DNA from: Alphaproteobacteria bacterium UBA6376
Lineage (GTDB): Bacteria; Pseudomonadota; Alphaproteobacteria; Rs-D84
Assembly (NCBI GenBank): GCA_002437665.1
Contig: DJQW01000001.1
Location: 65,304 to 129,303 of the forward strand
DNA length: 64,000 nt
Reading direction: 5' to 3'
In this document: positions 1 through 64,000 of the stretch, in pieces
Layout of the letters: every line of letters starts with the position of its first letter
How positions within the stretch are numbered: position 1 is the stretch's first letter
Notes under the pieces: model-generated
The model's database searches: none
Told to the model about the DNA's origin: nothing
What the model saw: only the letters and a program-made list of their open reading frames with translations
Position numbers and translations under genes: made by a program

Positions 1-515
1 ATTCGGTGCGCCTGCGCGCGATGATTGAATTGGTGTATGCATCGGGCCTGCGCGTATCAGAATTGTGTGAATTACCCGTAACCGCAATTCTGGGCGATAA
101 ATTACTGATTCATGGCAAGGGGGCCAAGGAACGCATTGTCCCCATGCACGCGGGCGCGGTTGCGGCATTGAATAAATGGCTGGCAATGCGGGACGATGAA
201 AAATCAAAATATGTTTTCCCGTCCGGCGGCGCGTCCGGTCACATCACCCGCGATGGATTTTTCAAAATATTGAAAAAATGCGCCGTTCTGTCGGGCATTG
301 ACCCACACCGCGTGTCACCACACGTACTGCGTCATTCGTTTGCGTCGCACCTGTTGGCGGGGGGCGCGAACCTGCGCGCGATACAAACAATGCTGGGACA
401 CGAAGATATTTCAACAACGCAAATTTATACCCATGTGATGCCGGAACAACTGCGCGAAACGGTTGTGGCGCATCACCCGCTGGGCCATGCAAAATCAATG
501 GATGATATAAAATGA
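1..515 (+). CDS. site-specific tyrosine recombinase, XerC/XerD family (C-terminal part; 5' end lies outside the window)
   Basis: ORF 6..515 is open to the window edge. Catalytic C-terminal motifs HVLRHSFASHLL and LGHEDISTTQIYTHV are typical of Xer recombinases. Confidence 0.8.
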   Translation, partial: SVRLRAMIELVYASGLRVSELCELPVTAILGDKLLIHGKGAKERIVPMHAGAVAALNKWLAMRDDEKSKYVFPSGGASGHITRDGFFKILKKCAVLSGIDPHRVSPHVLRHSFASHLLAGGANLRAIQTMLGHEDISTTQIYTHVMPEQLRETVVAHHPLGHAKSMDDIK

Positions 516-1009
516 TACGTAAATGCGATCATACGGGCTGCAACAAGGCCGGTACATGTCGCGCGCCAAAATCGCGTGATTTGAAAGATTATTGGTGGTT
601 CTGTCAGGAACACGCGGCGGAATATAACAAGAATTGGAATTTCTATGCCGATATGACCCCTGACGAGATTGAGGCCGATTGGGAACGCCAAACATTTGGC
701 GCGCCATTGAAAGACAAGGACGCCGCCAACAAGGACGAAGCGGACTATGTAAAATTCCTGAACGATTTTATCACCGGCCGCAGCGCATTTGACCACGTTG
801 CGCCACGCGCGCGCCCGAACGCCACCATCAGCAATGCGTTAAAAACGTTGGGCCTGCCCCCGACGGCAACAATGCGCGAAATTGGTGCAAAGTACCGTGC
901 GCTGGCAAAAAAATACCACCCCGATACGGGTGGCATGGCACACGCCGCCGAATTTACCAAGGTAAATAATGCATATCAAACATTGAAAAAACATTTCGGC
1001 AAGAAATAA
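512..1009 (+). CDS. J-domain (DnaJ-like) co-chaperone with a Cys-rich N-terminus
   Basis: C-terminal J-domain signature KYRALAKKYHPDTGG. N-terminal CxxC-rich segment. ATGA overlap with the xer stop codon. Confidence 0.7.
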   Translation: MIRKCDHTGCNKAGTCRAPKSRDLKDYWWFCQEHAAEYNKNWNFYADMTPDEIEADWERQTFGAPLKDKDAANKDEADYVKFLNDFITGRSAFDHVAPRARPNATISNALKTLGLPPTATMREIGAKYRALAKKYHPDTGGMAHAAEFTKVNNAYQTLKKHFGKK

Positions 1010-1013
1010 AGAA

Positions 1014-1042
1014 CAGCGCGCCAATGGCGCGCTGATTTTTTA
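1014..1042 (+). terminator. rho-independent terminator after the J-domain gene
   Basis: Hairpin cagcgcgcc-aatg-ggcgcgctg followed by a T-run. Confidence 0.6.
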
Positions 1043-1321
1043 TTCTGAATAACAACACTTTTCTTGATATACCTCTGTCCCAGAACCAATACTGTTTTCA
1101 AATTCCACCTCTGTCCCTGATGCAAAGCAACACGATGTTATACCACCGGTATTTTTATCGACCGTTGTTGGGTACTGGTCACCCACCGACGGACACCGAT
1201 AGCAATTTGAACCAACCAGATAGTAACCGGCCTCGCACGAATACGATGTTGTTGTCGTGCATGCCGCATGCGCAACATTCACAATAAATATAACAAATAA
1301 TGCAGTAATAATTTTTTTCAT
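1040..1321 (-). CDS. small secreted cysteine-rich protein (hypothetical)
   Basis: Start refined to MKKIITALFVIFIVNVAHA, a signal peptide. The mature part has 9 Cys. It lies 11 nt downstream of a second Cys-rich gene, so a likely operon. Confidence 0.5.
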   Translation of the reverse strand: MKKIITALFVIFIVNVAHAACTTTTSYSCEAGYYLVGSNCYRCPSVGDQYPTTVDKNTGGITSCCFASGTEVEFENSIGSGTEVYQEKCCYSE

Positions 1322-1332
1322 ATCTCTCACTC

Positions 1333-1731
1333 TTATTCTTTCATACATGCTGTACAAGCATTAATAATCGAACCAGATGCAACTGGACAACATGTCTTAC
1401 ATACATCTGCATCACACGCCTTGGCGCAATACCAACGCTCTTCGCTGGTGGTGTTGCACGAACCATACATTGTTGTTACATATCTGTGATTTGTCGTATC
1501 GTGGGTTGTACCTGATGTACGTTTGCAGGTATCGGAATAATTCGTCCACCCTGATGGACAAACGTCCTCCAACACTGAATAACACGCCGCCAACGAACAT
1601 TTTTTTGCACACTCAGACGACGATGTATAATAAAGTTCAAGTTTAGTACCCGGATCTAATGGATCCAATGCCGCCGCAAATGCGCACGGCATCATGACCA
1701 GCATCAGTGGAATCGCAAACAGTTTTCTCAT
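1333..1731 (-). CDS. small secreted cysteine-rich protein (hypothetical)
   Basis: Start refined to MRKLFAIPLMLVMMPCAFAAA, a signal peptide. About 15 Cys in the mature region. Preceded by GGGGGTGTGAA-ATG. Confidence 0.5.
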   Translation of the reverse strand: MRKLFAIPLMLVMMPCAFAAALDPLDPGTKLELYYTSSSECAKKCSLAACYSVLEDVCPSGWTNYSDTCKRTSGTTHDTTNHRYVTTMYGSCNTTSEERWYCAKACDADVCKTCCPVASGSIINACTACMKE

Positions 1732-1875
1732 TTCACACCCCCATGTGTTGTTTTTCACAAACAAAAAACCACCGAAACAATTCAGGTGGTTGGAGGTTCG
1801 AAACAATTATCAAGAATTGTGTGCCTATTCAATATATTCAGCCACCCTCCAACCGCTTGGTTGGGGGTGACGGCA
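1732..1875 (-). promoter_or_regulatory. structured 5' leader (large hairpin plus terminator-like hairpin) upstream of the Cys-rich secreted gene pair
   Basis: On the minus strand: GGTTGGAGGGT, a loop of about 45 nt, AACCTCCAACCACC, then CCACC..GGTGG plus a U-tract, then GGGGGTGTGAA ATG. The same architecture occurs at 21167-21320. Confidence 0.45.
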
Positions 1876-2039
1876 CAAGAAAACAAAACATCGCAAGGAC
1901 GCAAATCCATGCGATGCCGAAATCTCTACCGTCTGTATTTTATGCCGCACTTGTGCGGTCATCTTGATAAAGGGTTTCGACACCCCGCCAATGGAACACC
2001 CACCGGCAAAAGAATACTAGAATAAAAAGAAACTGGACA

Positions 2040-2280
2040 CAAGGGAAAAATGTTTTGTGCCGATTATGAATAGGCAAATTTGAATAAATTAGAATGGTGG
2101 TAGATATGCGAGAGGCGGGTTGCGTAGTGTCAGCCGACCGCGAATAAATTAGAATGGTGCAGATGACACGTGGGGCGGAGAATCAGCCGATTATGAATAA
2201 ATTAGAATGGTGGTATCTATGCGTGAGGCGGGTTGCGTAGTGTACAATCAGTTACATGAGCAACCCGCGTCGCACATAGA
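2040..2280. repeat. array of short repeats with embedded palindromes (non-CRISPR)
   Basis: Three copies of gaataaattagaatggtg at about 57-58 bp spacing. gccgattatgaata occurs twice. The intervening segments resemble each other (gcg(a/t)gaggcgggttgcgtagtg). A long hairpin ggtatctatgcgtgaggcgggttgc...gcaacccgcgtcgcacatagatacc. Confidence 0.7.
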
Positions 2281-2287
2281 TACCCCA

Positions 2288-3193
2288 TTATAATTTATTC
2301 AGGTATGCGATGGCGTCCATGGCCGCCGTACACCCCGTTCCGACGGCGGTTGCAATCTGCATTTTTATATCGGATTCAACATCGCCGGCAACAAACATAC
2401 CGGTGGGCAACGCTGATGGGGCAATGCGCCCCATGTTGTCACGGGCGACATCTTCGGTCAGGTAATCTGTGTTGGCCTCGTGCCCGATGGCAACGAAAAT
2501 GCCGTCAACGGTGATGACATCACCGGTGGTGGTGGTTGCCGCCAAACGATCATCGGCGGTCTGTTCAATTTTAACCAAATCGGTATTAAACAGGCATTCA
2601 ATATTTTCACGTTCGGCAACGCGGCTGCGCACGATGGCCTCGGCACGGGTGAATGCACCCTTGCGATATACGATTTTTACGGTCTTGGCAATGTCAGACA
2701 GATACAACGCGTCGTTCAATGCACTGTTACCACCACCGATAACGATGACTTCTTTGTCATAGTAAAAGAATCCATCACATGTGGCGCAATACGATACGCC
2801 ATGGCCAAACAGTTCGCGCGCGCCCGCAATTTCCAATTTGCGTGGTGACGCGCCGGTGGCAATGATGACAGATTTGCCAACGTATTTTTGGCCATTGTCG
2901 CACGCGACATTAAATGCGCCGACCGCATCACCAGAAATTGTTTTGGCAGATGTGAATACAACCTCGGCCCCGAATGATGTTGCCTGATTTTTCATAAATT
3001 CCGCCAGTTCTGCGCCATTGCCGGCCCACCCTGGGTAATTTTCCAATTTGGCAATGCCCGCCATTTGACCGCCCAGTGTATCGCCACCCAGAACGATGGT
3101 CTTTTTCCCACCGCGCGCGCAATACAGTGCCGCCGTCAGCCCCGCCGGCCCCGACCCCAGAATAATCACATCATACATAACAATATCGGTCAT
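2288..3193 (-). CDS. trxB: thioredoxin-disulfide reductase
   Basis: MTDIVMYDVIILGSGPAGLTAALY FAD motif and redox-active CATCDGFFY. Start chosen at MTDIV, with a GGAAAGG RBS upstream. Confidence 0.9.
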   Translation of the reverse strand: MTDIVMYDVIILGSGPAGLTAALYCARGGKKTIVLGGDTLGGQMAGIAKLENYPGWAGNGAELAEFMKNQATSFGAEVVFTSAKTISGDAVGAFNVACDNGQKYVGKSVIIATGASPRKLEIAGARELFGHGVSYCATCDGFFYYDKEVIVIGGGNSALNDALYLSDIAKTVKIVYRKGAFTRAEAIVRSRVAERENIECLFNTDLVKIEQTADDRLAATTTTGDVITVDGIFVAIGHEANTDYLTEDVARDNMGRIAPSALPTGMFVAGDVESDIKMQIATAVGTGCTAAMDAIAYLNKL

Positions 3194-3454
3194 GATACCC
3201 TTTCCTTTTTGTACTATTATTTTCGCACAGCATAGCATAACAGCACGGCGCACGCAAATCAAAGATTATATTGATTTTGCCCTGAAATAAAATTATAATA
3301 CCCGCGTTATGTCAGATAGTTATGTATTTTTCAGTCGCACATCATCCCCGTTGGGGGAATAATTTTTGCATATTTAATTACATAAAATAATTGCGATTTA
3401 CATCGCACAACCTTATTATAAAGCACATACATAAAAACCCGAAGGATTTAGAAA

Positions 3455-4732
3455 ATGTTGGACATCAGATTTATTCGCGAAAACCCAGACGTGGTTAAAA
3501 ACGCATGCCGTGTCAAGGGATTCGAAGATCACATTGACGAACTGTTGGCATTGGACGCACGCGTGCGCGAATTGAAAACAGCGACACAAACAATGACGGC
3601 TGAAAAGAACAAGGTTACACGTGAAATTCCAACCGCAACCGACAAAGCCCCACTGATTGCACGCAGCAAGGAAATTGCAAACGAAATCGCCGCCGACATG
3701 GCGGAATTGGCGGACAAAGAAGCCGCGCTGAATGATTTAATGCATCGCGTACCACAAATCCCAGATGCGTCCGCCCCAATCGGCCCAGACGACAGTGCAA
3801 ACGTAGAGGTTCGTCGTGTCGGCGCACCACGCGAATTTGATTTCACCCCACGTGCCCAGTGGGATTTACTGGACATGAATGGTTGGTGGTTGCCTGAAAA
3901 AATCGGCAAGATTTGCGGCACACGCACATACGCATTGGTTGGCGAAGCCGCCGAATTGCAACTGGCGATTGAAACATATGTTATTCAAAAATTGATTGCA
4001 AAAGGGTTCACATTTATTGAATGCCCATCTATCACCAAACCACAAACGATTTTCGACGCGGGCCACTTTATGGGCTCTGACCTGTCGGTGATGGACAACG
4101 ACGTATTTATGCTGGCGGGCACAGACCGTTGTTTGGCGGGCACGGCGGAAATCATTTTGAACTCGCTGCACGGTGGCGAAATTCTGAACGAACGCGATTT
4201 GCCAATTAAATACGCTGGATTTTCACCCTGCTTTCGCAAAGAAGCCGGTGCGGCGGGACGCGACACACGTGGACTGGCCCGTTTCCACCAGTTTAACAAG
4301 GTGGAACAGTACATCTATTGCACCCCAGCGCAGTCGAACGAAATGCACGAACACATTTTGAACAATTTGTGCGAGGTCATGGAAGATTTGGAATTGCCAT
4401 ATCGCGTAATTGCAAATTCCACTGGCGACATGGGTTTCAACAAGGTGAAAATGAATGATGTTGAGGCATGGGTTCCATCTGAAAACGCATACAAAGAATT
4501 GGGCAGTTGTTCGTCCATCGGTCAATTTCAGGCGCGCCGCACCAATACCCGTTATCGCGATGCAAACGGCGATGTACAATACGTTGCGACACTGAATAAC
4601 ACGGGTATTGCCGTGCCACGTGCACTGGTTCCTGTTTTGGAAAATCACCAGAATGCCGACGGCAGCGTGAATATTCCAAAGAAGTTGCAACCCCTGATGG
4701 GTGGTCGCACCAAGATTGGTGGCAAGCATTAA
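3455..4732 (+). CDS. serS: serine--tRNA ligase
   Basis: N-terminal MLDIRFIRENPD and the class II aaRS core are typical of SerS. Confidence 0.95.
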   Translation: MLDIRFIRENPDVVKNACRVKGFEDHIDELLALDARVRELKTATQTMTAEKNKVTREIPTATDKAPLIARSKEIANEIAADMAELADKEAALNDLMHRVPQIPDASAPIGPDDSANVEVRRVGAPREFDFTPRAQWDLLDMNGWWLPEKIGKICGTRTYALVGEAAELQLAIETYVIQKLIAKGFTFIECPSITKPQTIFDAGHFMGSDLSVMDNDVFMLAGTDRCLAGTAEIILNSLHGGEILNERDLPIKYAGFSPCFRKEAGAAGRDTRGLARFHQFNKVEQYIYCTPAQSNEMHEHILNNLCEVMEDLELPYRVIANSTGDMGFNKVKMNDVEAWVPSENAYKELGSCSSIGQFQARRTNTRYRDANGDVQYVATLNNTGIAVPRALVPVLENHQNADGSVNIPKKLQPLMGGRTKIGGKH

Positions 4733-4735
4733 AAA

Positions 4736-4759
4736 ACGGGGCAATGCCCCGTTTTTTTA
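4736..4759. terminator. bidirectional rho-independent terminator
   Basis: Hairpin acggggcaatgccccgt with an A-run on one side and a T-run on the other. It sits between convergent serS and the 4757-5272 gene. The identical hairpin recurs at 8992. Confidence 0.65.
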
Positions 4760-5272
4760 TTTCTGGAATTGCTTTTTCGCCGCAAAATATTTCAGTGGCA
4801 AAAATCCAAAATACAAATCTTTGAATTTGTTTTTTGACACCACATAATTCCATTTCTTTATCGCAGTCAGCAAATTGCGTTGTTCAAATTCAAATTTTTC
4901 ATTTCTGTAAAAGTTCTCCAATGTGTGCATCATTTGCATATATTCCAAATACACTGTGTTATCTTGCGTACCATATGGAATAAACACACTGGGCGCGATA
5001 AGCATATCTTCTTTTGCGCGTGTGGCATAATCTGCATATTTACGCGGGTTTTCGGCAATTTTGTGCAACTTGTAAAAAGAACGATAAAATTCTTGTGCTT
5101 CGGCGTAAAAATCGACCGATTTCTTTGTCTTGCGTGCCAAACGTTCATAATTCGCGTTCAACACATCTTCGACCGATGTGAAAAATTTTGCCACCGTCGC
5201 ATTCCAATCAACATACAATAAATCAAATCTGTCCATGTTAAATACCCCTTGTTCCATATACAATATAGACAA
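4757..5272 (-). CDS. hypothetical protein (AT-rich orphan gene)
   Basis: 171-aa ORF with no recognisable motifs. Visibly more AT-rich than its neighbours. Confidence 0.4.
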   Translation of the reverse strand: MSILYMEQGVFNMDRFDLLYVDWNATVAKFFTSVEDVLNANYERLARKTKKSVDFYAEAQEFYRSFYKLHKIAENPRKYADYATRAKEDMLIAPSVFIPYGTQDNTVYLEYMQMMHTLENFYRNEKFEFEQRNLLTAIKKWNYVVSKNKFKDLYFGFLPLKYFAAKKQFQK

Positions 5273-5378
5273 ATTTGTTAAAATGTCAATTTTTTAAGTA
5301 ATTTTTAATGATAATTTCTTGAATTTTGAAAATTATGGTATAATCTAGCGGTTACGAAAAAATTTTAAGGCAAAGCAC

Positions 5379-7208
5379 ATGAATATTCGCAATATTGCAA
5401 TCATTGCACACGTTGACCACGGCAAAACGACCTTGGTCGACAATATGTTGAAACAGGCCGGCACATTCCGCGCCAATGAAAAGGTCGAAGATCGCGTCAT
5501 GGACAGTGGCGATATTGAACGCGAACGCGGTATTACTATTTCGGCAAAGCCAACCTCTATTTTGTGGCACGATTATAAAATCAATATCGTTGACACCCCA
5601 GGGCACGCGGACTTTGGCGGCGAAGTGGAACGTATTTTGTCCATGGTTGACGGTGTGGTTCTGTTGGTTGATGCAGCCGAAGGGCCCCTGCCCCAAACCA
5701 AATTCGTTTTGTCCAAGGCATTGAAACTGGGCCTGCGTCCAATCGTTTGCATCAACAAGGTTGATCGTTCTGATGCCCGCCCTGATGAAGTGCTGAGTGA
5801 AACATTTGACCTGTTTGATAAATTGGGCGCAACCGATGAACAGTTGGATTTCCCATATCTGTACGCCGTTGGTCGTGACGGTTGGGCGGTGCGCGATTTG
5901 AATGACCCGCACAAAGATTTGACCCCACTGTTTGAACTGATTGTAAATCATGTGCCCGCACCTGATTGCAATGGCACACGTTGCCAACTGGACGCGCCTT
6001 TTTCCATGTTGGCCACCACGTTGGAGGCCGATCCATACGTCGGTCGTATTTTGACCGGCAAAATTGAATCCGGTACTGTTCACGTTGGCCAAGCGGTCAA
6101 GGCAATCAATATGCAAGGCGAATTTGTCGAAAACGCCAAGATTACAAAAATCATTGAACACCGCGGTGTTGAAAAAATTTCACGCGACAGTGCGTCTGCG
6201 GGCGACATTGTCGTTGTTGCCGGTTTTTCCAAGGCAACCGTGGCGGACACCCTGTGTGATCCATCGGTTACAGAACCAATTCCCGCAATGCCGATTGACC
6301 CACCAACCCTGACCATGACATTCTTTGTGAACACATCGCCATTGGCCGGTAAATCGGGCAAGAAATTGACATCGCGCATGATTGGCGAACGCCTGTTCAA
6401 AGAAGCGGAAACAAACATCGCGTTAAAGGTCACACAAAGCGCGAACAATGAATCGTTTGAGGTTTCTGGTCGTGGTGAATTGCAGTTGGGTATTCTGATT
6501 GAAACAATGCGCCGCGAAGGATTTGAATTGTCTGTATCGCGTCCACGCGTTGTTATGCACGAAGGTGAAGACGGCGAAAAGTTAGAACCAATCGAAGAAG
6601 TTGTTATCGATGTTGATGATGAATTTTCTGGCGTCGTTATCGAAAAGATGACCAAGCGCAAGGCAACAATCACCGAAATGAAGGCGTCTGGTGCGGGCAA
6701 AACACGTATCGTATTTTCTGCACCATCACGTGGGCTGATTGGTTACCTGTCTGAATTTCGTACCGACACACGTGGCACGGGTATTATGAACCGCGTGTTT
6801 GATAAATATGGCCCATATCGTGGCCCGATTGTTCAGTATCGCCCAGGCGTGCTGGTATCAATGGAAAACGGTGTCACCGCGACATACGCCCTGTTCAACC
6901 TGCAACCACGTGGCACACTGTTTGTTGGCCCCCAGACCGAAGTTTATTCCGGTATGATTATCGGCGAACACAGCAAAGAAAATGATTTGGAGGTAAATCC
7001 AGTCAAGGGTAAAGAACTGACCAACGTCCGCAGCGTGACCGCTGATGAAAAACTGTTCTTGGCCCCACCGCGCAAGATGTCACTGGAAGAAGCCCTGTCT
7101 TATATTCAGGACGACGAATTGGTAGAGGTTACCCCCGCGACAATTCGTCTGCGCAAGAAAGAATTGGACAGCAACATTCGTAAAAAGACACGTAAAAACG
7201 TTGAATAA
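5379..7208 (+). CDS. typA: translational GTPase TypA/BipA
   Basis: AIIAHVDHGKTTLVD G1 motif, DTPGHADF, NKVDR. The length and C-terminus are typical of BipA. Confidence 0.95.
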   Translation: MNIRNIAIIAHVDHGKTTLVDNMLKQAGTFRANEKVEDRVMDSGDIERERGITISAKPTSILWHDYKINIVDTPGHADFGGEVERILSMVDGVVLLVDAAEGPLPQTKFVLSKALKLGLRPIVCINKVDRSDARPDEVLSETFDLFDKLGATDEQLDFPYLYAVGRDGWAVRDLNDPHKDLTPLFELIVNHVPAPDCNGTRCQLDAPFSMLATTLEADPYVGRILTGKIESGTVHVGQAVKAINMQGEFVENAKITKIIEHRGVEKISRDSASAGDIVVVAGFSKATVADTLCDPSVTEPIPAMPIDPPTLTMTFFVNTSPLAGKSGKKLTSRMIGERLFKEAETNIALKVTQSANNESFEVSGRGELQLGILIETMRREGFELSVSRPRVVMHEGEDGEKLEPIEEVVIDVDDEFSGVVIEKMTKRKATITEMKASGAGKTRIVFSAPSRGLIGYLSEFRTDTRGTGIMNRVFDKYGPYRGPIVQYRPGVLVSMENGVTATYALFNLQPRGTLFVGPQTEVYSGMIIGEHSKENDLEVNPVKGKELTNVRSVTADEKLFLAPPRKMSLEEALSYIQDDELVEVTPATIRLRKKELDSNIRKKTRKNVE

Positions 7209-7211
7209 AAA

Positions 7212-7236
7212 ATGCGCCATCTGGCGCATTTTTTTG
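7212..7236 (+). terminator. rho-independent terminator after typA
   Basis: atgcgccatctggcgcat hairpin plus a T-run. Confidence 0.65.
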
Positions 7237-7282
7237 ACTTTTATCCTGTTGTTGAAATTTCTATAAAAAATGTGTACATTAT

Positions 7283-8134
7283 ATGTATATGAAACGCAGA
7301 TTATTTCTTTTGGCGGGTTATAATGCCCACGGTTTAATTGATGAATCACTGATTTTTTATATTCAGGCATTGGCGGCATGCGGCGATGTTGTGCTGTGCA
7401 TGGATTCTGATTGCAGTGCCGCTGAATTACAGCGGGTTGCACCATACGTCTTGCACGCGACCGCGCAACGTCACGGCGAATACGATTTCGGTTCATACAA
7501 GCGTGCATACATGTATGCGGCGGACGCCGACATTTTGAAAAATTACGAATTTGTGTATATGGTAAATGATTCTGTGTATGGCCCACTGATGGACATAGAA
7601 CCATCGCTGCGCCGTATGGAAGCATTAAATCGCGACGCGTTTGGTCTGGTGTATAATCCAACGGCATCGCGTCCGCATATTCAGTCATGGTTTATTGGTA
7701 TGCGCAAAAATGTATTCTTGTCCCCATGGTACGACGAATTTATGCGCGCCATTACCCGTCAACCGGACAAAGGGTCAATCACATACCTGTACGAACAGGG
7801 ATTCACCGAAATGCTGCGCGCACACCGCGTAAAATTTGCATGTTTGTATAATTGCCCCGGACGCAGTGTGTATAACAATGTTGCTGCCCTGTTCCGTCGT
7901 GGTATGCCATTTATGAAAAAGGTTGCGTTCAGTCGCGCAGACGGCGCATTGGGAAATCGCATTTTGTATATCTTACGCAATACGTCGCCCGCGGTGCGCG
8001 ATATGATTTTGGCATCGGCACGCCGCACATGGGGCGACGAATATATCAAATGGTTACTGACACGCAACCCAATAAAAATCACATATCGTCATATCAAACA
8101 CGCTTTGCGCAAGATATTTATAGAGGGGCTGTAA
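7283..8134 (+). CDS. putative polysaccharide/LPS biosynthesis protein (glycosyltransferase-like, possibly of the rhamnan-synthesis-F type)
   Basis: Sits in the glycosyltransferase cluster. The motifs are only weakly recognisable. Confidence 0.4.
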   Translation: MYMKRRLFLLAGYNAHGLIDESLIFYIQALAACGDVVLCMDSDCSAAELQRVAPYVLHATAQRHGEYDFGSYKRAYMYAADADILKNYEFVYMVNDSVYGPLMDIEPSLRRMEALNRDAFGLVYNPTASRPHIQSWFIGMRKNVFLSPWYDEFMRAITRQPDKGSITYLYEQGFTEMLRAHRVKFACLYNCPGRSVYNNVAALFRRGMPFMKKVAFSRADGALGNRILYILRNTSPAVRDMILASARRTWGDEYIKWLLTRNPIKITYRHIKHALRKIFIEGL

Positions 8135-8986
8135 ATGAAAAAAACACAACCACAAAAATCAGACATTCGTATTGCCGCCGTGACAATGGCACGCAATGAT
8201 GAATTTTTCTTGAACCGCTGGATTAAATATTACGGCGGACAAATCGGGTCTGAAAACCTGTATATCTATCTGGACGGATTGGATCAAAAAATCCCATCAG
8301 GTCACGCGAACGCCAACATAACAAAATTACCGCATCGTGACGAAGAACGCCAACGCGGGGACAAGACGCGCATATTACTGTTATCTGATTTGGCGAAAAA
8401 ATTATTCGCCGATGGTTACGATATCGTCATCGGTTGCGATTGCGATGAATTTCTGGTTGTTGACCCTGACATCAAAACAACATTGCCACAGTATTTGTCC
8501 AAAATTAAAAATCGCATAACGGTGTCCGGATTGGGTCTGGACGTTGGAATGGATTTAGAATCCGAAAGTGCATTGGATATAAACGCGCCATTTTTGACCC
8601 AGCGTAAATATGCCGTTCTGTCCACCCGCTATACCAAACCGGTTGTTTTGTTCCGTCCCCGCACATGGGGCAGCGGTTTCCACAGTGTCAAAGGCACAAA
8701 TTTCCACATTGATAAAAATCTGTATCTGTTGCATTTTGGCGGCGTGGATTTGGACATGATAAAAAATAAAATCGGCGACCGCACTGCATCATGGGGCGCG
8801 CACCTGAAAAAGCGCGCGCGCACGATTGACATTATCACACGCGCCCAAAACAAGAATCATTCAATGCGCGCCGCACGCATATTGCAAACGTTCCTGCGCC
8901 CAATTTATGATTTGAACAAGCCCGCAATGCTGGGTCTGAAATGGGTTGCAACAATCCCATCGCGTTTTGTAAAAACAGGAATATAA
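8135..8986 (+). CDS. putative glycosyltransferase (GT-A fold)
   Basis: N-terminal AAVTMARNDEFFLNRWIKYY and an acidic IVIGCDCDEF motif. Start is adjacent to the stop of the previous gene. Confidence 0.5.
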   Translation: MKKTQPQKSDIRIAAVTMARNDEFFLNRWIKYYGGQIGSENLYIYLDGLDQKIPSGHANANITKLPHRDEERQRGDKTRILLLSDLAKKLFADGYDIVIGCDCDEFLVVDPDIKTTLPQYLSKIKNRITVSGLGLDVGMDLESESALDINAPFLTQRKYAVLSTRYTKPVVLFRPRTWGSGFHSVKGTNFHIDKNLYLLHFGGVDLDMIKNKIGDRTASWGAHLKKRARTIDIITRAQNKNHSMRAARILQTFLRPIYDLNKPAMLGLKWVATIPSRFVKTGI

Positions 8987-8991
8987 CACAA

Positions 8992-9012
8992 ACGGGGCAA
9001 TGCCCCGTTTTT
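8992..9012 (+). terminator. rho-independent terminator
   Basis: acggggcaatgccccgt plus ttttt. The hairpin sequence is identical to the one at 4736. Confidence 0.6.
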
Positions 9013-9110
9013 CAAAGTTCAAATACCAAAGTTCAAAGTGCAAATAATGTGTGCGCCATTCGGCGCACTGCTTTATTCATTTGAACTTTGAACTCTGAAC
9101 TTTTAACTTT
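9012..9110. repeat. palindromic repeat element (family A: ttgaactttgaactctgaac arms around a gtgcgcc..ggcgcac core)
   Basis: Arms caaagttcaaagtgcaaataa and ttattcatttgaactttgaactctgaac around the hairpin gtgcgccattcggcgcac. Related copies at 57543, 62655 and, partially, 20089. Confidence 0.75.
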
Positions 9111-10260
9111 ATTTTATCACTTTCATTATCTGTTCTGTGATTTTGGTGGCGTCAAAGCGCGACAGATTTTCTGTGGCGACTGCTATCATTTTTTCTGTGT
9201 CCGCGCGACGCGTCCATGCGTCCATCATACGCAGCGCCAAATCCGTTGCGTCACCAGGCGCGAATAATAACCCAGCGCGTCCATCCATCAGAATCTCGCG
9301 CGGGCCATTACGACAATCCGACGCGATATTCAATGTGTTGGTGGCGGCGGCCTCTATCAATACGGTGGGCAGTCCCTCGGAATAACTAGACAATATATTC
9401 GCGCGCGCATGCGACATATACCCAAACGGATTACCCGCCGCCCCAACAAACTCTATATGACGCTGCGCCGGCAACGTACGCGCAATCTGTTCATATTCGC
9501 CGCGCATATCGCCATCGCCAACAAACACCATTTTAATATTTGGCCGCCCCGCGTTTTGCCAGAACATATCAAACCCACGCAGCACCGTTTCAATATCTTT
9601 TTCCCGCGTCATTCGCGCGACACATACGAAATAGTCACCCCGCATATATTTACCCGCCACCGCCAATTTGCGGGCACGCGCAATATCAATCGGGTTATAA
9701 ATCTGAATAATCTTGTCAGAATATTCGGGATACTTGGTACGCAATTCCGTTGCCGCGTCACGGGTCAGCATTACCAATTTATCATACATTGGCATGTACC
9801 GCATGCGGCCACCCGCATACAGCGCATCAATCGATGAATGCCACCACGTGATTTTTTTGCCACGAAATTTTTTTAATTCACGTGCGAATGAAAAATTATA
9901 GTAATCGATAAACACATCAACATCATCGAAACGATGCGATGACATCATCATATATTTACCAAATCGGTATATATCACGCGCCACGTGTTTTATAATTCGC
10001 CACAGGAAAAAGTGCGGCATCTGCGTTCCCAAAAACCGGCATGGGTACAATGCGGTCAATTTCACATCTGGATGCGCCGCAAACCAATCACGATATTGGG
10101 GAACACTGATATTCGTGTATGTTATCACACGAATGTCCACGTCCCCGCGCGCCAACAGCGCGTCAATCGTCTGAATCACCACGGATTCAACGCCACCAAC
10201 CTGCATATCACGCAGACATATCGCGATTGTTTTACGTTTCATTTTATGCAACACCCACAT
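9109..10260 (-). CDS. glycosyltransferase family 4 (GT-B fold)
   Basis: EX7E-type C-terminal motif SYSEGLPTVLIEAAA. Confidence 0.8.
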   Translation of the reverse strand: MWVLHKMKRKTIAICLRDMQVGGVESVVIQTIDALLARGDVDIRVITYTNISVPQYRDWFAAHPDVKLTALYPCRFLGTQMPHFFLWRIIKHVARDIYRFGKYMMMSSHRFDDVDVFIDYYNFSFARELKKFRGKKITWWHSSIDALYAGGRMRYMPMYDKLVMLTRDAATELRTKYPEYSDKIIQIYNPIDIARARKLAVAGKYMRGDYFVCVARMTREKDIETVLRGFDMFWQNAGRPNIKMVFVGDGDMRGEYEQIARTLPAQRHIEFVGAAGNPFGYMSHARANILSSYSEGLPTVLIEAAATNTLNIASDCRNGPREILMDGRAGLLFAPGDATDLALRMMDAWTRRADTEKMIAVATENLSRFDATKITEQIMKVIK

Positions 10261-11270
10261 TTAATAAATTCTGCAATTCCGCATCTGATTTTGCGCGCCC
10301 ACCCGTATGGCGGCGTGTCCAGCGCACCACAATTTTTCAAATTTGAAAAACATTTCTGTGCCAACGCAACATCGTCCGCATTGTCCAGATATTTAATCTT
10401 GCGATATGCCCACTTGATAAAGTACCAGCGGAAACGCCGCGACCATGCGTCCATTTGATATGGGGTCGCCTGCTCTTTATACAACTTGTACGATGTTTCG
10501 ATTCCGGTGCACAAACTCTGCATTATACGTAATTGCTTTGCAGACAAAACAATTCCGCCAAAATTCGGCACATAGAAATACAGTGGCAACGGCGCAATCG
10601 TCACAACTGGATTTTTCAACATAATCGCACTCCACCACGGGAAATCTTCAAACAAAATCCCCTTGATAAATGGCGTGTCCGCAATCAAACTGCGACGATA
10701 CAGATTCTTCCACACCTGACAGTGTTTAATCAGCCATTTGCGACGCGGGTTAAATGCATTATGCGCACGCTCCGTTGCATATTTATATACATCATCGGTC
10801 AACAATGTTTTAATGCGCGTCACATCATATTTTTTGTGCATGCGATACGGCACAACAGAATCCGTATCCAAATGCAGCACATGTCGCACCATCAGTTGCG
10901 GACGATAAATTCTGTCATACGTGAACGATACAATATCAGAATTATCGCGCGTCGCCAGATAGTGTGTAATTTCCATCGTCTGGGGGTGAATAAAATCGTC
11001 ACTGTCCAGATACAAAACATAATCACCCGTTGCCACCGCCATACCGGCATTGCGCGCATCCGACAGCCCACCATTTGGCTTGTTCACAATTTTGAATCGC
11101 GCATCACGGGCGGCATATTCAGACAAAATGGCGGCAGATCCATCTGGACTGCCGTCATTGACACAAATCGCCTCCCAATCAGAAAAAGTTTGGTTTAATA
11201 CACTGTCCAAACATCTGCGCAAATACCTTTCCACATTGTATATCGGTATTATCACAGAAATTGCAGGCAT
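10239..11270 (-). CDS. glycosyltransferase family 2
   Basis: N-terminus MPAISVIIPIYNVERYLRRCLDSVLNQTF and a DXD motif YLDSDD. Start refined to MPAIS. Confidence 0.85.
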   Translation of the reverse strand: MPAISVIIPIYNVERYLRRCLDSVLNQTFSDWEAICVNDGSPDGSAAILSEYAARDARFKIVNKPNGGLSDARNAGMAVATGDYVLYLDSDDFIHPQTMEITHYLATRDNSDIVSFTYDRIYRPQLMVRHVLHLDTDSVVPYRMHKKYDVTRIKTLLTDDVYKYATERAHNAFNPRRKWLIKHCQVWKNLYRRSLIADTPFIKGILFEDFPWWSAIMLKNPVVTIAPLPLYFYVPNFGGIVLSAKQLRIMQSLCTGIETSYKLYKEQATPYQMDAWSRRFRWYFIKWAYRKIKYLDNADDVALAQKCFSNLKNCGALDTPPYGWARKIRCGIAEFIKCGCCIK

Positions 11271-11284
11271 ATATTTTCCTTTTC

Positions 11285-12211
11285 TTATTTTTTGGTTTTC
11301 GTTTTGTACATGTGATTTATCATCTCGTCCGCGATGCTGCCTGGGATTGGATTTTTCGCCCACGGACTGTTATACGTTGTTTTCTGAAAGAATGCACCTG
11401 ACGTATATTCTTTGAACAACTTCTTGGTATATGGTTCATTCGCGACCGACCACCACAGCGCATGCGTTGGTGCTTGGTCAATATGGGGCATCGCATCAAA
11501 ATACTTTTTGGCAACAGGGTCATGTTCAACCAATGATTTGAACATCAACTGGTGCATAAAGTAATCAAATTCACGGGGTTCACGCGTCCAGAAATTCAGA
11601 ATCATCTGACGCCACGCCGCCAACAAATAAGACCCCTTGCGTGCACGAATGAAACAGTTCTGAATAAAACTGTACGCACTGCCAACCATATTTCCCGCCA
11701 TATAGACAAAGAAGTCCTGATTTATAATTTCATCTGGAATTGGCGCGGTTGCAAATCCGGTTGAATCCAACCAAATGCCACCATGTTCGTACAACAATTC
11801 AACACGACAAATATCGGCAAAGTGCGCATGCTTTATTTGGCCCGCTTTGCGTTTTGCAACAATTTCTGGGGGCAACGTGATATAGTCCCAAATGGTGTTT
11901 TCATCCAAAACAACCAATTCCTGTTTGCAATTTGCACGAATACTGCGGAAACATGCCTTGACCAATTCTGGTGCTTTGTCTTCGCCCTGTAACCACAGCG
12001 TCCAAATCTTTTCACGTTTGTCGTTGTGGACGGGACGAACCTCTGGCACAGTGCCGGCGGCCGGCACATAACGCGCCATATACCGTGGAATGGCAGTTGC
12101 CGCAACATTACATCTATGTTCACGACGCTTGTCACGCGACCACCACAATGGGTTCAAGATATGCGCGCGCAACACAATGTCCGCCAACGCAAATGTTCTG
12201 GAAAGTTTCAT
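11285..12211 (-). CDS. glycosyltransferase with DXD sugar-binding region (capsule-synthesis / GT32-like)
   Basis: HFADICRVELLYEHGGIWLDSTG motif. Paralogous to 37232..38203. Start refined to MKLSR. Confidence 0.6.
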   Translation of the reverse strand: MKLSRTFALADIVLRAHILNPLWWSRDKRREHRCNVAATAIPRYMARYVPAAGTVPEVRPVHNDKREKIWTLWLQGEDKAPELVKACFRSIRANCKQELVVLDENTIWDYITLPPEIVAKRKAGQIKHAHFADICRVELLYEHGGIWLDSTGFATAPIPDEIINQDFFVYMAGNMVGSAYSFIQNCFIRARKGSYLLAAWRQMILNFWTREPREFDYFMHQLMFKSLVEHDPVAKKYFDAMPHIDQAPTHALWWSVANEPYTKKLFKEYTSGAFFQKTTYNSPWAKNPIPGSIADEMINHMYKTKTKK

Positions 12212-12329
12212 GCATGTTCCTTTGTTTTGGTTATCTGAATAAAAACTTTTCTGGCACTTTACCATTCGTCGATATCTCTCATATTTGTCCCCTTTGTTGT
12301 TATGCATCTGTTCCCATCGTTTTTCCCTT

Positions 12330-13412
12330 TTATTCGTCCATTGGCATTACATCATCGTCCGCATCGTCATCGGCTGGGCCGGTGGTCATTTCTTCGGCAA
12401 TACCAGACGCACGTGCCATAATCTTGTCCAACAGTTCCTGTTGCACTTCCTTGTGATCTTTCAGCCACTGACGTGCATTCGCCTCGCCCTGACCCATACG
12501 TTCATTGTTGTACGAATAGAAACTGCCCGCCTTTTCAATCAGGTCATATTTCACACCCATATCCAAGATTTCGCTGATGCGTGAAATCCCTTCGCCATAC
12601 ATGATTTTGAAATCAACTGTGCGGAACGGTGGCGCAACCTTGTTCTTTACAACCTTGACACGGGTTTCGTTACCAATAACGTTTTCTTTGTCTTTAATCT
12701 GGCCGGTGCGACGAATGTCCAAACGTACAGACGCATAGAACTTTAACGCATTCCCCCCCGATGTTGTTTCAGGGTTACCAAACATAACACCAATCTTCAT
12801 ACGAATCTGATTGATGAAAATCAGCAACGTATTACTGCGCGATACCGAACCCGCCAATTTTTTCAAACTCTGTGACATCAAACGCGCGGTTGTGCCAACG
12901 AAAGAATCGCCGATATTCCCTTCCAATTCTGCCTTGGGCACCAGTGCCGCGACCGAGTCAATTACAACCACGTCAACCGCACCAGATTTAATCAGTGTGT
13001 CGGCAATTTCCAACGCCTGTTCACCCGAATCCGGTTGCGAAATAATCAGATTTGCAACATCAACACCCAACTTTTTCGCATACGATGGATCAAGTGCATT
13101 TTCCGCATCAATGTATGCGCACGTACCGCCTTTCTTTTGTGCCTCTGCCACGGCGTGCAATGCCAATGTTGTTTTACCAGAACTTTCCGGCCCATAAATT
13201 TCAACAATACGGCCACGTGGATATCCACCGATACCCAACGCAATGTCCAATCCCAATGAACCGGACGAAATCGCCTCTATATTCTGTTGTGAACCATCAC
13301 CCATTTTCATGATGGCTTCTTTACCAAACTGTTTTTGAATTTGTGCCAACGCCGATTCCAACGCAGGATTTTTTGCGGGTGCGGCGGCGGCTGTTGCTTC
13401 TTTCTTTGCCAT
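12330..13412 (-). CDS. recA: recombinase RecA
   Basis: [20 protein letters not shown] Walker A and conserved RecA sequence throughout. Confidence 0.97.
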
Positions 13413-13501
13413 AAAATTTTCCCCTTTTTCTTATACTGAAATCATACACGGAATCACGTGCGCACGCAACGAAAATAATAGGAATAAAGCACGTACAAAA
13501 T

Positions 13502-14686
13502 TTATTTTTTGGCAACCAGAATAATTGATGTCAGCACACCAATCACCGCCGTCACAACCCATACCGCCGACGTTCCGCCAAACAGCGTAATGCACCCCGC
13601 CGCCAATACCGGCGCAACCACATTCGGCAAATTCACACTGGTACGGAACACGCCATAGAAACGCGTCTGTTCGGATTTTTTTGTATTATCAAAGAACAGC
13701 AAATCATGCACCGATTCCATCAATGCGCCTGAAATCTGCCATGCGACAAAGATAACCAACAACGGATACCCCGTCACAAAAGTTGCCAACACCGACAGTC
13801 CCGCAAACGACAACAGTCCCGCAAACAACCAAATCTTTTTACCAAACGCGCGCACCAGATGGGCCATCGCCTCTGACAAAATCAGATACGGAATAATCCC
13901 CAGTGTCAAAACCCACCCCAGCGCATCATTTGAAAATCCGTTTTCAATAACCACAATCGGCACATACAGGTAACGCATCGCGCGCAATGCATAGTACCCA
14001 AAATTCACGATATACGCACGCAACATTCCGGGCTTTCTGAAAAAGGCAATCGTATTACGCCACAGCGCGCGTGCCGTGCGACGTGGACTGACGGGCTTTA
14101 TCTGTTTATCTTGCTGAACAATACGGAAATACTTAAAGAATCCCCACCCCGCCAAATAAATTACCGCCGATGCAAAGAACGCCGCACGATTACCCGCAGC
14201 ATCTGAAATTGCAACCGCAATCATTGGTGCAAACAGTGCCCCGATATTCAGCCACAAATGATACCGCGAATTTAATCGCGCCATACCAATCCCGCGCGAA
14301 AAATCAGACATAAACAGCGGAATCAACATTGTCACCAACGTCGTCGCAATACCGGTTGTATAGTCCAATATAATAAACGTACTGGGGCGAATAGAAAAAC
14401 TCATCATCGCATAGCACACCGCCAGCATCAGCATCACAAAATAAAACACACGCACCTTGGAAAACTGGCGAAACAGTTCATTGGCAAACAGGCCCACAAT
14501 CATACAGAACGCCGCATACAGACCGACGTACAACCCAACCACCGCGGACGAACGAAATATTTCCAACAATACCAATGAATATACGGCATTATAAATACCG
14601 TCTGCGAATCCTGTGAATAACCCCAGATTTGCAAACGAAAAACCGCTGACTGAACTTCTGACTGATAAATATGTGTCCTTTGCCAT
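13502..14686 (-). CDS. MFS transporter
   Basis: About 12 predicted TM segments; hydrophobic profile typical of the MFS. Confidence 0.7.
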   Translation of the reverse strand: MAKDTYLSVRSSVSGFSFANLGLFTGFADGIYNAVYSLVLLEIFRSSAVVGLYVGLYAAFCMIVGLFANELFRQFSKVRVFYFVMLMLAVCYAMMSFSIRPSTFIILDYTTGIATTLVTMLIPLFMSDFSRGIGMARLNSRYHLWLNIGALFAPMIAVAISDAAGNRAAFFASAVIYLAGWGFFKYFRIVQQDKQIKPVSPRRTARALWRNTIAFFRKPGMLRAYIVNFGYYALRAMRYLYVPIVVIENGFSNDALGWVLTLGIIPYLILSEAMAHLVRAFGKKIWLFAGLLSFAGLSVLATFVTGYPLLVIFVAWQISGALMESVHDLLFFDNTKKSEQTRFYGVFRTSVNLPNVVAPVLAAGCITLFGGTSAVWVVTAVIGVLTSIILVAKK

Positions 14687-14727
14687 AGTGGACAGATTCT
14701 ATCACAAAAACATAAAAAATCCAAACA

Positions 14728-14768
14728 CAGCACAAAAAAATAAAAACGCCCCATACGGGACGTTTTTT
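14728..14768. terminator. terminator downstream of secB (minus strand)
   Basis: Imperfect hairpin acgccccatacgggacgt flanked by an A-run and a T-run. Confidence 0.5.
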
Positions 14769-14791
14769 GGAACGAAAATGAAACAAATAAA

Positions 14792-15232
14792 TTATTTTGC
14801 GTTCGCTGCACTGTTCTGCTTTTGCGCATACAGTTCTGCGAAATCAACCGGCTGCATCGCGAATGTTGGGAATCCGGATTCAGATGTCAGACGGACAATC
14901 AAACTGCGAACCGCTGGGAACAACAGTGTTGGTACATCAATCAACAGTGTACGCTTTTTCGCTTCGTCATCTTTTTCTTCTTCCATTTGAACCAGACCAG
15001 AATATGTCGATTCAATCAAGAAGATGGACTTGTCGCCCGCATCCAGTTTCGAATGAACCTTGGTAATCAAATCAACCATAAACAGGTTGTTTTCTGCGCC
15101 CTTGATTTGAATATCGATATTGATTTCCAATTTTGCCTGACCATTGTCCTGCTTAAAGAACAATTCTGGGACATTTGGGCTCTCGAACGAGATATCTTTC
15201 AGAAACTGTGAAATAATTTTGAATTTTGCCAT
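14792..15232 (-). CDS. secB: protein-export chaperone SecB
   Basis: MAKFKIISQFLKDISFESPNVPELF and an acidic C-terminus are typical of SecB. Confidence 0.9.
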   Translation of the reverse strand: MAKFKIISQFLKDISFESPNVPELFFKQDNGQAKLEINIDIQIKGAENNLFMVDLITKVHSKLDAGDKSIFLIESTYSGLVQMEEEKDDEAKKRTLLIDVPTLLFPAVRSLIVRLTSESGFPTFAMQPVDFAELYAQKQNSAANAK

Positions 15233-15343
15233 TGTGCTTTACTCCTGTTGTACGCTGGGGGTAAAACCCGTCTGGACTTAGCCCCACCTTTTATGATAAT
15301 ATAGCATCATAAAATTATTTTACAAGTGGGGGGATTTACAAAA

Positions 15344-16447
15344 ATGGTTATGCGGAATTTTTTCAAACCGGCGCGATTGATTGCCATGGCGCTCGGGGTT
15401 GTTGCGCTGGCGGCGTGCGACCTGTCTGCGCCGACACACAGCGGTGATAATTCCGTCGTCCCCAGCAATTTGCGCCGCGCGTCTTATGATGACCTGCCCG
15501 GATGGCGCGATGATGATGTGCGCTATGCATTGCAGGCATTCCGCAATTCGTGTCGGGCAAAAATCCAATACACCGGCCGCGTTGTGCCAGACCGCGAATT
15601 GTTCGCAGAAAAATGCCGCATGTTGCCATCTGCATCGGCGGACGTTGCAACCGTACGCGCATGGTTTGAATCAAATTTCCAACCGTACAAGGTATATAAT
15701 GACAACGGCACAGACCGCGGTACATACACGGGATACTATTCCCCAATTATTCCTGGATGTCGCACAAAAACCGCCACATGCAACGAACCACTGATGGGCG
15801 TACCAACCGATGGCCGCACGTACAAGGGTGTGGAAAAGAAAGATATTGTTGAAAAACAAATCGGACGCGTTCTGTACTGGGCAAATATCGTCGATGTCCA
15901 AAACATCCAGATTCAAGGCAGTGGTATGTTACAACTGGACGACGGCAAAATGGTCAAATTGAACTTTGCCGCGGTCAATGATATGCCATTCAAATCCATC
16001 GGCGAAGAATTACGTCGACGCGGCATTCGCCCCGATGGTGGCTATTCTGCCGACGCCGTATGGACATATCTGAAAAAGAACCCTGCATTGGCCAAAGATG
16101 TAATTTACAAGAATCCACGCTATGTGTATTTCTATGAATCCACACCACCAGATGTAATTGGTAAATTGGGTACACCCTTGTCCAAGATACGCTCCATCGC
16201 CATGGATGACAGCATTTATACATTGGGTATGCCGGTCTATATCAGCACAAACCTGTCCGATGGCCGCCGTTTCCGTCGCCTGATGATTGCCCAGGATACC
16301 GGCAGCGCAATTCGCGGATGGATTCGTGCCGACATCTTCTTTGGCAAGGGGGACGAAGCATACAAGTATGCCCACGGTCAACATGCCCAAGGGGAAATGT
16401 TTATTTTGATGCCAAAAGAATATACGTATGTCAAACCAACCAGATAA
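15344..16447 (+). CDS. mltA: murein transglycosylase A (MltA family, lipoprotein)
   Basis: Lipoprotein signal ..LAAC. MltA and 3D domain regions (YTGYYSPII, GVPTDGRTYKG). The ATG at 15344 is preferred over the GTG at 15326. Confidence 0.8.
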   Translation: MVMRNFFKPARLIAMALGVVALAACDLSAPTHSGDNSVVPSNLRRASYDDLPGWRDDDVRYALQAFRNSCRAKIQYTGRVVPDRELFAEKCRMLPSASADVATVRAWFESNFQPYKVYNDNGTDRGTYTGYYSPIIPGCRTKTATCNEPLMGVPTDGRTYKGVEKKDIVEKQIGRVLYWANIVDVQNIQIQGSGMLQLDDGKMVKLNFAAVNDMPFKSIGEELRRRGIRPDGGYSADAVWTYLKKNPALAKDVIYKNPRYVYFYESTPPDVIGKLGTPLSKIRSIAMDDSIYTLGMPVYISTNLSDGRRFRRLMIAQDTGSAIRGWIRADIFFGKGDEAYKYAHGQHAQGEMFILMPKEYTYVKPTR

Positions 16448-16757
16448 GTTTTCACACCGCGTTGCACGCCCCCAAACATTGGCGGGTGCAATGGGCGGTC
16501 TGATGCGCCGTTTTGGTTTTCGCGCATCGGACGCGGATTTGGCGGCGCGCTGGACGGAAATTATGGGTGCTGACATCGCCGCGATTGCACAAATTGCCGC
16601 GATAAAAAAAATGCGCGACGGGCGGTATAACATTGCAATTCGGCCGCTGAATCCGGCATTCACATTACAGTTGTCATACATGACCGACGAAATTACAAAG
16701 AAGTTGAATAACTATTTCGGTCGCGCGGCAATCGGAAAAATCAGTTTCAGGAAATAA
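16428..16757 (+). CDS. DUF721 (DciA-like) family protein
   Basis: Pattern W..IMG..IA..A.I.....G.L.I.V.....A..L......I..K.N..FG resembles DUF721. The ORF start overlaps the end of mltA, so the true start may be internal. Confidence 0.45.
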   Translation: MSNQPDKFSHRVARPQTLAGAMGGLMRRFGFRASDADLAARWTEIMGADIAAIAQIAAIKKMRDGRYNIAIRPLNPAFTLQLSYMTDEITKKLNNYFGRAAIGKISFRK

Positions 16758-16763
16758 ACACAC

Positions 16764-17243
16764 ATGACACGTATTTTGGGCATTGACCCCGGATTACTAC
16801 ATACAGGTTGGGCGGTAATCGATACCGCCGGCAGCAATCGCACATATATTGCCAGTGGCGTAATATTGCCCCCCACCCGCGATGCATTGCCGGTGCGATT
16901 GGCAAATATATTTCGCGGCGTGTCTGAATTGATTGATACATTTTCGCCCGATGCGTGCAGTATTGAAATCACATTCGTAAATAAAAACCCACAAACAACG
17001 TTGGCATTGGGACACGCCCGCGCCGCGGCAATCGTTGCGGTGTCGTCGCGCGATATTCCAATATACGAATACGAACCGAACAAGGTTAAAAAGGCACTGA
17101 CATCTGCGGGTCACGCCGACAAAGATCAGGTGTATAAAATGGTGCGCATATTGCTGCCGGCGGCGCACCCAAAAACACCAGACGAAAGTGACGCATTGGC
17201 CATCGCATTGACGCATGCCAATATGACTAAATTCAAATTCTAA
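16764..17243 (+). CDS. ruvC: crossover junction endodeoxyribonuclease RuvC
   Basis: MTRILGIDPGLLHTGWAVID N-terminus. Confidence 0.92.
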   Translation: MTRILGIDPGLLHTGWAVIDTAGSNRTYIASGVILPPTRDALPVRLANIFRGVSELIDTFSPDACSIEITFVNKNPQTTLALGHARAAAIVAVSSRDIPIYEYEPNKVKKALTSAGHADKDQVYKMVRILLPAAHPKTPDESDALAIALTHANMTKFKF

Positions 17244-17286
17244 AAAAACGCGCTATGTGCTATGATATCTGGCAAAGGGGGAAATT

Positions 17287-17568
17287 ATGAAAAAAGATTT
17301 TTATGAAATGATGAATGCGAAAATGGCAATGAAACAAGGGACACTGTTTCGCGCATTTTTCATCAATTTAATTTTGGGTGTGATTGTTCTGGCACTGACA
17401 TTATTTGTGCCACATTTTCTGTTGGCACTGGTTGTGCTGACGGGAATATCACCAATGGTAATTTTCTTTTCCGCAATCAGCGGTATCGCCCTGTGGCAAA
17501 TGCTGGGGATTTTATTATTCCTGTGCCCTGCAATCGCAATCTGGTGGCAACGGAAACGTATAAACTAA
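17287..17568 (+). CDS. small membrane protein (hypothetical)
   Basis: 93 aa with 2-3 hydrophobic helices. Confidence 0.4.
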   Translation: MKKDFYEMMNAKMAMKQGTLFRAFFINLILGVIVLALTLFVPHFLLALVVLTGISPMVIFFSAISGIALWQMLGILLFLCPAIAIWWQRKRIN

Positions 17569-17584
17569 CGGTTTTAGTGCGCTG

Positions 17585-17800
17585 CGCGCAACATAAATAA
17601 ACTGGATTGCCGCGCGTCGCTTGCGCTTGCTCGCAATGACAAAAATACTAATTTTCTAGAATCGCTGTCATTGCGAGTGTAACGAAGCAATCCAGTAAAT
17701 AAAAATTGTCCGCCATCGGCGGACACATTCATTGCTCTCTGCTCTCTTTATCGCGGCGCAGCGTCAGCGAAGACGGATGCGCTTTGCTCTCTAAATAAAA
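17585..17800. repeat. composite palindromic repeats (family B gtcattgcgagtg.aacgaagcaatccagtaaat, hairpin tgtccgcc..ggcggaca, family C gcgtcagcgaagacggat)
   Basis: An inverted pair aataaactggattgc...ctcgcaatgacaaaaa / ctgtcattgcgagtgtaacgaagcaatccagtaaataaaaa. The same units recur at 57478-57676 and 56612-56687. Confidence 0.75.
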
Positions 17801-17824
17801 ATGCCCCAACCGGGGCATTTTTAT
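17794..17824. terminator. bidirectional terminator downstream of yebC
   Basis: atgccccaaccggggcat hairpin flanked by A and T runs. Confidence 0.6.
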
Positions 17825-18540
17825 TACGCTGCTGCGGTAAATACTTTTTGAACGTCGTCATTATCGTCCAGCGCATCTACCAATTTTTCCAACTTGGCAT
17901 ACGCTTCGTCGTCCAAATCAACCGGCATATTTGGAATCCATGTCAATTCCGCGCTGTCTGGTTCACCCAGCACATCGTTCAACGCCTTTTGCACATTGAT
18001 AAAATCATCTGGCTTGGTTGTGATAATGAAACCTTCGTCCGCGGTTTCGATATTGTCAGCACCGGCGTCCATGATGATTTCCATCATTTCATCTTCGGTT
18101 TTGCCGATTGACGCTGGGTACATAATCTGGCCGGCACGCGTGAACATAAATACAACGCTGCCCTCTTCGCCCATATTGCCGCCATTCTTCGCAAATATGT
18201 TGCGGATTTCTGGCACAGTACGACGTGGGTTATCGGTCAATGCCTCTACAATCACAGGAACTGCGTTTGGGCCGTACCCTTCATAACGAACGGCAACGTA
18301 ACTTTCGGTGTTGCTGCCCGACGCCTTTTCAATCGCGCGTTTGATGTTATCGTTCGGCATAGAATTTTTACGTGCATTCAGAACCGCCAAGCGCAGACGT
18401 GGATTATTGTCCGGATTTTTATCGCCCAGTTTTGCGGCCATCGTGATTTCACGAGCCAGTTTTGTGAACAAACCGCTGCGTGCGGCGTCCACAGCACCTT
18501 TCTTGTGCTGAATATTGTGCCATTTGCTGTGTCCACTCAT
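17824..18540 (-). CDS. yebC: YebC/PmpR family DNA-binding transcriptional regulator
   Basis: MSGHSKWHNIQHKKGAVDAARS N-terminus. Confidence 0.9.
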   Translation of the reverse strand: MSGHSKWHNIQHKKGAVDAARSGLFTKLAREITMAAKLGDKNPDNNPRLRLAVLNARKNSMPNDNIKRAIEKASGSNTESYVAVRYEGYGPNAVPVIVEALTDNPRRTVPEIRNIFAKNGGNMGEEGSVVFMFTRAGQIMYPASIGKTEDEMMEIIMDAGADNIETADEGFIITTKPDDFINVQKALNDVLGEPDSAELTWIPNMPVDLDDEAYAKLEKLVDALDDNDDVQKVFTAAA

Positions 18541-18590
18541 ATTTGACCTTTTTATTTAATTAGGTTAAAATTACGCCAAAAGGATAACAA

Positions 18591-19172
18591 ATGATTGGCA
18601 AATTGCAAGGGGTTGTTGATTATATTGGCGACGGATTCGTAATTTTAATGGTATCCGGCGTCGGATACAAGGTTTTTACCCCTGACGTACTGTCCCCACG
18701 CGAAACGGTCGCATTGTGGATTGAAACCGTCGTGCGCGAGGATTCAATCCGCCTGTACGGGTTCAAGACACTGGCGGGACAAAACCTGTTTGTGCAACTG
18801 ACGGGGGTGTCGGGCGTTGGGCCACGTGGGGCACTGTCTATATTGAACACATTGCCAACCGATACGCTGATGTCCGCGATTGCAACAGGCGACGCAAAAA
18901 CCATCACCGCCGCCCCAGGCGTCGGGAAAAAGGTTGCTGAAAAAATCATTCTGGAATTAAAGAACAAAATTGCCGGCAACGCATTTAACTTTGATGCGGC
19001 GACGGAAACCGGCGGATCTGCCCTGCCCGATTTGCTGGCGGCATTGGAATCATTGGGCTATCGCCGTCTGGACATTGTTGACATGGCACAAAAGTTGGTT
19101 GCCGCCAATCCAGATGCCGACGTCGCCCGCCTTGTTCCAATGGCACTGAAAGAAATATCTGGAAACAAATAA
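18591..19172 (+). CDS. ruvA: Holliday junction DNA helicase RuvA
   Basis: MIGKLQGVVDYIGDGFVILMVSGVGYKV N-terminus and HhH repeats. Confidence 0.92.
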   Translation: MIGKLQGVVDYIGDGFVILMVSGVGYKVFTPDVLSPRETVALWIETVVREDSIRLYGFKTLAGQNLFVQLTGVSGVGPRGALSILNTLPTDTLMSAIATGDAKTITAAPGVGKKVAEKIILELKNKIAGNAFNFDAATETGGSALPDLLAALESLGYRRLDIVDMAQKLVAANPDADVARLVPMALKEISGNK

Positions 19173-20479
19173 TGAATAATAATGATACGATTTTTGCCCT
19201 GTCATCGGGGCATGGGAAAAGCGGCGTTGCCGTTATTCGCATATCTGGCGACAACCTGCGCGATTTGTTTGCGCGAATGCTGGGGCGCGGTAATTTTGAT
19301 GCGCGCCGTACATATTTTGCAAACCTGACCGATAATGCGGGCGATTTGATTGACCAAACGATATTGGTATTCTTTGCCGCGCCACATTCATTCACCGGCA
19401 CGGACGTAATCGAAATCTATTCACATGGCGCACCGGCGGTGATAAATAAAATCTTTGACTTTCTGGGGGCGACGGGTGCACGAATGGCAACCCGTGGGGA
19501 ATTTTCGCGCCGCGCATTTCTGAACGGTAAAATGGATTTGGCGGATGTCGATGGACTGGCCGCATTACTGGACGCCCAAACAGAACGCCAGCGTCGCGCC
19601 GCACTGCAATCAATGACCGGCCGCGACAGTCGTATTTACGACACATGGCGCGCGCAGATGGTTGAAATCGCCGCATACGCCGCCGCAATTTTGGACTATG
19701 CCGATGACGAATTACCAACAAATATCGGCGAAAAAATTCGTGACAAAGCGCAAAAATTATACGACGAAATTGACAATGCAATTTCGCGCTATGCCGCGTC
19801 CCGCGCTATCCGCAGTGGTTTTAACATTACACTGGCAGGTAACACAAACGCGGGTAAATCATCGTTGTTTAACCGTCTGGTTGGTGAAAATCGTGCGATT
19901 GTTTCCGACACCCCTGGGACAACACGTGATGTTGTTTCATGCACACTGGACATCGACGGGTACATGGTAAATATTTCAGATACGGCCGGCCTGCGCGATA
20001 CAGACGATGCGATTGAACAAATCGGGATTCAGCGCACAAATGACGAAATCAAAAACGCCGATTTGATTTTGCATGTAATTGATGGTGGTCAAAGTTCAGA
20101 TTTCAAAGTTCAAAGTTCAAATAATGAAATTACCGTTATAAATAAATCAGACCTGTGTGATTGCAAAAATAAAAACGATGCAATTTATGTATCGGCAAAA
20201 ACAGGCGACGGTATTGATAACCTGATGATTGCAATTCGCCGGCGCATTACCGAATTGGTGGGCACGTCCGAATCCCAACTGACCGTCAACGCGCGCACAC
20301 GTGCATTGTTGACCGATGCTCGCACAGAATTGCACGATGCAATCGCCGCCGGTGATAACTATGATATATTTTCAGAACACGTTCGCCGCGCCGCAGACGC
20401 AATCGGCAAAATTCTGGGGACAATCACCGCATCCGATGTAATGGACGCCACATTTTCACAACTGTGTTTGGGAAAATAA
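19172..20479 (+). CDS. mnmE: tRNA modification GTPase MnmE (TrmE)
   Basis: FALSSGHGKSGVAVIRISG, G-domain motifs and a C-terminal CLGK. An in-frame repeat-derived insertion lies near the G-domain (see repeat 20089-20127). Confidence 0.92.
   Translation: MNNNDTIFALSSGHGKSGVAVIRISGDNLRDLFARMLGRGNFDARRTYFANLTDNAGDLIDQTILVFFAAPHSFTGTDVIEIYSHGAPAVINKIFDFLGATGARMATRGEFSRRAFLNGKMDLADVDGLAALLDAQTERQRRAALQSMTGRDSRIYDTWRAQMVEIAAYAAAILDYADDELPTNIGEKIRDKAQKLYDEIDNAISRYAASRAIRSGFNITLAGNTNAGKSSLFNRLVGENRAIVSDTPGTTRDVVSCTLDIDGYMVNISDTAGLRDTDDAIEQIGIQRTNDEIKNADLILHVIDGGQSSDFKVQSSNNEITVINKSDLCDCKNKNDAIYVSAKTGDGIDNLMIAIRRRITELVGTSESQLTVNARTRALLTDARTELHDAIAAGDNYDIFSEHVRRAADAIGKILGTITASDVMDATFSQLCLGK
20089..20127. 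repeat. fragment of the family-A repeat inserted in frame inside mnmE
   Basis: ttcagatttcaaagttcaaagttcaaataatg matches the arm caaagttcaaagtgcaaataatg of the element at 9012. It encodes an extra QSSDFKVQSSNNE. Confidence 0.65.
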
Positions 20480-20510
20480 AAAAACACCGGCATTTGCCGG
20501 TGTTTTTTTA
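20477..20510. terminator. bidirectional terminator between mnmE and the outer-membrane protein gene
   Basis: acaccggcatttgccggtgt hairpin with flanking A and T runs. A nearly identical hairpin is at 54346. Confidence 0.65.
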
Positions 20511-20518
20511 TTACAATC

Positions 20519-21166
20519 TCAGAACGTATATCTCAATCCAAAATCAATGCTATATGCCCCCTGCAAATCGGCCTTGGCTGATGCATTCAAACCAATAAAC
20601 GTCAGCATTACATTCCACCCAAACCCATTGATTGATGTTTCACTAACCAGACCTAATTTTAATACGCCCATAGCCCCATCATCAGAAACAGAATCTTCAT
20701 ATGTATAATAATAACTTTTTGCTTTTGCTGTTTCGTGCAACCACGAATGTCCAACACCAACTGAAATTAAAAAATCTGAACGCGGTTCTGAATCACCAGA
20801 CAAACGAATATAATTATCATAAGAAAAATAAAGTGTGGTCAAATCCATTGTTCCTTCAAACGTGGAATTGTCATACCAATCTGAACCATTTACAACATCG
20901 CCCAACGTTGGCATATATGACAATGTTGCCGTAACACCACCATTATAAATATTTTCACGTTCTCCAAAACGCATACCACCAGATACAGACAACGCAACAC
21001 CGCCGCTATCATCTTCAAACGTATCATCATCAATAGAATCATTTATATCATCAGAAAATGTTGGGCCGGCATAGCCAATATTTGCACCCACAAACCATTT
21101 CAAATCCGCCATTGCAGGCATTGTCAGAATTGATAACAATCCTGTTGTTAAAAATAACTTTTTCAT
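20519..21166 (-). CDS. outer-membrane beta-barrel protein (OmpA-like/OmpW-like barrel domain)
   Basis: Signal peptide MKKLFLTTGLLSILTMPAMA. Alternating hydrophobic beta strands. C-terminal ...GLRYTF with terminal Phe. Start refined to MKKLF. Confidence 0.6.
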   Translation of the reverse strand: MKKLFLTTGLLSILTMPAMADLKWFVGANIGYAGPTFSDDINDSIDDDTFEDDSGGVALSVSGGMRFGERENIYNGGVTATLSYMPTLGDVVNGSDWYDNSTFEGTMDLTTLYFSYDNYIRLSGDSEPRSDFLISVGVGHSWLHETAKAKSYYYTYEDSVSDDGAMGVLKLGLVSETSINGFGWNVMLTFIGLNASAKADLQGAYSIDFGLRYTF

Positions 21167-21320
21167 TTCACACCCCGTTCGTGCTTTATTAAATAAAAAC
21201 CACATTGGAATACCAAAGTGGTTGGAGGTTGAATACTATTATTTACGGAATAGTGTCGCTTATTCTGATATATCGCGACCCTCCAACCATCAAATATGAT
21301 TGGAGGTGTTTTTTGTCCCC
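21167..21320 (-). promoter_or_regulatory. structured 5' leader (same architecture as 1732-1875)
   Basis: Minus strand: CCTCCAATCA..TGATGGTTGGAGGGT, a loop of about 47 nt, AACCTCCAACCAC, then CCAC..GTGG plus a U-tract, then GGGGTGTGAA ATG. Confidence 0.45.
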
Positions 21321-21419
21321 ACGGACACGTAAATAGAGGGTATTCACACCCTGCACCATTTCTATGGTACACCGTGATTATATTCTATGGCACATTCAAA
21401 TTCCAGATAAAATTTGTGC

Positions 21420-21640
21420 TGATTTCAAAAACAAAAACCGCCCATCAGGGCGGTCTAAATATAAAATAAACTGTTCATTGTGCCGACTGCGCGGGTTTCA
21501 TGCGGCGTAAAAACAAACCGCCCATCAGGGCGGCCTAAATTAAAGAGAACGGTGCAGATGCGCCGATGTCGGCAAGCGTAGTGTATATGTAATACATGAG
21601 CGCGCCGACATCAAGCAGATGTGCCGTTATATTTAATTTA
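21420..21640. repeat. two copies of aaaccgcccatcagggcgg(t/c)ctaaat hairpin repeat plus a palindromic element with gcgtagtgta..tacatgagc core
   Basis: Direct repeats about 100 bp apart. The palindrome cggtgcagatgcgccgatgtcggc...gccgacatcaagcagatgtgccg has a core related to the elements at 2100-2280. Confidence 0.65.
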
Positions 21641-23218
21641 TTCCTTGCGGATTGGGTATTTACCGTCTATCAAATTCTGCCGCACCACATGATGTTTTAC
21701 CTTTTGTGTGCTGGTCATTGGCAGTTCGTCGGTCGTCATGGCAAAGTGCGTTACCCATTTATATGACGCAACCTTTTTGTTCGCCTGTGCAATGGCGGCG
21801 GACAATTTTTCCATTGTCATATCTTTGTCAACGCTGAACACGCCATAGGTCACGGTTTTATCTTTGACCCGATGTTCAAACACGGCAACATTTTTGACGC
21901 CTGGGATTTTCATAAACAGCCCTTCCAGTTCATCTGGATAAACGTTTTTACCACTGTCCAAAACAATCACTTGTTTTTTACGGCCGGCAAAATGCAATTC
22001 GCCGTTTTTGTCCATCGACACCATGTCACCCGTGTTAAAGAATCCGCGTTCATCAAACACCTGTTCGTTGACGGTTGGATTATTCAGATAACCACCAAAC
22101 ACCTGATGACCACGCAGCCACAGAACGCCCACGCCATCTTCGTTTTTATCACGAATTTCGCATTCGTTGTTTGATGTTGGCGCACCAAATGCAAACGGGA
22201 AACGTTTTTTGGTCGGTTTGGAAATACAGATTGGCCCAACGGTTTCTGTCAGACCGTAACCCTGAATAAATGTCAGCCCCAAACGTTCATAGAACTTTTC
22301 CACCTCTGGCTTGGTCGCCGCACCGCCCGCAATCAGCAAACGCGCACGTCCACCAAAGATTTCCAGAACCGGTTTTTGAACCTTGCGCACCAGAAATCCC
22401 AATCCCAGTTTTTCCAATGTTTTTCCGTATTTCAGAACGAACGACGCCATCCACCACATGTGTTTTTCTTTCAGTGCATCGATAATGCGATTTCTGATAA
22501 CCTCAAACAAACGGGGTACGGCCGGAATAATTTGTGGTTTGTACTTTTTGAAATCCGCCATGATTTCTTTTGGATTGACGGTTGGTTGCAACAGCATACC
22601 CGACCCATAGTGCAACGTGGCCAAGATTTCAACTGCGAAACCAAAGATGTGATACATCGGCAAGAAACCATACATGATATCGCCCGCGTTTATCCATTCG
22701 TGCATATCTTCCAATGAATTTGCGCATTCAATCAGGTTAAAGTGTGTAAGCGGCACAACCTTGGGCGTGCCGGTTGAACCCGATGTGAACGACAACGTTG
22801 CAATTTCGGTCGATTCCACCGGCGCGGCGGTCAAATCCGGATTTGGCTTGCCATCTTTCTTGGTAATGTCATAGAAAGTGAATTTGTCTGTCTTGTAAAA
22901 GAATGACTTTTCCGCGCAAACCATTTTGCACTTTGTGATTTCCGCCATATTGTCATATTCAAATGGTGTCAGATTTGTGTCCAGCAACAACACACGTCCG
23001 CCCAAATACCAAATTGCAAACATGGTAATTGGGAATTGTGGTATATTGTGCGACAGCACACCAACAACATCGCCACGTTCAATCCCCGCCGCATGCAGTG
23101 ATGCCGCGCGCGCCTTGACCAAATCCAAGAACGCTGAAAACGTTACTTCTTCGCGAACCAGAATCAAATAATCTGGCCATGTTGCGACTGCCTTTTCCAG
23201 CAGTTGATACATATTCAT
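21638..23218 (-). CDS. long-chain fatty-acid--CoA ligase (AMP-dependent synthetase/ligase family)
   Basis: AMP-binding motif SFTSGSTGTPKVV, an adenylation core and C-terminal TSTQKVKH. Start chosen at MNMYQLLEKA, because the 54 upstream codons look non-coding. Confidence 0.8.
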   Translation of the reverse strand: MNMYQLLEKAVATWPDYLILVREEVTFSAFLDLVKARAASLHAAGIERGDVVGVLSHNIPQFPITMFAIWYLGGRVLLLDTNLTPFEYDNMAEITKCKMVCAEKSFFYKTDKFTFYDITKKDGKPNPDLTAAPVESTEIATLSFTSGSTGTPKVVPLTHFNLIECANSLEDMHEWINAGDIMYGFLPMYHIFGFAVEILATLHYGSGMLLQPTVNPKEIMADFKKYKPQIIPAVPRLFEVIRNRIIDALKEKHMWWMASFVLKYGKTLEKLGLGFLVRKVQKPVLEIFGGRARLLIAGGAATKPEVEKFYERLGLTFIQGYGLTETVGPICISKPTKKRFPFAFGAPTSNNECEIRDKNEDGVGVLWLRGHQVFGGYLNNPTVNEQVFDERGFFNTGDMVSMDKNGELHFAGRKKQVIVLDSGKNVYPDELEGLFMKIPGVKNVAVFEHRVKDKTVTYGVFSVDKDMTMEKLSAAIAQANKKVASYKWVTHFAMTTDELPMTSTQKVKHHVVRQNLIDGKYPIRKE

Positions 23219-23288
23219 CTTACAAATTTCCTTGTTTTTTTTATATTGGACTGCCAGTATTATATAACCAAAGGAAAAGATTGCAAAT

Positions 23289-24059
23289 ATGAAAATTCTG
23301 ACATTAAATATAAATTCAATTCGTGCCCATGCCGAGAGTTTTATTGACATTCTGCGCGCGGGCGAATATGACACAATCATGGTTCAGGAATTAAAGGTCG
23401 AAACCGCCGGATTTCCGCACAACCTGTTTGACGAATACGGCTATAATATCAAGGTTTTTGGCCAAAAGAGTTGGAACGGCGTTGCAACTTTTTCCAAATG
23501 TTCTATCGAAGATGTAACAATGGGTATGCCCACATATTCCGACGTAAACGCACGATTCTTGGAATGCGTCGTCGATGGACGTGTGCGCCTGATAAACGTG
23601 TATATGCCAAATGGCGACACAATCGATTCACCGAAATTCCCGTACAAGATGGAATGGCTGGCGGCATTTACAAAATACATTGAACAATATTTGCATTCCC
23701 CAGAACCCGTTATCGTCGGTGGCGATTTTAACATCGCATTGACAGACCGTGACGTATGGAAACCGGCGAACTATACAAACATCGCCATTGCCGCACCGGC
23801 CGCACGCGCCGTAATGCAATCGTGGATTGATGCCGGCTGGACGGACGTATGGCGCACCATGCACCCAGACGAAATTGCATACACTTGGTTTGGATACCGC
23901 GGTGGCGATACGATTGGCAAAAACATGGGATTGCGGTTGGATTATTTCTTGGCCAATCCCGCGGCAATGCAGATGATTAAAAATTGTGAAATTGATACCG
24001 CACCACGTATGGCGACAAAGCCAACCGATCATTGCGGATTGATGTTGACAATTAAATAA
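23289..24059 (+). CDS. xth: exodeoxyribonuclease III
   Basis: MKILTLNINSIRAH and C-terminal DHCGL are typical of Xth-family AP endonucleases. Confidence 0.9.
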   Translation: MKILTLNINSIRAHAESFIDILRAGEYDTIMVQELKVETAGFPHNLFDEYGYNIKVFGQKSWNGVATFSKCSIEDVTMGMPTYSDVNARFLECVVDGRVRLINVYMPNGDTIDSPKFPYKMEWLAAFTKYIEQYLHSPEPVIVGGDFNIALTDRDVWKPANYTNIAIAAPAARAVMQSWIDAGWTDVWRTMHPDEIAYTWFGYRGGDTIGKNMGLRLDYFLANPAAMQMIKNCEIDTAPRMATKPTDHCGLMLTIK

Positions 24060-24061
24060 TA

Positions 24062-26572
24062 TCAGTCACGGTTGCGCGCCAAATCATCATAGATATGATA
24101 TTTTTGGTCACCGGTTTCCCTGTACTCATACGGCGCACCACCCGCAGAATACATATTAAATAATTCTGTTGTTTTTTCGACCGCCGCCGCAATCATTTGT
24201 GCCGTGTCGTCCGCGCTGTATTCAATCGGTTTTACCGCCCCACTCTTTAATTGTAAAAACACCATCACAGGCGTGCGTGATTTTTCAGTTGTCGGAATCG
24301 TGAACCCGCCGGATTGCAGTATATACGCCTCTAAGGGTAACTGTGGCATAGTCCCTTCGACCAGTTTATTTTTCGTTGGCGGCGTACCAGTTTTAATATC
24401 TAACACCCCACCGTCCCAAATACGATCCGCGCGTGCGCGAACATTGCGTCCCGCAATATTTACCACACCCGCCGTTTCTGCAACCGATGGTGGCAAAGCA
24501 TTCAAATATTCCAACGCCACCGGCGCGATTTCCAAGAATCGTTTATGCCAGAAATGATATATTATGCTGTCCGCGCCCAGAATATTGCGCGCACGCGCGT
24601 CCATATCGGCAACCAACGCCGCCGCATCTTTATTAGCAAATGATTCTAACGCCGCATGCACCAAATCACCAAACTGGCGCGCATCAGGTGTGGCCCAGTA
24701 ATCATCCAACACGCGCAATTTCAAAATATGATTTACATAAAATGTGTATGGGTTGTGTATCAATTTTTCCAACGCCGTCACATATACATCAGACCAATCG
24801 GCGGGTGGCACGGGCGCGCTGTAATCCAGTGGGCGGGGCGCGACATCATCACGGGCGCGCACCACGCGCAAAATATCCGCGCCCACCGCCGTATCAAACG
24901 CACCACCACGTGCACGCACGCGTGATATAAAACGCGATTCCGCCGTCTGAACACCACCGGACGCGCCACTGCGTGTCCAATACACATCCGCCCCACACGA
25001 CAGATTCATAAAATCCAACGCCTGCAAAGAAACCTTTCTGTCGGCAGATGGCAATCCAATCTGCGTCGCCAAACGTACGGGCAACCATGCGTTCTCAAAA
25101 CCGCGCGCGGGAAACATCCCCTCGTTCAAGCCGGTTAAAATCACAACATCGGCGGTCTGCATACGTGATTCGATTGTCCCCAAAACAACCACGCGCGCCG
25201 CACTGTTCATCGCGCCACGCACCGATACGCCGGAAATCGCATCTGTTAAAAAAGCATACGCATCAGACAATGATAATTTTATATCGGCATCGCGAATACA
25301 ATCAGACATATTCTTTATCGCCGCCCAAATTTGCATTGATGCCGCATCAGATATATCAAACGCCGGTGCAAACATGTCACGATTTTCGTCCACCATGCGC
25401 ACAATCATTTCAAACAAGTTACCGTCCGCCGCCGCATACAACCGTTCAAACGTCGCATTGTCACCCGCATCAATCCAATCTGAAAATACATTCAGAATAC
25501 CGCGACCGGTATTTGTCATTGTACCGGAAATGCCCCCTGAAAAGTCCGCATCAATCCCACACGCACGCAATGCAAATGCCGCACGCTGGTTACCCGCCGC
25601 ATCGGGCGTAATAATTAAAACAGATTTGTTTTCATGCGTCGCGCGCGATGCAATTTCCGCAACAACGGCGGCCTCTTCACTTTCGCGGGCGCATTCAATC
25701 AAATGACAATGACGCACCATCGCACCATCATCTGGGATTTGTGGATTATTGCTGAATGCATAGTTCAAGAAATCAATCGGTGACGCGCCGACATCAATCG
25801 GTTGCACATCTGATTCCGCCAATCCCAATGATGCCAGAAATTTATACTCGGCATTATACGGATGCGTCGCGCGCACTAAATCGCCCTCAGTCCCAGAATA
25901 TTTACCAGACAAAATTATTCGCCCATGTGGCGCACGCGCCACCGCACGCATTAAATCCGCGGTTGCGGGTACACTGGCGGTTGATGCACATACAACAACC
26001 AAATCATAATCGTTCAGATGCGCCGTCCAACCACGTATCGCGGCATTGCGCGCGGCGGTCTGGGTCGGTCGCCCCGCATAGTACGCCGGCAACACACGTG
26101 TGATAATTTCCAGTAATTTCGCCTTGTGCTGAAAATGCGCTGCATATTCGTCGCCGACCAGCGCATTCCAATCAATCGTACTGGCGTCCACCCCTTCGTT
26201 TTCCAGATAGTCCGTCATACGCACCAAATCGCGCGCCACCGGCAATGCCGTTGTAATATTTTTTATACTGGCGTCGGCGGCCAATAATTTTGCCAGCATA
26301 ACGACGCGCGCCATATTTGAAATTGTGTCACACGCAATATCATCATCAACCTCGTCAGGTGCACCTTCGCCCAATGCGACCAGTTCCGGCAAAATCACCG
26401 CCCCACCCGATTTTTCCGCCAGCATTTTTTCCACCGTGCGCACGGCGCGACGGCTGGGCAAAAATATCAACATACGCGATAAATCCACACCCGACGCAGA
26501 TAACACATGCCACAGCGCATCTGACATCTTCGCAGGATTTGTTGCACAAAAGATATTTTTATTTGATTCCAA
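24062..26572 (-). CDS. AddB-like double-strand break repair nuclease (PD-(D/E)XK family)
   Basis: 836 aa. C-terminal RADRIWDGGVLDIKTG...PQLPLEAYIL nuclease motif. N-terminal degenerate helicase-like region. No adjacent addA. Confidence 0.55.
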   Translation of the reverse strand: MESNKNIFCATNPAKMSDALWHVLSASGVDLSRMLIFLPSRRAVRTVEKMLAEKSGGAVILPELVALGEGAPDEVDDDIACDTISNMARVVMLAKLLAADASIKNITTALPVARDLVRMTDYLENEGVDASTIDWNALVGDEYAAHFQHKAKLLEIITRVLPAYYAGRPTQTAARNAAIRGWTAHLNDYDLVVVCASTASVPATADLMRAVARAPHGRIILSGKYSGTEGDLVRATHPYNAEYKFLASLGLAESDVQPIDVGASPIDFLNYAFSNNPQIPDDGAMVRHCHLIECARESEEAAVVAEIASRATHENKSVLIITPDAAGNQRAAFALRACGIDADFSGGISGTMTNTGRGILNVFSDWIDAGDNATFERLYAAADGNLFEMIVRMVDENRDMFAPAFDISDAASMQIWAAIKNMSDCIRDADIKLSLSDAYAFLTDAISGVSVRGAMNSAARVVVLGTIESRMQTADVVILTGLNEGMFPARGFENAWLPVRLATQIGLPSADRKVSLQALDFMNLSCGADVYWTRSGASGGVQTAESRFISRVRARGGAFDTAVGADILRVVRARDDVAPRPLDYSAPVPPADWSDVYVTALEKLIHNPYTFYVNHILKLRVLDDYWATPDARQFGDLVHAALESFANKDAAALVADMDARARNILGADSIIYHFWHKRFLEIAPVALEYLNALPPSVAETAGVVNIAGRNVRARADRIWDGGVLDIKTGTPPTKNKLVEGTMPQLPLEAYILQSGGFTIPTTEKSRTPVMVFLQLKSGAVKPIEYSADDTAQMIAAAVEKTTELFNMYSAGGAPYEYRETGDQKYHIYDDLARNRD

Positions 26573-27110
26573 TTTGCGCCCTTATGGCCTCTAACCCAAA
26601 TTTCTTTTCGGCCGATGTTTCCAGAATTTCTGCCATCATTGCGGGATGATTTTCGTGTGACAATGCGTGCTGCTGCTCTTCGCGAACGCGCTTGTCCTTT
26701 TTGGTCATAACAACCTGATACCCGATACCATGCGCATCACAGAAATCCATTAAATCCAAATCAGACGCACGCGCACCAATTCGCGAATCAATCAATATAT
26801 ACAGACGCGCCAACTTGCGTGTCATCAGGTATTCTTCCAATCGGGCCAGCCACCGCATTGCGTCCGCACGTGACGCGCGCGCATAACCGTACCCCGGCAA
26901 ATCAACAATCATTGCACGATCGTCCAAGTTAAATAAGTTGATTGTCTGTGTCCGCCCAGGGGTATTTGATGTACGCGCAACATTTTGCCCGACAACCGCA
27001 TTTATCAGCGACGATTTACCAACATTACTGCGCCCAATAAACGCATATTCTGGGAACTGGGTACGTGGCAATGACGCAACCGTTTCAAAACCACCAACAA
27101 ATCTAATCAT
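26559..27110 (-). CDS. engB: ribosome biogenesis GTP-binding protein YihA/EngB
   Basis: GRSNVGKSSLINA G1 motif and DLPGYGY. Confidence 0.9.
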   Translation of the reverse strand: MIRFVGGFETVASLPRTQFPEYAFIGRSNVGKSSLINAVVGQNVARTSNTPGRTQTINLFNLDDRAMIVDLPGYGYARASRADAMRWLARLEEYLMTRKLARLYILIDSRIGARASDLDLMDFCDAHGIGYQVVMTKKDKRVREEQQHALSHENHPAMMAEILETSAEKKFGLEAIRAQIGIK

Positions 27111-27903
27111 GCGTGTCCCCTTTGTCCAACAGGCGGCGATACGCCTCTTTCTTGGAAATACCGGTGCGCGCAGCCAAATCTGCCGCCGCAGATTTCATAG
27201 ATGTGCCCGCAATGTCATTTACAATTTCGGTAATTTCATCGTCCGTCATCTTGTGTTCAGGCGCGGGCGCAACAACAATCACAATTTCACCACGCGGTGG
27301 TTCAATCCCCACCAAATCCGCAGGATATCCGATAATGGTTTCCTCGTGAATCTTGGTAATTTCGCGCACGATTGCAATCTGGCGTTCGGGCATAACACGC
27401 GCCAACGCCGCAATGGTTGCCATAATGCGATTAGGACTCTCGTAATAAATAATCGTATGACGAATTTTGTTATCATCACGTAATTTCTTTTCATCAAAGA
27501 AACCACAGAACGTAAATCTGTCTGATGGAAATCCCGACAGCACCAGCGCAGAAACAAATGCTGTTGGCCCCGGCACAACAAAGACCGGAATGTCCGCCGC
27601 ACGTGCCGCACGAACCAATCTAAACCCTGGGTCAGACACCGCCGGCATCCCCGCGTCAGACACGGCCGCAATTGTCGCCCCGCCCCGCAATTTTTCAATC
27701 AGTTCCGGCACAACATCACGTTCATTATGATCATGGCATGCAACCCGTGGGGTTTTAATATCAAAATGCGATGCCAATTTGCCAAACACACGCGTATCTT
27801 CGGCGGCAATCAAATCCGCGTTCTGCAAAACCTCTATCGCGCGTGGCGACATATCAGACAAATTTCCAATCGGCGTTCCAACAACATAAAGCCCTGTTTG
27901 CAT
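27103..27903 (-). CDS. rsmI: 16S rRNA (cytidine1402-2'-O)-methyltransferase RsmI
   Basis: LYVVGTPIGNLSDMSPRAIEVLQNADLIAAEDTR. Confidence 0.9.
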   Translation of the reverse strand: MQTGLYVVGTPIGNLSDMSPRAIEVLQNADLIAAEDTRVFGKLASHFDIKTPRVACHDHNERDVVPELIEKLRGGATIAAVSDAGMPAVSDPGFRLVRAARAADIPVFVVPGPTAFVSALVLSGFPSDRFTFCGFFDEKKLRDDNKIRHTIIYYESPNRIMATIAALARVMPERQIAIVREITKIHEETIIGYPADLVGIEPPRGEIVIVVAPAPEHKMTDDEITEIVNDIAGTSMKSAAADLAARTGISKKEAYRRLLDKGDTHD

Positions 27904-27951
27904 TCGTAATCCTTTTATAGTAAAATAATACCAAACAGAACGGATTTTTCA

Positions 27952-29529
27952 ATGTTTATGAACAGATTTTTTGGCTTTTGTACGCTGGGATTGATTCTGG
28001 CGGGATGCAGTGGTGATTACACAAGTCGCGATTGGTCAACCGATTACGGCACGGACGTGGCTGGCGCACCATCACAGATGCAATACGGCGGATTTTCAGA
28101 CAACGCAACCGATAATCACCGCGTGGCGGTACTGTTACCATTGTCGGGCGAAAACGCGGCAACGGGCCGTGCAATCCGCACATCTATTGAAATCGCCACA
28201 CTGCAAAGCGCACCCCAGAGTATGTCTGTCGCATTCTATGACACCGCACGCGATGGCGCAATTTCAGAGGCATTGATGGAAAGTCCCGAAATCGTAATCG
28301 GGCCGGTCTTTGCGGGCGACGCGCGCATTGTTCGTGCAACAAAACCAATGGAAATGCCGGTCTTGTCATTTACATCGGACGCAACCGCATTGGGCGACGG
28401 CGTTATGACAATGAACCTGATGCCCACAAACAGTGTAGAGGCGATTGCCACCGAAATGTCAGCGGACGGCATCAAGAAATTTATTATCTTGGCCCCCGAT
28501 ACGGCGTCCGGTCGCCTGATGGCGGGCACGGCAAAGAATGCCGCATCAATTTATAATATGGATTTGATTGGCATATTCTATTACACATCCGGTAATTCTG
28601 ATTCAATCAAAGACGCAGCGGCCGCCGCATCTATGAACGCGGCACGCACCGCGGCAAACACACGCGCGCGCGAAATCTTGTCTGATATCTTGACACGCGA
28701 ACGCCTGACCGCGATTGAAAAATCATCATTGGAAATTCAACTGGAAAAGATATCAAAGTCCGACACACTGGGCACAATTCCATACGATGGTATTTTGTTC
28801 CTTGGGGGTGCGGCCGATACAACCAGTATCGCATCATTCTTGCGCTATTATGGTGTTGCAGCGCGCGATGCACGCATGTATGGCACGGCCATGTGGGACG
28901 GTTCAAACATTACATCTGATATAACAATGTCGGGCGCAAAATTCGCCGCATTGCCAGAAATGTCTGCAACATTCACAGATGTATATTCACGCGTTGCGGG
29001 TAACGCCCCATCGCACTTGGCGGCATTTGGTTACGACGCCGCAAATTTGGCCATGGGAATGATGTATTCACAGAAATCCAATGCGGCATACCTGCTTGAC
29101 CCCAGTGGTTATGTCGGCACAGACGGCCTGTTCCGTCTGATGCCAAATGGCGACAGCCAACGCGCATTGCGCATCATGCAATTAAACGGCACAGGCGATG
29201 CAACGGTTGTGCGCGCCGCACCACAAAACTTTATTCGTCCAATATATAATATTGAACAGCGTCACATCGCGCCTGCCGCCGCGATGGCATTGGAATCAGA
29301 CGGCATAAATCCAATGGATTATATTCGCATCCCAGAACGCCTGCGCGGCACATATAAATCAAAAACATTTGGTGCAAATATTACGCACCCTGCCGCGCCC
29401 GTACAGCAGGAAAATATAACCGTCCTGCCCGAAGATGACAGCGAACCCATCGCCGCCACGGATTACGAACCAGTAAAACTGGAATCCGTTGACCGCACGT
29501 ATATCGACAGTGTGGAAATATCAGAATAA
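27952..29529 (+). CDS. periplasmic-binding-protein-like lipoprotein (LpoA/LppC-like penicillin-binding protein activator family)
   Basis: Lipoprotein signal ..LAGCSG. VAVLLPLSGENAATGRAIRTSIEIA is typical of the type-1 periplasmic binding fold seen in LpoA. Confidence 0.5.
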   Translation: MFMNRFFGFCTLGLILAGCSGDYTSRDWSTDYGTDVAGAPSQMQYGGFSDNATDNHRVAVLLPLSGENAATGRAIRTSIEIATLQSAPQSMSVAFYDTARDGAISEALMESPEIVIGPVFAGDARIVRATKPMEMPVLSFTSDATALGDGVMTMNLMPTNSVEAIATEMSADGIKKFIILAPDTASGRLMAGTAKNAASIYNMDLIGIFYYTSGNSDSIKDAAAAASMNAARTAANTRAREILSDILTRERLTAIEKSSLEIQLEKISKSDTLGTIPYDGILFLGGAADTTSIASFLRYYGVAARDARMYGTAMWDGSNITSDITMSGAKFAALPEMSATFTDVYSRVAGNAPSHLAAFGYDAANLAMGMMYSQKSNAAYLLDPSGYVGTDGLFRLMPNGDSQRALRIMQLNGTGDATVVRAAPQNFIRPIYNIEQRHIAPAAAMALESDGINPMDYIRIPERLRGTYKSKTFGANITHPAAPVQQENITVLPEDDSEPIAATDYEPVKLESVDRTYIDSVEISE

Positions 29530-29533
29530 AATC

Positions 29534-29556
29534 GCCCGCCAAATGGCGGGTATTTT
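29534..29556 (+). terminator. rho-independent terminator after the LpoA-like gene
   Basis: cccgcc-aaat-ggcggg hairpin plus tatttt. It abuts the left direct repeat of the island. Confidence 0.55.
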
Positions 29557-29719
29557 AGTGGTGGGAGTGGCTGATTCCCTCGCCCACACGGGGGCGTGGG
29601 ACTGCGGGGCATTCGTATGTTGTGTTCCGCGGCGCACACACCGCGCCACACAACAACTCATAGTCGAACCGGCAATCAAATGATTGCGTGCTTCCAATTC
29701 AACACCACATATCACCAAA

Positions 29720-29752
29720 ATAAAAACACCCGCGCGTCGGGTGTTTTTATTT
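29720..29752. terminator. bidirectional terminator inside the island's left arm
   Basis: acacccgcgcgtcgggtgt hairpin flanked by A and T runs. Confidence 0.5.
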
Positions 29753-30341
29753 TGGTGGGGCGCACTTTACTCACGATATTCAGACATACAAAATCTCCTA
29801 CCAAGAATTACCCCAGAACAGGGATTATCAGGGAATTTTTATAAAAAACGTCATATAAAGGCCCAACTAATACAACTTATGGTTGTATTACACCCACAAA
29901 AACCAACAAAATTTCCAAAAATTCCCTATACAACAAAACAGGGAATTATTTTCTTAATATCAGGGATATCTTTTGTCATTTTCCTATATTAACAGACCTA
30001 CCTGAACACATAAACTTTAAGGACGCTTTATAAGAAGGGAAGTGAAGCATTTTTCATGGCTGTGCCACGAGTAAACTTTCATTTTCCCTTATATATAGAG
30101 GTCCCTAAAAAATTTTAGGACCGATAAAAAACTTATAAGGAGTGTTTTATGAACAACTTAAACATACAAAACATAGAAATCGCCCGGATACGAGAATACT
30201 AAAACAACCCAAATTCGCATACCTCTAGTTCGCCTAGGATATTTTTACACTAAAAACATCTTTTTTTATTATCTACACAACTCATGCACCTTGGGTTTTA
30301 ATTTCCGCAAAACATTACATCTCATTAAAAATGATACATTT

Positions 30342-33300
30342 TCATTTTAAAGACGCTATAAATCTTTTCAACTTCATTACTTCTTTATCTTTTTCTTCAA
30401 ACCAATTCGTTGACCAGATTCTATAAAACTCAAACCCAAAATGATTTTCTATCCATTTTTGCCTATGCATATCTGCTGCATATGCCTGATCTGTATTATG
30501 ATATGCCTTCCCATCGCACTCTAAAGCTACTTTATGACCGTTTACTTCTAACATAAAATCAAGTCTATACCCACCAACAGGATATTGTAAATGTATGTGT
30601 TTTTTATCTATAAATTTAAGTAATTCATTATATACTTCTTCTTCAAAAACAGATTCAGTAAGTCCCTCCATTGTTGGTTGCGACGAATCTTCAACAATCG
30701 TTGTTGTGCCACTTCTCCGTATATCGTAGCTATACTTACACAATTGACTTAATATATCTTCCACAGTTGCTTTATCACCATCAGAAACGGCTTTTGCATA
30801 TGCAATATAAGCATAAAATATGGCTGCCCTATTATTTTCATGCGACCTGTCTAACAGTTCCTTGTATGTTGAATATGCCTTTTTTGGAATGGACGTTACA
30901 ACATACAGTTTACTTTTTGCTCTTGTTATCAAAACATTTAACAATTTGTATCCATTATCTGTCAATATAGATCCAAAACGTTGATAAAACTTTCCTGATT
31001 CATCTGGCCCAAATGTAGTAGATATTATAATGATATCCTTTTCATCGCCCTGAATATTTTCTAGATTTTTAACAAAAAGCCCCGCTTGTTGCAATTTTTC
31101 AAATCTATCTTTAAAAGCTTCATCTTTATATGATGTTTCATATAACAATGTTTTTATACAATTTCTCTGATGTATATTAAATGTTGCTATTCCAACAGAT
31201 GGCATTGTGCCATCCGAATTCGGTTTTATTTCATTAAGGATAGAAATAACCTCTACTGCTTCTTTTGGATTAATGTTGCTTGCTTTTCCGGAACTATAAA
31301 TACCACTTACTTCTCTTATTTCTATTGGGTTATAATCTTTTCCAACGACTGGCAAAGGACACAAATTACCACCATAAAATGCAGCATTAGAAAAGTTGAT
31401 TAAAGCAGGATGCTTTGAACGATAATGAAAATCTAAATATGACATATTTTTATATTTTAAATTTTCTGCAAATACCAACAAGGATTCTGCATCAAGTTGT
31501 GCATTTACAAGCATATTTCCGTCTGTATTACCACCATTATTCCCGTCTAAACCAGTTTGGAAATAATTAGAAGGCGGCATTTGGTGTTGATCTCCAGCAA
31601 TTATTTTATACTTTCCTCTTATCATTGCCGTATAAACATCTTCTATTCTTAATTGACTGGCTTCGTCAAAAATAACCAAATCAAAAGACCCCTGCTCCAA
31701 TTTAAACAATGTATTAGCTACAATTGGATTTACTAAAATAACAGGGAAAATTGTCGTAAAAGAAGCAAAATCTTTATCAATAATCTGTTTTAGAGATAAC
31801 CTTTTCCCAAATTTTTGATTTTTCTTTAATGCAAATAATGCTTTAAAACCATATTTGTCATCTAACCTTGTCATTGCATTTTGTATTCTTTCGTCCCACA
31901 TACTAAATGTACGCTTCAAATTCTGCTTTTCTAAATCACTATAAATACTCTTTAACAAATTCAAATTCGTGTCGTTTTTATGAAATCTTATCTTTGTTTT
32001 TGATTCAAAATCCAACAACATATAATAATAATATGAAGCAAGAAATGTATTTTCCCAATTATCAACATTGACTGTTTCTAAGATGTCCATCAAGCTTCGA
32101 TTGGCTTTTTCAAACTTTACCCATGTGTTATAATCTTCAATTTTATCCATATTGTCTTTCAAATCAAACAAAGATGACAACACGTTATTAAACATTAATT
32201 TACACTCTTTAATATCAGAAAAATGTTGTAAATCGTCATTAATTAACGGGAACTGTTTAACAATATCGTGCTTTAAAGAATCTATACGATTTTTACAATC
32301 AATTATATTTTTATACTCATTTTTATGCTCCGCAAACGTCAAATTGCATTCAACTAACGCCTTATATGCTCCATCTAAATTTTTATATATTTTGCTTTGC
32401 TGAGACCTTACTTTTTTCTCTAAAATAGACATATCTTTTAATAACGTTTTTAAATCGATGTATTCTTTCCATTTTCCTAATTTGTTATCCAGTTCTTGAT
32501 ATTTGTTATATTGAGAAACATTTGACTGCACAGAAGCCAACAACCGTTTGATGGTTATTAAAATATCATATGCCTCAGAAACATTCTTAGAAAACAATCT
32601 ATTAAATATACCAAATTTCCCTATATCAAAATTCTCTCCCAACAAATCATTACCTTGCTTATATTTTTCCTTTATCAAGGTAATATTGTCTAAAATATTA
32701 CTTAAAAGTTGTGTTTTTTCAACAGCCGTATCATCAAAATCTATTTCAACATCAAGAGATTCTGCCTTTTCATTAAATGCACTAAATAATACATTTAAAG
32801 CTTCTATCTCATTTGGCGTTAATTCATTTTTATATAACTTTTTTATATCCTTATAAATTGGCTCTATTGACTCAAGATACGCTATCTTTTCTTCAATACA
32901 CTCTTTATTAGAAACTATTGATACGTCATTACATTCAAAATTAGATTTTTTCACATATGCATCGAACTCTTCTATAAAAGATATCGAATCGTTTAATTTT
33001 TTCTCTATTTCCTTCTTTTGCTTTATGTTTATCACATCCGCGAAATCATCAAAATCTATATATTTAAAATACGAACTATTCGTATCTTTTATATAGGAAA
33101 ACAGTAATGCTCCCTTTTTGATAATATTTAAATATTCATTTAAAGCATCTTCAGTAAACGTAAACTTAAAGTTTCCAAAATCATTCTTAGTTGATTCAAA
33201 TTCTGGATTTTTAGAAAATCTCAAATACTCACCGACTAAATCTTTCCAATTTTTCCCAGCAAAAATAGGCTTACTAGACTCTTTATACGATGCGTTAACA

Positions 33301-34631
33301 GAATCTCTAAGCTCTATAAATTGGTTATATTTTTGTTCAAAAACCCCTTCATCAAAGCCATACAAATTATGAGAATAACCATCCCCATCATATATTCTAC
33401 GTGCCTTTTCAACAATGCTTTTTCTGTCTTTTACAACATCGTCTATTACTGCACAAAAACAATCTAATTTTTTAGATTCTAAATTTTTTACAAGAACATC
33501 CAATGCTGTTTTCTTCTCGCAAACAACCAATGTCTTTGCGCCATTCGCCAACGCATTTGAAATAATTGCAGAAATAGCCTGAGATTTACCAGTTCCCGGA
33601 GGCCCTTGAATAATTTTGAACTCATCAGAATTTAATGTATCTATTATTTCTCTTTGGCTTGGGTCAACTTCAAAAGAGGTAGTTGTGCTAGTCTGAAATG
33701 GCTCAATAGTCAATTCTTCTGAATTAAATTTATCTACATTTTCTAATAATTCTCTTGTTGCTTCGATTATAGGCTCCTTTTGCGACCTAAACAATCCAAA
33801 CACACCGCTCCACTGAACCCAAGCGGTTCCACTAGTTATTTTTTCTACCTTCTCTTTATTTTCTGGACACTTTTGTAAAGAAATATTAGTTATGTCTTCT
33901 TTGATTCCTAAACCTTTATTAAGGTTATTAACATAAGCTATTATCTCATCTTCAGACAAAACCCCGTCATCCAATTCATCATTTGTTAATTTTGGTAATA
34001 CTACTTTTTCATCATTTTCTATATGCGATACCAATAATTCATTAACTTTGATAGGACTATCTTCCGTTTTTGATATAAACCACTCATTTCTTCTGTTTGA
34101 TTTTTCTATATCCAAAGACCATATAAATATTGGAGCTATGATTATTTTTTTAGGGTCTTTCTTATCCGGCTTTACTAACAGAGGATATCCAAAACCAAAA
34201 TTCTTTAAACCTGTTTCCAGATACATGTCTTCGTTATCTGCGACGATATTGTCTAACTTTCTAGAAACGTCAAACAATTTGCTCTTTTCATCTTCTGACA
34301 TTTTAGTCTGGGATTTTTCATCCCACGATATAGAAAATTTAAATTTCGGTTTTGTCAAAAGGCTTTCCAAAAAACTACCAGCAAGAGTGCTACTTTTGTT
34401 TTCTTCACCAACAGACAAATCAAACAAATCCAATCTTGTATGATTTCTACCAGGTATAGCATTAAGATGGATTGACCTACCATTTCCAACAGTTAACTTA
34501 CTAAGAAGTTTTTCTAAAAAAAACTTGTCAAATTTAATTTGTGATACAATACTCGCGCCTACCTTTTTGACATTTCTCTTTGGTGTATCAACATATTCTC
34601 TATTTGAAGGTTTTAAAAAAGTAAACGCCAT
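30342..34631 (-). CDS. DUF4011-like / Upf1-like SF1 helicase (AAA_11+AAA_12) / C-terminal DUF559 (Vsr-like PD-(D/E)XK) endonuclease fusion protein
   Basis: 1429 aa. Walker A IIQGPPGTGKSQAIS; motif II VIFDEASQL; motif III IIAGDQHQMPP; motifs V and VI QGDEKDIIIIST and LLNVLITRAKSKLYVV. C-terminus GYRLDFMLEVNGHKVALECDGKAYH (DUF559-like). N-terminal LKNFGFGYPLLVKP...IIAPIFIWSLDIEKS resembles DUF4011. Very AT-rich. Confidence 0.85.
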   Translation of the reverse strand: MAFTFLKPSNREYVDTPKRNVKKVGASIVSQIKFDKFFLEKLLSKLTVGNGRSIHLNAIPGRNHTRLDLFDLSVGEENKSSTLAGSFLESLLTKPKFKFSISWDEKSQTKMSEDEKSKLFDVSRKLDNIVADNEDMYLETGLKNFGFGYPLLVKPDKKDPKKIIIAPIFIWSLDIEKSNRRNEWFISKTEDSPIKVNELLVSHIENDEKVVLPKLTNDELDDGVLSEDEIIAYVNNLNKGLGIKEDITNISLQKCPENKEKVEKITSGTAWVQWSGVFGLFRSQKEPIIEATRELLENVDKFNSEELTIEPFQTSTTTSFEVDPSQREIIDTLNSDEFKIIQGPPGTGKSQAISAIISNALANGAKTLVVCEKKTALDVLVKNLESKKLDCFCAVIDDVVKDRKSIVEKARRIYDGDGYSHNLYGFDEGVFEQKYNQFIELRDSVNASYKESSKPIFAGKNWKDLVGEYLRFSKNPEFESTKNDFGNFKFTFTEDALNEYLNIIKKGALLFSYIKDTNSSYFKYIDFDDFADVINIKQKKEIEKKLNDSISFIEEFDAYVKKSNFECNDVSIVSNKECIEEKIAYLESIEPIYKDIKKLYKNELTPNEIEALNVLFSAFNEKAESLDVEIDFDDTAVEKTQLLSNILDNITLIKEKYKQGNDLLGENFDIGKFGIFNRLFSKNVSEAYDILITIKRLLASVQSNVSQYNKYQELDNKLGKWKEYIDLKTLLKDMSILEKKVRSQQSKIYKNLDGAYKALVECNLTFAEHKNEYKNIIDCKNRIDSLKHDIVKQFPLINDDLQHFSDIKECKLMFNNVLSSLFDLKDNMDKIEDYNTWVKFEKANRSLMDILETVNVDNWENTFLASYYYYMLLDFESKTKIRFHKNDTNLNLLKSIYSDLEKQNLKRTFSMWDERIQNAMTRLDDKYGFKALFALKKNQKFGKRLSLKQIIDKDFASFTTIFPVILVNPIVANTLFKLEQGSFDLVIFDEASQLRIEDVYTAMIRGKYKIIAGDQHQMPPSNYFQTGLDGNNGGNTDGNMLVNAQLDAESLLVFAENLKYKNMSYLDFHYRSKHPALINFSNAAFYGGNLCPLPVVGKDYNPIEIREVSGIYSSGKASNINPKEAVEVISILNEIKPNSDGTMPSVGIATFNIHQRNCIKTLLYETSYKDEAFKDRFEKLQQAGLFVKNLENIQGDEKDIIIISTTFGPDESGKFYQRFGSILTDNGYKLLNVLITRAKSKLYVVTSIPKKAYSTYKELLDRSHENNRAAIFYAYIAYAKAVSDGDKATVEDILSQLCKYSYDIRRSGTTTIVEDSSQPTMEGLTESVFEEEVYNELLKFIDKKHIHLQYPVGGYRLDFMLEVNGHKVALECDGKAYHNTDQAYAADMHRQKWIENHFGFEFYRIWSTNWFEEKDKEVMKLKRFIASLK

Positions 34632-34775
34632 TGATGTTTCTCGCTCTATTTTGCGATGTGAATGGTATCATATATACATACAAATCTCAATATTTTTATA
34701 TTATATACCGTCTTTATTAACTTGACTTCTTGCTTCTTTAGAGCGGTAATTGGACGACATTACAAAGGAGTACAT

Positions 34776-35219
34776 ATGTCAAGTTTCACAAAACTGCCGC
34801 AGAGTTTGGTAGAGTTAAAACGCCTGCCATTTGCTGACCGACAGCGATTATGGGCAAAATACTCGCCCCACCCATTTCGCCGGCAAAATACAGCACTGTG
34901 GTATTACATGCAATGCGACCGATTAAAACTGCGAATATTGCCAAAACATATGGTAAAAATTCGCAAATATATGAACAATCCTGACGCTTGTTTAACCCAT
35001 GTTTATCGTAATAAATATAACCTGGGGTCTGGCACGATCATTACCAAAATATTTCGTGGAAAACAACATATCATAACGGTCGGCGACAATAATGTATTCG
35101 CGTATAACGGGAAATCATACCACAGTTTATCCGGCATAGCACGCGAAATTACCGGAATTAAAATATCTGGTCCAGACTTCTTTGGACTAACCCCAGGGAA
35201 TAAAAATGTCAATCAATAA
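34776..35219 (+). CDS. DUF2924 family protein (recombinase-associated)
   Basis: C-terminus LGSGTIITKIFRGKQHIITVGDNNVFAYNGKSYHSLSGIAREITGIKISGPDFFGL matches the DUF2924 hallmark (SLSAIA..ITGT.WNGP.FFGL). aaaggag RBS. Its stop overlaps the recombinase start by 14 nt. Confidence 0.75.
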   Translation: MSSFTKLPQSLVELKRLPFADRQRLWAKYSPHPFRRQNTALWYYMQCDRLKLRILPKHMVKIRKYMNNPDACLTHVYRNKYNLGSGTIITKIFRGKQHIITVGDNNVFAYNGKSYHSLSGIAREITGIKISGPDFFGLTPGNKNVNQ

Positions 35220-36795
35220 GTGCGCGATTTATGTTAGAAAATCCACAGAACACGGGTTAGACATGGAATTTAACTCCCTGCAAAACCAGGAAGAATCATG
35301 CCTGGCATATATCGCGTCACAATCATTTAACGGATGGAAATACTGCAAAACATATACCGATGCGGCGATATCTGGCGGAACCATGGAACGGCCCGCATTA
35401 AAACAAATGCTGGACGATATGGCACACGGTTTAATAAACACGGTTGTTGTGTACAAGGTTGATCGCCTGTCGCGTTCAATTCTGGATTTTCACAACATGA
35501 TGAAATATTTTGAAAAATATGGCGTAAATTTCGTGTCCATCACCCAGTCATTTGATACTTCCAATTCTATGGGGAAATTGACATTAAATATGTTGCTATC
35601 ATTCGCACAATTTGAACGCGAAGTGGCCGGTGAACGCGTACGAGACAAGATACGAGCCAGCAAAGCCAAAGGAATCTGGGTCGGCGGAAATCCACGCCTG
35701 GGATACGATATCATAAATAAAAAATTGGTTGTAAATAAAACTGAAGCAGGCACAGTAAAATTACTGTTTAACAAATACTTGGAACTGCAATCTGTCACCC
35801 TATTAAAGAAATTTGCGAACTCCAATAATATTCACAACAAACAGTGGACAACCAAAACTGGAAAGATCCGTGGCGGTCGACCATTTCAAAATCAAACCTT
35901 GTTAAACCTGTTGCACGATAAAATCTATATTGGAATTATGGAGTGTAAATCAGCAAAAACATCAGCACCAGGCGAACATACCGCCATTATCGCAACGGAA
36001 TTATTTAACCGCGTTCAAGCGGCACTGCGCAACAACACAAATGGCAAGATTGGGAATTCACACAACGCCCCCAACCTGCTGACCGGAAAATTATTTAATG
36101 ATGATGGCATAAAATTCACAAACCAACAGACGCGACAACAGAATAAACAAACCAAATATTATTATGCAATCCCTGGTTTATATATTCAGTCATCCCCAGT
36201 GGACGAAATTGTTATAAATATCATTGATGAATTTATGAATGCCAATCTGGAACGAATCCACAGCGATTTTGGCAACGCATTAAAACACATAGATTTTTCA
36301 AATTTACCATTTCCGACCAAGCGCGATTTTATCAGACGAATCTTACAAAAAGTCATTTATTCCGAAAACAGGCTGACGCTGTTTATTGACCAAAATGCAG
36401 ATATAAAGGAATTCATAAACACAGAATTTACAAACGAAAATCAAAACAAAATGGATTACGTCATTGGCGACAAAAGTATAATAGTAAGACGCGAATTCAT
36501 CATGCAACGATATAACAAACGAAATGATTATAACGCTGGGAAATCCGCCGCAATCAGCATAAGCGATAACAATCATCTGGTTGTGCGGGCATTTGCACGC
36601 GCATTTAAATATCGCAAAATGTATGAAGAATGCGGTGATTATAAATCAATCGCCAAAATGGAAAACACATCAGAAAGCAGTGTTTATCGTCACCTGAAAC
36701 TGGCCTATATGCACCCGGACACCGTCAATGCAATTATGTCCGGCACCATGCAATGCAGTGTGGATAAGTTATTCAATATTCAAAACAATCTATAA
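35206..36795 (+). CDS. large serine recombinase (resolvase/invertase N-terminal domain + recombinase domain)
   Basis: AIYVRKSTEHG... catalytic Ser context, ...VYKVDRLSRS..., FEREVAGERVRDK. 529 aa, a length typical of large serine recombinases. Confidence 0.9.
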   Translation: MSINKCAIYVRKSTEHGLDMEFNSLQNQEESCLAYIASQSFNGWKYCKTYTDAAISGGTMERPALKQMLDDMAHGLINTVVVYKVDRLSRSILDFHNMMKYFEKYGVNFVSITQSFDTSNSMGKLTLNMLLSFAQFEREVAGERVRDKIRASKAKGIWVGGNPRLGYDIINKKLVVNKTEAGTVKLLFNKYLELQSVTLLKKFANSNNIHNKQWTTKTGKIRGGRPFQNQTLLNLLHDKIYIGIMECKSAKTSAPGEHTAIIATELFNRVQAALRNNTNGKIGNSHNAPNLLTGKLFNDDGIKFTNQQTRQQNKQTKYYYAIPGLYIQSSPVDEIVINIIDEFMNANLERIHSDFGNALKHIDFSNLPFPTKRDFIRRILQKVIYSENRLTLFIDQNADIKEFINTEFTNENQNKMDYVIGDKSIIVRREFIMQRYNKRNDYNAGKSAAISISDNNHLVVRAFARAFKYRKMYEECGDYKSIAKMENTSESSVYRHLKLAYMHPDTVNAIMSGTMQCSVDKLFNIQNNL

Positions 36796-36906
36796 CAGAA
36801 TCTCCAGTTCCCGAAATGCCGATTGTATGTATATCGGTATTTTTGGGCTATTTCGCCATACATACAAAATATGTGCAGGCCGCACAATCGCCCAAATTCG
36901 GGCAAT

Positions 36907-36938
36907 AAAAACACCGACCACAACGGGTCGGTATTTTC
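36907..36938. terminator. terminator after the recombinase gene, abutting the tRNA-Tyr 3' end
   Basis: accgaccacaacgggtcggt hairpin plus atttt. Confidence 0.55.
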
Positions 36939-37025
36939 TGGTGGGAGTGGCTGGATTCGAACCAGCTCAGGCTTAAGCCAACAGATTTACAGTCTGCCCC
37001 GGCTCTCCAACTCCGGCGCACGCCC
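36939..37025 (-). tRNA. tRNA-Tyr (GTA), 87 nt with long variable arm; slightly non-canonical
   Basis: Minus-strand read: GGGCGTG-CG-CCGG-AGTTGGAGAG-CCGG-G-GCAGA-CTGTAAA-TCTGT-TGGCTTAAGCCTGA-GCTGG-TTCGAAT-CCAGC-CACTCCC-A-CCA. Anticodon GTA. One C:U mismatch in the acceptor stem and no U8. Confidence 0.6.
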
Positions 37026-37105
37026 AATCTCTGTTTGTCCGGCTTCGTTATTCTACGCCGCGACAATGAATTTTCAGCCCTTGCTTTCGCTGTGGTGAAA
37101 ATTCT

Positions 37106-37180
37106 TGGTGCGGGCAGCGGGAATCGAACCCGCATTTCAAGCTTGGAAGGCTTGCATACTAGCCTTTGTACTATGCCCGC
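37106..37180 (-). tRNA. tRNA-Gly (TCC)
   Basis: Minus-strand read: GCGGGCA-TA-...-CAAGC-CTTCCAA-GCTTG-AAAT-GCGGG-TTCGATT-CCCGC-TGCCCGC-A-CCA. Anticodon TCC. Confidence 0.85.
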
Positions 37181-37231
37181 AACAAATTAAAGCGTGCCTA
37201 TTATAAATCATATTTCAAAAAACGCAAGTGT

Positions 37232-38203
37232 TTATTCTGGCACGCCATTTGGCGGTGTGATGTCGGCCGCCCCCGTTTCGTACACGGTTTGAAACACCGG
37301 CGCACCAGCCGCCGATGCATCGCCCCCTGGGTGCGGCAACGCATGTGCACGATACATATTTAACAAGAAATAATACCAACTGTTCGGTTGCTTTTTTGCA
37401 AACTCGCTGCGCCGATGAATTTTGTATATGAAGCATGTGCGCGACAAATACCGCCACGCGTCCATATCAGCGGCGCGCCCCAAGAAGTACGAAAAATACT
37501 TTACATTACTGTTCAGATATGGAATCTGGCTGAACCAAATACGGTGACACCACGGGTGATATGTAAACAACACCGTCACAAACCAATGAAAGAAAAAGTA
37601 ATCAATCGCCCTGCGTTCGTGACGCCAATACTCTTCCAGAAAAACACGTATACAACGTATGAAATAGTTGTTCGGTGCGGCGTGAATAAAGAAATTAGAT
37701 ACATCTTTCTTGTTCGGATTTTGCAATATGAAAAACGTCTGTTTCATAATAAAGTTCGGTATTTTGTCCATCATCAGACACGACGCATCAATCCACGTGC
37801 CACCATACATGTCCAACAATGCCACCCGCACATAGTCCGAAAAATGTGCAGGTTCAATAATTCCGCGACGATATTTATCCATAATATGCGCCGGAATATC
37901 CAAATACTGTGACACATTTTTCTCAGTAATAATTACCGCTTGCGGGTAAAAGCAAAATATAGAATTCAATCCCATTTGAATAAAATCTGGACGTTCATCT
38001 TGCAGCCACATTGTCCACACGCGGTTGACCGGCGGAACCGTCAAATTGCACTTTGGAATTTGATGTTGCGGCATACCCTGCACCATTTTAGTGACATACA
38101 AATACCGACGCAGGTAATCCTTGGTTGCCGATTTTTTCCCACAAAAAATTTTGCGTATATAAAAGCGTACCCAACGATACCAGTTTTCAAATATTCTGAA
38201 CAT
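37232..38203 (-). CDS. glycosyltransferase with DXD sugar-binding region (paralog of 11285..12211)
   Basis: VWTMWLQDERPDF...HFSDYVRVALLDMYGGTWIDAS parallels IWTLWLQGEDKAPE...HFADICRVELLYEHGGIWLDST. Confidence 0.55.
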   Translation of the reverse strand: MFRIFENWYRWVRFYIRKIFCGKKSATKDYLRRYLYVTKMVQGMPQHQIPKCNLTVPPVNRVWTMWLQDERPDFIQMGLNSIFCFYPQAVIITEKNVSQYLDIPAHIMDKYRRGIIEPAHFSDYVRVALLDMYGGTWIDASCLMMDKIPNFIMKQTFFILQNPNKKDVSNFFIHAAPNNYFIRCIRVFLEEYWRHERRAIDYFFFHWFVTVLFTYHPWCHRIWFSQIPYLNSNVKYFSYFLGRAADMDAWRYLSRTCFIYKIHRRSEFAKKQPNSWYYFLLNMYRAHALPHPGGDASAAGAPVFQTVYETGAADITPPNGVPE

Positions 38204-38257
38204 ATTTTCGTCCCAATGTATAAACGCCCACCACAGCGGCGGGCGTTACTTATTCAA

Positions 38258-38944
38258 TCAGCGTTCTACGATTACACCTGTATTTTCACCACGATCTGAT
38301 TTGGTCTCTATCGGTGGGAAACAATCCCCCCCGCTCTTTGGGCAACATGCAAACGAACCACCCAAATCTTTGAATTGTTCATCGCCACAGCAACCGTATT
38401 TATTCGGCTTTGTGCCGTCACCACACAATCCCTTGGCAATATTGCTTTTGATTTCAGCAGCGATTTCTTCGGCTGTTTTTTCAGGGGCGGCAGGCTTTTC
38501 TTCCTTTAACACCACCATTGGCACAAAGCAGATATCGCCATCGTTCTGGCAACAATATTGCACACCATCAACCGTTGAAAATGTTTCATTTGGACAGCAA
38601 CCATATTCGTCCGGCGCATCACACGCGGGTGCGGTTATTTGTTCAGGCGCACTGTTGGTGGTATTTGCGGACGCATCCGACACATTTTTCAAACGCGCAT
38701 TGGCGATTGTGCGGCTGCCACGCGCCGCGCCCGCGCGACGCATACATGTGTTACGATATTTCGTGCGCAATTCAGACAACTTTGTCGCATCTGCATCAGA
38801 CATATTTTCATTCGCAGACATTTCTGTAATCTGGGCCTGCATATCAACGCATGTTGTGCGTTCTGTAACATTCGTGGTCGCGTCATCGGCAAACGCCGGC
38901 ATACATAACACAACAGCAAATATTGTGGTCAGTATTGTTTTCAT
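38258..38944 (-). CDS. secreted cysteine-rich protein with internal YGCC...CC...GD(I)CF repeats (hypothetical)
   Basis: Signal peptide MKTILTTIFAVVLCMPAFA. Repeats DEYGCCPNETFSTVDGVQYCCQNDGDICF and KYGCCGDEQFKDLGGSFACCPKSGGDCF. Confidence 0.5.
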   Translation of the reverse strand: MKTILTTIFAVVLCMPAFADDATTNVTERTTCVDMQAQITEMSANENMSDADATKLSELRTKYRNTCMRRAGAARGSRTIANARLKNVSDASANTTNSAPEQITAPACDAPDEYGCCPNETFSTVDGVQYCCQNDGDICFVPMVVLKEEKPAAPEKTAEEIAAEIKSNIAKGLCGDGTKPNKYGCCGDEQFKDLGGSFACCPKSGGDCFPPIETKSDRGENTGVIVER

Positions 38945-38948
38945 GGAA

Positions 38949-39524
38949 TCAGTCCTCCAATATTTTTTCCAGTTTCAAGATAAAATCAATCGCGGGCTCT
39001 GATGCCTGTTGCAACTTGTCAATCACCTGTTGCGCGGCGGCCTGCATTTTCGCCTTTTTATATGTATCAACAACTTCTTCGACATCATATTCTGACATTT
39101 CTTCAACCGGCATCAGCGCAACGGCAATTTGTGTTTCACGCACCGCCATTGCACGATATTTATCGCTGTGTTCCGCACACCCATTGTCCGCCAGACGATT
39201 ATATATTTCGGCATTATACATATGTTTTTCGTACCCCTGTGAATCTTCGGGGGTCAACTGTTGTTCCAACAACTGTTCAATGCGTGTGCATGTCGCAATC
39301 GGTTCTGGGTTTTCAACAATCGTCATCTCTTGTGCAGTGGGGCATTCAGTTGCGCGTTGCGCATTGTCTGGTTTGGCCATAATTCCACCCAGAATATACC
39401 CACACGCAAACAGCCCCGCCAACGCAATCACACCCCATACCTTGCGCGATGCTGGCACGGTGCATACAGGCGCAGCCGCGACCGTCTTTTTCGATTGTGT
39501 TTTCTTTGACTGTACTTTTTTCAT
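38949..39524 (-). CDS. membrane-anchored hypothetical protein
   Basis: Basic N-terminus and one TM helix (VWGVIALAGLFACGYILGGIMA). No recognisable domain. Confidence 0.4.
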   Translation of the reverse strand: MKKVQSKKTQSKKTVAAAPVCTVPASRKVWGVIALAGLFACGYILGGIMAKPDNAQRATECPTAQEMTIVENPEPIATCTRIEQLLEQQLTPEDSQGYEKHMYNAEIYNRLADNGCAEHSDKYRAMAVRETQIAVALMPVEEMSEYDVEEVVDTYKKAKMQAAAQQVIDKLQQASEPAIDFILKLEKILED

Positions 39525-39555
39525 TTGGTTCTCTCCCTCTGCTCTCTGGTTTTTA

Positions 39556-40266
39556 TTATTTTACGATTCCGTCTTGGATTGTGATTCTGCTGTCTGCGCG
39601 CGATGCCAGATTCATATCATGCGTAACAAACAACATTGCCATCTTATTCTTGCGCACCAAATCCAATAACAATTCAAATACAGCGGTCGCATGTGCGGGG
39701 TCTAAACTGCCCGTGGGTTCGTCCGCCAACAGAATTTCTGGATTATTTGCCAACGCGCGCGCCACCGCCGTACGCTGTTGTTCACCACCCGACATTTCCC
39801 CCGGCAGGTGCGACGCACGATGTGCAACATTTGCCACCCGCATCAGTTTCATTGCGCGCGCATTTGCAGAATTTTCGTCCATACCATTTGCCAACATTGG
39901 CAACATAACATTTTCCAACGCGGTAAAGTCAGACAGCAAATTATGCCGCTGGTACACAAATCCGATTTTCTGGCGACGTGAAATCGTGCGTGCTTCTTCG
40001 TCCATACGCGACGTAGAAACACCATCCAGCAAAATGCTGCCCCCTGTTGGTTTGTCCAACAACCCAACACATTGCAACAATGTGGATTTACCACTGCCCG
40101 ACGGGCCAACCAATGCGATAATTTCACCACGATGTAAATCAAACCCACCGCCACGCAAAATATGTAACGGCTGGCCACCCTCTATGAATGTCTTTTTAAT
40201 ATCGCGCACCGACAGGACAACATCTGATTTGCGTACACGTGATAAAGAACTTAAAATATTTGCCAT
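39556..40266 (-). CDS. lolD: lipoprotein-releasing ABC transporter ATP-binding protein LolD
   Basis: GEIIALVGPSGSGKSTLLQ Walker A and LSGGEQQRTAVARAL signature. Immediately downstream of the LolC/E-like permease. Confidence 0.88.
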   Translation of the reverse strand: MANILSSLSRVRKSDVVLSVRDIKKTFIEGGQPLHILRGGGFDLHRGEIIALVGPSGSGKSTLLQCVGLLDKPTGGSILLDGVSTSRMDEEARTISRRQKIGFVYQRHNLLSDFTALENVMLPMLANGMDENSANARAMKLMRVANVAHRASHLPGEMSGGEQQRTAVARALANNPEILLADEPTGSLDPAHATAVFELLLDLVRKNKMAMLFVTHDMNLASRADSRITIQDGIVK

Positions 40267-40281
40267 CAGATTTTTCCTTTT

Positions 40282-41556
40282 CTATTCATTTCGCAATACA
40301 TCAACGGGGTCGGTGGACGCCGCCTTCCATGCGGGATACAGCGTTGCCAAAAACGCCAGCGCAATCGCCAGCACCGCAATTCCAATAACCGTTGACGGCA
40401 CCAGTTTCGACGGCAATTCCGACAAATAATACAATTCCGATGGGAACAAATCGCGCCCTGTTACCCATTGAAAGAATTGACGTATTGGTTCGATATAAAT
40501 CGCAACAACGACGCCTAATACCGTGCCAAAGAACGCGCCAATCACACCAATACTTGTCCCCGACAGAACAAATATTTTCATCATGGATCTACGCGACACA
40601 CCAAACGTGCGCAGTACCGCAATGTCTTTGTTTTTATCTTTGACCAACATGACCAACGACGACACAATGTTAAATGCCGCCACAATCACAATCAGCATCA
40701 GAATTAAAAACATTACATTTGACTCAACCTGTAATGCGCCAACAAAACCGCGATTTAATTCACGCCAATCGCGCACAACAAATCCATCTGGCAACAGACG
40801 CGCCAACGCATCGCGTACGGCGGTGGTATCTTCGGGATTACGCAAGAACAGGTCAATATGCGTTACCGCATTTCCGATATTCAAATATTTCTGGGCGGTT
40901 TCCAGTGGCATAAATATATATCCGGAATCATATTCGTACATTCCCATAAAGAATGATGACATCACCGGATATGCCATAATGCGTGGCATTGTACCAAATG
41001 GTGTTGGTGTTGCACCCGACGCCGATACCAACGACACCTTGTCACCCATACCGATACGCAAACTGCGCGCCAGTGACGCACCCGCCACCAATTCGCCATC
41101 ATGAATTTCTGATAATTTTTTACCATATATTTTTGTGCCGGTCTCGGTCTTGGCCGCTAAATCCGTCATACGAATCCCGCGCACCATTGCGCCAGTATTA
41201 TTACCACCGGCGGTTGCCATAACCTGCCCTTCGGCAATCGGGACAATGCCGGTTGCATGCGCGGCAACAACCTTGTTCTGTTGCATTTTATCAATCAGAT
41301 AATCGTAATCGGTAATCGCGCCATCTTGGTGATAAACAACGACATGACCATTCATACCAACAATACGCGACAGTAATGTTTCATGAAATCCGCCCATCAC
41401 CGACATCACAACAATCAATGTCGCAACGCCCAGCGTAATACCAATCAACGACACCCACGATATCACAGAACCAAAACCGCGCTTCTTGGCGGCCAGATAT
41501 CTGAATGCGATTTTTCTTTCCAGTTTTGAAAACAACATACTTTCAACCTTATTCAC
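40282..41556 (-). CDS. lipoprotein-releasing system transmembrane permease (LolC/LolE family)
   Basis: FRYLAAKKRGFGSVISWVSLIGITLGVATLIVVMSVMGGF N-terminal TM1 and the MacB-like/FtsX permease architecture. Confidence 0.85.
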   Translation of the reverse strand: MNKVESMLFSKLERKIAFRYLAAKKRGFGSVISWVSLIGITLGVATLIVVMSVMGGFHETLLSRIVGMNGHVVVYHQDGAITDYDYLIDKMQQNKVVAAHATGIVPIAEGQVMATAGGNNTGAMVRGIRMTDLAAKTETGTKIYGKKLSEIHDGELVAGASLARSLRIGMGDKVSLVSASGATPTPFGTMPRIMAYPVMSSFFMGMYEYDSGYIFMPLETAQKYLNIGNAVTHIDLFLRNPEDTTAVRDALARLLPDGFVVRDWRELNRGFVGALQVESNVMFLILMLIVIVAAFNIVSSLVMLVKDKNKDIAVLRTFGVSRRSMMKIFVLSGTSIGVIGAFFGTVLGVVVAIYIEPIRQFFQWVTGRDLFPSELYYLSELPSKLVPSTVIGIAVLAIALAFLATLYPAWKAASTDPVDVLRNE

Positions 41557-42889
41557 TTAAAAACGCACGCAACGCATCACCAACCAGTGGCGTCATTTCA
41601 CCCGATGGAATTTGTGCAGCATCAACAATCGAAATAATACGTGGCGACATAAATACCACCAATTCCGCAAACGGTGAAATCAACGTTTCAGGCGTCGTTA
41701 CAAACGAATGCGTTGGAATACCAATTATCACATAGTTGTCACCAACACTGGACGGAATATTAAATGATGTCAGTTCACCATTGCTGGTGCGCAAAACAAT
41801 TTTAGCATCAATTTTATTACGACCACCAAAATCACCATATTTACCCGTTGCCCCGACAATCAGGTCTGTTTCTAGGCGTTCTTCCTTGCTGCATTGGCCA
41901 ATATCAAAACGCGATTGCCAACCATTTGGAATCACAAATTGCCCACGCGAAATCAGAACAACATTCGCCTGTTGCGACAAAAATTCTTGCAATGTTTTTG
42001 TATTCACCTCTGGACTGACGACCAGCGCACGTCCAACCACCCCTGGGATTGACATTTTAATATTATTTTCACCAAACGCCGGCAACATATTCATCCAAAC
42101 AATCGGATTGTCCGTGCGCGGATACACACGATACACATCAATATCCCACGCCAACATATATTTTTTCGACGCAATGTCGGCGATGATTCTGGAAACCTCA
42201 CGCTCGGTCTGGTAATTGCCTTCGAACACCAATGTCTTGTCATTCCAGTCCACCAACAGGTTGCGCACATCTGCGCCACGCATCGCATCAATCAACGCCA
42301 TAATAATCGATTGATCGTGTGGCATTTTAACCAACCACTTTGCACGATGCGTCAAATGAATTTCACCCGCGTCCGCATCATATGAATAATACGCGCGCCC
42401 CATTTTCGCCATCAGTTCAACCGCATCGGCCAGCGTTCCTGCGGAAATAGACCCTGATATTTTTTCATACATTTCTTCGTCAGCAACAACCGCAATATCT
42501 GACCCATCTAACAGTTTTTCCAGCGCACGTTTAACCGTCAAATCGCGAAATTCGTAATCTGACACCGCCAATTCTGGTAATGCATCACCGGTGTTCAGAC
42601 GCACCATTTCAATTTTTTCTTCGGGCACAACCGACACAACCGTTTGATTGTCCCAGTTGACCTCGCACCGCTTTGGCAAATCCAACGAAAAGCGTCGCGC
42701 CGTATCGGTGGTCAATGCCGCCTTTTTCGGGAAAATAGGCACAGAATTTTCATCAATGACCAAATTATCAACAACCGTAACCGTGTCATACTGCGGTTCT
42801 TCATCGTTGTTTTGGACACACGCCACCAACGCCATGCACATGCACGCCGCCCCCAGCATTTTGCCCAACCAATTATCGATTATTTTCAT
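41549..42889 (-). CDS. lipoprotein, possibly secretin-like (STN-like N-terminal segment), co-transcribed with lolCD
   Basis: Lipobox ..ALVAC. Segment RDLTVKRALEKLLDGSDIAVVAD resembles STN domains. The secretin assignment is weak. Start refined to MKIIDNW with an AGAAAGG RBS. 8-nt overlap with the lol permease gene. Confidence 0.35.
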   Translation of the reverse strand: MKIIDNWLGKMLGAACMCMALVACVQNNDEEPQYDTVTVVDNLVIDENSVPIFPKKAALTTDTARRFSLDLPKRCEVNWDNQTVVSVVPEEKIEMVRLNTGDALPELAVSDYEFRDLTVKRALEKLLDGSDIAVVADEEMYEKISGSISAGTLADAVELMAKMGRAYYSYDADAGEIHLTHRAKWLVKMPHDQSIIMALIDAMRGADVRNLLVDWNDKTLVFEGNYQTEREVSRIIADIASKKYMLAWDIDVYRVYPRTDNPIVWMNMLPAFGENNIKMSIPGVVGRALVVSPEVNTKTLQEFLSQQANVVLISRGQFVIPNGWQSRFDIGQCSKEERLETDLIVGATGKYGDFGGRNKIDAKIVLRTSNGELTSFNIPSSVGDNYVIIGIPTHSFVTTPETLISPFAELVVFMSPRIISIVDAAQIPSGEMTPLVGDALRAFLSE

Positions 42890-42921
42890 TCCGCCTTTCT
42901 CCTTTGCTGCACTGCACAATA

Positions 42922-43266
42922 TCAGATATTCATCAATCTTTCAAATTCTGCCAGTGTCATTTCATAAATCGGTTTCTGTGTCGGTGTTGTCAAATCTTTG
43001 ACCCGCGCATAGTTTTCATTAAATCGATTTATCACCGAAATAATTTCCGGCGTCAATTCATGTTTTTTGTCCGCCATCAGACGACGTCCATATTCTGCAA
43101 CAAATTCCAACGTGTCCGCCGCAAAAAAACGTCCAACATAGTTTTCAATCGCAATACCGCCCTTTTCCACACAGATGGCCGACATCATCATTGTCATCTG
43201 GTTGTAAAAATTTGCCAGTTTTATAAAATTTGCAACTGTTATTGCCATGTTATTCTCTTGCTCCAT
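42922..43266 (-). CDS. hypothetical protein
   Basis: 114-aa ORF upstream of the lipoprotein gene; no motifs recognised. Confidence 0.35.
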   Translation of the reverse strand: MEQENNMAITVANFIKLANFYNQMTMMMSAICVEKGGIAIENYVGRFFAADTLEFVAEYGRRLMADKKHELTPEIISVINRFNENYARVKDLTTPTQKPIYEMTLAEFERLMNI

Positions 43267-43314
43267 TTTTCCCTATTATAAAAACTATTGCCCCATCAAC
43301 GCAAATAAATTATA

Positions 43315-43704
43315 ATGCATTGCATGAGATTTATATACCTGATTTTAATAGCAACTGTCGCGGCATGTGCATCGCCAAATCGTGGCAATATTGATGACGC
43401 AACTGTTTTGAATTGGGAAAACGAAGCCGTCACGATGGAACAGTTCGTCCGTGATCACAAGGCATGCTTGGGCGTGAACAAGCCATCGTATATGCCACGC
43501 AGCCGTATTTCAAAATTGCTGGCCCCAAATCAGAGTGGCCAAATGCCCGACTGGGACGGCCTGTGGGTGACATTCCAATCGAACGAGTACAAGGACACCA
43601 GCCAGCGTTCATTGCTGTCCGTGCCACGCAACACAACATCTAAAACCGTCGGTGCATATCGCAAGTGCATGTTTAGACGCGGTTATTTATTGCGTGCCAG
43701 TTGA
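43315..43704 (+). CDS. hypothetical lipoprotein
   Basis: Signal/lipobox LILIATVAACASP. Confidence 0.4.
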   Translation: MHCMRFIYLILIATVAACASPNRGNIDDATVLNWENEAVTMEQFVRDHKACLGVNKPSYMPRSRISKLLAPNQSGQMPDWDGLWVTFQSNEYKDTSQRSLLSVPRNTTSKTVGAYRKCMFRRGYLLRAS

Positions 43705-43762
43705 TTTTTATTTTTAAGGCACACGCTTTCAAAACCCACCTTTTTGTGATATAATTGCCGGT

Positions 43763-44443
43763 ATGAAACGGACAATTTGGTTTTGGGTTTATTTTATCGT
43801 TGCCATTGTTTTGGCAACCTACTTTTCTGTACGTGTTATTATGACCAGTATGGGGCGTGGTGACCTGTCGCGCGTGCGCAGCATTTCAATATCAGCCGAC
43901 ATCGCGGACAAGGATATGTCCGCATTGGCGGCCGCCGCCGCGGTTGCACCGGGGACATCGGCACTGACAGTCAATTTGAACCAGTTAAATCATCGTATTG
44001 GTGCGGTTGCAGGTGTGCGCGCATCCGCGGTGCGTCGCTTGCCAAATGGTAATTTGGTTGTACGCGTAAAATTATACCGCGCGGTCGCGCTGTGGACGGA
44101 TGGTATGAATTATTTTCCGCTGTCCGCCGATGGCACAATTGTAAACCAACCCAGCACAGAGCGCAAAGCCGGCACGGTTCTGTTCCGTGGCACATTACCA
44201 AATGATATCAGTGAAATTACAACCGTTGCGCATAACATGATTGGCGATTTGAACTATATGGAATGGATTGAAAACCGCCGCTGGGATTTGGTCACGACCG
44301 GTGGCATTACGGTAATGCTGCCTGAAAAATCGCCGGACGCCGCGATTGCGCAACTGATTGTCTTGAACAAGAATCACCATATTTTGGATCGTGATATCAG
44401 TGTTATCGACATGCGCGACGATGCGCGAATATTGGTAAAATAA
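43763..44443 (+). CDS. ftsQ: cell division protein FtsQ (POTRA domain)
   Basis: N-terminal TM helix followed by a periplasmic domain. Sits directly upstream of ftsA. Confidence 0.65.
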   Translation: MKRTIWFWVYFIVAIVLATYFSVRVIMTSMGRGDLSRVRSISISADIADKDMSALAAAAAVAPGTSALTVNLNQLNHRIGAVAGVRASAVRRLPNGNLVVRVKLYRAVALWTDGMNYFPLSADGTIVNQPSTERKAGTVLFRGTLPNDISEITTVAHNMIGDLNYMEWIENRRWDLVTTGGITVMLPEKSPDAAIAQLIVLNKNHHILDRDISVIDMRDDARILVK

Positions 44444-44449
44444 GAAACA

Positions 44450-46225
44450 ATGAACCTGTTTGATTCGGCTTTTTTATGTCTGGACATTGGCACGTCGGGT
44501 GTACGTGGCATGGGACATCGCGTGCGCGGTGGCCGACTGGACAAATCCGCCGTATTCAGCGTGGACAGTTTTGATACCGTTTTCGCGATAAAGTCCGTTA
44601 TTGACGAACTGGAACGTATGGTTGGCGCACGATTTGACGACGCATATGTCACGGGTAATTTTGGCGCATCAATCTTTGATATGTCCGCCAAAAGCACAAA
44701 ATGGAACGGCGAACACAAAATCACCGCATCGGATGTCCGCGCGCAAATCGCACAAATCAGTGTCCCAGACGGCTATTTTCCAATGCATATTATACCACTG
44801 CGCTATGATACACCAACGGCGCGCAATATGGTATCACCCGTTGGTTACACTGATCGCCAGTTGATATCGGCATTTGGAACAATTATGTACCAGCGTGATG
44901 CGTTTGAAAGCGTATCAACAAAACTGCGCCATGCGCACATTTTACCAAACAGTTTCTATGACCCACAATGGTTGCTGAATGCCGCCCTGCGCCAGAAAAA
45001 ACAGACCGTTATGTTTCTGGATTTGGGCGCAGAATTTACATCTGTATCCATTTGGATGGATCGTGGGCCGGTATGGCACGCCAAGATTCCATTGGGCGGG
45101 ACACATATATCACGCGACATCTCAGAAAAACTGCATATCGGATTTGATGATGCCGAACGCATCAAACGCGCGGTCGCATGTCTGTACCCAAAGGAAATGG
45201 ACAGATTTACCCCCGCTGACACCGCATACGAATTTTCACGCGGCGATATAAATGACATATTCTTGCCGCACATGGTTGAAATCGCATCGCAAATTGCGAA
45301 TGCATCCAGTGGCGCGATTGCAAAATATCACCCAACAAAAATCATTCTGACGGGTGGCGGCGCAACAACCGACGGCGCAACAGAATTTATTGAAAATGCA
45401 TTTTCAATTCCAACCGAAAACATCGGCGGCGATGCATCGGTACGCGCCCTGTCCGCATTTATCTGGAATGCAGAGGCCGCACATCGTGGCGCATATCTGG
45501 CACGACATGACCGCTGGGCACGACGCTGGGCGCGCATTACAAAATTATTCCACCACAAACAAAAACGCCGCACGCAGTTTATTCCGATTATGCCCAGTAC
45601 ACTGTGCTTTAACATGCGCAAGCAATCAACGTATTCAATGTTTCGTGCGGGCGGCATATCGATGATACACGTCGATATTATGGACGGTTTTTACGTTGAC
45701 CGTGTTGCCGGCGGAATCCCCGAATTAAAATTGATTCGCGCCCACACCGACGCGCACCTGCATGTACACCTGATGACCGAGAGTCCATCTGTCTGGGCGG
45801 CTGATGCCGTTGCGGCGGGTGCAAACACCGTAATCATGTCAACAAATACGTCCGGCCTGCGTGCGGCGGTGCGGGGCGTACGTGCGGCGGGCGTGCGCGC
45901 GGGCGTTGCAATCAACCCAGAAACATCGGTTGATATATTAAAGCCAATCCTGCGTGATTTGGACGAGGTTATGATTATGACCGTGCGCCCAGGTGCGGCT
46001 GGGCAAGAGTTCCAGACCGAATGTCTGAAAAAAATCGAAATATTGGCGGCAACACGTCGTCGCTATGGCTTAAAATTCGTAATATCTGTTGATGGTGGCG
46101 TGAACGATAAAACGGCACAAATGTGCTGGGCCGCCGGCGCGGATTTACTGGTCAGCGGTTCATATCTGGCGCGCAGTCCGGATTTCCCATTGGCGGTTCA
46201 GAGTTTATTGAAAAAACAAAAATAA
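44450..46225 (+). CDS. ftsA: FtsA fused in frame to a ribulose-phosphate 3-epimerase-like domain
   Basis: N-terminal 385 aa or so is FtsA (LDIGTSGVRG, ILTGGGATTDG, amphipathic RWARRWARITKLF). The C-terminal 200 aa or so is Rpe-like (IMPSTLCFN.., HVDIMDGFYV, HVHLM, VAINPET, MIMTVRPGAAGQEF, ISVDGGV). No stop codon lies between them. Confidence 0.75.
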   Translation: MNLFDSAFLCLDIGTSGVRGMGHRVRGGRLDKSAVFSVDSFDTVFAIKSVIDELERMVGARFDDAYVTGNFGASIFDMSAKSTKWNGEHKITASDVRAQIAQISVPDGYFPMHIIPLRYDTPTARNMVSPVGYTDRQLISAFGTIMYQRDAFESVSTKLRHAHILPNSFYDPQWLLNAALRQKKQTVMFLDLGAEFTSVSIWMDRGPVWHAKIPLGGTHISRDISEKLHIGFDDAERIKRAVACLYPKEMDRFTPADTAYEFSRGDINDIFLPHMVEIASQIANASSGAIAKYHPTKIILTGGGATTDGATEFIENAFSIPTENIGGDASVRALSAFIWNAEAAHRGAYLARHDRWARRWARITKLFHHKQKRRTQFIPIMPSTLCFNMRKQSTYSMFRAGGISMIHVDIMDGFYVDRVAGGIPELKLIRAHTDAHLHVHLMTESPSVWAADAVAAGANTVIMSTNTSGLRAAVRGVRAAGVRAGVAINPETSVDILKPILRDLDEVMIMTVRPGAAGQEFQTECLKKIEILAATRRRYGLKFVISVDGGVNDKTAQMCWAAGADLLVSGSYLARSPDFPLAVQSLLKKQK

Positions 46226-46228
46226 AAA

Positions 46229-46251
46229 ACGGGGCATACGCCCCGTTTTTT
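46229..46251 (+). terminator. rho-independent terminator after the ftsA-rpe gene
   Basis: acggggcatacgccccgt hairpin plus a T-run. Confidence 0.65.
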
Positions 46252-46412
46252 GAACACTGCGTTTTTTGCAAATCTGTTCAGACCCGCATAGGGATGTGGT
46301 TCGGAACCTTGTGGCAAGGCCCGTATACACGATGTGTTCATATGCACTTGCAACTGCATACACATTATTACGCATCACGCGCATCCGCGCCACAGGTCAG
46401 ATTTCCTAACAC

Positions 46413-46811
46413 TTATTTTATAACCAGTTTGCGACCCGCCCCATTTTCGCTCAGGTGCACATGGATTGTATCCGCCGGCAAAATGTTCGCCGCAATGTCC
46501 GGCCATTCAATCAATGTAATATCGTTCGCAATAGCATACGGCAAACCAATTTCCACCAATTCCGACGCATCGTTTATACGATACAGGTCAAAATGCGATA
46601 TTCCATCATAGTTCTGGACAATGGTAAATGTCGGACTGGGTACGACGGTGTCCGCCCCGCGCAATGTCTGGATTATAGTACGTGCAATCTCGCTCTTGCC
46701 CATACCCAAATCGCCATGCAATGCCACACATACCGGCGCATGCAAGGTTTTCGCAAAATCCCGCGCCCACGCCCGCGTTTCTTCAACACTGTTCAACAAA
46801 TATTCTTTCAT
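46413..46811 (-). CDS. tsaE: tRNA threonylcarbamoyladenosine biosynthesis protein TsaE
   Basis: VCVALHGDLGMGKSEIARTII P-loop. Confidence 0.85.
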   Translation of the reverse strand: MKEYLLNSVEETRAWARDFAKTLHAPVCVALHGDLGMGKSEIARTIIQTLRGADTVVPSPTFTIVQNYDGISHFDLYRINDASELVEIGLPYAIANDITLIEWPDIAANILPADTIHVHLSENGAGRKLVIK

Positions 46812-47068
46812 CGCTGATTTTCACCCCCTATTACATGAACCAGTGGTTTATATTCTGGCACTTTATATGTTTCGGTTTTTCCCGCCAAATAATCCAACAT
46901 TTGATGTGCACCCGCACGCGTTCTGTATGGACTGCGCACACGATACATCATTCCTTTTACACGAACAATATAATCTGCTGCATACCAATCACGCCATAAT
47001 TGCGAAATATATAATCCGTTTATTTGAACTACTTGCGCCCTATTTATTTTATTTGCTGTTTTTGTCAT
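46808..47068 (-). CDS. hypothetical small protein
   Basis: 86-aa ORF overlapping the tsaE start by 4 nt. Confidence 0.35.
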   Translation of the reverse strand: MTKTANKINRAQVVQINGLYISQLWRDWYAADYIVRVKGMMYRVRSPYRTRAGAHQMLDYLAGKTETYKVPEYKPLVHVIGGENQR

Positions 47069-47071
47069 TTC

Positions 47072-49084
47072 TTACTCCACCAATAACAGGTCGTCTTCCA
47101 GTTTATGAATCTGGTCGCGCAATTCGGCCGCGTCTTCAAATTCCAGATTCTCGGCCGCGGTGCGCATCTTTTTGGTCAAATCCTTTATCTGCTTGCGGAT
47201 GCTATCTGCGTCCATAACACCGCCCGATTTATCATACACAAAACGACGCGCCTTGTCTGTCTTGTCTGTTTTTTCACCAACCTCTGCAAATACGGCCTTG
47301 GACACGGTTGTTGGCGTAATGCCATGCGCCGCGTTATACGCCATTTGCTTTTCACGACGACGCGCGGTTTCTGTCAATGCCGCATTCATAGAATCCGTCA
47401 TAACATCGGCATACAGAATCACACGCCCTTTTGCATTACGTGCCGCACGACCAATGGTCTGAATCAGCGAACGCGTCGAACGCAAGAAACCTTCTTTGTC
47501 CGCGTCCATAATCGCGACCAATTCGCATTCTGGCACATCCAACCCTTCGCGCAACAAATTGATACCAACCAAGACATCATATTTACCTAAACGCAAATCA
47601 CGTAACAGTTCAATGCGTTCCAGCGTTTCAATATCACTGTGCAGATACTTTGCCCGAACACCATTTTCATTCAGGTAATCGGTCAACTGTTCCGCCATCT
47701 TTTTGGTCAGTGTTGTAACCAATACGCGACCAGACGTTTTCTTGATTTGCGCCAACAAATCATCAACCTGATTTTCCGTTGGACGCACGTCACATTCCGG
47801 ATCAAGTAATCCGGTTGGACGAATAACCTGCTCTGCCACAATGCCACCCGCCTGTGTCATTTCCCATTCGGCGGGCGTTGCCGATACAAATATAGTTTGC
47901 GGACGCAACGCATCCCATTCATCAAATGTCAGCGGTCTGTTATCAATACACGCCGGCAGGCGGAATCCATACTGTGACAGCGTTTCCTTGCGCGCACGGT
48001 CACCACGTGACATCGCCGAAATTTGCGGTACTGTAACATGGCTTTCATCAATAAATAAAATCGCATCGCGTGGCAGGTATTCAAACAATGTCGGTGGTGG
48101 CATACCCGCCGCACGTCCCGACAGATACCGCGAATAATTTTCAATCCCGCGACACGTCCCCGTTGATTCCATCATTTCAATATCAAAATTCACACGTTCG
48201 CGCAGACGTTGTTCCTCTATATACTTCATATTTTCATGAAAGTATTTCAAGCGTTCTTCCAAATCAGTTCTGATTTGACCGATTGCCTGTAAAACACTGG
48301 GCATTGGCGTTGCATAGTGCGTATTTGGGTAAATCGCAATTCTGTCCAACTTTTGCAACTTTGCCCCCGTCAAGGTGTCAAATTCCCAAATCTCTTCGAT
48401 TTCGTCGCCCCAGAACGACAGTTTCCACGCCCTGTCCTGTGAATGTGATGGGAATACGTCCAGCGTATCGCCACGCACACGAAAATCGCCGCGCTCAAAC
48501 GCCATATCATTACGCTTGTACTGAATATCAACCAGCGCATGCATCACATCATTTTGACCAATTTTATCACCCGCATGCAGAACCAGTTTCATACCCGAAT
48601 ACTGTTCCGGTGACCCCATACCATAAATAGATGACACGGACGATACGACGATAACATCGCGTTCTTCCAACATGGCGCGCGTCGCACTGTGGCGCATACG
48701 ATCCAACTGTTCATTGATGGACGCGTCCTTGTCAATGTATGTGTCGGTGGTGGGCATATACGCCTCTGGCTGGTAATAATCATAGTACGACACAAAGTAT
48801 TCAACGTGGTTGTGCGGGAAAAACGATTTCATTTCCGTGTACAACTGGGCCGCCAAGATTTTATTTGGTGCCATAATCAACGCCGGCCGCGACAGTTCTG
48901 CAATCACATTCGCCATTGTGAATGTTTTCCCAGACCCCGTCACCCCCAGCAAAACCTGACTGCGTCGGCCATCACGAACACCCGCCACCAAATCAGAAAT
49001 GGCGGCCGGCTGGTCACCCATTGGGGCGTAATTACTTTCCAGTGAAAATATGCTTTTTTTGTTCACACTATTATTGTAATTCAT
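47072..49084 (-). CDS. uvrB: excinuclease ABC subunit B
   Basis: [20 protein letters not shown] and helicase motifs through the C-terminal UvrB/UvrC interaction domain. Start refined to MNYNNSV. Confidence 0.95.
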
Positions 49085-49112
49085 TATAATCAAATTACAA
49101 GGACAGAAGAGA

Positions 49113-51587
49113 ATGGCATTAAAACCCAGATACAAGCGCAGAATAATATGGTCTGTGGTGGCGATTGTTGCCACCGCGATTGTGGCATTGGTCATAATTC
49201 CACCAATGATTACACTGGACAGTATGCGCGGCAAAATCGAACAGGCGATTGAAACCCAGACCGGAATCACCGCCCAAATAAACGGCAATGTGCATTTCAG
49301 TTTGCTGGGACGCGCCACAATCGTTGCGCATAATGTTGTTATTCCAAACGGTCATATTGACGCGGTAATGTTTTCAGTGCCATTGACACATATTTTCAAT
49401 CTGGCGGATGCGCCATTGTCCAATCGCATCATTGTTGGTGGCGCAGAATTGGAAATCAGTTCGTTGGACGCACCTGATTTTGCACATGCGGTTGACATAT
49501 ACGATTCCAACGTAAAATTCCATGGCAAAAACTATGAAATTCAGCGGGCACGTTTTACCGATGGTAAACTGAACGGCACGGTTCGCACGCGCGATCACAA
49601 ATACGATGTAGAATTTGAAAACGACGAATTTATAATCCGCAATTACAATAATAATTTGGAAATCACGGGGCAACTGTTTTCGGACGGAACGGCGCGTGGC
49701 CACTTGGACATTGAAACCGCAAACGTCAATGAATGGTTTGAATTTCGTACACCGCGCATTGACCGCGAAATAAAACTGAGTATGGATTTCAGTTGGGACG
49801 GCGGTTACGGTTTTGAATTTACAAATATTGAATCTGATAATTTTTCAGGCAGTATAAAATTATCACCCGATGGTAATCGGGACATTCACCTGCGCGCCAC
49901 TGACCTAGATTATGATTTTTCATTCTTGATGAATCCATCACGCCTGTATGCACGCACAACATTTGATTTGGATTTATACGGCAAACTAAAAATCGGCGGA
50001 CGCACTTTCCAGCATTTACGTCTGGACGCAATCGGCACACATGATTTAATCCAGATATCGACAATCATCGCCGACAATATCGCAATCACCGGTGGCACGA
50101 TTGATGCAAATGGTGCGCACGATATCTTGATAAATATGCCGGTCGATGGTGTACAAACAATGTGCCTGTTTTCGGGCACACCGGACAAATGGACATGCAA
50201 CAAATTTGCATACGGCAATATCGGTGGCAGTGTTGCGGTTGATCAGGATTCTTTTAACGCATTTATGTCCGCCGACGAAAATATGCCCGATGCAGACAAA
50301 TTGATTCGTGCGGCGCGCCGTTTGGGCACACGTGGTGCGTTAAATTTCAGGTTCAAAAACATCGCCGGCACATTTGATATTGACGGCGATCGGGTAAATT
50401 CATCATACACATTTGCGCAAAATAAAAACCTGCGTTGGGCAATGCCAACGTTCAAATACCTGCCTGATTTTATGCTGGACGCGGCGGGCGATTTCACATG
50501 GAATGGCGCAATCATGAAATTTACGCCATACAATAAAAAATGGAATATCACGGTTGCAAAAAATCAGTTCTATTTATCAGGCAAAAGTTTCAAAGAATTA
50601 TTACCAGATGTAAACCTGCAATCTGTAAATGATTTTGAATATACAATATCCGGAACATTTAATGACCGCAATATATCTAATCTGGAATTGCAAATTGCGG
50701 GTCACACATTTACTGGCACGGCCAGTGGGCGTAACATAACCCTGCGCACAGACGCGTTAAACATCGATGCATTCGCGAACCAATATTATATTGATAATTA
50801 CGACGAACTGGAATTTTTGGGGCCGTCCCCTTTGACCGTGCCATTTACGTTACCTGTGAATATTTCGCTGTCCGCAGATACAGTAATTTATAACGGCACA
50901 GAATATAAAAACTTTGTCTATGCCTTGAAACCAAATACGCAAATATTGTCCATCACAGACCGTGCGCGTGGCAACCTGTTGGCAACAATTTCGCGCACCG
51001 ACAATCGGTACGACATATCGGCCCAGTTAAATCGTTTTGTGATTGATGGGTATTTATTGTCGGGACGTATGCCAATAAATATTCGCGATTCTGTGATTAC
51101 CGCCGATATCAATATGAAAACCCACGGCATAATTGCACATGACATATTCTATAACTTGGCGGGTGATATTGATATGATTGTCGATGGCGGTTATCTGGTC
51201 GGATTGGGATTTGATAATTTTTACGCCAGCGCAAATCAAATCACATCGTTCAATGCCGAATACGCATTGGCAGATGCACTGACCAGTGGCGAAACAAAAA
51301 TCAAGAATATGCACATTATCGGTAAATACGATAATGGCGGATTTATTACGTCGAGGCCCCTGACATTGCAAATGCGCCACGTTGATGCGTATGGTGAATT
51401 TGATGTTGATAATGGCAATATGACGGTTATGCTGAATATGGTGCTGCGCGGCACATCGCCCACGCCCGCACCGGTGCGCCTGACCATTGCGCCTGATGGG
51501 ACACGTAATTATTCACTGACCGATATTATGACGAATTTCGACAGCGGTTTTATGCGCAGTTTTGTAAAAACGCATTCGCAATTCTAG
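49113..51587 (+). CDS. AsmA family outer-membrane biogenesis protein
   Basis: N-terminal TM anchor and the long repetitive beta-rich region typical of AsmA-like proteins. Confidence 0.65.
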
Positions 51588-51955
51588 TGTAATTGTTCCG
51601 ATATTGCGCGATGCGCAACATCGGACGTAATTATATTTCCGTATTTATCAGACCACAGTTTTCCATTGTCTGTTCTGATACAGTGATATCCACCCGCCAC
51701 CAGTTTAACATTACGTGACGCATGCATCAGTATTTTGTCGCGTCCAATCAAATCTGCATACGGCGCGGAAAATGGGTGTAACAACCAGTTAAACAAACCG
51801 CGCACACGATTGCGTGGCGCATACAGCACCCCACCCCGCAGCACCAAATGACAAACATCATATTTACCATAGTTTTGTTTCAGCACACGTGTCTGATATT
51901 CATTCAAACCCAATACGTATGCTAATTTATCAATATCTGGCTTTGCGCGTGGCAT
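51584..51955 (-). CDS. hypothetical protein
   Basis: 123-aa ORF convergent with the AsmA gene. Confidence 0.35.
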   Translation of the reverse strand: MPRAKPDIDKLAYVLGLNEYQTRVLKQNYGKYDVCHLVLRGGVLYAPRNRVRGLFNWLLHPFSAPYADLIGRDKILMHASRNVKLVAGGYHCIRTDNGKLWSDKYGNIITSDVAHRAISEQLH

Positions 51956-52086
51956 ATTACACCCCTTTGATTACCTGTATATGAATTATACCCGCACTGC
52001 GTCCATATTTTCATAGGTTTGATTTCATATAAAAAAATCAGCCCGCATTACGCGGACTGAATAAACACATAACATATATGTTTTGT

Positions 52087-53859
52087 TTAGTTTTTCTTGC
52101 GAACCTGAATGTGGTCTTCGCGCAGTTGCTGTTCTGTAACCGGCGATGGTGACCCCATCATCAAATCCTGACCACGCTGGTTGGTTGGGAACAACACAAC
52201 CTCGCGCAAATTTGGTTCGCGGCGCATGATTTGTACCAAGCGGTCAATACCAAACGCGCAACCACCGTGCGGTGGCGCACCGTATTGGAACGCGGTGTAC
52301 ATTCCACCAAACTTTTCTTTAACCGTTTCTTCGTCATAGCCGGTAATGTCAAAACATTTAACCATGATTTCTGGGTTAAAGTTACGCAAACCACCACTGC
52401 AAATTTCAGCACCGTTTAACACCATATCAAACTGTGCCGCCTTGATAGACAACGGATCGCGTGTATTTAATTCTTCCAATGTTGCCATCGGGAACGAGAA
52501 TGGATTATGTGTAAACGCGATACCCGTCGGTGATTCTGGGTCTGCTTCAAAGAATGGAAATTCTTCAATCCAGCACAGGCGGAAATCGTTTTCGTCAATC
52601 AATCCCAAATCTTCGCCTAATTTGTTGCGCAGTTTTCCCGCCGCCTTGGCCGCGTTGTCCACCGCATCACATACAAAGAACAATGATGCATTGTCACCCG
52701 CGATTTCATGCAATTTGGCAATGCGCGCTGCGTCCAGTTTCTTGGCAACTGGGCCTTTGGCCTCGCCCGCAAAGACGATATAGCCCAAACCACCCAAGCC
52801 CAATTCTTTGACCGCATAATCGCCCAGTTTATCAAACCAACTGCGCGGTTTGTCGGCGGAATTTGGTGCTGGGATTGCGCGAACAACCGCACCACCTTCA
52901 ATCGCGTTTGCAAAGATACCAAAATCAGACCCGCGGAAAATGTCCGTCACATCTGAAATGATAATAGGGTTACGCAAATCTGGTTTATCAGAACCGTACT
53001 TTAACATCGCTTCGTCAAATGGTATGTGCGGAATTTCTGGACATACATTTGCATTCGGAACAAATTCACGAATGATTGCAGGAATCAGTTCGTTACCCAC
53101 CGCCTGAATATCAGGCAGGTCAACAAACGACATTTCCATATCCAACTGGTAAAATTCCAACAAGCGGTCTGCACGCAAATCTTCGTCACGGAAACATGGC
53201 GCGATTTGGAAATAGCGGTCAAATCCAGAAATCTGAATCAACTGTTTGAACTGTTGCGGTGCTTGTGGCAATGCATAGAACATACCGTGATGATTACGTG
53301 ATGGCACGATAAAGTCACGTGCGCCCTCAGGGCTGGACACGGTCAAAATTGGTGTCTGAAATTCCGAGAATCCCATATTCCACATCTGATCACGCATAAA
53401 TTTAATCATACGGTTGCGGAATAAAATATTTTGGTGCAGTGATTCACGACGCAAATCGATATAGCGATATTTCAAACGTAAATCTTCGGAAACAGTGTCG
53501 TCGTCACCAAACACTTGGAATGGCAAAACATTTGCGTTGGTCAAAACGTTCCACTTTTCCGCCTTGATTTCAATCGCACCGGTTGGGATTTTATCATTGA
53601 CCGCGGACGCATCACGCGCAACAACCGTACCGGTAATCTGAATCACAGATTCCGGACGCACACGTTCCAATGCCTCGTCCCCACCATCAAATACACATTG
53701 GGTAATTCCATAATTATCGCGCAGGTCGATAAACAGCAATGACCCGTGGTCACGCTTGCGATGAACCCAGCCCGACAGAACAACAGATTGCCCAACATTG
53801 GACGCATTCAGTTCGCCACAAGTATGGGTTCTGTACTTTGATTTTAATGATACAACCAT
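52087..53859 (-). CDS. aspS: aspartate--tRNA ligase
   Basis: N-terminal OB-fold region (RTHTCGEL, GWVHRKRDHGSLLFIDLRD) and class II motifs. Confidence 0.95.
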   Translation of the reverse strand: MVVSLKSKYRTHTCGELNASNVGQSVVLSGWVHRKRDHGSLLFIDLRDNYGITQCVFDGGDEALERVRPESVIQITGTVVARDASAVNDKIPTGAIEIKAEKWNVLTNANVLPFQVFGDDDTVSEDLRLKYRYIDLRRESLHQNILFRNRMIKFMRDQMWNMGFSEFQTPILTVSSPEGARDFIVPSRNHHGMFYALPQAPQQFKQLIQISGFDRYFQIAPCFRDEDLRADRLLEFYQLDMEMSFVDLPDIQAVGNELIPAIIREFVPNANVCPEIPHIPFDEAMLKYGSDKPDLRNPIIISDVTDIFRGSDFGIFANAIEGGAVVRAIPAPNSADKPRSWFDKLGDYAVKELGLGGLGYIVFAGEAKGPVAKKLDAARIAKLHEIAGDNASLFFVCDAVDNAAKAAGKLRNKLGEDLGLIDENDFRLCWIEEFPFFEADPESPTGIAFTHNPFSFPMATLEELNTRDPLSIKAAQFDMVLNGAEICSGGLRNFNPEIMVKCFDITGYDEETVKEKFGGMYTAFQYGAPPHGGCAFGIDRLVQIMRREPNLREVVLFPTNQRGQDLMMGSPSPVTEQQLREDHIQVRKKN

Positions 53860-54067
53860 TTTGGTCCCTTTTGCTTTGTCATGGACGCCAAAATTTCATC
53901 ATATAAGATTGGATTCGGCACCCAAATGATTTCCACAGGGGCGCGGAATCCGCGCGGTGCCACCCTGATTTATAACTTGTACGTGGGTTATGATTATTCC
54001 GTGGTTGTCAGTCACATCAACACAATCGTCCCCATAAAAAATCAAGCAACAGCGAAACACATCACAA

Positions 54068-54200
54068 ACAAACGCAAAGTAGATGGTGTATTTCGTGAAA
54101 TGTATCAGATACTGCGTATTGTGCAGTTTTTGTGATGGGAGTGTATTAAACATACATGACCTGAACAAAAACAAACAAACGCAAAGTAGATGATATATTT
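54068..54200. repeat. 30-bp direct repeat pair aacaaacaaacgcaaagtagatg(g/a)t(g/a)tatttc, about 100 bp apart, abutting the tRNA-Thr 3' end
   Basis: Copies at about 54068-54099 and 54169-54200. The second ends 1 nt before the tRNA CCA end. Confidence 0.6.
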
Positions 54201-54201
54201 C

Positions 54202-54275
54202 TGGTGCCCTAAGCAAGAATCGGACTTGCGACTCGTCCTTACCAAGGACGTGTTTTACCACTAGACTATTAGGGC
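54202..54275 (-). tRNA. tRNA-Thr (GGT), with non-canonical T-loop (TCCGATT) and one D-stem mismatch
   Basis: Minus-strand read: GCCCTAA-TA-GTCT-AGTGGTA-AAAC-A-CGTCC-TTGGTAA-GGACG-AGTC-GCAAG-TCCGATT-CTTGC-TTAGGGC-A-CCA. Confidence 0.55.
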
Positions 54276-54334
54276 AATTTTACCATTGCCCCGCAATTAT
54301 ACGGTATTGCGCCTAAAAATCAAGAACAAATACG

Positions 54335-54369
54335 TAAAATAAAAAACACCGGCATTTACCGGTGTTTTC
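54335..54369. terminator. terminator downstream of the 54373-54966 gene
   Basis: acaccggcatttaccggtgt hairpin flanked by A and T runs. It differs from the hairpin at 20484 by a single base. Confidence 0.55.
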
Positions 54370-54372
54370 TCG

Positions 54373-54966
54373 TTATTCCAAACAACAATTTACAGCATTT
54401 TTTACCCAGTTTTTCAGGCGCGACATTGTACCTGTGCCGCCCGCGTCCGTGGCAACCATTGTGGCTGGCGCGGTTGCGCTTTTTGATGCGACATCCGCGG
54501 TAATTGGGCATTGCTTTTTTTCTGGCTGGGCCTTGACGTATTTTACATCACCACCAATCATACCCATATTTAATCCCCAGAACATGCAATACAGTCCATA
54601 CGATTCATCAAACAGTTCATTTGCCTGCGTGGTATCACCCGCTGATTGGGCCTTTGTGCCAACCTCAAACAAACGCATGGCGGCCGCCAACAGATGTTTT
54701 GATATACACCAAACCTCGCCCTCGTACGATGGAATAATTTTTTGCATCATACGTTTACGTAAATCACGCACATCGTTTATCATATCGTAAAATTCGTGTT
54801 TGCCCGTTTTCGCACCCGAAAACATCAAATGCTCTTCGATTGAAATCAGATTCATAATGCCGATTGATAAATCCTGATCAGACGACAAATCTTTTGGATT
54901 TACCTTTTTCGCGGCATCCATTTTTTCAACGTATTCTTTGACACTCTTGATTTTTTCCATTGCCAT
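54373..54966 (-). CDS. hypothetical protein
   Basis: 197-aa ORF with a C-terminal CC motif. Confidence 0.4.
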   Translation of the reverse strand: MAMEKIKSVKEYVEKMDAAKKVNPKDLSSDQDLSIGIMNLISIEEHLMFSGAKTGKHEFYDMINDVRDLRKRMMQKIIPSYEGEVWCISKHLLAAAMRLFEVGTKAQSAGDTTQANELFDESYGLYCMFWGLNMGMIGGDVKYVKAQPEKKQCPITADVASKSATAPATMVATDAGGTGTMSRLKNWVKNAVNCCLE

Positions 54967-54996
54967 TGTTTTTCTCCTTTGTTTTTTGTCTTATTT

Positions 54997-55497
54997 TTAT
55001 AAACATGCCACCATCACCCAACTGACCAATGCCAGCGCGATAACAGGCAACACAACCTTTTCAAATGGGAAATGTGCGTGACCACCATTGCGCACTTTCA
55101 TAAAATCGTACAATTTTTCAGTCACTATAAATATCGCCGCCCCACACAATGTGCCAAATAAAACAGGGTCGGCACGAAACATACCGCAAATCCACACAGG
55201 ATTATATTTAACAGTCCCTAAATACGCAAATCCGATTGTCGAAACAGACAATACCATCAACATAAAATTTCGTCCCCACCAATTCCAACCACGCATATCA
55301 AAAAACTTTATTGTCCAATACCCCAACAACGCCAACATTGCCCCAGCCCACAGGCCAACAACACTGTCTGGAACACCAATATGTCGCGCAACTTCCAGTG
55401 ATGCGCCGATTGCAACCGTGCACACCGGACACGCCGGATTTGCAAATGCAGATACCGGCAATAACACTCCCATCAATAACCCAAACATTTTTTTCAT
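54997..55497 (-). CDS. membrane protein with N-terminal CPVC motif (hypothetical)
   Basis: Signal/TM region followed by NPACPVCT. About 4 TM helices. Confidence 0.45.
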   Translation of the reverse strand: MKKMFGLLMGVLLPVSAFANPACPVCTVAIGASLEVARHIGVPDSVVGLWAGAMLALLGYWTIKFFDMRGWNWWGRNFMLMVLSVSTIGFAYLGTVKYNPVWICGMFRADPVLFGTLCGAAIFIVTEKLYDFMKVRNGGHAHFPFEKVVLPVIALALVSWVMVACL

Positions 55498-55623
55498 ACC
55501 CTTTACTCCTTTTATATATCAATTTCAATACATATTATAATTCATATCTATTAAAAAGTCAAATTATTTATTTGCCGCGACAAAAAATCTTTGCTATTGT
55601 TCAAATATCAACAGGATACAAAT

Positions 55624-56277
55624 ATGACAGAACCAAAATTATCATCACAAATACCACCAGAAATTATGCGTCGCGCCGCGCGTGCTTTGACATATGTTGG
55701 CCACCCGCTGCGCCTGCGCATATTGGAATTTTTAGATGTTTTTGGCGCATCATCTGTATCGGCAATCGCACACGGTCTGGACACAGAACAGGTTATAATT
55801 TCCCAGCATCTGCGCAAAATGCGCGATGCGCATTTAGTTCAAACAACACGCCGTGGGATTTTTATTTATTACGAAATATGCACCGAATACCCCGCCAGTA
55901 TATTTGTGTGTCTGCGCAAATTATACGGACACATGACCGACAACCTGCAATTTTTGCGCCGCGGTTTTCGTGAAATTTTGCCAACCGATTACACAACAAT
56001 GGCGGCAAACAGAATCAAACTGTTTGCAAATTATGACAAAATGCGCATTCTGGAATACCTGACGTGGCGTGGGGAATCGTGCGTGTCTGATATCGTTCGC
56101 GGTACGGAAATCCCCCAGATAAAGGTATCCCAGTACCTAAAAAAAATGTCCGATGATGATTTTGTTGCATCACGCCGCGATGGCCGGCATATATATTACA
56201 GAATTACCGCCGGCGTACATCAAACAACAATACGCTGTATCCACCGCCGCTATGATTTGGTTGGTAATGATTTTTGA
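55624..56277 (+). CDS. tandem ArsR/SmtB-family winged-helix transcriptional regulator
   Basis: Two HTH_20-like segments: LRLRILEFLDVFGASSVSAIAHGLDTEQVIISQHLRKM and MRILEYLTWRGESCVSDIVRGTEIPQIKVSQYLKKM. Confidence 0.7.
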   Translation: MTEPKLSSQIPPEIMRRAARALTYVGHPLRLRILEFLDVFGASSVSAIAHGLDTEQVIISQHLRKMRDAHLVQTTRRGIFIYYEICTEYPASIFVCLRKLYGHMTDNLQFLRRGFREILPTDYTTMAANRIKLFANYDKMRILEYLTWRGESCVSDIVRGTEIPQIKVSQYLKKMSDDDFVASRRDGRHIYYRITAGVHQTTIRCIHRRYDLVGNDF

Positions 56278-56331
56278 TAGAATATAGATACAGCGAGAGA
56301 GGGAATTCATTTCACGCATGCATGTGTAAAG

Positions 56332-56571
56332 TTAAAAATGCTTTTTTATAAATTCACGCCCGCATTGGGACTTCAAGTATTTTTCAAAATCTTTCGCCTT
56401 TTGTTCATCATCTAATGCGAAATAATCTTTGATTTTCCATGGACGATATTTTTCCGTATGACCTGCGTGCTCATTATTATGTTGCATCAGCCGTCTTTTC
56501 AAATCATTGGTATAACCAATATAAAACTTGTCTGGGAAATTTACGCTTTGTAATATGTACACATAATACAT
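56332..56571 (-). CDS. GIY-YIG nuclease family protein (UPF0213-like)
   Basis: MYYVYILQSVNFPDKFYIGYTNDLKRRLMQHN. Start refined to MYYVYIL. Confidence 0.8.
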   Translation of the reverse strand: MYYVYILQSVNFPDKFYIGYTNDLKRRLMQHNNEHAGHTEKYRPWKIKDYFALDDEQKAKDFEKYLKSQCGREFIKKHF

Positions 56572-56611
56572 TATGTTGCCCGTCTTCGTTCGCATTGCTC
56601 ACTTCGTCGTG

Positions 56612-56687
56612 GCATCCGTTTCGCGTGATTAAAATCACATCGCCCCGCCCGATTGTACCAATCGCGACGGAGCGAAGCGAAGACGGA
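56612..56687. repeat. family-C repeat fragment (gcgacggagcgaagcgaagacggat) next to the tRNA-Met 3' end
   Basis: Related to the tandem units at 57573-57676 and to 17757-17785. Confidence 0.55.
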
Positions 56688-56764
56688 TGGTAGCGGGAGA
56701 GGGACTTGAACCCCCGACACGCGGATTATGATTCCGCTGCTCTAACCAGCTGAGCTATCCCGCC
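56688..56764 (-). tRNA. tRNA-Met (CAT); could instead be tRNA-Ile2 read with lysidine
   Basis: Minus-strand read: GGCGGGA-TA-GCTC-AGCTGGTTA-GAGC-A-GCGGA-ATCATAA-TCCGC-GTGTC-GGGGG-TTCAAGT-CCCTC-TCCCGCT-A-CCA. Confidence 0.7.
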
Positions 56765-56913
56765 AACGCCCGCGCATTATAAACATAAAAAAATTAAATG
56801 TCCACAAAATTATACGCGCGCACCGCAATCGGATTTTATTCTGATTGCATAATTATTATATTTTTTAATATTTTGTTTGAAAGGTGGGCTAAAATAGTGT
56901 ATTATACTGCGTC

Positions 56914-57471
56914 ATGAAAAAATTCTTAGCATCTTTATTTTGCACTATTTTTGCAGCAAATGCCGTCGCCGCCGACAACCCATTTTTCGGCAAGTATGAA
57001 AACCAACTGGCATTCCATTTTGGCCAAGGTATCGACAGTGGATTCTTGGTTCCGCCACCAGCGCGCCCCGTGCCGTTCTATATGCTGCATTTCCAGTATT
57101 CCCAGCCGACAACATTCTTTCGCGTGCCGGCACGTCAATCGCTGAATATCGGACAAACACTGGGGTTCGGCAAAAAGTATGGTTGGCATTGGGACAAGTA
57201 CACCATTCCAATGGTATTTATCAGCGAAGATGTCGTTCTGCTCCATGGCCGTCGGTGGTACTATGCCAACGGCGCGGGCGTCGGATTACAGGCACAACAA
57301 AATGAACGTCTGGGCGCAAAGTTATTATTCCAGTGGAAAATGATTGGCGGGTACAAGGTAAACGACCGCATGAATGTTGAATTATTTATGCAGCATTTTT
57401 CCAATGCCAACACCGCGCGCGAAAATTATTCGTACGCATTTTACGGTCTGGGATTTACATATAATTTCTAA
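56914..57471 (+). CDS. lipid A 3-O-deacylase (PagL)-like outer-membrane acyloxyacyl hydrolase
   Basis: Signal peptide. Small beta-barrel ending ...GLGFTYNF. HFSNA motif typical of PagL-family His-Ser hydrolases. Confidence 0.55.
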   Translation: MKKFLASLFCTIFAANAVAADNPFFGKYENQLAFHFGQGIDSGFLVPPPARPVPFYMLHFQYSQPTTFFRVPARQSLNIGQTLGFGKKYGWHWDKYTIPMVFISEDVVLLHGRRWYYANGAGVGLQAQQNERLGAKLLFQWKMIGGYKVNDRMNVELFMQHFSNANTARENYSYAFYGLGFTYNF

Positions 57472-57477
57472 TAATTC

Positions 57478-57676
57478 TAGCTCTTTTGTCATTGCGAGTG
57501 CAACGAAGCAATCCAGTAAATTAAACATGTCCGCCAATGGCGGACACAAAATTTGAACTTTGAACTCTGTACTTTGAACTTTTTATCGAGACGCAGCCGC
57601 AGCGGAGACGGATTTATCACGACGGAGCGTCAGCGAAGACGGATTTATCACGACGGAGCGTCAGCGAAGACGGATT
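57478..57676. repeat. composite repeat block: family B (tgtcattgcgagtgcaacgaagcaatccagtaaat + tgtccgccaatggcggaca), family A (ttgaactttgaactctgtactttgaacttt), then tandem 31-bp family C units
   Basis: ttatcacgacggagcgtcagcgaagacggat occurs twice in tandem plus a partial third copy that ends at the ung stop codon. Confidence 0.75.
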
Positions 57677-58337
57677 ACCACTCTATTGGTGTTTTTCCAT
57701 GCTGAACCAGATATTCGTTCGCGCGTGAAAAATGATGATTGCCAAAGAACCCACGATGCGCCGACAGTGGTGATGGATGCACCGATTTCAATATCAGATT
57801 GCGTGATGGATCAACAAATTCTGCCTTGCGTTGGGCATATGACCCCCACAGCATATAAACAATATTATCACGTGACGCCACCGCACGAATAACCGCATCG
57901 GTAAATTGTTCCCATCCGCGCCCCGCATGCGATGCCGCCCGATGTGCCGCCACCGTCAGCGTAGAATTTAACAGCAGCACACCCTGACGCGCCCACGCGG
58001 TTAAATCACCATGCGTTGCACTGGGACGCCCCAAATCAGATTCAATTTCTTTGTAAATATTTATCAAACTGGGTGGTACAGGCGTTGGTGGCAACACCGA
58101 AAAACACAGACCGTGCGCCTGTCCTGGTTCGTGATATGGATCTTGGCCAATAATCACAACCTTGACATCCGGCAGCGGACACAGGTTAAACGCATTGAAT
58201 ATATTTTGTGGTGCGGGGTACACCGCATGTCCCGCCAGATATTCATTACGTACAAAGTCCGTCAGTTTGATAAAATAATCTTTATCAAATTCACCCGCCA
58301 ACGCGTCTTTCCATGACTGTTCAATTTTTACATTCAT
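57675..58337 (-). CDS. ung: uracil-DNA glycosylase
   Basis: [24 protein letters not shown] and [13 protein letters not shown] motifs. Start refined to MNVKIEQSW. Confidence 0.92.
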
Positions 58338-58981
58338 AATTTTATCAACCCTGTTTGTAACGCTTTCCATAAAACCACATCAATATACCCACGCGGCAGT
58401 GATGTTTCAGCACACAATTTTTCAAACATTGCATCACACGCGGCGCGAATATCTGGATTTAATTTTTTATTATCGATTTTTTTGTACAGCATAGAATCCC
58501 CGCTGTACATCGCCCCCAAACGCTGAATCCAAATATCATATTTCACAACATCTTCGCCCAAGTTTCGTGCCAAATGATTTGCCGTGATTTTTCCGATATG
58601 CGGCAAACGCGACAAGAACCCCAAACGCGCATCAACGTCATTCAATTTATAATATTCCGCGCATAACGCATTACGATTTTCCCAGATTTTACAAATCGCA
58701 TTTATTTTATTTTTATTATGAAAAATCGAAAACAGATAATCAAAATCTGCGCCACGCGCGCGCAACGCAGACATAATTTTTTCATGAATTGATTTTGCCG
58801 TTTTTTGTGAAAACCCACCCGCCAAAATCACATAAGCACATTGCGACGCAAACGCGTCTGCATCACAAATATGCCGATGCATCAGGTTATCTTTGATTTG
58901 GTCAAACGATTGCGCATCACTGTCCAATCCCGCCGCACGCAACCGCGAATCCAAATCAAAGAACCATTTTGCATCAAACAT
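58334..58981 (-). CDS. HhH-GPD-superfamily DNA glycosylase-like protein (putative)
   Basis: Helix-hairpin-helix [33 protein letters not shown], analogous to LPGVGRKTANVVL...DTHIFRV of EndoIII. 4-nt overlap with ung. Confidence 0.45.
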
Positions 58982-58985
58982 AATG

Positions 58986-59294
58986 TTATTCTTTCTCAGC
59001 CATACTGGCCAACGCCGCCATCATTTCTGGCGACATTGTGTTAGCATTCATTTTTGCCTTTAACTTATCATTGGCCGCATTGAACTTTGATTTTTTATCA
59101 CCGCCCGCCAGTTCCTGATTCAGTTGTTCCAACCGGCGACGCGCAAAATCAATATTTCCCATTCTGTCTGAATTGTTATACACCACATCTTCCAGTTCGG
59201 CGCGTTCTTTCTGTTTTGCAACCAATTCTGGCGAAACCAGATCGTTCACAACCGCGCGATGAACCTGACCATACTTATCAACAAATTCAGCCAT
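58986..59294 (-). CDS. hypothetical protein
   Basis: 102-aa charged and coiled-coil-like ORF between gyrB and the glycosylase genes. Confidence 0.35.
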   Translation of the reverse strand: MAEFVDKYGQVHRAVVNDLVSPELVAKQKERAELEDVVYNNSDRMGNIDFARRRLEQLNQELAGGDKKSKFNAANDKLKAKMNANTMSPEMMAALASMAEKE

Positions 59295-59308
59295 TTGCCA
59301 GCCCCCGA

Positions 59309-61708
<2,400 letters not shown>

Positions 61709-61784
61709 TTATATTCCTTTCTTTTTTCTATGTGAAAAATAGCAATTTCTGGTATAATTATCAAGAAAAAAGGGGACAAAAATT

Positions 61785-62057
61785 ATGGTAGAAAACAAAG
61801 CACCAGTATTTTCAAAATCTGACTATCTGTCGGCTGCGGCGGCGGCTAAAAAGTACGGCACAGACAAACTGACCGCGGCCCAGATTATGCATGAACAATT
61901 CAAACGCGGAACAAAAATCCTGACAAAATACGGTTCGCGTCCAATGATTACAATCGATCCATTGGTTCATTCCAAGACCAAGGACGGATTTCCTGCGTAC
62001 CGCTTGCACCCACTGGCGGACGAAAAATTCAAAGAATTACTGGCCAAGGAGAAATAA
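61785..62057 (+). CDS. hypothetical small protein
   Basis: 90-aa ORF with the RBS-like aaaagggga upstream. Confidence 0.35.
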   Translation: MVENKAPVFSKSDYLSAAAAAKKYGTDKLTAAQIMHEQFKRGTKILTKYGSRPMITIDPLVHSKTKDGFPAYRLHPLADEKFKELLAKEK

Positions 62058-62060
62058 TCC

Positions 62061-62630
62061 ATGAAATTCAAATTATTGTATTTTGGTGATATTTTAATCA
62101 ATCCAAAGAAACGCTCGCAACATATTGCCGATATTCGCATGCAATTTCACCCGCAACTGAAAAAGTTGGTGGAACACCAGCCATGGAATAACCTGACGCA
62201 ATATATGGTACCCACCGCCACCAAGAGTCCAATTACAACCCGCCACGTGGGTGGTATTGACTGGAATCCAATTATCACGCCAAACCTGAAATTATTGGCG
62301 GAAATCGATATTCAAATGATGCACCCTGAAATTGTGGGTGTCCCGCGCCGCGATATTGATAACCGCGTTAAAACATTGCTGGACGGGCTGCGTTGCCCCC
62401 AGAATGAACACGAGGTTGGCGAAAACACACCTCGCGATATCGGGCCAATTTATACATTGCTGGACGACGACCATTTGATAACAAAACTGTCGGTCAACAC
62501 CAGCCACTTGCTGGGCACAGAATTATTCAGCGAAAGCATTCCGAAAACGCCTGATGCGGTGTTTATAATGTTGGACGTCAATGTCCGTGTCGCCGAAGGC
62601 ACACTGGAAAACCTGCCGTTTATGGTATAA
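62061..62630 (+). CDS. hypothetical protein
   Basis: 189-aa ORF 3 nt downstream of the previous gene, so a likely bicistronic pair. Confidence 0.4.
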   Translation: MKFKLLYFGDILINPKKRSQHIADIRMQFHPQLKKLVEHQPWNNLTQYMVPTATKSPITTRHVGGIDWNPIITPNLKLLAEIDIQMMHPEIVGVPRRDIDNRVKTLLDGLRCPQNEHEVGENTPRDIGPIYTLLDDDHLITKLSVNTSHLLGTELFSESIPKTPDAVFIMLDVNVRVAEGTLENLPFMV

Positions 62631-62632
62631 AA

Positions 62633-62655
62633 ATGCCCCACTGGGGCATTTTTAT
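62633..62655 (+). terminator. rho-independent terminator
   Basis: atgccccactggggcat hairpin plus a T-run. Confidence 0.65.
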
Positions 62656-62740
62656 TAGAGCATAGGTAATAGATAGTGCGCCGAATGGCGCACTTGCTTT
62701 ACTCATTTGAACTTTGAACTCTGTACTTTGAACTTTCTTT
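62655..62740. repeat. family-A palindromic repeat element
   Basis: gtgcgccgaatggcgcac hairpin plus the ttactcatttgaactttgaactctgtactttgaacttt arm. Confidence 0.75.
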
Positions 62741-63812
62741 ATGATAACGCTGCGGTGATTTGGTCTTGCATCTGGAATGTCCCCAGCACAACCCACGCAA
62801 TAACCGCAGATACCAGCAAGATTCCAACACTGTTCAACATATTGGAAATCGATTCAATCTTGCGTACGGATTCGTCCAGATAATCGTTTGCCACCCGCGA
62901 CAGGTTCTTGTCAAATCCATTCATATCAGCATAAATAGTCAAATCGCCAATCAGTTCTTCGTTTGGAAAATCACGCCCAGAATGCGCCAACGCCATACCT
63001 AAATTATCACCATTTGCAATATAACGCAATGTTGCGTCCAATATACTGCGCAAGTATCTGTTCGAATTGTCCGCCAACATACGCATTGCATCTGGTATTG
63101 TAATACCCGCCGCCACCATTGACGCCAACCCCATCAGCCAGCCAACCGACAACTGAATCTTGTAAATATTCCATGGCGGCAATTTATCAAAAACACGACG
63201 CAACGGGCCCGACCAGTGAGACAAACTGGCCCACACAATCAAAATCGCCGAACAGAACACAATCACAAACACATACCAGTATTTAATCGAAAATTCCGAC
63301 AGCGCAATCAACGACGCTGCCCCAGATTGCCAAACAACGGAATTACCGGCAACCTCTGCCAATGGCGGAACCAGATACAATCCAACCATAATTATTATAC
63401 CAAATGTCAACGCCAGCAAGAACAGCGGGTACGCAAATGCACCAATCATCGCACGCTTGATACGCTGTGCGCCATCAACAACGCGACTGATACTTTCCAG
63501 CGCAATCACCAAATCAGACAAATTTCCAGACGTCAGCAGCAACGTTTCATCCGCGGGCACCCAATCACGCGTCGCGTCAGAAAAACTCATACCACGTTCC
63601 AGATTTTGCTGAAATTCACGCAACGCAATGGCGAATGGTTCATTTGGCTTTGCACCATTTTTGGATTCGACCATTTCCAAACGACCCAACGCGTCCATCA
63701 ATGAAAAATCATTACGCAACAGCGACGCCAATTTGCGCGCAATCGCCATACGCTTTTCAGTGTTCAATTTGAACACGATTTTCGCATAAATCTTGTCCAG
63801 TTTGGTTGTCAT
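62739..63812 (-). CDS. type II secretion / type IV pilus platform protein (GspF/PilC family)
   Basis: Two T2SSF-like repeats and three TM segments. Start refined to MTTKLDKIY, 2 nt after the stop of the upstream ATPase gene. Confidence 0.75.
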   Translation of the reverse strand: MTTKLDKIYAKIVFKLNTEKRMAIARKLASLLRNDFSLMDALGRLEMVESKNGAKPNEPFAIALREFQQNLERGMSFSDATRDWVPADETLLLTSGNLSDLVIALESISRVVDGAQRIKRAMIGAFAYPLFLLALTFGIIIMVGLYLVPPLAEVAGNSVVWQSGAASLIALSEFSIKYWYVFVIVFCSAILIVWASLSHWSGPLRRVFDKLPPWNIYKIQLSVGWLMGLASMVAAGITIPDAMRMLADNSNRYLRSILDATLRYIANGDNLGMALAHSGRDFPNEELIGDLTIYADMNGFDKNLSRVANDYLDESVRKIESISNMLNSVGILLVSAVIAWVVLGTFQMQDQITAALS

Positions 63813-63814
63813 AT

Positions 63815-64000
63815 CAATACACCCCTGGTCTGTCCAATAATCCAACCCAACGTTCCAATTCATCGACGCCAATGATACCTTGTAACATCAGTGCCATTGC
63901 CGCCTCTTTCAATGTGCGACCATCCATATCTTCCAACCAGTAACGCACCGCGCCATCGGTATTACCCGCCAACGCCAGACGCAAAAATTCACTGTTTGTA
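63815..64000 (-). CDS. type II/IV secretion ATPase (GspE/PilB family), C-terminal fragment (5' part outside window)
   Basis: Reverse-strand translation ...EFLRLALAGNTDGAVRYWLEDMDGRTLKEAAMALMLQGIIGVDELERWV resembles GspE C-termini. Stop TGA at 63815-63817. Confidence 0.6.

Follow-up and report, generated by a model that had tools for sequence, protein, structure and literature searches.

Two copies of a structured leader, A and B, lie in the window (the whole stretch of DNA that was analysed, 64 kb), both on the minus strand and each directly 5' of a minus-strand gene (Table 1). The two Cys-rich proteins encoded behind copy A matched no Pfam family. The barrel protein encoded behind copy B matched the Pfam family OMP_b-brl (E = 9.7e-06) and is also encoded on contigs of the gut alphaproteobacterial MAG GCA_003509625.1. 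A sequence-only reading of this DNA had described a stem, a short hairpin with a U-tract and a spacer before the start codon, in the same order at both loci, and these features were recovered where it had placed them, on the minus strand and far beyond chance. The motif GGTTGGAGG or its complement occurs exactly four times in 64 kb, against an expectation of 0.2 and with none of 100 shuffles reaching four, all four being accounted for by the paired stem arms of copies A and B. The window has two matches to the bipartite pattern GGTTGGAGG-N30-60-CCTCCAACC (expected 0) and two to GGGGTGTGAAATG (expected 0.17). Over their common part the copies are about 74 % identical by pairwise alignment, and they differ by compensatory changes. 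A covariance-model search, the check that the sequence-only reading had proposed, used a model built from relatives. With this model the two copies reached 115.8 and 103.6 bits on the minus strand, whereas the plus strand there gave 26 and 23 bits. Besides copies A and B, the scan of the whole window with this model gave nothing more than a bare terminator.

Other parts of the sequence-only reading required revision. The interval that it gave for the leader of copy A, 1732-1875, does hold the motif but comprises only its 3' half, because the conserved unit reaches upstream to a promoter-like -10 near 2019 in copy A and 21382 in copy B. The supposed loop of about 45 nt measures 49 and 51 nt in the two copies and is no loop at all, as it holds covarying hairpins, P2 and P3, and one strand of a long-range pseudoknot. 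The identical GGGGTGTGAA spacer is real, but outside these two genes it recurs only in front of barrel-gene orthologues; the SD regions of other family members are ordinary and varied. A third segment, a 5' domain, the pseudoknot and a spread over more than 100 species-level MAGs are parts that had not been described.

Table 1. Features of leader copies A and B and of the genes behind them (window positions)
Copy	Feature	Position	Strand	Remarks
A	Promoter-like site: TTGTGT (2042-2037), 17-nt spacer, TAGTAT (2019-2014)	2014-2042	-	Sequence reading; function inferred
A	Hairpin Ha: GCCGGTGG / CCATTGGC, loop GUGUU	1987-2007	-	
A	Hairpin Hb: GGGG UGUCGAAA CCCU	1971-1986	-	
A	Pseudoknot 5' strand: Hb loop TCGAAAC	1980-1974	-	
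A	Lineage-specific insertion: two hairpins (1960-1944, 1916-1889)	1889-1960	-	Most copies have the small hairpin H1 here
A	seg1: CCCCCAACC, alternative partner for seg2	1859-1867	-	MFE fold pairs seg1 with seg2
A	seg2: GGUUGGAGG	1846-1854	-	Partner is seg1 or seg3
A	Hairpin P2: conserved loop GAAUAUAUUGAAUA	1821-1845	-	Stem covaries
A	Hairpin P3: CAAUU...AAUUG	1803-1820	-	Covariation
A	J3/1 strand GTTTCGA: pseudoknot 3' strand	1798-1804	-	Partner 1980-1974
A	seg3: CCUCCAACC, P1 3' strand	1788-1796	-	Final AACC doubles as terminator-stem base
A	Intrinsic terminator: AACCACC...GGUGGUU and U-tract	1758-1791	-	Fold energy, covariation
A	SD GGGGGUG and ATG (1731-1729) of Cys-rich secreted protein gene	1729-1742	-	
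A	Genes for two Cys-rich signal-peptide proteins (1333-1731, 1040-1321)	1040-1731	-	
B	-10 hexamer TATAAT, 30 nt upstream of Hb loop 7-mer	21377-21382	-	-35 weak
B	Hairpins Ha (21376-21351) and Hb (21352-21337)	21337-21376	-	
B	Pseudoknot 5' strand: Hb loop TGAATAC	21346-21340	-	
B	Hairpin H1 (GUGUCC GUGG GGACA), then A-rich linker	21313-21329	-	
B	seg1: CCTCCAATC / CCUCCAAUC	21298-21306	-	Third stem-arm copy just upstream
B	seg2: GGUUGGAGG	21280-21288	-	
B	Hairpins P2 (21279-21255) and P3 (21254-21235)	21235-21279	-	
B	J3/1 strand GTATTCA: pseudoknot 3' strand	21230-21236	-	
B	seg3: CCUCCAACC	21220-21228	-	
B	Intrinsic terminator: AACCACUUUGG...CCAAUGUGGUU and U-tract	21191-21223	-	Fold energy
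B	SD GGGGUG (21176-21171), ATG (21166-21164) and outer-membrane beta-barrel gene	20519-21176	-	

Architecture and base pairing of the leader

The anatomy of the family was derived from an alignment of 116 distinct copies, from folds of the inner region of each copy and from inspection of 140 nt upstream. Read 5' to 3' along the gene strand, the elements are a -10-like hexamer, hairpins Ha and Hb, a spacer, hairpin H1 or an insertion, an A-rich linker, seg1 (CUCCAACC), a spacer of 3-10 nt, seg2 (GGUUGGAGG), hairpins P2 and P3, the 7-nt strand J3/1, seg3 (CCUCCAACC) and a terminator with its U-tract, with an SD and ATG about 30 nt past the U-tract. The leader is elaborately folded over about 200-300 bases and is probably a transcription on/off switch. 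In 111 of 162 copies the Hb loop 7-mer is preceded by a TAnnnT hexamer that ends 33-35 nt before it, the corresponding spacing in copy A being 33 nt, and the insertion arrangement of copy A is also present in loci L064, L020 and L056.

In the 5' domain, Ha was predicted as an 8-bp hairpin in 103 of 153 distinct sequences, with the loop GNNUU (GUGUU in 58 of them). Hb has a 3-bp G-C stem and an 8-nt loop; its three pairs are formed in 148-152 of 153 copies, and the third is G-C, G-U or A-U. An extended helix between GGGG of Hb and CCUC of seg3, as predicted by RNAfold, is disfavoured, as the Hb stem covaries as a hairpin and the A-U variant (19 copies) would mismatch seg3 in such a helix. A pairing of the Ha loop with the A-rich linker showed no covariation and was also rejected. 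Further 3', P2 has the conserved loop GAAUAUAUUGAAUAAG, and GAAUA/AAUAAG was identified as an internal loop because some copies carry a hairpin inserted there. With P1 formed by seg2 and seg3, the helices P1, P2, P3 and that of the pseudoknot meet via linkers of 0, 1, 0 and 1 nt, which makes a four-way junction.

The terminator, GGUGGUUUUUU, is nearly invariant, its stem pairs covary, and it has the form of an intrinsic terminator, a G+C-rich hairpin directly before a U-tract. A terminator scanner run on the window flagged neither leader terminator, because the copy A loop is 11 nt long and the copy B hairpin contains an internal mismatch, and a promoter scanner run on the window flagged neither the copy A site (8 of 12 matches) nor the copy B site. 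Our promoter and terminator calls therefore rest on family-wide position and covariation.

Covariation was quantified on an alignment to the covariance model in which both sequence classes were mixed (A4). In this alignment 94.6 % of cells were paired and 19 of 26 pairs had changes on both sides, so the absence of covariation, which the sequence-only reading had named as grounds for abandoning an RNA, did not occur. The covariation score was 0.376, compared with 0.142 ± 0.007 for shuffled controls (0 of 500 reached the observed value) and at most 0.055 for slid partners. An alignment fitted to the model is biased toward the structure, but the raw MAFFT columns already had the same exchanges. 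P1, P2, P3, H1, Hb, the terminator and the pseudoknot all covary: one pair of the P2 stem is U-A (33), C-G (28) or G-C (13), the second pair of P3 is A-U (59) or U-A (17), and all four pairs of H1 have changes on both sides. Applied to the raw MAFFT alignment, RNAalifold recovered P1 only and no covariation, because P1 was invariant by construction of the search patterns and the inner hairpins were misaligned; this misalignment was solved by a hand-set structure and realignment with the covariance model.

The pseudoknot was observed as an exact Watson-Crick complement between the J3/1 7-mer, which lies 5' of A-CCUCC (e.g. GUUUCGA), and the Hb loop (UCGAAAC) in 167 of 181 distinct copies. The 7-mer occurs in 38 variants, and in a control that set each 5' domain against the 7-mer of another copy a complement was found in 8 of 3362 cases (0.2 %). 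The informative helix is 6 bp, since the outermost pair never varies and also belongs to the Hb and P3 stems.

Two sequence classes of the leader were distinguished, and in the variant class seg1, seg2 and seg3 change together (CUCCUGAC / GGUCAGGAGG / CCUCCUGACC). The covariance-model search caught copies that the exact pattern had missed, with seg2 GGUCAGGAGG, seg3 CCUCCUGACC and seg1 CUCCUGAY, and one copy found in this way carries GGAGU/ACUCC. Scanning metagenomes with nothing but the variant seg2 and seg3 specified gave 77 loci, of which about nine are GC-rich chance matches. seg1 reads CUCCUG in 56 of 57 variant-class copies and in none of 130 main-class copies, and the contiguous complementarity between seg1 and seg2 has a median of 9, compared with 5-6 in cross-class controls. 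As both classes share contigs (L125, L129, L144 and L200), the match of seg1 to seg2 is intramolecular and not a habit of the species. In the main class, the seg1 variants CUCCAAUC, CUCCAACU, CUCUGACC, CUCCGACC and CUCCAGCC keep the pairing via G-U, on this strand only. The joint covariation of the three segments indicates that seg2 has two real, mutually exclusive partners, and the competing helices are near-equal in length (8-9 versus 9-10 bp).

The MFE folds of both window leaders (z-scores -4.9 and -3.5) contain the seg1:seg2 pairing together with the terminator. The seg1:seg2 state was stabler than the P1 state in 81 of 81 family members, the mean difference, which leaves the pseudoknot out, being 10.2 kcal/mol, and the unconstrained MFE fold never paired seg2 downstream in any of these 81. 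The terminator of copy A has a fold energy of -11.1 kcal/mol when complete and -3.5 with AACC held in P1; for copy B the values are -11.8 kcal/mol and, without AACC, -3.9.

Distribution of the family and the genes downstream

Candidatus Enterousia / Rs-D84 MAGs and gut metagenomes together yielded about 190 distinct copies. The pattern GGTTGGAGGG-N35-60-ACCTCCAACCA matched at least 117 loci in a scan of one genome per species. Among the matches listed, nearly all were from Candidatus Enterousia or from gut or rumen MAGs of Alphaproteobacteria or 'Rickettsiales', and at least five copies lay in one MAG; two records assigned to Bacteroides and Muribaculaceae probably owe those labels to mis-binning. 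In the order Rs-D84, to which Enterousia belongs, most genomes are below 1 Mb (PMC12306168). From the two copies in this window and the at least five in one MAG, copy number may be put at about 10-30 per genome, as a rough estimate only. Most loci were gathered with patterns fixing seg2 and seg3. Paralogues and orthologues make up many of the copies, and for both reasons copy counts are not independent events. A phage origin of the family was considered and rejected, as only one contig in IMG/VR had the pattern.

With Rfam 15 (4227 models), a search of the whole window at gathering thresholds returned four tRNAs only, and a permissive search of both leaders (E up to 10), which did not cover the 5' hairpins of copy A above position 2000, returned chance-level matches only. 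These were MIR1515 with 18 bits (threshold 140) and NsiR1 with 20.6 bits (threshold 39), on the opposite strand. The family was not described in the literature that we searched. The leader is an RNA family not described before, of the attenuator or riboswitch kind.

Among copies with at least 200 nt of flank, 191 of 192 are followed by a same-strand ORF of at least 45 aa. These ORFs start a median of 30 nt after the U-tract, and within 80 nt of it in 179 cases, which leaves too little room for another promoter. Copies without a gene behind them are the middle one of three in tandem (L094) and one at positions 775-923 of L049, which a second terminator follows; these fit a free-standing RNA better and so count against a cis attenuator.

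About two-thirds of the downstream ORFs have a signal-peptide-like N-terminus, and most of the products are Cys-rich secreted or outer-membrane proteins and small XRE regulators. The product clusters include two large Cys-rich secreted families, with 48 and 30 members and 8.9 and 5.3 % Cys, and further products are a 60-aa XRE-HTH family, the OMP barrel and many singletons. Pfam matches were few (Ephrin_rec_like, HTH_3/19/31, DNA methylases, ABC exporter, PAP2, trypsin and OMP_b-brl), and no metabolic theme was seen among the downstream genes. The CCUCC of seg3 is an anti-SD sequence, and the downstream SD is CAGGAG in 21 of 46 variant-class copies versus 4 of 122 main-class copies. This hints at an added translational layer, although the relatedness of the copies weakens the count. 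Complementarity of the SD to seg3 beyond CCUCC was supported in the variant class only and not in the main class.

A proposed two-state attenuator and rival explanations

We propose that each copy is an mRNA 5' leader acting in cis as a transcription attenuator, a riboswitch-like RNA with two states. Our confidence in this reading is only slightly better than even, and there are no ligand, protein or transcript data; all of the evidence is comparative and thermodynamic, and promoter and terminator function are inferred. The transcript is inferred to start at the promoter inside the conserved unit, in which case the RNA would begin with Ha and Hb. In the default, OFF state, emerging seg2 would pair first with upstream seg1, in a local hairpin that would serve as an anti-antiterminator. 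seg3, left free, would give its AACC to the terminator stem, and RNA polymerase would halt at the U-tract, some 30 nt short of the start codon. In transcripts that read through, the SD may in addition be covered by the CCUCC of the free seg3. In the ON state, seg2 and seg3 would form P1, and P1, P2, P3 and the pseudoknot helix would assemble into the four-way junction with linkers of 0-1 nt. As P1 would then hold the AACC of the terminator base, the terminator would be crippled and the gene transcribed.

The helices, the two exclusive pairings and their energies, the pseudoknot and the placement and orientation of the leader with respect to genes are shown by the analysis, whereas termination, the assignment of the ON state and the existence and nature of an effector, including small-ligand binding, are inferred. 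As the ON state lies about 10 kcal/mol above the OFF state in the nearest-neighbour model, an effector would have to supply much energy or act kinetically during transcription. It would stabilize the junction, probably touching either the core of the junction or the conserved internal loop of P2 (GAAUA...AAUAAG). A true riboswitch that responds to a global signal, with a small ligand or an ion as effector, is favoured over a protein, and this is the weakest step of the argument. The specific ligand is favoured because the conserved tertiary architecture is elaborate, and the global signal because of the regulon; the gene sets of second-messenger and global-signal switches resemble it. Of the properties expected of a riboswitch, a structured sensor domain with covariation is present (P1, P2, P3, pseudoknot, Hb and H1), and a platform exclusive with the sensor fold is present in silico only. 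A heterogeneous regulon without a metabolic gene is unusual for metabolite riboswitches and counts against this interpretation, as do the energy gap between the two states and the failure of the simple scanners to flag the promoter and terminator elements in the window.

The same two-state attenuator could be operated by an RNA-binding protein (a dedicated antiterminator, a NusG paralogue or an Hfq/CsrA-like protein) that captures seg1 and the A-rich linker, or the P2 loop, and frees seg2 for seg3. Such a factor is suggested by the surface, secreted and accessory regulon, which resembles the regulons of RfaH/LoaP-type or protein-dependent antitermination, by the conserved single-stranded A-rich linker that adjoins seg1, and by the strongly favoured OFF state, which suits a factor sequestering seg1 during transcription. 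However, protein-dependent attenuators usually have simple RNA sites (one hairpin or short repeats), whereas this leader comprises about 200 nt with a pseudoknotted four-way junction and two extra hairpins; no candidate protein was identified, and the host genomes are smaller than 1 Mb (PMC12306168). We consider a protein effector doubtful, though far from negligible. A switch that needs no effector, responding as a thermometer or kinetic sensor to temperature, Mg2+ or RNA polymerase speed or pausing (NTP, ppGpp), is unlikely in our judgement. The competing helices are indeed almost the same length, the seg1:seg2 hairpin is the first to form and could serve as a pause hairpin, and the regulon has no metabolic theme, but the invariant P2 internal loop, the GNNUU loop of Ha and the precise junction suggest a binding pocket or tertiary contact and not melting, and the gut is thermally stable. 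Ribosome-mediated attenuation, in which stalling on a leader peptide over seg1 would free seg2 for seg3 in the manner of trp/his, has the identical 1:2 / 2:3 / 3:4 logic, and an ATG-initiated ORF runs into seg1 in 96 of 162 copies, several of them stopping at the P2-loop UAA or UGA. These ORFs are inconsistent in start and frame and have no SD, many copies are without one, the H1 loop and the seg1-seg2 loop carry indels that are not multiples of three, and substitutions track base pairing and not codons; membership of the leader-peptide attenuators was rejected, and we regard this mechanism as very improbable.

The remaining explanations dispense with control of the adjoining gene by its leader. 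If the units were genes for trans-acting sRNAs of about 200 nt, whose CCUCC anti-SD segments mask the RBSs of targets, their position upstream of genes would be secondary. Each unit does have a promoter-like site, a terminator and two CCUCC-containing segments, there are orphan and tandem copies (the three of L094 and the one of L049), and the CAGGAG SDs enriched in the variant class lengthen the complementarity to CUCCUG. Against this, 191 of 192 copies precede a start codon on the same strand, at a median distance of 30 nt, the downstream gene must be read through the terminator as there is no room for another promoter, and seg1 and seg3 covary with partners in cis. We find it quite unlikely that the units are sRNA genes in the first place; terminated leaders could have a trans role in addition to the cis role. 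An element acting at the level of DNA, whether a dispersed repeat of palindromic or MITE type, an invertible segment with GGTTGGAGG/CCTCCAACC at its ends or an XRE-HTH operator, would explain multiple copies with perfect 9-bp inverted repeats, the operator-like tight palindrome CTCCAACC-N3-10-GGTTGGAG and the XRE genes among those regulated. It is effectively refuted by the fixed orientation to genes, by copies in the same genome that differ by compensatory changes of RNA helices, including G-U pairs possible on one strand only, by the 7-bp complement that covaries about 150 nt away, by the inner segment never being seen inverted and by a seg1-seg2 spacing that ranges from 3 to 10 nt and is therefore incompatible with a dimeric operator. 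Membership of dispersed repeats, MITEs or Correia-like elements was rejected on the upstream, co-oriented position of 191 of 192 copies and on the limited identity of the two window copies. A repeat found mostly away from gene starts would have refuted the sequence-only reading and was not what we found; its central proposal, a cis-regulatory RNA and not a random repeat, is supported by gene-start position, strand specificity and covariation alike.

Relation to known systems and implications

The cis attenuator that we propose can be compared with several known systems. Terminator riboswitches, above all ON switches and those with junction or pseudoknot aptamers (pbuE adenine, the yybP-ykoY Mn2+ four-way junction, c-di-GMP-I/II and ZTP) share with it a multi-helix junction, covarying stems and conserved loop or junction nucleotides, a P1 3' strand that overlaps the 5' base of the intrinsic terminator, and a place in 5' UTRs, with several copies per genome in the signalling-molecule classes. 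The leader differs from them in that it has no Rfam match, no identified ligand and a dedicated seg1 that competes for P1; its P1 is nearly invariant and SD/anti-SD-like, its pseudoknot sequence is 'private' to each copy, and its regulon consists of secreted and surface proteins and no pathway. The kissing loop of the cobalamin riboswitch is similar in that one domain uses a hairpin loop to pair with a remote strand beside the expression platform, but in the leader the partner is a junction strand and not a second loop, and there is no similarity in sequence or covariance model.

The trp/his/pheA attenuators have the same exclusive pairings, an early 1:2 hairpin, a 2:3 antiterminator and a 3:4 terminator, whereas the leader has no conserved leader peptide, and two hairpins lie inside its 2:3 helix, which a long-range pseudoknot reinforces. 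T-box leaders are likewise multi-domain RNAs of 200-300 nt that choose between terminator and antiterminator and occur in many copies co-duplicated with genes. The leader nevertheless has neither T-box sequence nor specifier loop, its variable 6-7-mer pairs within the same RNA and not with tRNA, and its genes are not aminoacyl-tRNA related; T-box membership was rejected, the T-box model giving no match even at E up to 10. Alphaproteobacterial anti-SD sRNAs (CcsR/'cuckoo' and AbcR with CCUCCUCCC loops) share the host class, CCUCC motifs, sibling copies and Rho-independent terminators, but in the leader CCUCC lies in stems with partners in cis, about 30 nt before start codons, and no Rfam match was obtained. 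REP/BIME, Correia elements and MITEs are also multi-copy, intergenic inverted repeats; unlike them, the leader is strand- and position-specific and has diverged by compensatory changes at the RNA level.

In its most specific form, our proposal is of an undescribed riboswitch class, in which a pseudoknotted four-way-junction aptamer with a built-in anti-antiterminator would sense a global signal, for instance a second messenger, an ion or a small molecule from the host, and, in about 10-30 copies per sub-megabase genome, would control the greater part of the secreted, Cys-rich surface proteins in the Candidatus Enterousia / Rs-D84 gut symbionts. We put this forward tentatively, as a possibility that may well prove wrong. 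In any case, the comparative support for this orphan structured RNA is unusually clean (about 190 examples, a triple covariation and a pseudoknot of 38 variants), and the leader offers an experimental target both for the discovery of an effector and for how a three-way strand competition and a pseudoknot set a transcriptional decision. The motif can be used as a metagenome marker for annotating these surface-protein genes, and the coherent regulon of secreted Cys-rich, outer-membrane and XRE proteins gives a handle on uncultured, reduced-genome gut Alphaproteobacteria. If the proposed class is real, RNA would be the main regulator of the cell surface in a lineage with few transcription factors.

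Distribution and genomic setting of the leader

Typical copies of the leader, a structured 5′ RNA element and putative transcription attenuator, were found on contigs deposited in Bacteroides fragilis and Muribaculaceae bins (L015 and L086); these labels probably reflect binning contamination rather than true occurrence outside the Alphaproteobacteria. Within the window, the four tRNA genes were the sole Rfam matches at gathering thresholds.

Leader B, which precedes the outer-membrane barrel gene, is separated from an AMP-binding (acyl-CoA synthetase-like) gene by a pair of terminator hairpins approximately 80 nt apart. A further hairpin, beyond the barrel gene, scored as a terminator on both strands and therefore looks bidirectional. 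The opposite strand of leader B carries a terminator look-alike, and the plus-strand reading of this site gave a weak NsiR1-like match (E = 0.074). The look-alike is a possible barrier to antisense transcription and a possible reason for the conservation of the A-rich linker.

Features of the window and of related loci (positions without an L-number refer to the window)
Feature	Position	Strand
Four tRNA genes (Rfam)	36942-37180, 54205-54275, 56691-56764	minus
Intrinsic-terminator look-alike: seg2′/seg1′ hairpin, then the A-rich-linker complement as T-run	21298-21320	plus-strand reading
Two near-identical terminator hairpins (CCGCCCTGATGGGCGG plus T-run)	21435-21456 and 21514-21537	minus
Hairpin with A-run and T-run flanks, between convergent barrel gene and mnmE	20461-20529	
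Insertion of ~75-110 nt with two hairpins, in place of small hairpin H1 (size range over copy A and relatives; position in copy A)	1889-1960	minus
Tandem array of three leader copies	L094:5548-6110	minus
Intact leader copy (116.7 bits), no gene behind it	L049:775-923	plus

Insertions, tandem arrays and copies without a gene

The insertion that replaces H1 in copy A was also seen in a few of its relatives (L064, L020 and L056), indicating that the stretch from hairpin Hb to seg1 tolerates large insertions. In the tandem array, each copy has its own upstream promoter-like site (TTGTAA or TTTACT, a 17-nt spacer, then TATAAT or TATATT). No ORF lies behind the middle copy, and the 5′-most copy is degenerate, with an altered seg3 and no terminator hairpin. 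The intact copy on L049, which resembles either a free-standing RNA or a relic, is followed by a second G+C-rich terminator and then by the promoter of a further copy (1036-1184).

Leader sub-families and their SD regions

The leaders of a 60-aa XRE-HTH gene are a conserved syntenic sub-family, always adjoining the same tRNA gene (…CTCTAACCAACTGAGCTAACCACCC…) in L007, L022, L039, L048, L072, L076 and L113, and they carry a distinctive form of the P3 hairpin (GCAUA…UGUGC).

The comparison of SD regions covered the last 22 nt ahead of each start codon. Among variant-class leaders, which have CUCCUGAC segments and lie on L125-L200, the SD region read CAGGAG in 21 of 46, whereas in the main class (n=122) it was mostly AAGGAG (21) and rarely CAGGAG (4). 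The extra C of CAGGAG lengthens the complementarity to seg1 and seg3 in the variant class and, as far as can be judged from sequence, suggests that the SD may be masked in these leaders.

Follow-up and report, generated by a model that had tools for sequence, protein, structure and literature searches.

A heptamer-repeat patch in the MnmE G domain of an alphaproteobacterium replaces an equally long variable loop

The DNA analysed here, referred to as the window, is a stretch of 64,000 nucleotides from contig DJQW01000001.1 of Alphaproteobacteria bacterium UBA6376. One of its open reading frames, of 435 residues, was identified as the tRNA modification GTPase gene mnmE by matches of its product to the solved MnmE/TrmE structures 1xzp (E 8e-76) and 9hip (E 2.7e-66), and the Pfam domains TrmE_N, MMR_HSR1 and MnmE_helical were found on proteins nearly identical to that product. 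In the window, as in the sister species, the ruvA gene directly adjoins mnmE (19172); a 380-residue peptidase_S8 gene is located between ruvA and mnmE in most other strains (L001 and L003, 8866-10008). The feature of interest is a patch of AAAGTTC-type heptamers that is read in frame as 11 codons of mnmE (Q307-N317, peptide QSSDFKVQSSN). The coordinates of the patch, of the neighboring G motifs and of the related elements elsewhere in the window are collected in Table 1.

Table 1. Features of mnmE and of the related repeat elements in the window.
Feature	Position	Strand	Basis or remark
mnmE (tRNA modification GTPase), intact, 435 aa, C-terminal CLGK	19172-20479	+	ORF; PDB, Pfam, AF2
G3 motif DTAG, residues 270-273	19979-19990	+	translation, alignment
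Heptamer patch, 33 nt, C-AAAGTTC-AGATTTC-AAAGTTC-AAAGTTC-AAAT	20090-20122	+	the dimorphic cassette; sharp borders versus the AQSAP allele
Full arm match including AAATAATG (linker joining arm to hairpin in intergenic elements)	20089-20126	+	34/38
G4 motif NKSD, residues 324-327	20141-20152	+	translation, alignments; patch ends 6 codons upstream
Full palindrome, left arm (4 heptamers + AAATAATG)	9012-9049	+	repeat searches
GC hairpin core GTGCGCC-ATTC-GGCGCAC	9051-9068	.	sequence; fold
Full palindrome, right arm (TTTGAAC units that complement the left arm)	9080-9110	-	repeat searches
Hairpin GTCCGCCAATGGCGGAC + one AAAGTTC-type arm (57547-57582), within a mosaic of other repeat modules	57529-57582	-	
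Hairpin GTGCGCCGAATGGCGCAC + AAAGTTC-type arm (62706-62736); other flank CTATCTA/CTATGCT heptamers	62677-62736	-	

Comparison of the 38 nucleotides at 20089-20126 (TCAAAGTTCAGATTTCAAAGTTCAAAGTTCAAATAATG) with the left arm at 9012-9049 (TCAAAGTTCAAATACCAAAGTTCAAAGTGCAAATAATG) revealed 34 of 38 identical bases (89% over 38 nt), an identity to the arms that rests largely on the heptamer consensus, and no present-day arm was identical to the mnmE patch. A 23-mer of the patch, searched with up to three mismatches, had three matches in the window, whereas 100 dinucleotide-preserving shuffles gave none. Likewise, (AAAGTTC)x4 with up to eight substitutions was found at four window loci (9012-9110, 20084-20132, 57548-57589 and 62702-62743) and was absent from 20 shuffles. 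The original prediction had placed this stretch of mnmE in the same repeat family as the palindrome at 9012-9110, and the 34/38 match and the empty shuffles confirmed this assignment. Tandem Repeats Finder described 20089-20121 as a repeat of period 7 with 4.7 copies, and the other arms had 4.4-4.9 copies; the run in the patch is imperfect, since no more than two perfect units are adjacent. In L106, the most divergent strain, the patch reads AAAGTTC-AGAGTTC-AAAGTTC-AAAGTTC-AAATAATG and comes even closer to canonical arms, for example ...AGAGTTC-AAAGTTC-AAATAATG-TGTGCGCC, with both the AGAGTTC unit and AAATAATG present in intergenic arms. Neither the hairpin nor a complementary (TTTGAAC) arm was found in or near mnmE, which contains a single arm of 33-38 nt only. 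The L106 sequence (CAVGNU010000003.1) has the mnmE of this organism (GGQSSEFKVQSSNNEIIVINKSD), and its title, 'Bacteroides fragilis isolate H07647-L1_cleanbin_000047', is probably wrong.

Arms of the AAAGTTC type occurred five times at four loci in the window (both arms at 9012-9110, 57547-57582, 62706-62736 and mnmE), and all of them, the mnmE patch included, had four heptamers and then AAAT. The intergenic arms are joined through short linkers to an 18-nt GC hairpin, GTGCGCC-N4-GGCGCAC or GTCCGCC-N4-GGCGGAC (core consensus GYGCGCC-N4-GGCGCRC). All three intergenic window loci lie between convergent genes, right after terminator hairpins, and mnmE holds the sole in-gene copy in the 64-kb window (3 of 4 loci are intergenic). 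The region 9005-9115 folds with -36.1 kcal/mol (z = -6.5). A search of the window against Rfam gave four tRNAs only at the gathering score, and for 8950-9160 just generic hairpin models far under their thresholds, with no family match. A BLAST comparison of other sequences with the window revealed elements at unrelated loci that were 92-98% identical over 60-111 nt, hairpin and linkers included; because these loci are otherwise unlike, we regard the element as a genuine dispersed unit of about 110 nt. One arm-linker type was found in 14 stretches in a metagenome scan, all 14 loci being intergenic, and in three copies in a contig of 935 kb, and the copy number of the element appears to be small.

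The partner arm is not always complementary and can be of the TTTGAAC/TTTGCAC, CTATCTATTATCTATGCTC or TGCTCTC type. In particular, at the locus after the gene at 62061-62630, the same hairpin carries AAAGTTC, AGAGAGC/TGCTCTC or AAGTGAT/ATCACTT arms depending on the strain, although the flanking protein is identical. We also observed that the spacer at this hypervariable locus (window 62630-62745; L135-L141 at about 3070-3260) ranged from 108 to 187 nt. Four Logan assemblies (L131-L134) stop 51-68 nt past the stop codon of the gene at 8135-8986; these ends fall in the left arm or the hairpin of the palindrome, and the element thus breaks short-read assembly. A 31-nt module (TTTATCACGACGGAGCGTCAGCGAAGACGGA) is present in 3.1 tandem copies beside the 57547 arm (57582-57676) and in one copy at 17747 (17747-17778), and in L147 (at about 5450) the same module is located between arm and hairpin. 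The segments 17666-17750 and 57487-57571 share an 85-nt mosaic with 81% identity, the ends of which are different heptamer types.

The original prediction stated that the fragment adds residues to MnmE, as an insertion of about 13 aa in a surface loop just before G4. The in-frame position before G4 was correct, with codons Q307-N317 ending six codons upstream of NKSD, and the loop placement agreed with the AlphaFold (AF2) model (pLDDT 86.7), in which residues 305-318 form a coil of 14 residues flanked by strands at 298-304 and 319-324. By standard Ras-like topology, we take the patch site to be the position of helix α3, and the model shows a predicted coil in place of this usual helix. The addition of residues, in contrast, did not survive comparison with homologs. 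When 152 MnmE sequences were aligned, the distance from DTAG to NKxD was 58 aa here versus 54-68 aa in 150 orthologs, most of which had 58-62 aa. Relative to the MnmE proteins of T. maritima and E. coli (1xzp and 9hip), the gaps at the patch site fell in the query, which is shorter there than the solved structures. The syntenic sister species, whose protein is 64% identical, has PIDTPTAVAPD at the site and no heptamer arrays in 21 kb, and more distant relatives have SQAAQLMPQDNE or AQPNDAAPAENE; protein searches yielded no relatives between 94% and 64% identity. No target-site duplication was visible at the mnmE patch. An ortholog segment of the same length had been named beforehand as the observation that would speak against an insertion, and such segments were found in the ortholog alignment, in the sister species and in a second allele of the species itself, AQSAP. 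Because there is no net gain in length and orthologs have a segment of the same length, the mnmE patch cannot count as a net insertion. It takes the place of a variable loop of equal length and is not an insertion of the Rickettsia style.

This second allele was found among 120 relatives of 94-99% identity. The heptamer allele, in variants of QSSDFKVQSSN, was present in 115 of them, and the remaining five had AQSAPTTTTTQ, which is of equal length, free of heptamers and found in strains that are 94-95% identical. The two 33-nt alleles (CAAAATTCAGATTTCAAAGTTCAAAGTTCAAAT and GCACAGAGCGCGCCCACCACCACAACCACACAA) meet identical flanks (GATGGC and AATGAAATTAC) at a sharp boundary, with no excess divergence nearby. 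The peptide of the 11-codon patch had more than 20 variants among the strains, and the frame was intact in 120 of 120 relatives, the sole length variant being a 3-nt GGT that gives one extra codon. The AQSAP allele is rich in A, P, T and Q and is compositionally like the outgroups. In a neighbor-joining tree, the deepest strains carried the heptamer allele and the AQSAP alleles were scattered inside the tree, probably by recombination of alleles; AQSAP could be a newer allele, or an old polymorphism that was moved by recombination. Given this scatter and the deep heptamer branches, recombination is likely, and either allele may have been the one replaced. A search for a donor of the AQSAP allele, using 14-mers of GGCGCACAGAGCGCGCCCACCACCACAACCACACAAAATGAA with one mismatch against the window and 20 loci of the species and its sister, gave chance matches only. 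As both alleles still segregate within one species, they allow a direct test of how the patch affects the protein.

Arrays of the same heptamer were also found far outside this organism. A scan for TTTGAACTTTGAACTYTG, with one genome per species, returned at least 120 rows, and the matches listed came from Acidobacteriota, Verrucomicrobiota, Bacteroidota, Planctomycetota, Cyanobacteria, Chloroflexota, Patescibacteria and others, with L106 as the sole locus of this organism among them. Among the matches listed, 37 of 132 arrays had an inverted partner within 200 nt, and 36 of 132 were sense-oriented inside long open reading frames. All ten of the reading frames tested were genuine housekeeping genes, namely LeuRS (four times), UvrA, UppS, KdtA, RecJ, Ddl and AroA. 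Measured against solved homologs, the net length change was 0 aa in UppS (L024), +3 aa in KdtA (L124), +2 to +3 aa in RecJ (L085), about +7 aa in Ddl (L050), +16 aa in UvrA (L095) and +31 aa in AroA (L100). MnmE, UppS, KdtA and RecJ had suggested a rule that arrays always overwrite and leave the length unchanged, and Ddl, UvrA and AroA ruled it out. In the AroA gene of the Anaerolineae MAG M42_99 (L100, 1970-3349), the in-frame segment of about 31 aa is a complete unit in which two arrays flank a GC hairpin (CCGCACCCG-TCCT-CGGGTGCGG). AAAGTTC arrays in frame in core genes across phyla appear to be a previously undescribed variant among known repeat classes, and the same appears to hold for the hairpin with interchangeable heptamer arms.

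Several smaller observations were made in the same material. A second gene with an in-frame array is present in MAG M42_99 (L086). The four LeuRS arrays (L064, L073, L118 and L010) each occupy a different position in the protein and come from unrelated lineages: two Pyrinomonadaceae, one Patescibacteria and one Verrucomicrobiae. In viral (phage) contigs, the TTTGAAC array was counted 66 times, and three control arrays built of heptamers with the same base composition were counted 18, 0 and 17 times. As control arrays are also present in viral contigs, TTTGAAC was rejected as a unique unit; because they are rarer, it is a favored one. The co-occurring heptamer variants mostly follow the pattern T-Y-T-G-N-N-C (TTTGAAC, TTTGGAC, TTTGAGC, TTTGCTC, TCTGCTC, TTTGTAC and TTTGCAC; L006-L125 and window arms), and the local TGCTCTC type is the same pattern in another register.

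From the mnmE comparisons, we consider it reasonably probable that the patch is an arm of the hairpin-plus-heptamer element of this organism that was copied into mnmE over the variable loop and is carried as a tolerated passenger. The arm, with its four AAAGTTC units and AAAT, would have overwritten the poorly conserved β4-β5 linker of the G domain, most likely in one ectopic template switch or short-patch conversion, and the microhomology CAAA..AATG common to both sequences at the 3' junction may have been the exit point. At the 3' junction, the arm (CAAATAATG) has sequence in common with the alternative allele (CAAAATG), and this is compatible with a template switch or short-patch conversion guided by microhomology. 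Because there is no TTTGAAC template near mnmE, the template would be ectopic. That a whole arm was copied into mnmE, rather than built there by slippage, is indicated by the number of units together with the variant unit and the linker. There is precedent in the in-frame arrays of LeuRS, UvrA, UppS, KdtA, RecJ, Ddl and AroA in other phyla, and the array in UppS is likewise length-neutral. A simple template switch does not predict a 33-for-33 exchange, which has to be either coincidence or selection on loop length.

On its sense strand, (AAAGTTC)n contains no stop codon in any of the three frames and gives the hydrophilic peptide repeat KVQSSKF, and the complementary strand has TGA in every frame. 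The survival of the patch would be explained by these open sense frames, the hydrophilic peptide and a 14-residue surface coil of unchanged length. The patch would have no function of its own; it would have spread to about 96% of the sampled strains and may now be drifting by point mutation.

Three other accounts of the patch were weighed against copying of an arm. Slippage in place, starting from a chance AAAGTTC-like seed in mnmE and independent of the intergenic elements, is unlikely. It would draw on the abundance of such repeats, since heptamers are the most over-represented repeats in many bacteria and four units are commonest in Xanthomonas, according to PMC4692102 and to PMC4679880 (citing Mrazek 2007), and on the (TTTGAAC)n arrays that occur in phage contigs and across many unrelated phyla. 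Steps of 7 nt, however, lengthen and frameshift an essential gene, and the length of mnmE is unchanged; the patch also shares with the local elements the four-unit count, the AGAGTTC variant (in L106) and the AAATAATG linker, and its boundary with the other allele is sharp rather than graded. We regard as very unlikely the account of the original prediction, in which a mobile palindromic element of the RPE kind (Rickettsia palindromic element) was inserted in frame and added about 13 residues to the surface loop of MnmE. The patch does belong to a dispersed palindromic family and is in frame in a surface coil, and true in-frame insertions are found in other phyla, of +16 aa in UvrA and +31 aa in AroA (array, hairpin, array). 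Against this, MnmE has no net gain in length, near-identical strains have an unrelated allele of equal length, the copy consists of one arm without hairpin or second arm, no target-site duplication is visible, and the family seems small, with mnmE as its sole in-gene copy in 64 kb.

Scarcely credible is the view that the patch is selected, either as a phase-variation switch that works by gain and loss of 7 nt or as a functional variant of the G-domain surface. Contingency loci are classically built from a coding repeat whose unit length is not divisible by three (PMC3315296), heptanucleotide phase variation has been described (PMC8262952), and two alleles persist in the species. However, 120 of 120 relatives are in frame and differ in length by one 3-nt GGT codon at most, the run is imperfect with two perfect adjacent units only, mnmE is a housekeeping gene, and the residues of the patch vary freely between strains. 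A wider reading concerns the other phyla: GC hairpins with TTTGNNC-type arrays would be a small cross-phylum mobile element that colonizes essential genes in frame as KVQSSKF-type loops, an RPE-like behavior outside Rickettsia. The in-frame arrays in MnmE, LeuRS (four times), UvrA, RecJ, UppS, KdtA and Ddl, and the whole unit in the Anaerolineae AroA, are consistent with this reading, which we nevertheless hold to be doubtful. If it were true, the swappable arm types at one locus would mean that arrays are actively rebuilt around the hairpin and are not drifting.

With copying of an arm as the preferred account of the mnmE patch, the family can be compared with known repeat systems. RPEs are about 150 bp long, are inserted whole, encode a conserved peptide of tens of residues and are very frequent, with 44 in-gene copies in R. 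conorii (reviewed in PMC10969869). The likeness to them lies in a dispersed palindromic repeat that is translated in frame in essential genes at tolerant surface sites (PMC10969869). In contrast to RPEs, the mnmE patch is a 33-nt arm only with no net gain in length, one in-gene copy was seen among the four loci in the 64-kb window, the arms are 7-nt tandem repeats without a conserved long consensus, and the host is apparently an uncultured gut bacterium and not Rickettsia. The suggestion of an RPE-like family therefore holds for a dispersed palindromic element (92-98% identity over 60-111 nt), but not for its build from 7-nt tandem arms of strain-variable type, and an RPE-like insertion into the gene does not agree with a single 33-nt arm that lacks the hairpin and the second arm.

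Heptameric repeats described previously include TAACTGA in Beggiatoaceae, cyanobacteria and Bacteroidetes, GGGAATC in Xanthomonas, and GGGGAYT and STRR in Nostoc and Calothrix (PMC4679880, PMC4692102). They typically have 2-6 copies, most commonly four, are mostly intergenic with some inverted pairs, and vary between close strains; a few are found in open reading frames, and then only in the stop-free orientation (PMC4679880, PMC4692102). Heptamer over-representation, the four-unit mode, inverted pairs, strain variability and copies within reading frames are thus already described (PMC4692102, PMC4679880). The arms reported here are similar in their 7-nt tandem units, their 4.4-4.9 copies, their mostly intergenic location and their strain variability. 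They differ in the unit itself (AAAGTTC/TTTGAAC), in that a GC hairpin accompanies the arrays and is dispersed with them as a unit of about 110 nt at 92-98% identity rather than by local slippage, and in that one array replaces coding sequence of an essential gene.

Elements of the REP/BIME type share with the intergenic copies an imperfect GC-rich hairpin of about 18 nt after stop codons or terminators, between convergent genes, and an arrangement in mosaics with short linker motifs; REPs, however, lack heptamer arrays and are typically far more numerous, and the mnmE patch is free of a hairpin. The mnmE dimorphism also resembles template-switch (quasi-palindrome) mutation in that a cluster of changes is sharply bounded and the length is kept, although classical events use a nearby inverted repeat and there is none (TTTGAAC) near mnmE. 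For mnmE itself the patch probably has little consequence; MnmE is intact and the loop would be harmless. It is a clean natural example of repeat DNA written over coding sequence with the length unchanged, and it points to an undescribed association of a GC hairpin with heptamer arrays. The presence of AAAGTTC in frame in core enzymes of many phyla could help explain the over-representation of 7-nt repeats in bacteria, a question that dates from 2007.

Two further features of the window were observed. At 2062-2301 there are separate direct and inverted repeats (GAATAAATTAGAATGGTGGTA..ATGCG.GAGGCGGGTTGCGTAGTGT) in 2-3 copies with arms that are 80-94% complementary, and these are unrelated to the heptamer family. 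A 1429-residue open reading frame on the minus strand (30342-34631) has a GC content of 33-41% versus about 45-49% elsewhere in the window, and this stretch may be foreign DNA.

Follow-up and report, generated by a model that had tools for sequence, protein, structure and literature searches.

Two leaders on the minus strand of the window, i.e., of the whole stretch of 64,000 nucleotides that was analysed, belong to a family of RNA elements which, judged from sequence comparison, probably represent a new cis-acting terminator/antiterminator switch. Both alternative folds of the leader, its terminator and its promoter are conserved, and the helices covary. According to the preliminary description, a strand termed c' here (GGUUGGAGG) is able to pair with an upstream strand c (CCUCCAAUCA) or with a downstream strand c2 (AACCUCCAACC), and this was confirmed on the minus strand, as was the overlap of c2 with the 5' arm of a terminator hairpin carrying a U-tract just before SD and ATG. 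The proposed switch layout of three helices before the RBS, with c:c' versus c':c2 versus c2:terminator, is supported by covariation in more than 230 homologous leaders. For copy 1 an equivalent upstream alternative had been reported and was recovered with all its parts, i.e., c, the loop AAGC, c', c2 and the terminator. The extents needed correction: the stretch 21167-21320 does contain copy 2 but covers only the 3' two-thirds of an element reaching over about 21191-21371 (-), and the extent 1732-1875 given for copy 1 was not borne out, the element running from about 2007 to 1763. Moreover, the element is larger than described before and contains a second pair of competing helices, a:a' versus P3.

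The anatomy of both copies is given in Table 1. Both possess an intrinsic terminator consisting of a G+C-containing hairpin and a U-tract, and the 5' arm of this terminator has an alternative upstream partner, which itself can be sequestered by a third segment, the arrangement of an attenuator. Transcription of copy 2 would start near position 21370. The promoter site of copy 2 is absent from the output of a simple promoter scanner, and its terminator is absent from that of a simple scanner because of the internal mismatch in the hairpin. The product encoded downstream of copy 2 matches the Pfam family OMP_b-brl with E = 9.7e-06 and 26.3 bits, just under the curated cut-off of 28.7.

Table 1. 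Features of the two leaders in the window; all positions are on the minus (-) strand.
Feature	Copy	Position	Details
Whole unit including promoter	1	1763-2042	element proper about 1763-2007; RNA about 250 nt
Promoter	1	2014-2042	TTGTGT 2037-2042; 17-nt spacer; TAGTAT 2014-2019
P0	1	1987-2007	
e block	1	1972-1986	
a	1	1963-1970	
Insertion	1	about 1871-1962	about 95 nt, in place of b
c	1	1859-1869	CACCCCCAACC; followed by loop AAGC
c'	1	1843-1854	
d	1	1821-1845	
P3	1	1804-1819	
a'	1	1807-1814	within P3
e'	1	1798-1804	
c2	1	1786-1797	
Terminator	1	1763-1791	
Downstream ORF	1	1336-1731	ATG 1729-1731; 132-aa Cys-rich secreted protein
Element	2	about 21191-21371	P0 to terminator; RNA about 190 nt
Promoter (predicted)	2	21377-21405	-35 TGGAAT 21400-21405; 17-nt spacer; -10 TATAAT 21377-21382; read from sequence
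P0 hairpin	2	21352-21371	UGUACCAU-AGAA-AUGGUGCA; present in MFE
e block	2	21338-21351	GGGUGUGAAUACCC; local hairpin GGG/CCC; loop segment UGAAUAC (21340-21346) pairs with e'
a	2	21328-21336	CUAUUUACG; 5' strand of the long-range helix a:a'
b hairpin	2	21314-21327	UGUCC-GUGG-GGACA
J1	2	21307-21313	A-rich linker
c	2	21297-21306	CCUCCAAUCA; anti-antiterminator strand, partner of c'; in MFE; loop UAUUU between c and c' (sequence reading)
c'	2	21279-21291	UGAUGGUUGGAGGG; shared strand, partner c or c2
d / P2 hairpin	2	21255-21279	GUCGC-GAUAUAUCAGAAUAA-GCGAC; A/U-rich conserved loop
P3	2	21236-21253	CUAU...AUAG; local stem
a'	2	21240-21247	CGUAAAUA; in the loop of P3
e'	2	21230-21236	GUAUUCA; pairs with e loop
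c2	2	21218-21229	ACCUCCAACCAC; antiterminator with c'; 3' part is terminator 5' arm
Intrinsic terminator	2	21191-21223	AACCAC-U-UUGG-UAUU-CCAA-U-GUGGUU, then UUUAUUU; in MFE
SD	2	21171-21176	GGGGUG
Downstream ORF	2	20522-21166	ATG 21164-21166; 215 aa, signal peptide, OMP beta-barrel-like

Within the window the pairings of the leaders are far beyond chance. The folds of the window leaders gave z-scores of -5.6, -5.2 and -7.2, and copy 1, the architecture of which is that of copy 2, folds with an MFE of -109.1 kcal/mol (z = -7.15). The paired pattern GGTTGGAGG..CCTCCAACC has an expectation of 0.00 in shuffles of the window, there are exactly two occurrences of the 13-mer AACCTCCAACCAC, and covariance models applied to the window returned exactly two copies, of which copy 1 scored 113.6 bits over 1753-2002 with model R2 and 50.3 bits with model R1. 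A 15-nt repeat (CATCTGCACCRTTCT) located upstream of both copies was rejected as a part of the leader, since no more than three of 121 leaders have it, and these three belong to this genome or its orthologue.

Homologs of the two leaders number more than 230 and come from MAGs of gut Alphaproteobacteria (Candidatus Enterousia, order Rs-D84) and from metagenomes. A scan of genomes with the pattern GGTTGGAGGG-N28-58-ACCTCCAACCAC resulted in at least 117 loci and a scan of metagenomes with the pattern GAATATATTGAATAA-N45-75-GTGGTTTT, in which c' and c2 were left free, in at least 120 loci; covariance models detected 110 and 123 instances, the lowest E-values being 1e-54. Among the genome-scan matches listed, nearly all are gut MAGs named Candidatus Enterousia, Alphaproteobacteria or 'Rickettsiales', and the hosts represented are human, ruminant, horse and chicken (gut). 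By taxonomy, Candidatus Enterousia is placed within the order Rs-D84. The genomes of Candidatus Enterousia have a size of 0.75-1.0 Mb and encode neither a TCA cycle nor respiration (PMC12306168). At least six loci are present in the MAG RGIG4808 and two copies in the 64 kb of the window, so that a dozen or more copies per genome are likely. A search of 2.9 million viral contigs (IMG/VR) returned one match only, and a phage origin of the leader family was rejected on this ground.

The alignment of the homologs revealed that conservation extends about 60 nt farther in the 5' direction than described earlier. The consensus starts with a sigma-70-like promoter, P0, the e block (GGGGYGU-NNNN-AACCC), a variable segment a, the b hairpin (GUGUCC-GYGG-GGACA) and an A-rich linker, and continues with c, c', the d hairpin with a conserved loop of the GAAUAUAUUGAAUAA type, CUAU-[a']-AUAG, e', c2, the terminator, the SD and the ATG. 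It had been considered before that the promoter might be placed downstream of the element; the conserved sigma-70-like signal TTG..-17-TAnAAT lies upstream of it, at a constant distance from P0 in 113 aligned homologs, and the regulated ORF follows downstream on the same strand. At the level of sequence evidence the element therefore forms a 5' UTR. The P0 hairpin is found in 103 of 109 homologs with 67 different stems and the loop consensus GNRUU, and the terminator stem is paired to 96%, with 121 of 123 homologs carrying the U-tract. Conservation of both sequence and structure is seen in the b hairpin, J1 and the loops of P0 and P2.

In 108 of 119 cases the leader is followed by an ORF in the same orientation that has an SD and starts at a median distance of 48.5 nt after c2 and about 15-25 nt past the U-tract. 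This leaves no space for a separate promoter, and the ORF would thus depend on read-through. The leaders also occur in tandem arrays of three to five consecutive promoter-RNA-terminator units without an intervening ORF (L149 8436-9391, L210, L180/L201, L126, L170, L085), and some of the array units look degenerate or shuffled. Among the 108 downstream products, 73 have a signal-like N-terminus and 50 contain at least 4% Cys, and most are without a Pfam family. The families found repeatedly comprise HTH_3/HTH_31 (XRE-like, with a family of about 60 aa among them), OMP_b-brl, the Listeria-Bacteroides repeat and an ABC exporter, next to single cases of an EcoRI methylase, a superinfection-immunity protein, PAP2 and EamA. 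These 108 products show no common metabolic theme indicating a ligand. As far as can be read from the predicted proteins, the gene set presumably controlled by the leader comprises diverse functions, and exported proteins prevail in it instead of a pathway.

In the mechanism we propose, the leader would be transcribed from its own promoter and act in cis on the downstream gene by attenuation. In State A the 5' module, composed of a, the b hairpin, the A-rich linker and c, would pair with a' and c', resulting in a four-way junction, which the long helices e:e' and a:a' would close. This would leave c2 free, the 3' half of which could then form the terminator, and the RNA polymerase would stop before the ORF. 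In State B c' would pair with c2 in helix P1, forming a three-way junction together with P2 (d) and with P3 around a'; the 5' arm of the terminator would be consumed and read-through would occur. An effector would shift the balance to State B.

Covariation is seen for both states, with paired percentages that are somewhat inflated as the covariance-model alignments were fitted to the same structure that is counted. For State A (alignment A4) 93.7% of the cells are paired compared to 34-46% in slid controls, double changes affect 38 of the 43 pairs and none of 500 shuffles matches the observed values. The helix e:e' is paired to 98.9% with double changes in all seven pairs, and a:a' to 91.9% with all four Watson-Crick pair types at most columns. 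In a test independent of any alignment, cognate 5'/3' segments paired with -17.7 kcal/mol compared to -12.8 kcal/mol for non-cognate segments. The b hairpin is paired to 97% (double changes in five of five pairs), d/P2 to 98.8% and 97.6% in two alignments (three of three pairs) and the local stem of e to 93-95%, also with double changes. The wobble-rich helix c:c' is paired to 97.5% in alignment A4 and to 94.4% in alignment A6, with double changes in five of eight pairs. For State B, counted in the metagenome sample that was not selected for c' or c2, 94.0% of the cells are paired compared to 33-49% in slid controls, again reached by none of 500 shuffles. Here P1, i.e., c':c2, is paired to 97.4% with compensatory changes in six of nine pairs, and P3 to 81.3% with double changes in all four pairs (four pair types, among them UA 37, AU 33 and CG 12) and stems such as CUAU/AUAG, CAAUU/AAUUG, ACUG/CAGU and GAUA/UAUC.

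The three strands of the switch change in concert. In the metagenome sample c' occurs in at least eight sequence types, i.e., GGUUGGAGG (46), GUUGGAGU (24), GUCAGGAG (21), GUUGGGG (8), GGGGAG (5), GGCAGGAG (3) and others, and both c and c2 change along with it, the c2 variants being CCUCCAACC, ACUCCAACC, CCUCCUGACC, CCCCCAACC, CUCCCCA and CCUCCUGCC. The same concerted variation of c, c' and c2 is found in divergent copies among the genome loci. Wobble pairs make up about 2% of the cells in c':c2 and about 9% in c:c'. As c2 tracks c' with Watson-Crick pairs whereas c tolerates wobble, c2 probably pairs with c' directly and does not just copy c; in this way c':c2 is also kept the stronger of the two helices. 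G-U pairs are frequent on the minus strand only, by which the RNA strand is fixed. P3 and a:a' make use of the same nucleotides with 0-2 nt between a' and the 3' strand of P3. The geometry of H-type pseudoknots constrains which helices are able to coexist, and with a spacing that short P3 and a:a' should be mutually exclusive. Since both are under selection, they constitute the signature of a genuine two-state RNA.

Several further pairings were considered and rejected. From the raw MAFFT alignment RNAalifold recovered b and c':c2 only, because the variable segments a and e were misaligned, and covariance models were used instead. A longer helix d was dropped as its outer pairs 99:124 and 100:123 (alignment A3) are not conserved. 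Pairing of the e-block GGGG with CCUCC of c2 appears in single-sequence MFEs; leaders of the GGAG/CUCC and CGAG/CUCG classes, however, compensate in the local 3' strand and not in c2, and the local e hairpin is therefore preferred. The palindrome in the P2 loop (AAUAUAUU) was rejected as a kissing-dimer site since it is not conserved among the copies, and a pairing of the P0 loop with c2 was dropped as no co-variation with the c2 variants was seen by eye.

With respect to the energetics, pairing of c' with c2 yields -19.2 kcal/mol and pairing of c with c' -12.3 kcal/mol. In the MFE structures c:c' is present in 130 of 131 canonical leaders and the terminator is formed in 116 of 131, and when the RNA is truncated before the 3' arm of the terminator, c' still resides on c in 126 of 131. 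Forcing c':c2 costs 11.4 +/- 4.4 kcal/mol in a nested model, which gives no credit for a possible pseudoknot between the e loop and e' in State B, and the true gap between the two states may thus be smaller. With State A favored by about 11 kcal/mol, a strong input might be needed for State B to form more than rarely. The modelled energies thus suggest termination, i.e., State A, as the default, with an input needed for read-through.

As the effector we tentatively favor a small molecule or a ligand of the second-messenger type that would bind at the junction of State B, making the leader an ON riboswitch. Protein or RNA effectors are equally compatible with the data, and we would assign about one third of the weight to a small molecule or second messenger, about one third to a protein or RNA factor and the rest to other readings. 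In a more far-reaching version, which we regard as possible although speculative, the leaders would form a new ON riboswitch class in which the P1/P2/P3 junction and the e-loop pseudoknot bind a global signal, for instance a second messenger or an ion. With one to three dozen sites estimated per genome of about 0.9 Mb, it would control most of the secreted and surface proteome as well as a set of small XRE regulators in the gut symbionts of Rs-D84 (Candidatus Enterousia) with their reduced genomes, in effect replacing protein transcription factors.

A trans-acting RNA-binding protein or small RNA as effector of the same architecture is, in our estimate, a rather unlikely explanation among those that deserve serious consideration. 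Such a factor would recognize the b hairpin together with the A-rich linker and c, or the P2 loop, and would either hold the leader in State A or release c' for pairing with c2, as do PyrR, TRAP, ANTAR and PRD systems. A regulon of mostly exported proteins without a pathway and the combined sequence and structure conservation of the b hairpin, J1, the P0 loop (GNRUU) and the P2 loop would be in agreement with it, as would the small XRE-like proteins that are frequent among the targets; the strong energetic preference for State A also suggests that an active factor may be needed. However, no conserved partner gene adjoins the leaders, PyrR, T-box and other protein- or tRNA-dependent leader models in Rfam do not match, and many conserved unpaired bases in a multi-helix junction are also typical of ligand aptamers.

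The own promoter and terminator of every unit, and the arrays of three to five units with no ORF in between, would also be expected if each unit were a self-contained gene for a trans-acting small RNA of about 190 nt with read-through into the ORF being secondary. We consider this improbable. An ORF with an SD stands about 15-25 nt past the U-tract in 108 of 119 cases and is dependent on read-through, the antiterminator fold (c':c2 and P3) is kept by covariation and would be superfluous for a pure small-RNA gene, and some array units that look degenerate or shuffled also speak against it.

Many copies per genome, inverted repeats and tandem arrays are likewise properties of dispersed repeats or mobile DNA (MITE-, REP- or attC-like), in which the inverted repeats would only resemble RNA helices, and GTTGGAG and CTCCAAC are loosely similar to integron core and inverse-core sites. 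This explanation is very improbable and we regard it as largely refuted: pairing is kept while the sequences differ, with four pair types at most positions of a:a' and e:e', the G-U pairs make the signal strand-specific, and the orientation and the distance relative to the downstream ORF are constant. Moreover, variants such as GGUCAGGAGG are devoid of the GTT/AAC triplets needed by attC, the copies reside between housekeeping genes and not in cassette arrays, and the viral contigs contributed a single match. Membership in integron attC sites or MITEs was rejected, as the triplets of the RYYYAAC...GTTRRRY cores are lost in covarying variants, the orientation towards the ORF is fixed and the copies are scattered. 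A leader-peptide attenuator of the trp type, in which a ribosome on a short ORF over c selects c:c' or c':c2, shares the identical logic of 1:2, 2:3 and 3:4 helices and is still more improbable, being refuted by the absence of a conserved ORF: an ORF with SD and ATG runs through c in three of 109 leaders, or seven of 109 with GTG and TTG starts allowed, and no Rfam leader-peptide family matches the element.

If the cis-acting switch is real, a large new family of regulatory RNAs of about 200 nt with more than 230 examples is at hand, which is unusual in that both alternative folds are visible in the covariation. In a gut lineage with reduced genomes, the leader appears to dominate the cis-regulation of exported proteins, Cys-rich proteins and proteins of the outer membrane. 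The Rs-D84 lineage is uncultured with a nearly unexplored biology, in which the leader potentially plays a central role. Once the effector is identified, it would become clear to which cue these symbionts respond in remodelling their surface, and the known regulators would be extended by a new class of orphan riboswitches or by a new antiterminator system based on RNA binding. For understanding and engineering digital transcription control, the bipartite anti-antiterminator is furthermore of interest, as are the arrays of three to five complete units.

The element has no match among the 4227 models of Rfam 15, neither in the whole window at gathering score nor in both leader regions at E <= 10 beyond chance. 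The results consisted of tRNAs and chance matches, those on the element being NsiR1 (+ strand, E = 0.12) and MIR1515 (E = 0.7); weak Phe, Leu and Trp leader and sRNA matches fall on two upstream terminators at 21435-21537, off the element. None of the aptamer classes described in Rfam 15 is matched, and a full-text search of the literature for the motif sequences, Enterousia, Rs-D84 and riboswitch terms retrieved nothing on the motif.

Among the known systems, S-box/SAM-I leaders are transcriptional riboswitches with terminator, antiterminator and anti-antiterminator platforms. The leader resembles them in having a multi-helix junction with conserved unpaired bases in a 5' UTR, an intrinsic terminator before the RBS and a shared strand, here c', that chooses between a helix on the aptamer side and the antiterminator. 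In contrast to S-box/SAM-I, its anti-antiterminator is bipartite, with a invading P3 and c invading P1, both global folds are maintained, as the covariation shows, the genes do not form a metabolic pathway and sequence and structure are without a match in Rfam 15. A four-way junction closed by a long-range helix of about 17-20 bp and a regulon of exported proteins set it apart from the S-box, pyr and trp leaders. With the enterobacterial trp, his, leu and phe attenuators it shares the overlapping 1:2, 2:3 and 3:4 helices with 3:4 as intrinsic terminator; unlike these it has no leader peptide, is much larger and contains the four-way junction and long-range helices. The switch logic is also that of Bacillus pyr/PyrR, TRAP, ANTAR and PRD/RAT systems, with a sequence-conserved hairpin as a possible protein site, but the leader does not match the Rfam model of the PyrR binding loop and, from reading its sequence, carries a single b tetraloop hairpin and not the dual hexaloops of ANTAR targets. 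The T-box leaders are comparable in being long (200-300 nt) and multi-stemmed, in many copies per genome and in their competing antiterminator and terminator; the leader differs by the lack of a T-box sequence and a specifier loop, by having no match to RF00230 at E <= 10 and by downstream genes that are not aminoacyl-tRNA synthetase or amino-acid genes. The c-di-GMP-I/II (GEMM) riboswitches likewise exist in many copies per genome, some of them in tandem, and precede surface, secreted or adhesion-type genes and not those of a biosynthetic pathway; similarity to their models was not found, and a link to c-di-GMP would be one by analogy. Taken together, the leader is best described, as far as its sequence and those of its homologs tell, as a new family of RNAs with unusual features but a mechanism of a known kind, a probable cis-acting attenuator and a candidate for a riboswitch-like element.

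At several homologous loci, complete leader units are arranged in tandem with three to five units per array, and every unit carries its own -10/-35 signal and its own terminator. No ORF lies between the units of these arrays, and a small XRE-like gene follows the last unit. Some inner units look shuffled, e.g., at the locus L149, where strand a' of the long-range helix in unit 2 matches strand a of unit 3. Moreover, a family of proteins of ~60 amino acids with an XRE/HTH-like N-terminus (M.IGQEIE.IR...S..D.CN......EY..I......P..YQLIMFI) recurs immediately 3' of leaders (six examples in the table), and these proteins may participate in feedback control.

The leader itself varies. In a divergent subtype (L013, L096), which scores only 27–38 bits with the leader covariance model R1, the alternative strands c, c' and c2 read UCCCGACC, GGUCGGGAU and CUCCCGACC, respectively, and the d hairpin differs and is devoid of the GAAUAUAUUGAAUAA loop. 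In copy 1 of the window the short b hairpin is replaced by a ~95-nt insertion forming two extra hairpins (1871–1962, minus strand), and several GGUCAGGAGG-type leaders from metagenomes are similarly expanded at the b position.

Upstream of copy 2, two nearly identical CCGCCCUGAUGGGCGG terminator hairpins spaced by 80 nt lie 3' of an acyl-CoA-synthetase-like ORF (21638–23380, minus strand) and immediately upstream of the copy 2 promoter, and weak Rfam matches to leaders and sRNAs map to these hairpins. Furthermore, a 15-nt repeat is present ~270–310 nt upstream of c' in both window leaders; in other genomes it shows no association with the leader (3/121). Copy 1 is additionally preceded by a direct repeat. 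The four Rfam tRNA genes of the window show no relation to the leader element.

The motif also occurs on a contig labelled as Bacteroides fragilis (L009, CAVGNU010000003.1), which carries a close orthologue of the copy 2 locus, and on one labelled as Muribaculaceae (L077, CAZJGX010000108.1); both are probably mis-binned alphaproteobacterial contigs. Among 2.9 million viral contigs searched, a single one contains an exact-pattern match.

Coordinates of features in the window and at homologous leader loci (L handles)
Feature	Location	Strand	Source
Tandem leader array	L149:8436-9391	+	
Tandem leader array	L210:8586-9209	-	
Tandem leader array	L180:33-605	+	
Tandem leader array	L201:5642-6439	+	
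Tandem leader array	L126:272-1018	+	
Tandem leader array	L170:7505-8096	+	
Tandem leader array	L134:1-533	-	
Tandem leader array	L085:5543-6146	-	
~60-aa family member	L001:938-1120		
~60-aa family member	L016:191-373		
~60-aa family member	L033:7556-7750		
~60-aa family member	L036:7415-7594		
~60-aa family member	L097:781-966		
~60-aa family member	L149:9403-9591		
Divergent leader subtype	L013:1618-1790	-	
Divergent leader subtype	L096:3045-3219	-	
Strong terminator hairpin (CCGCCCUGAUGGGCGG + U-run)	window 21435-21456	-	
Strong terminator hairpin (CCGCCCUGAUGGGCGG + U-run)	window 21514-21537	-	
15-nt repeat CATCTGCACCRTTCT	window 2151-2165 and 21546-21560	-	
Direct repeat CACCATTCTAATTTATTC, two occurrences	window 2142-2159 and 2082-2099	-	
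tRNA gene	window 36942-37025	-	Rfam
tRNA gene	window 37109-37180	-	Rfam
tRNA gene	window 54205-54275	-	Rfam
tRNA gene	window 56691-56764	-	Rfam
Exact-pattern match, viral contig IMGVR_UViG_3300024303_004416	L238:8519-8589	+

What the first reader, a model, noticed from the sequence alone, without database searches (positions are those of the whole stretch)
29551..36959. AT-rich integrative island of about 7.4 kb at the 3' end of tRNA-Tyr, flanked by an imperfect 28-bp direct repeat
tattttagtggtgggagtggctgattcc at 29551-29578 is nearly identical to tattttctggtgggagtggctggattcg at 36932-36959. The right copy is the last 20 nt or so of tRNA-Tyr (T-arm, acceptor 3' strand and CCA) plus 8 nt beyond it. 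The left copy is an orphan tRNA-3' fragment that carries a 1-nt deletion. The interior is far more AT-rich than the surrounding chromosome. It carries a recombination module next to attR and one very large cargo gene. Duplication of a tRNA 3' end around an inserted element is a standard integration signature. One caveat: large serine recombinases normally leave no long direct repeat, so either the repeat is the scar of an earlier tyrosine-integrase event, or this DUF2924/serine-recombinase module uses an unusually long attachment core.
Basis: partly seen in the sequence, partly recalled or inferred. Interest (0 to 1): 0.8.

Follow-up and report, generated by a model that had tools for sequence, protein, structure and literature searches.

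The report
Serine-integrase defence island at tRNA-Tyr
A 7.2-kb, AT-rich, phage-derived island carrying a candidate anti-phage helicase-nuclease was inserted at the very 3' end of tRNA-Tyr, most likely by a large serine integrase, an enzyme class hardly known to target tRNA genes; the 28-bp repeat that drew attention is an older scar 200 bp outside the island.

Summary
The repeat is real. A 15-nt exact core, TGGTGGGAGTGGCTG, occurs only twice in the window. The right copy is the 3' end of tRNA-Tyr. The interior has 34% GC against about 47% outside.

The left copy is not the island boundary. Two related genomes without the island (L105, L115) keep that copy plus about 180 bp. This relic corresponds to window 29559-29752 and directly abuts an intact tRNA-Tyr.

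The true junctions are 7-bp cores, TGGTGGG, at 29753-29759 and 36939-36945 (CCA, discriminator, three acceptor bases). The island is 7,186 bp. It holds:
- a left arm with CAGGGAAT repeats;
- a 5' stump of a ParB-methylase gene;
- a 1429-aa PDC-S37/Hhe-like helicase-nuclease;
- DUF2924 plus a 529-aa large serine recombinase (LSR);
- a terminator that replaces the tRNA's own.

Among relatives of the recombinase, 59 of 67 informative loci have a convergent tRNA within 3 kb (Tyr, Ser, Leu). One identical element sits at two different tRNA-Ser genes.

Same-species strains keep both ends but swap defence cargo.

Verdict: a new variant of a known kind, of moderate interest. No excised form was seen, so current mobility is unproven.

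The parts
27952..29529 (+). LppC/LpoA-like lipoprotein gene; chromosomal left flank
   Evidence: Pfam LppC 4.3e-11. Directly precedes tRNA-Tyr, apart from the relic, in L105, L115 and L111.
29534..29551 (.). Bidirectional terminator hairpin of the LpoA-like gene, followed by TATTTT
   Evidence: Terminator-like on both strands.
29559..29577 (-). Orphan tRNA-Tyr 3' fragment: CCA, acceptor 3' strand and T-stem up to the T-loop, with one G missing.
   Evidence: 15-nt exact core plus ATTC. The same fragment with the same gap is present in L105 and L115, the relatives without the island.
29578..29752 (.). Body of an older gene-less relic of about 190 bp, GC 0.54. It ends in a hairpin with perfect 20-nt arms (29713-29732 / 29738-29757) and a T-run. 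It is not part of the present island.
   Evidence: 84.5% identical to L105 and 88.8% to L115, where it abuts the intact tRNA-Tyr. Hairpin is I4. A homologous family of units lies at other tRNA 3' ends.
29753..29759 (.). Left junction core (attL) TGGTGGG; the next base is G instead of the tRNA's A
   Evidence: Window matches L105 up to this core and diverges after it. Related elements start at TGGCGG or TGGTGGG.
29760..30148 (.). Island left arm (P' side), non-coding, GC 0.33, with a CAGGGAWT/AATTCCCT motif array at about 29819-29970
   Evidence: Shared at 97-99.8% by all same-species cargo variants. nhmmer profile hits the left ends of elements whose LSRs share 42-100% identity with the window's. 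Motif positions.
30149..30221 (+). 5' stump of a ParB-N6/N4-methyltransferase gene. Codon 18 is a stop here, and homology to the full gene of variant 4 ends at 30221.
   Evidence: Alignment with L002 12198-13457 and its translation. PHROG methyltransferase/ParB hits for the full gene.
30342..34631 (-). Cargo: 1429-aa protein with DUF4011, SF1 helicase (AAA_11/AAA_12) and MTES_1575 endonuclease domains; candidate anti-phage gene
   Evidence: Pfam. PADLOC PDC-S37 1.6e-133 and Hhe 7.4e-70. NCBIfam ProA and Hhe matches fall below the equivalog cut-offs.
34776..35219 (+). DUF2924 gene (147 aa, AAGGAG 7 nt upstream), overlapping the recombinase start by 14 nt
35206..36795 (+). Large serine recombinase (529 aa), reading towards the tRNA
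   Evidence: Resolvase 1.1e-39 and Recombinase 1.7e-10. phrog_95 integrase 6.9e-90. TP901-1 catalytic domain 1.3e-24. Foldseek hits to LSR-DNA complexes.
36796..36938 (.). Island right arm (P side), with terminator hairpin 36913-36932 plus ATTTTC directly before the tRNA end. 36780-36907 is replaced in strain L012 by 1.2 kb carrying a PD-T4-7-like gene.
   Evidence: The hairpin-ATTT(T)C motif is conserved in the tRNA-Tyr clade.
36939..36945 (.). Right junction core (attR) TGGTGGG: CCA, discriminator and three acceptor bases of tRNA-Tyr, supplied by the island
36939..37025 (-). tRNA-Tyr(gta), intact; 100% identical to the gene at unoccupied sites
37106..37180 (-). tRNA-Gly(tcc), upstream partner in the same tRNA cluster; chromosomal right flank
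   Evidence: Same pair in all tRNA-Tyr-clade loci.

Best explanation
The host is a gut alphaproteobacterium of the 'Candidatus Enterousia' type.

Window 29753/29760-36938/36945 is a 7,186-bp integrative element derived from a temperate phage or satellite. It was inserted by its own large serine recombinase (LSR, 35206-36795) at the extreme 3' end of tRNA-Tyr. That the LSR was the inserting enzyme is inferred.

Strand exchange lies inside the 7-bp core TGGTGGG (shown). The exact dinucleotide is not resolved.

The element's right arm re-supplies the last 7 bases of the tRNA, including CCA, and a terminator hairpin. The tRNA therefore stays intact.

Recognition probably relies mainly on the conserved tRNA half-site (acceptor and T-arm). 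The other half-site varies between insertions (inferred).

The upstream, translationally coupled DUF2924 protein is probably a DNA-binding accessory or directionality factor. It may bind the CAGGGAAT array in the left arm (speculative).

The phage packaging genes that sit at the left end in sister elements have been lost here except for a 73-bp stump. A single-gene helicase-nuclease defence candidate has replaced them. The slot between the left arm and DUF2924 acts as an exchangeable defence-cargo site.

The 28-bp repeat belongs to an older, gene-less relic of about 194 bp (29559-29752). Its junction in the tRNA T-loop is what tyrosine-integrase elements typically leave. The island landed next to this relic.
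For: (1) Unoccupied sites. L105 (LpoA gene 91.7% nt identity) and L115 (73.6%) have LpoA, the relic and intact tRNA-Tyr, with no LSR or helicase. The window matches them up to TGGTGGG at 29753-29759 and again from 36939.

(2) The GC content steps from 0.54 to 0.336 at 29760.

(3) Of 67 loci encoding LSR relatives with at least 3 kb of downstream sequence, 59 have a convergent tRNA within 3 kb (median distance 1,153 nt). The background is 4 same-orientation tRNAs in 1.06 Mb (binomial P about 1e-91, treating loci as independent). The closest full-length relatives (69-96% identity) sit at tRNA-Tyr. Those at 52-60% sit at tRNA-Ser(gga/tga/cga). Those at about 43% sit at tRNA-Leu, tRNA-Val and tRNA-Ser.

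(4) An identical LSR (P0095), with 12.5 kb of 99.93% identical element sequence, lies at tRNA-Ser(tga) in L099, L100 and L103 and at tRNA-Ser(gga) in L101 and L102. The chromosomal flanks differ, and identity ends after TGGCGGA.

(5) The left ends of related elements begin with TGGCGG or TGGTGGG, followed by a homologous arm with CAGGGAAT repeats. Tandem arrays show right-arm|TGGCGG|left-arm junctions.

(6) No other integrase lies in the island.

(7) The LSR is full length, with an invariant R11-K12-S13, and is 99% identical to a 29-member protein cluster. It matches phrog_95 integrase and solved LSR structures.

(8) Same-species contigs keep 29530-30014/30221 and 34720-36779 at 97-99.8% identity but carry four different cargos: the helicase-nuclease; the same plus a PD-T4-7-like gene; a type II R-M system plus PDC-S20; and R-M plus PDC-S39 plus terminase/ParB-methylase.

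(9) L098 has an intact tyrosine-integrase element at the same tRNA-Tyr. It leaves a displaced fragment that ends at the same T-loop position as the relic's.
Against: No excised circle or attP junction was found for this element: the IMG/VR scan found nothing, and the only matches among the fetched loci are the attL junctions themselves.

Every contig seen that encodes an identical LpoA-like or glycosyltransferase (Caps_synth) flank protein is occupied. The element may therefore be fixed and no longer mobile.

The empty sites come from sister lineages, not from the same species.

For the other tRNA-Tyr-clade loci, no left junction was found within the 10-kb flanks.

The LSR has no detectable zinc-ribbon Pfam match and no conserved Cys4. 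Its model is only moderate (pLDDT 71), so it is an atypical LSR.

I found no convincing dyad symmetry in the reconstructed attP.

The origin of the relic is not settled. It is more similar to the relic of distant L115 than to that of close L105.
Confidence: 0.8

Rival explanations
1. One reading: one 7.4-kb island spans 29551-36959, bounded by the 28-bp direct repeat, and the DUF2924/serine-recombinase module uses an unusually long attachment core.
For: The repeat is real and tRNA-derived, and its two copies bracket the AT-rich region.
Against: Relatives without the island keep the left copy and the following 180 bp, next to an intact tRNA. The GC break is at 29760, not at 29551. Related elements start at a 6-7-bp core. 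The identical element found at two tRNA-Ser genes shares only TGGCGGA with its targets.
Confidence: 0.04
2. Fixed remnant: the element was inserted by its LSR long ago but is now immobile in this species. Only homologous recombination between the conserved arms moves cargo in and out, and the LSR is retained for another reason or is decaying.
For: All contigs seen that encode identical flank proteins are occupied, and they share both arms at 97-99.8% identity with four different cargos. The phage genes are reduced to a stump. No attP junction was found.
Against: The LSR and DUF2924 ORFs are intact and nearly identical across strains. Both arms and cores are intact. A sister element moved recently between two tRNA-Ser genes.
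Confidence: 0.35
3. A tyrosine integrase, since lost, inserted the whole region at tRNA-Tyr. On this view the serine recombinase is a passenger, for example a resolvase or invertase of the former phage.
For: Tyrosine-integrase elements do use this same tRNA-Tyr (L098). In the accessible literature, tRNA targeting is characteristic of tyrosine integrases (PMC7192596).
Against: The LSR gene lies at the tRNA-proximal end, in a fixed orientation, in 59 of 67 loci across four tRNA identities. No tyrosine integrase is present in the fully visible 7.2-kb island. The core is 6-7 bp, not 15-20 bp.
Confidence: 0.04

Closest known systems
Phage serine integrases (phiC31, Bxb1, A118, TP901-1, SPbeta)
   Same: An N-terminal resolvase-type catalytic domain plus a recombinase domain. 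The predicted fold aligns to solved LSR-DNA complexes. The core shared between junctions is short. The integrase gene lies next to one end of the element.
   Different: The target is the 3' end of tRNA genes rather than a protein-coding gene. No zinc-ribbon Pfam match and no conserved Cys4 were found, and the C-terminus looks like an HTH. The upstream partner is DUF2924. That the characterised enzymes use sites in ORFs is taken from PMC10654092 and PMC7192596 and from my own knowledge.
Wolbachia phage WO integration module (large serine recombinase next to a DUF2924 protein)
   Same: The same gene pair in an alphaproteobacterial temperate phage (PMC11376236). A ParB-methylase/terminase packaging module is also present in sister elements here.
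   Different: From my own knowledge, the reported WO attachment sites are not tRNA genes. The sequence relationship between the two LSRs was not measured here.
Classical tRNA-linked genomic islands and prophages with tyrosine integrases (P4-like, Islander-type)
   Same: Insertion at the 3' end of a tRNA gene, with the element restoring the gene. The integrase lies next to the tRNA. Tandem accretion occurs at one tRNA. Defence cargo is carried.
   Different: The enzyme family differs. The shared core is 6-7 bp at the CCA end, rather than 15-20+ bp from the T-loop or anticodon loop. The relic at 29559-29752 and the second element in L098 look like this classical type.
SCCmec / Ccr recombinases
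   Same: LSR-family enzymes (best NCBIfam match is CcrB, 8.9e-35, far below its cut-off). They insert a cargo island at the 3' end of a conserved housekeeping gene without inactivating it (my own knowledge).
   Different: The target is rlmH, not a tRNA. The host phylum and cargo differ, and there is no DUF2924.
S-Int islands at t(m)RNA genes predicted by TIGER (Mageeney et al. 2020), and the minority of Prochlorococcus tycheposon-like elements that carry an LSR
   Same: Computational cases of an LSR element at a tRNA gene. Mageeney et al. report 14 of 297 and state that such use was previously unreported and needs proof (PMC7192596). In the bioRxiv tycheposon preprint, 910 of 937 elements carry a tyrosine recombinase and the rest an LSR (10.1101/2020.12.28.424599).
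   Different: Here a whole clade shows the association (59 of 67 loci). The junctions, empty sites and a two-site element are defined. I could not check whether any of the published cases belongs to this clade.
Hhe / ProA / PADLOC PDC-S37 helicase-nuclease defence genes
   Same: The domain order DUF4011, SF1 helicase, C-terminal MTES_1575/DUF559-type nuclease. The PDC-S37 HMM matches at 1.6e-133.
   Different: Scores are far below the NCBIfam equivalog cut-offs for Hhe (284 against 2000 bits) and ProA (429 against 1500). PDC-S37 is itself only a candidate system.

Membership tests
Large serine recombinase / serine integrase | N-terminal resolvase-type catalytic domain with the serine nucleophile | tested here: met
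   PF00239 1.1e-39 over residues 7-157. R11-K12-S13 is invariant in 19 homologues. TP901-1 integrase catalytic domain 1.3e-24.
Large serine recombinase / serine integrase | Recombinase domain (PF07508) following the catalytic domain | tested here: met
   PF07508 1.7e-10 over residues 179-277. The A118 integrase C-terminal region matches residues 163-321.
Large serine recombinase / serine integrase | Zinc-ribbon domain with an inserted coiled coil | tested here: inconclusive
   No zinc-ribbon Pfam hit at E<=0.01. No conserved Cys beyond C6 and C32. The model has a beta-rich region at 296-430 with short helices at 329-379, and it aligns to full LSR structures over 385-430 columns.
Large serine recombinase / serine integrase | attL and attR share only a short core around a 2-bp crossover | tested here: met
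   The core is 7 bp (TGGTGGG) in the window and 6 bp (TGGCGG) in the tRNA-Ser clade. The crossover dinucleotide itself is not resolved.
Large serine recombinase / serine integrase | Catalyses attP x attB integration, with excision needing a directionality factor | not testable with these tools
   Needs an in-vitro or in-vivo recombination assay.
Classical tRNA-gene island (tyrosine-integrase type) | Tyrosine recombinase gene inside the island, next to the tRNA | tested here: not met
   No PF00589 match in any ORF between 29760 and 36938. Compare L098, where such a gene lies 138 nt from tRNA-Tyr.
Classical tRNA-gene island (tyrosine-integrase type) | The distal end is marked by a displaced tRNA fragment of 15 nt or more | tested here: not met
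   The 15-19-nt fragment at 29559-29577 lies 194 bp outside the island and persists at sites without the island. The island's own junction shares 7 nt.
PADLOC PDC-S37 / Hhe / ProA helicase-nuclease defence proteins | Match to the family HMM | tested here: met
   PDC-S37 1.6e-133 over residues 320-1427.
PADLOC PDC-S37 / Hhe / ProA helicase-nuclease defence proteins | Score above the NCBIfam equivalog cut-off for Hhe or ProA | tested here: not met
   ProA scores 429 bits against a cut-off of 1500. Hhe scores 284 bits against 2000.
PADLOC PDC-S37 / Hhe / ProA helicase-nuclease defence proteins | Protects against phage | not testable with these tools
   Needs a heterologous expression and plaque assay.
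DUF2924 (PF11149) | Match above the Pfam gathering score | tested here: met
   62.6 bits against a cut-off of 31.2.
Gene-less att-flanked remnant (CIME-like), for the relic 29559-29752 | Flanked by att-type repeats of the target and lacking any recombination gene | tested here: met
   The tRNA fragment lies on the left and the tRNA core (or, at unoccupied sites, the intact tRNA) on the right. The unit is 194 bp and lacks any recombination gene.
Gene-less att-flanked remnant (CIME-like), for the relic 29559-29752 | Derived from, or mobilised by, an identified autonomous element | tested here: inconclusive
   The T-loop breakpoint matches that of the L098 tyrosine-integrase element, but there is no sequence homology to it. 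Similarity is phylogenetically discordant.

The most novel reading that the evidence does not exclude
The DUF2924-linked LSRs of gut 'Enterousia'-type Alphaproteobacteria form a dedicated family of serine integrases that target the tRNA CCA end.

On this reading they read essentially one conserved half-site (the tRNA acceptor and T-arm) and exchange strands within CCA plus 3-4 bases. That would explain three things seen here: they switch between tRNA-Tyr, -Ser, -Leu and -Val; they re-enter occupied sites to build tandem arrays; and they serve as the chassis for exchangeable defence cargo.

DUF2924 would be a new DNA-binding cofactor, either a directionality factor or an arm-binding factor acting on the CAGGGAAT repeats.

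A second unexcluded novelty is that the units of about 190 bp at tRNA 3' ends are a new gene-less mobile element.
Probability: 0.45. Interest if true: 0.7.

Novelty: new variant of a known kind. Interest (0 to 1): 0.55.

Why it matters
In the accessible literature, targeting of tRNA genes is treated as a hallmark of tyrosine integrases. The only statement I found on serine integrases calls their use of t(m)RNA genes previously unreported and in need of proof (PMC7192596).

This window belongs to a clade in which the association is the rule. For this clade, junctions, empty sites, tandem arrays and one element at two different tRNA genes can all be read from sequence. That gives a concrete attP/attB pair for testing how a serine integrase recognises a tRNA gene.

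If the enzymes are active, they would integrate into sites that are conserved across many bacteria, which is attractive for genome engineering.

The window also shows how a decayed phage element in a bacterium with a genome of about 1 Mb has become a slot for swapping anti-phage genes.

Finally, it is a warning for island-calling methods. A long tRNA-derived direct repeat near an island need not be that island's boundary.

Tried and rejected
- Rfam scan of 29400-30400 at E<=10: only terminator look-alikes far below their gathering scores.
- RNAalifold on ten relic units in the tRNA-sense orientation: only the terminator hairpin is supported, so a structured RNA is not supported.
- Exact or degenerate attP junction pattern in IMG/VR: no match. 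Among the fetched loci, the left junction sequence occurs only at attL of same-species contigs.
- LSR relatives in IMG/VR: only short contigs or tandem integrated copies, and no free phage genome that would give attP directly.
- Left junctions of the other tRNA-Tyr-clade elements (L018-L022, L092, L098): not found within 10 kb.
- Inspection by eye of the reconstructed attP for dyad symmetry: a possible ATTCCT/AGGAAT pair in the tRNA-Ser-clade junction of L080, and nothing convincing for the window. No claim is made.
- Look-up of P0026 contexts: no new junction, only an inverted packaging module.
- The relic as a chromosomal feature or as part of the LSR element: rejected. Homologous units occur at tRNA-Ser and tRNA-Glu without LSR elements, LSR elements occur without them, and the unit can lie on either side of an LSR element.
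- The repeat as a dispersed repeat: rejected.
- Literature searches for DUF2924 function and for serine integrases at tRNA genes: one incidental DUF2924 mention (Wolbachia WO) and no experimental case of an LSR targeting a tRNA gene.
Full report
**Observation**

tRNA-Tyr(gta) lies at 36939-37025 on the minus strand, followed by tRNA-Gly(tcc) at 37106-37180. They share an exact 15-nt core, TGGTGGGAGTGGCTG, at 29559-29573 and 36939-36953. After the core the left copy lacks one G and then shares ATTC (family D16). With up to two mismatches the core occurs only at these two places in 64 kb, where 0.08 matches are expected. The shared 'tatttt' before the core is the T-run of two unrelated terminator hairpins. 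GC drops to 0.27-0.36 inside, against about 0.47 outside.

**Gene content**

- 27952-29529 (+): an LppC/LpoA-like lipoprotein.
- 30342-34631 (-): a 1429-aa protein with DUF4011, the SF1 helicase domains AAA_11/AAA_12 and a C-terminal MTES_1575 endonuclease.
- 34776-35219 (+): DUF2924.
- 35206-36795 (+): a 529-aa protein with Resolvase and Recombinase domains.
- 37232-38203 (-): a capsule-synthesis-type glycosyltransferase beyond the tRNAs.

The large protein matches the PADLOC candidate system PDC-S37 (1.6e-133) and, more weakly, Hhe. Its NCBIfam matches to ProA and Hhe are far below the equivalog cut-offs. It is therefore a relative of known single-gene helicase-nuclease defence proteins, not a member of the named equivalogs.

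**Host and strain variants**

The proteins occur in gut metagenome-assembled Alphaproteobacteria. Related genomes are named 'Candidatus Enterousia', and one complete genome is 0.96 Mb.

I retrieved contigs that encode exactly the same LpoA-like protein or glycosyltransferase. All of those seen carry DUF2924 plus the recombinase next to tRNA-Tyr. They share window 29530-30014/30221 and 34720-36779 at 97-99.8% identity, but the DNA in between differs. Four cargo variants exist:

1. the helicase-nuclease (as in this window);
2. the same, plus a 336-aa PD-T4-7-like gene between the recombinase and the tRNA;
3. two methyltransferases, a type II restriction enzyme and a PDC-S20-like KAP NTPase;
4. 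the restriction-modification genes plus PDC-S39, and a ParB-methyltransferase/DUF5681/large-terminase module.

Window 30149-30221 is the first 24 codons of that ParB-methyltransferase gene, here with a stop at codon 18. The element is therefore phage-derived, and its middle is an exchangeable slot for defence genes.

**Where the island really ends**

A metagenome scan with the LpoA-like protein found sister lineages without the island. In L105 (LpoA gene 91.7% nt identical) and L115 (73.6%), the LpoA terminator is followed by:

- the same orphan tRNA-Tyr fragment, with the same missing G;
- about 180 bp that match window 29579-29752;
- a hairpin with a T-run;
- then, directly, the intact tRNA-Tyr.

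The usual genes lie beyond. The window is collinear with these sequences up to TGGTGGG at 29753-29759. It diverges from base 29760 (G instead of A) and is collinear again from TGGTGGG at 36939-36945. GC is 0.54 in 29559-29752 and 0.336 in 29760-36938.

The inserted element is therefore 7,186 bp, and its two junctions share 7 bp: CCA, the discriminator and three acceptor bases.

**The recombinase family targets tRNA genes**

A scan of one genome per species returned 80 loci with relatives of the recombinase (42-96% identity). Of the 67 with at least 3 kb downstream, 59 have a tRNA gene within 3 kb of the recombinase stop, with its 3' end facing the recombinase (median distance 1,153 nt). The rest of the 1.06 Mb held four tRNAs in that orientation.

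- The closest full-length relatives sit at tRNA-Tyr.
- The 52-60% group sits at tRNA-Ser(gga), (tga) or (cga).
- The group at about 43% sits at tRNA-Leu(gag), tRNA-Val(tac) or tRNA-Ser(tga).

Most of the eight exceptions show another copy of the element or a more distant tRNA, which indicates tandem arrays.

One recombinase sequence (P0095) is found, together with 12.5 kb of 99.93% identical DNA, at tRNA-Ser(tga) in three contigs and at tRNA-Ser(gga) in two others. The chromosomal genes beyond differ, and the common sequence ends after TGGCGGA. This is the signature of recent site-specific integration at two related targets.

**Anatomy of the ends**

On the tRNA side, every element ends with a hairpin, ATT(T)(T)C(C), and then the tRNA's TGG. 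On the far side, elements begin with TGGCGG (tRNA-Ser clade) or TGGTGGG (this window). A variable arm follows, and about 60 nt further in lies a conserved array of CAGGGAAT motifs in both orientations. A profile of this arm finds the left ends of elements across the whole identity range. Several loci show right-arm|TGGCGG|left-arm junctions, as expected if a new element enters the rebuilt tRNA end of an earlier one.

Strand exchange must lie within the 6-7-bp core.

The element re-supplies the last seven bases of the tRNA and a terminator. The tRNA-Tyr sequence is 100% identical at occupied and unoccupied sites.

**The proteins**

The recombinase has an invariant R-K-S at positions 11-13. It matches the TP901-1 catalytic domain (1.3e-24) and the A118 recombinase domain. 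It belongs to the phage integrase family phrog_95 (6.9e-90). Its AlphaFold model (pLDDT 71) aligns to solved complexes of SPbeta-type, Bxb1, phiC31 and A118 integrases over up to 430 columns. It has no zinc-ribbon Pfam match and no conserved cysteine cluster, and it ends in an HTH-like helical bundle. Some homologues hit HTH_7. It is thus a divergent LSR.

**The relic**

Units of about 160-200 bp homologous to 29559-29752 occur at tRNA-Tyr, tRNA-Ser(tga), tRNA-Ser(gga) and tRNA-Glu 3' ends in other genomes. Each starts with 15-20 nt of tRNA 3' end up to the T-loop (GGATT), usually identical to the local tRNA. Each continues with CCCTCGC... or GTAATTCCC..., and ends in a terminator that abuts either the intact tRNA or the left core of an LSR element. 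In L064 the unit lies between the LSR element and the tRNA, so the two kinds of insertion are independent.

A T-loop breakpoint with a block of about 19 nt is what tyrosine integrases typically leave. L098 shows an intact tyrosine-integrase element at the same tRNA-Tyr whose displaced fragment ends at the same position. I therefore read the relic as a scar or miniature derivative of such an element, at about 50% confidence.

Two things remain unexplained. The unit is more similar to that of distant L115 (88.8%) than to that of close L105 (84.5%). And L104's unit at tRNA-Tyr starts with a fragment of a different tRNA. No RNA family or conserved fold was found.

**Comparison with what is known**

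The chemistry and the short core are those of phage serine integrases. The logic of inserting at the 3' end of a conserved gene while restoring it is that of tyrosine-integrase tRNA islands and, among serine recombinases, of SCCmec.

In the literature I could search:
- Surveys of mycobacterial prophages assign tRNA sites to tyrosine integrases and short-core sites to serine integrases (PMC10654092).
- A survey of 2,168 genomes found 14 of 297 serine-integrase islands at t(m)RNA genes. It stated that such use had not been reported and needs experimental proof (PMC7192596).
- A minority of the tRNA-linked Prochlorococcus elements described with the tycheposons carry an LSR.
- I found no experimental case.

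The present clade makes the association systematic and gives defined sites. I rate it a new variant of a known kind.

**What is shown and what is inferred**

Shown from sequence:
- the repeat;
- the island limits and the 7-bp core;
- unoccupied sites that retain the relic;
- the family-wide tRNA association;
- one element at two tRNA genes;
- cargo exchange between conserved arms.

Inferred:
- that the LSR is the enzyme that inserted the island;
- that recognition relies mainly on the tRNA half-site;
- that DUF2924 is a cofactor;
- that the helicase-nuclease defends against phage.

Not shown: current mobility. No excised form was detected, and all same-species contigs seen are occupied.

Noticed in passing
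window 29559-29752; also L105 11608-11799, L115 11627-11817, L111 5900-6084, L097 1090-1268, L064 11768-11939, L039 16854-16996: A family of gene-less units of about 160-200 bp at tRNA 3' ends (Tyr, Ser, Glu). Each has a tRNA fragment up to the T-loop, a GC-rich body and a terminator. The window's copy is closer to that of a distant lineage (88.8%) than to that of a near one (84.5%). This may be a miniature mobile element.
   Followed up: partly
window 29819-29970: An array of CAGGGAWT / AATTCCCT motifs in the island's left arm. The array is conserved in the left arms of elements whose LSRs share only 42-60% identity with the window's. These are probably protein-binding sites (DUF2924, ParB-methylase or a packaging protein).
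   Followed up: partly
window 36939-37025: tRNA-Tyr has a C4:U69 mismatch in the acceptor stem (5' GGGCGTG / 3' strand CACTCCC). The tRNA-Tyr sequence is 100% identical in L105 and L115, so the mismatch is native.
   Followed up: no
window 35206-36795: The serine recombinase lacks a conserved four-cysteine zinc site and a zinc-ribbon Pfam match. It ends in an HTH-like helical domain, and some homologues hit PF02796 HTH_7. This is an atypical LSR architecture.
   Followed up: partly
L098 12814-18393: A second element lies between the LSR element and tRNA-Tyr, forming a tandem array at one tRNA. It carries a 502-aa tyrosine integrase and a REP_ORF2-G2P-like replication protein, and it leaves a 19-nt tRNA fragment.
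   Followed up: partly
L080 ~846, L086 ~12840, L078 ~13650, L118 ~2620, L119 ~12590, L035 ~14310, L075 ~810 and ~10215: Tandem LSR elements joined as right-arm|TGGCGG|left-arm (attP-like junctions). This implies that an occupied tRNA end can be used again as a target.
   Followed up: partly
L012 11444-12454 (replaces window 36780-36907): A 336-aa PD-T4-7-like gene sits between the recombinase and the tRNA in a same-species strain (L012) and other relatives. It has been lost in this window, leaving 128 bp.
   Followed up: partly
L036 (CAVGNU010000015.1): A contig with a 96% identical recombinase and the same tRNA-Tyr junction is filed under a Bacteroides fragilis bin. It is probably a mis-binned alphaproteobacterial contig.
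   Followed up: no
window ~44450-46225 (+) (= L011 1979-3754): A 591-aa product with both PilM/FtsA-type and ribulose-phosphate 3-epimerase Pfam hits, next to FtsQ. This is an unusual fusion or a gene-calling merge.
   Followed up: no
L138 5929-9732: In the P0026 element the ParB-methylase/DUF5681/terminase module is inverted and lies directly upstream of DUF2924. This suggests an internal inversion or a different permutation of the element.
   Followed up: no
L104 11600-13660 and L106 11620-12340: In close relatives without the LSR island, other small inserts occupy the same site: a 2-kb segment whose genes were not identified, and a 0.75-kb insert with a small ORF flanked by TGGTGG. The LpoA/tRNA-Tyr gap is a multi-element hotspot.
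   Followed up: no
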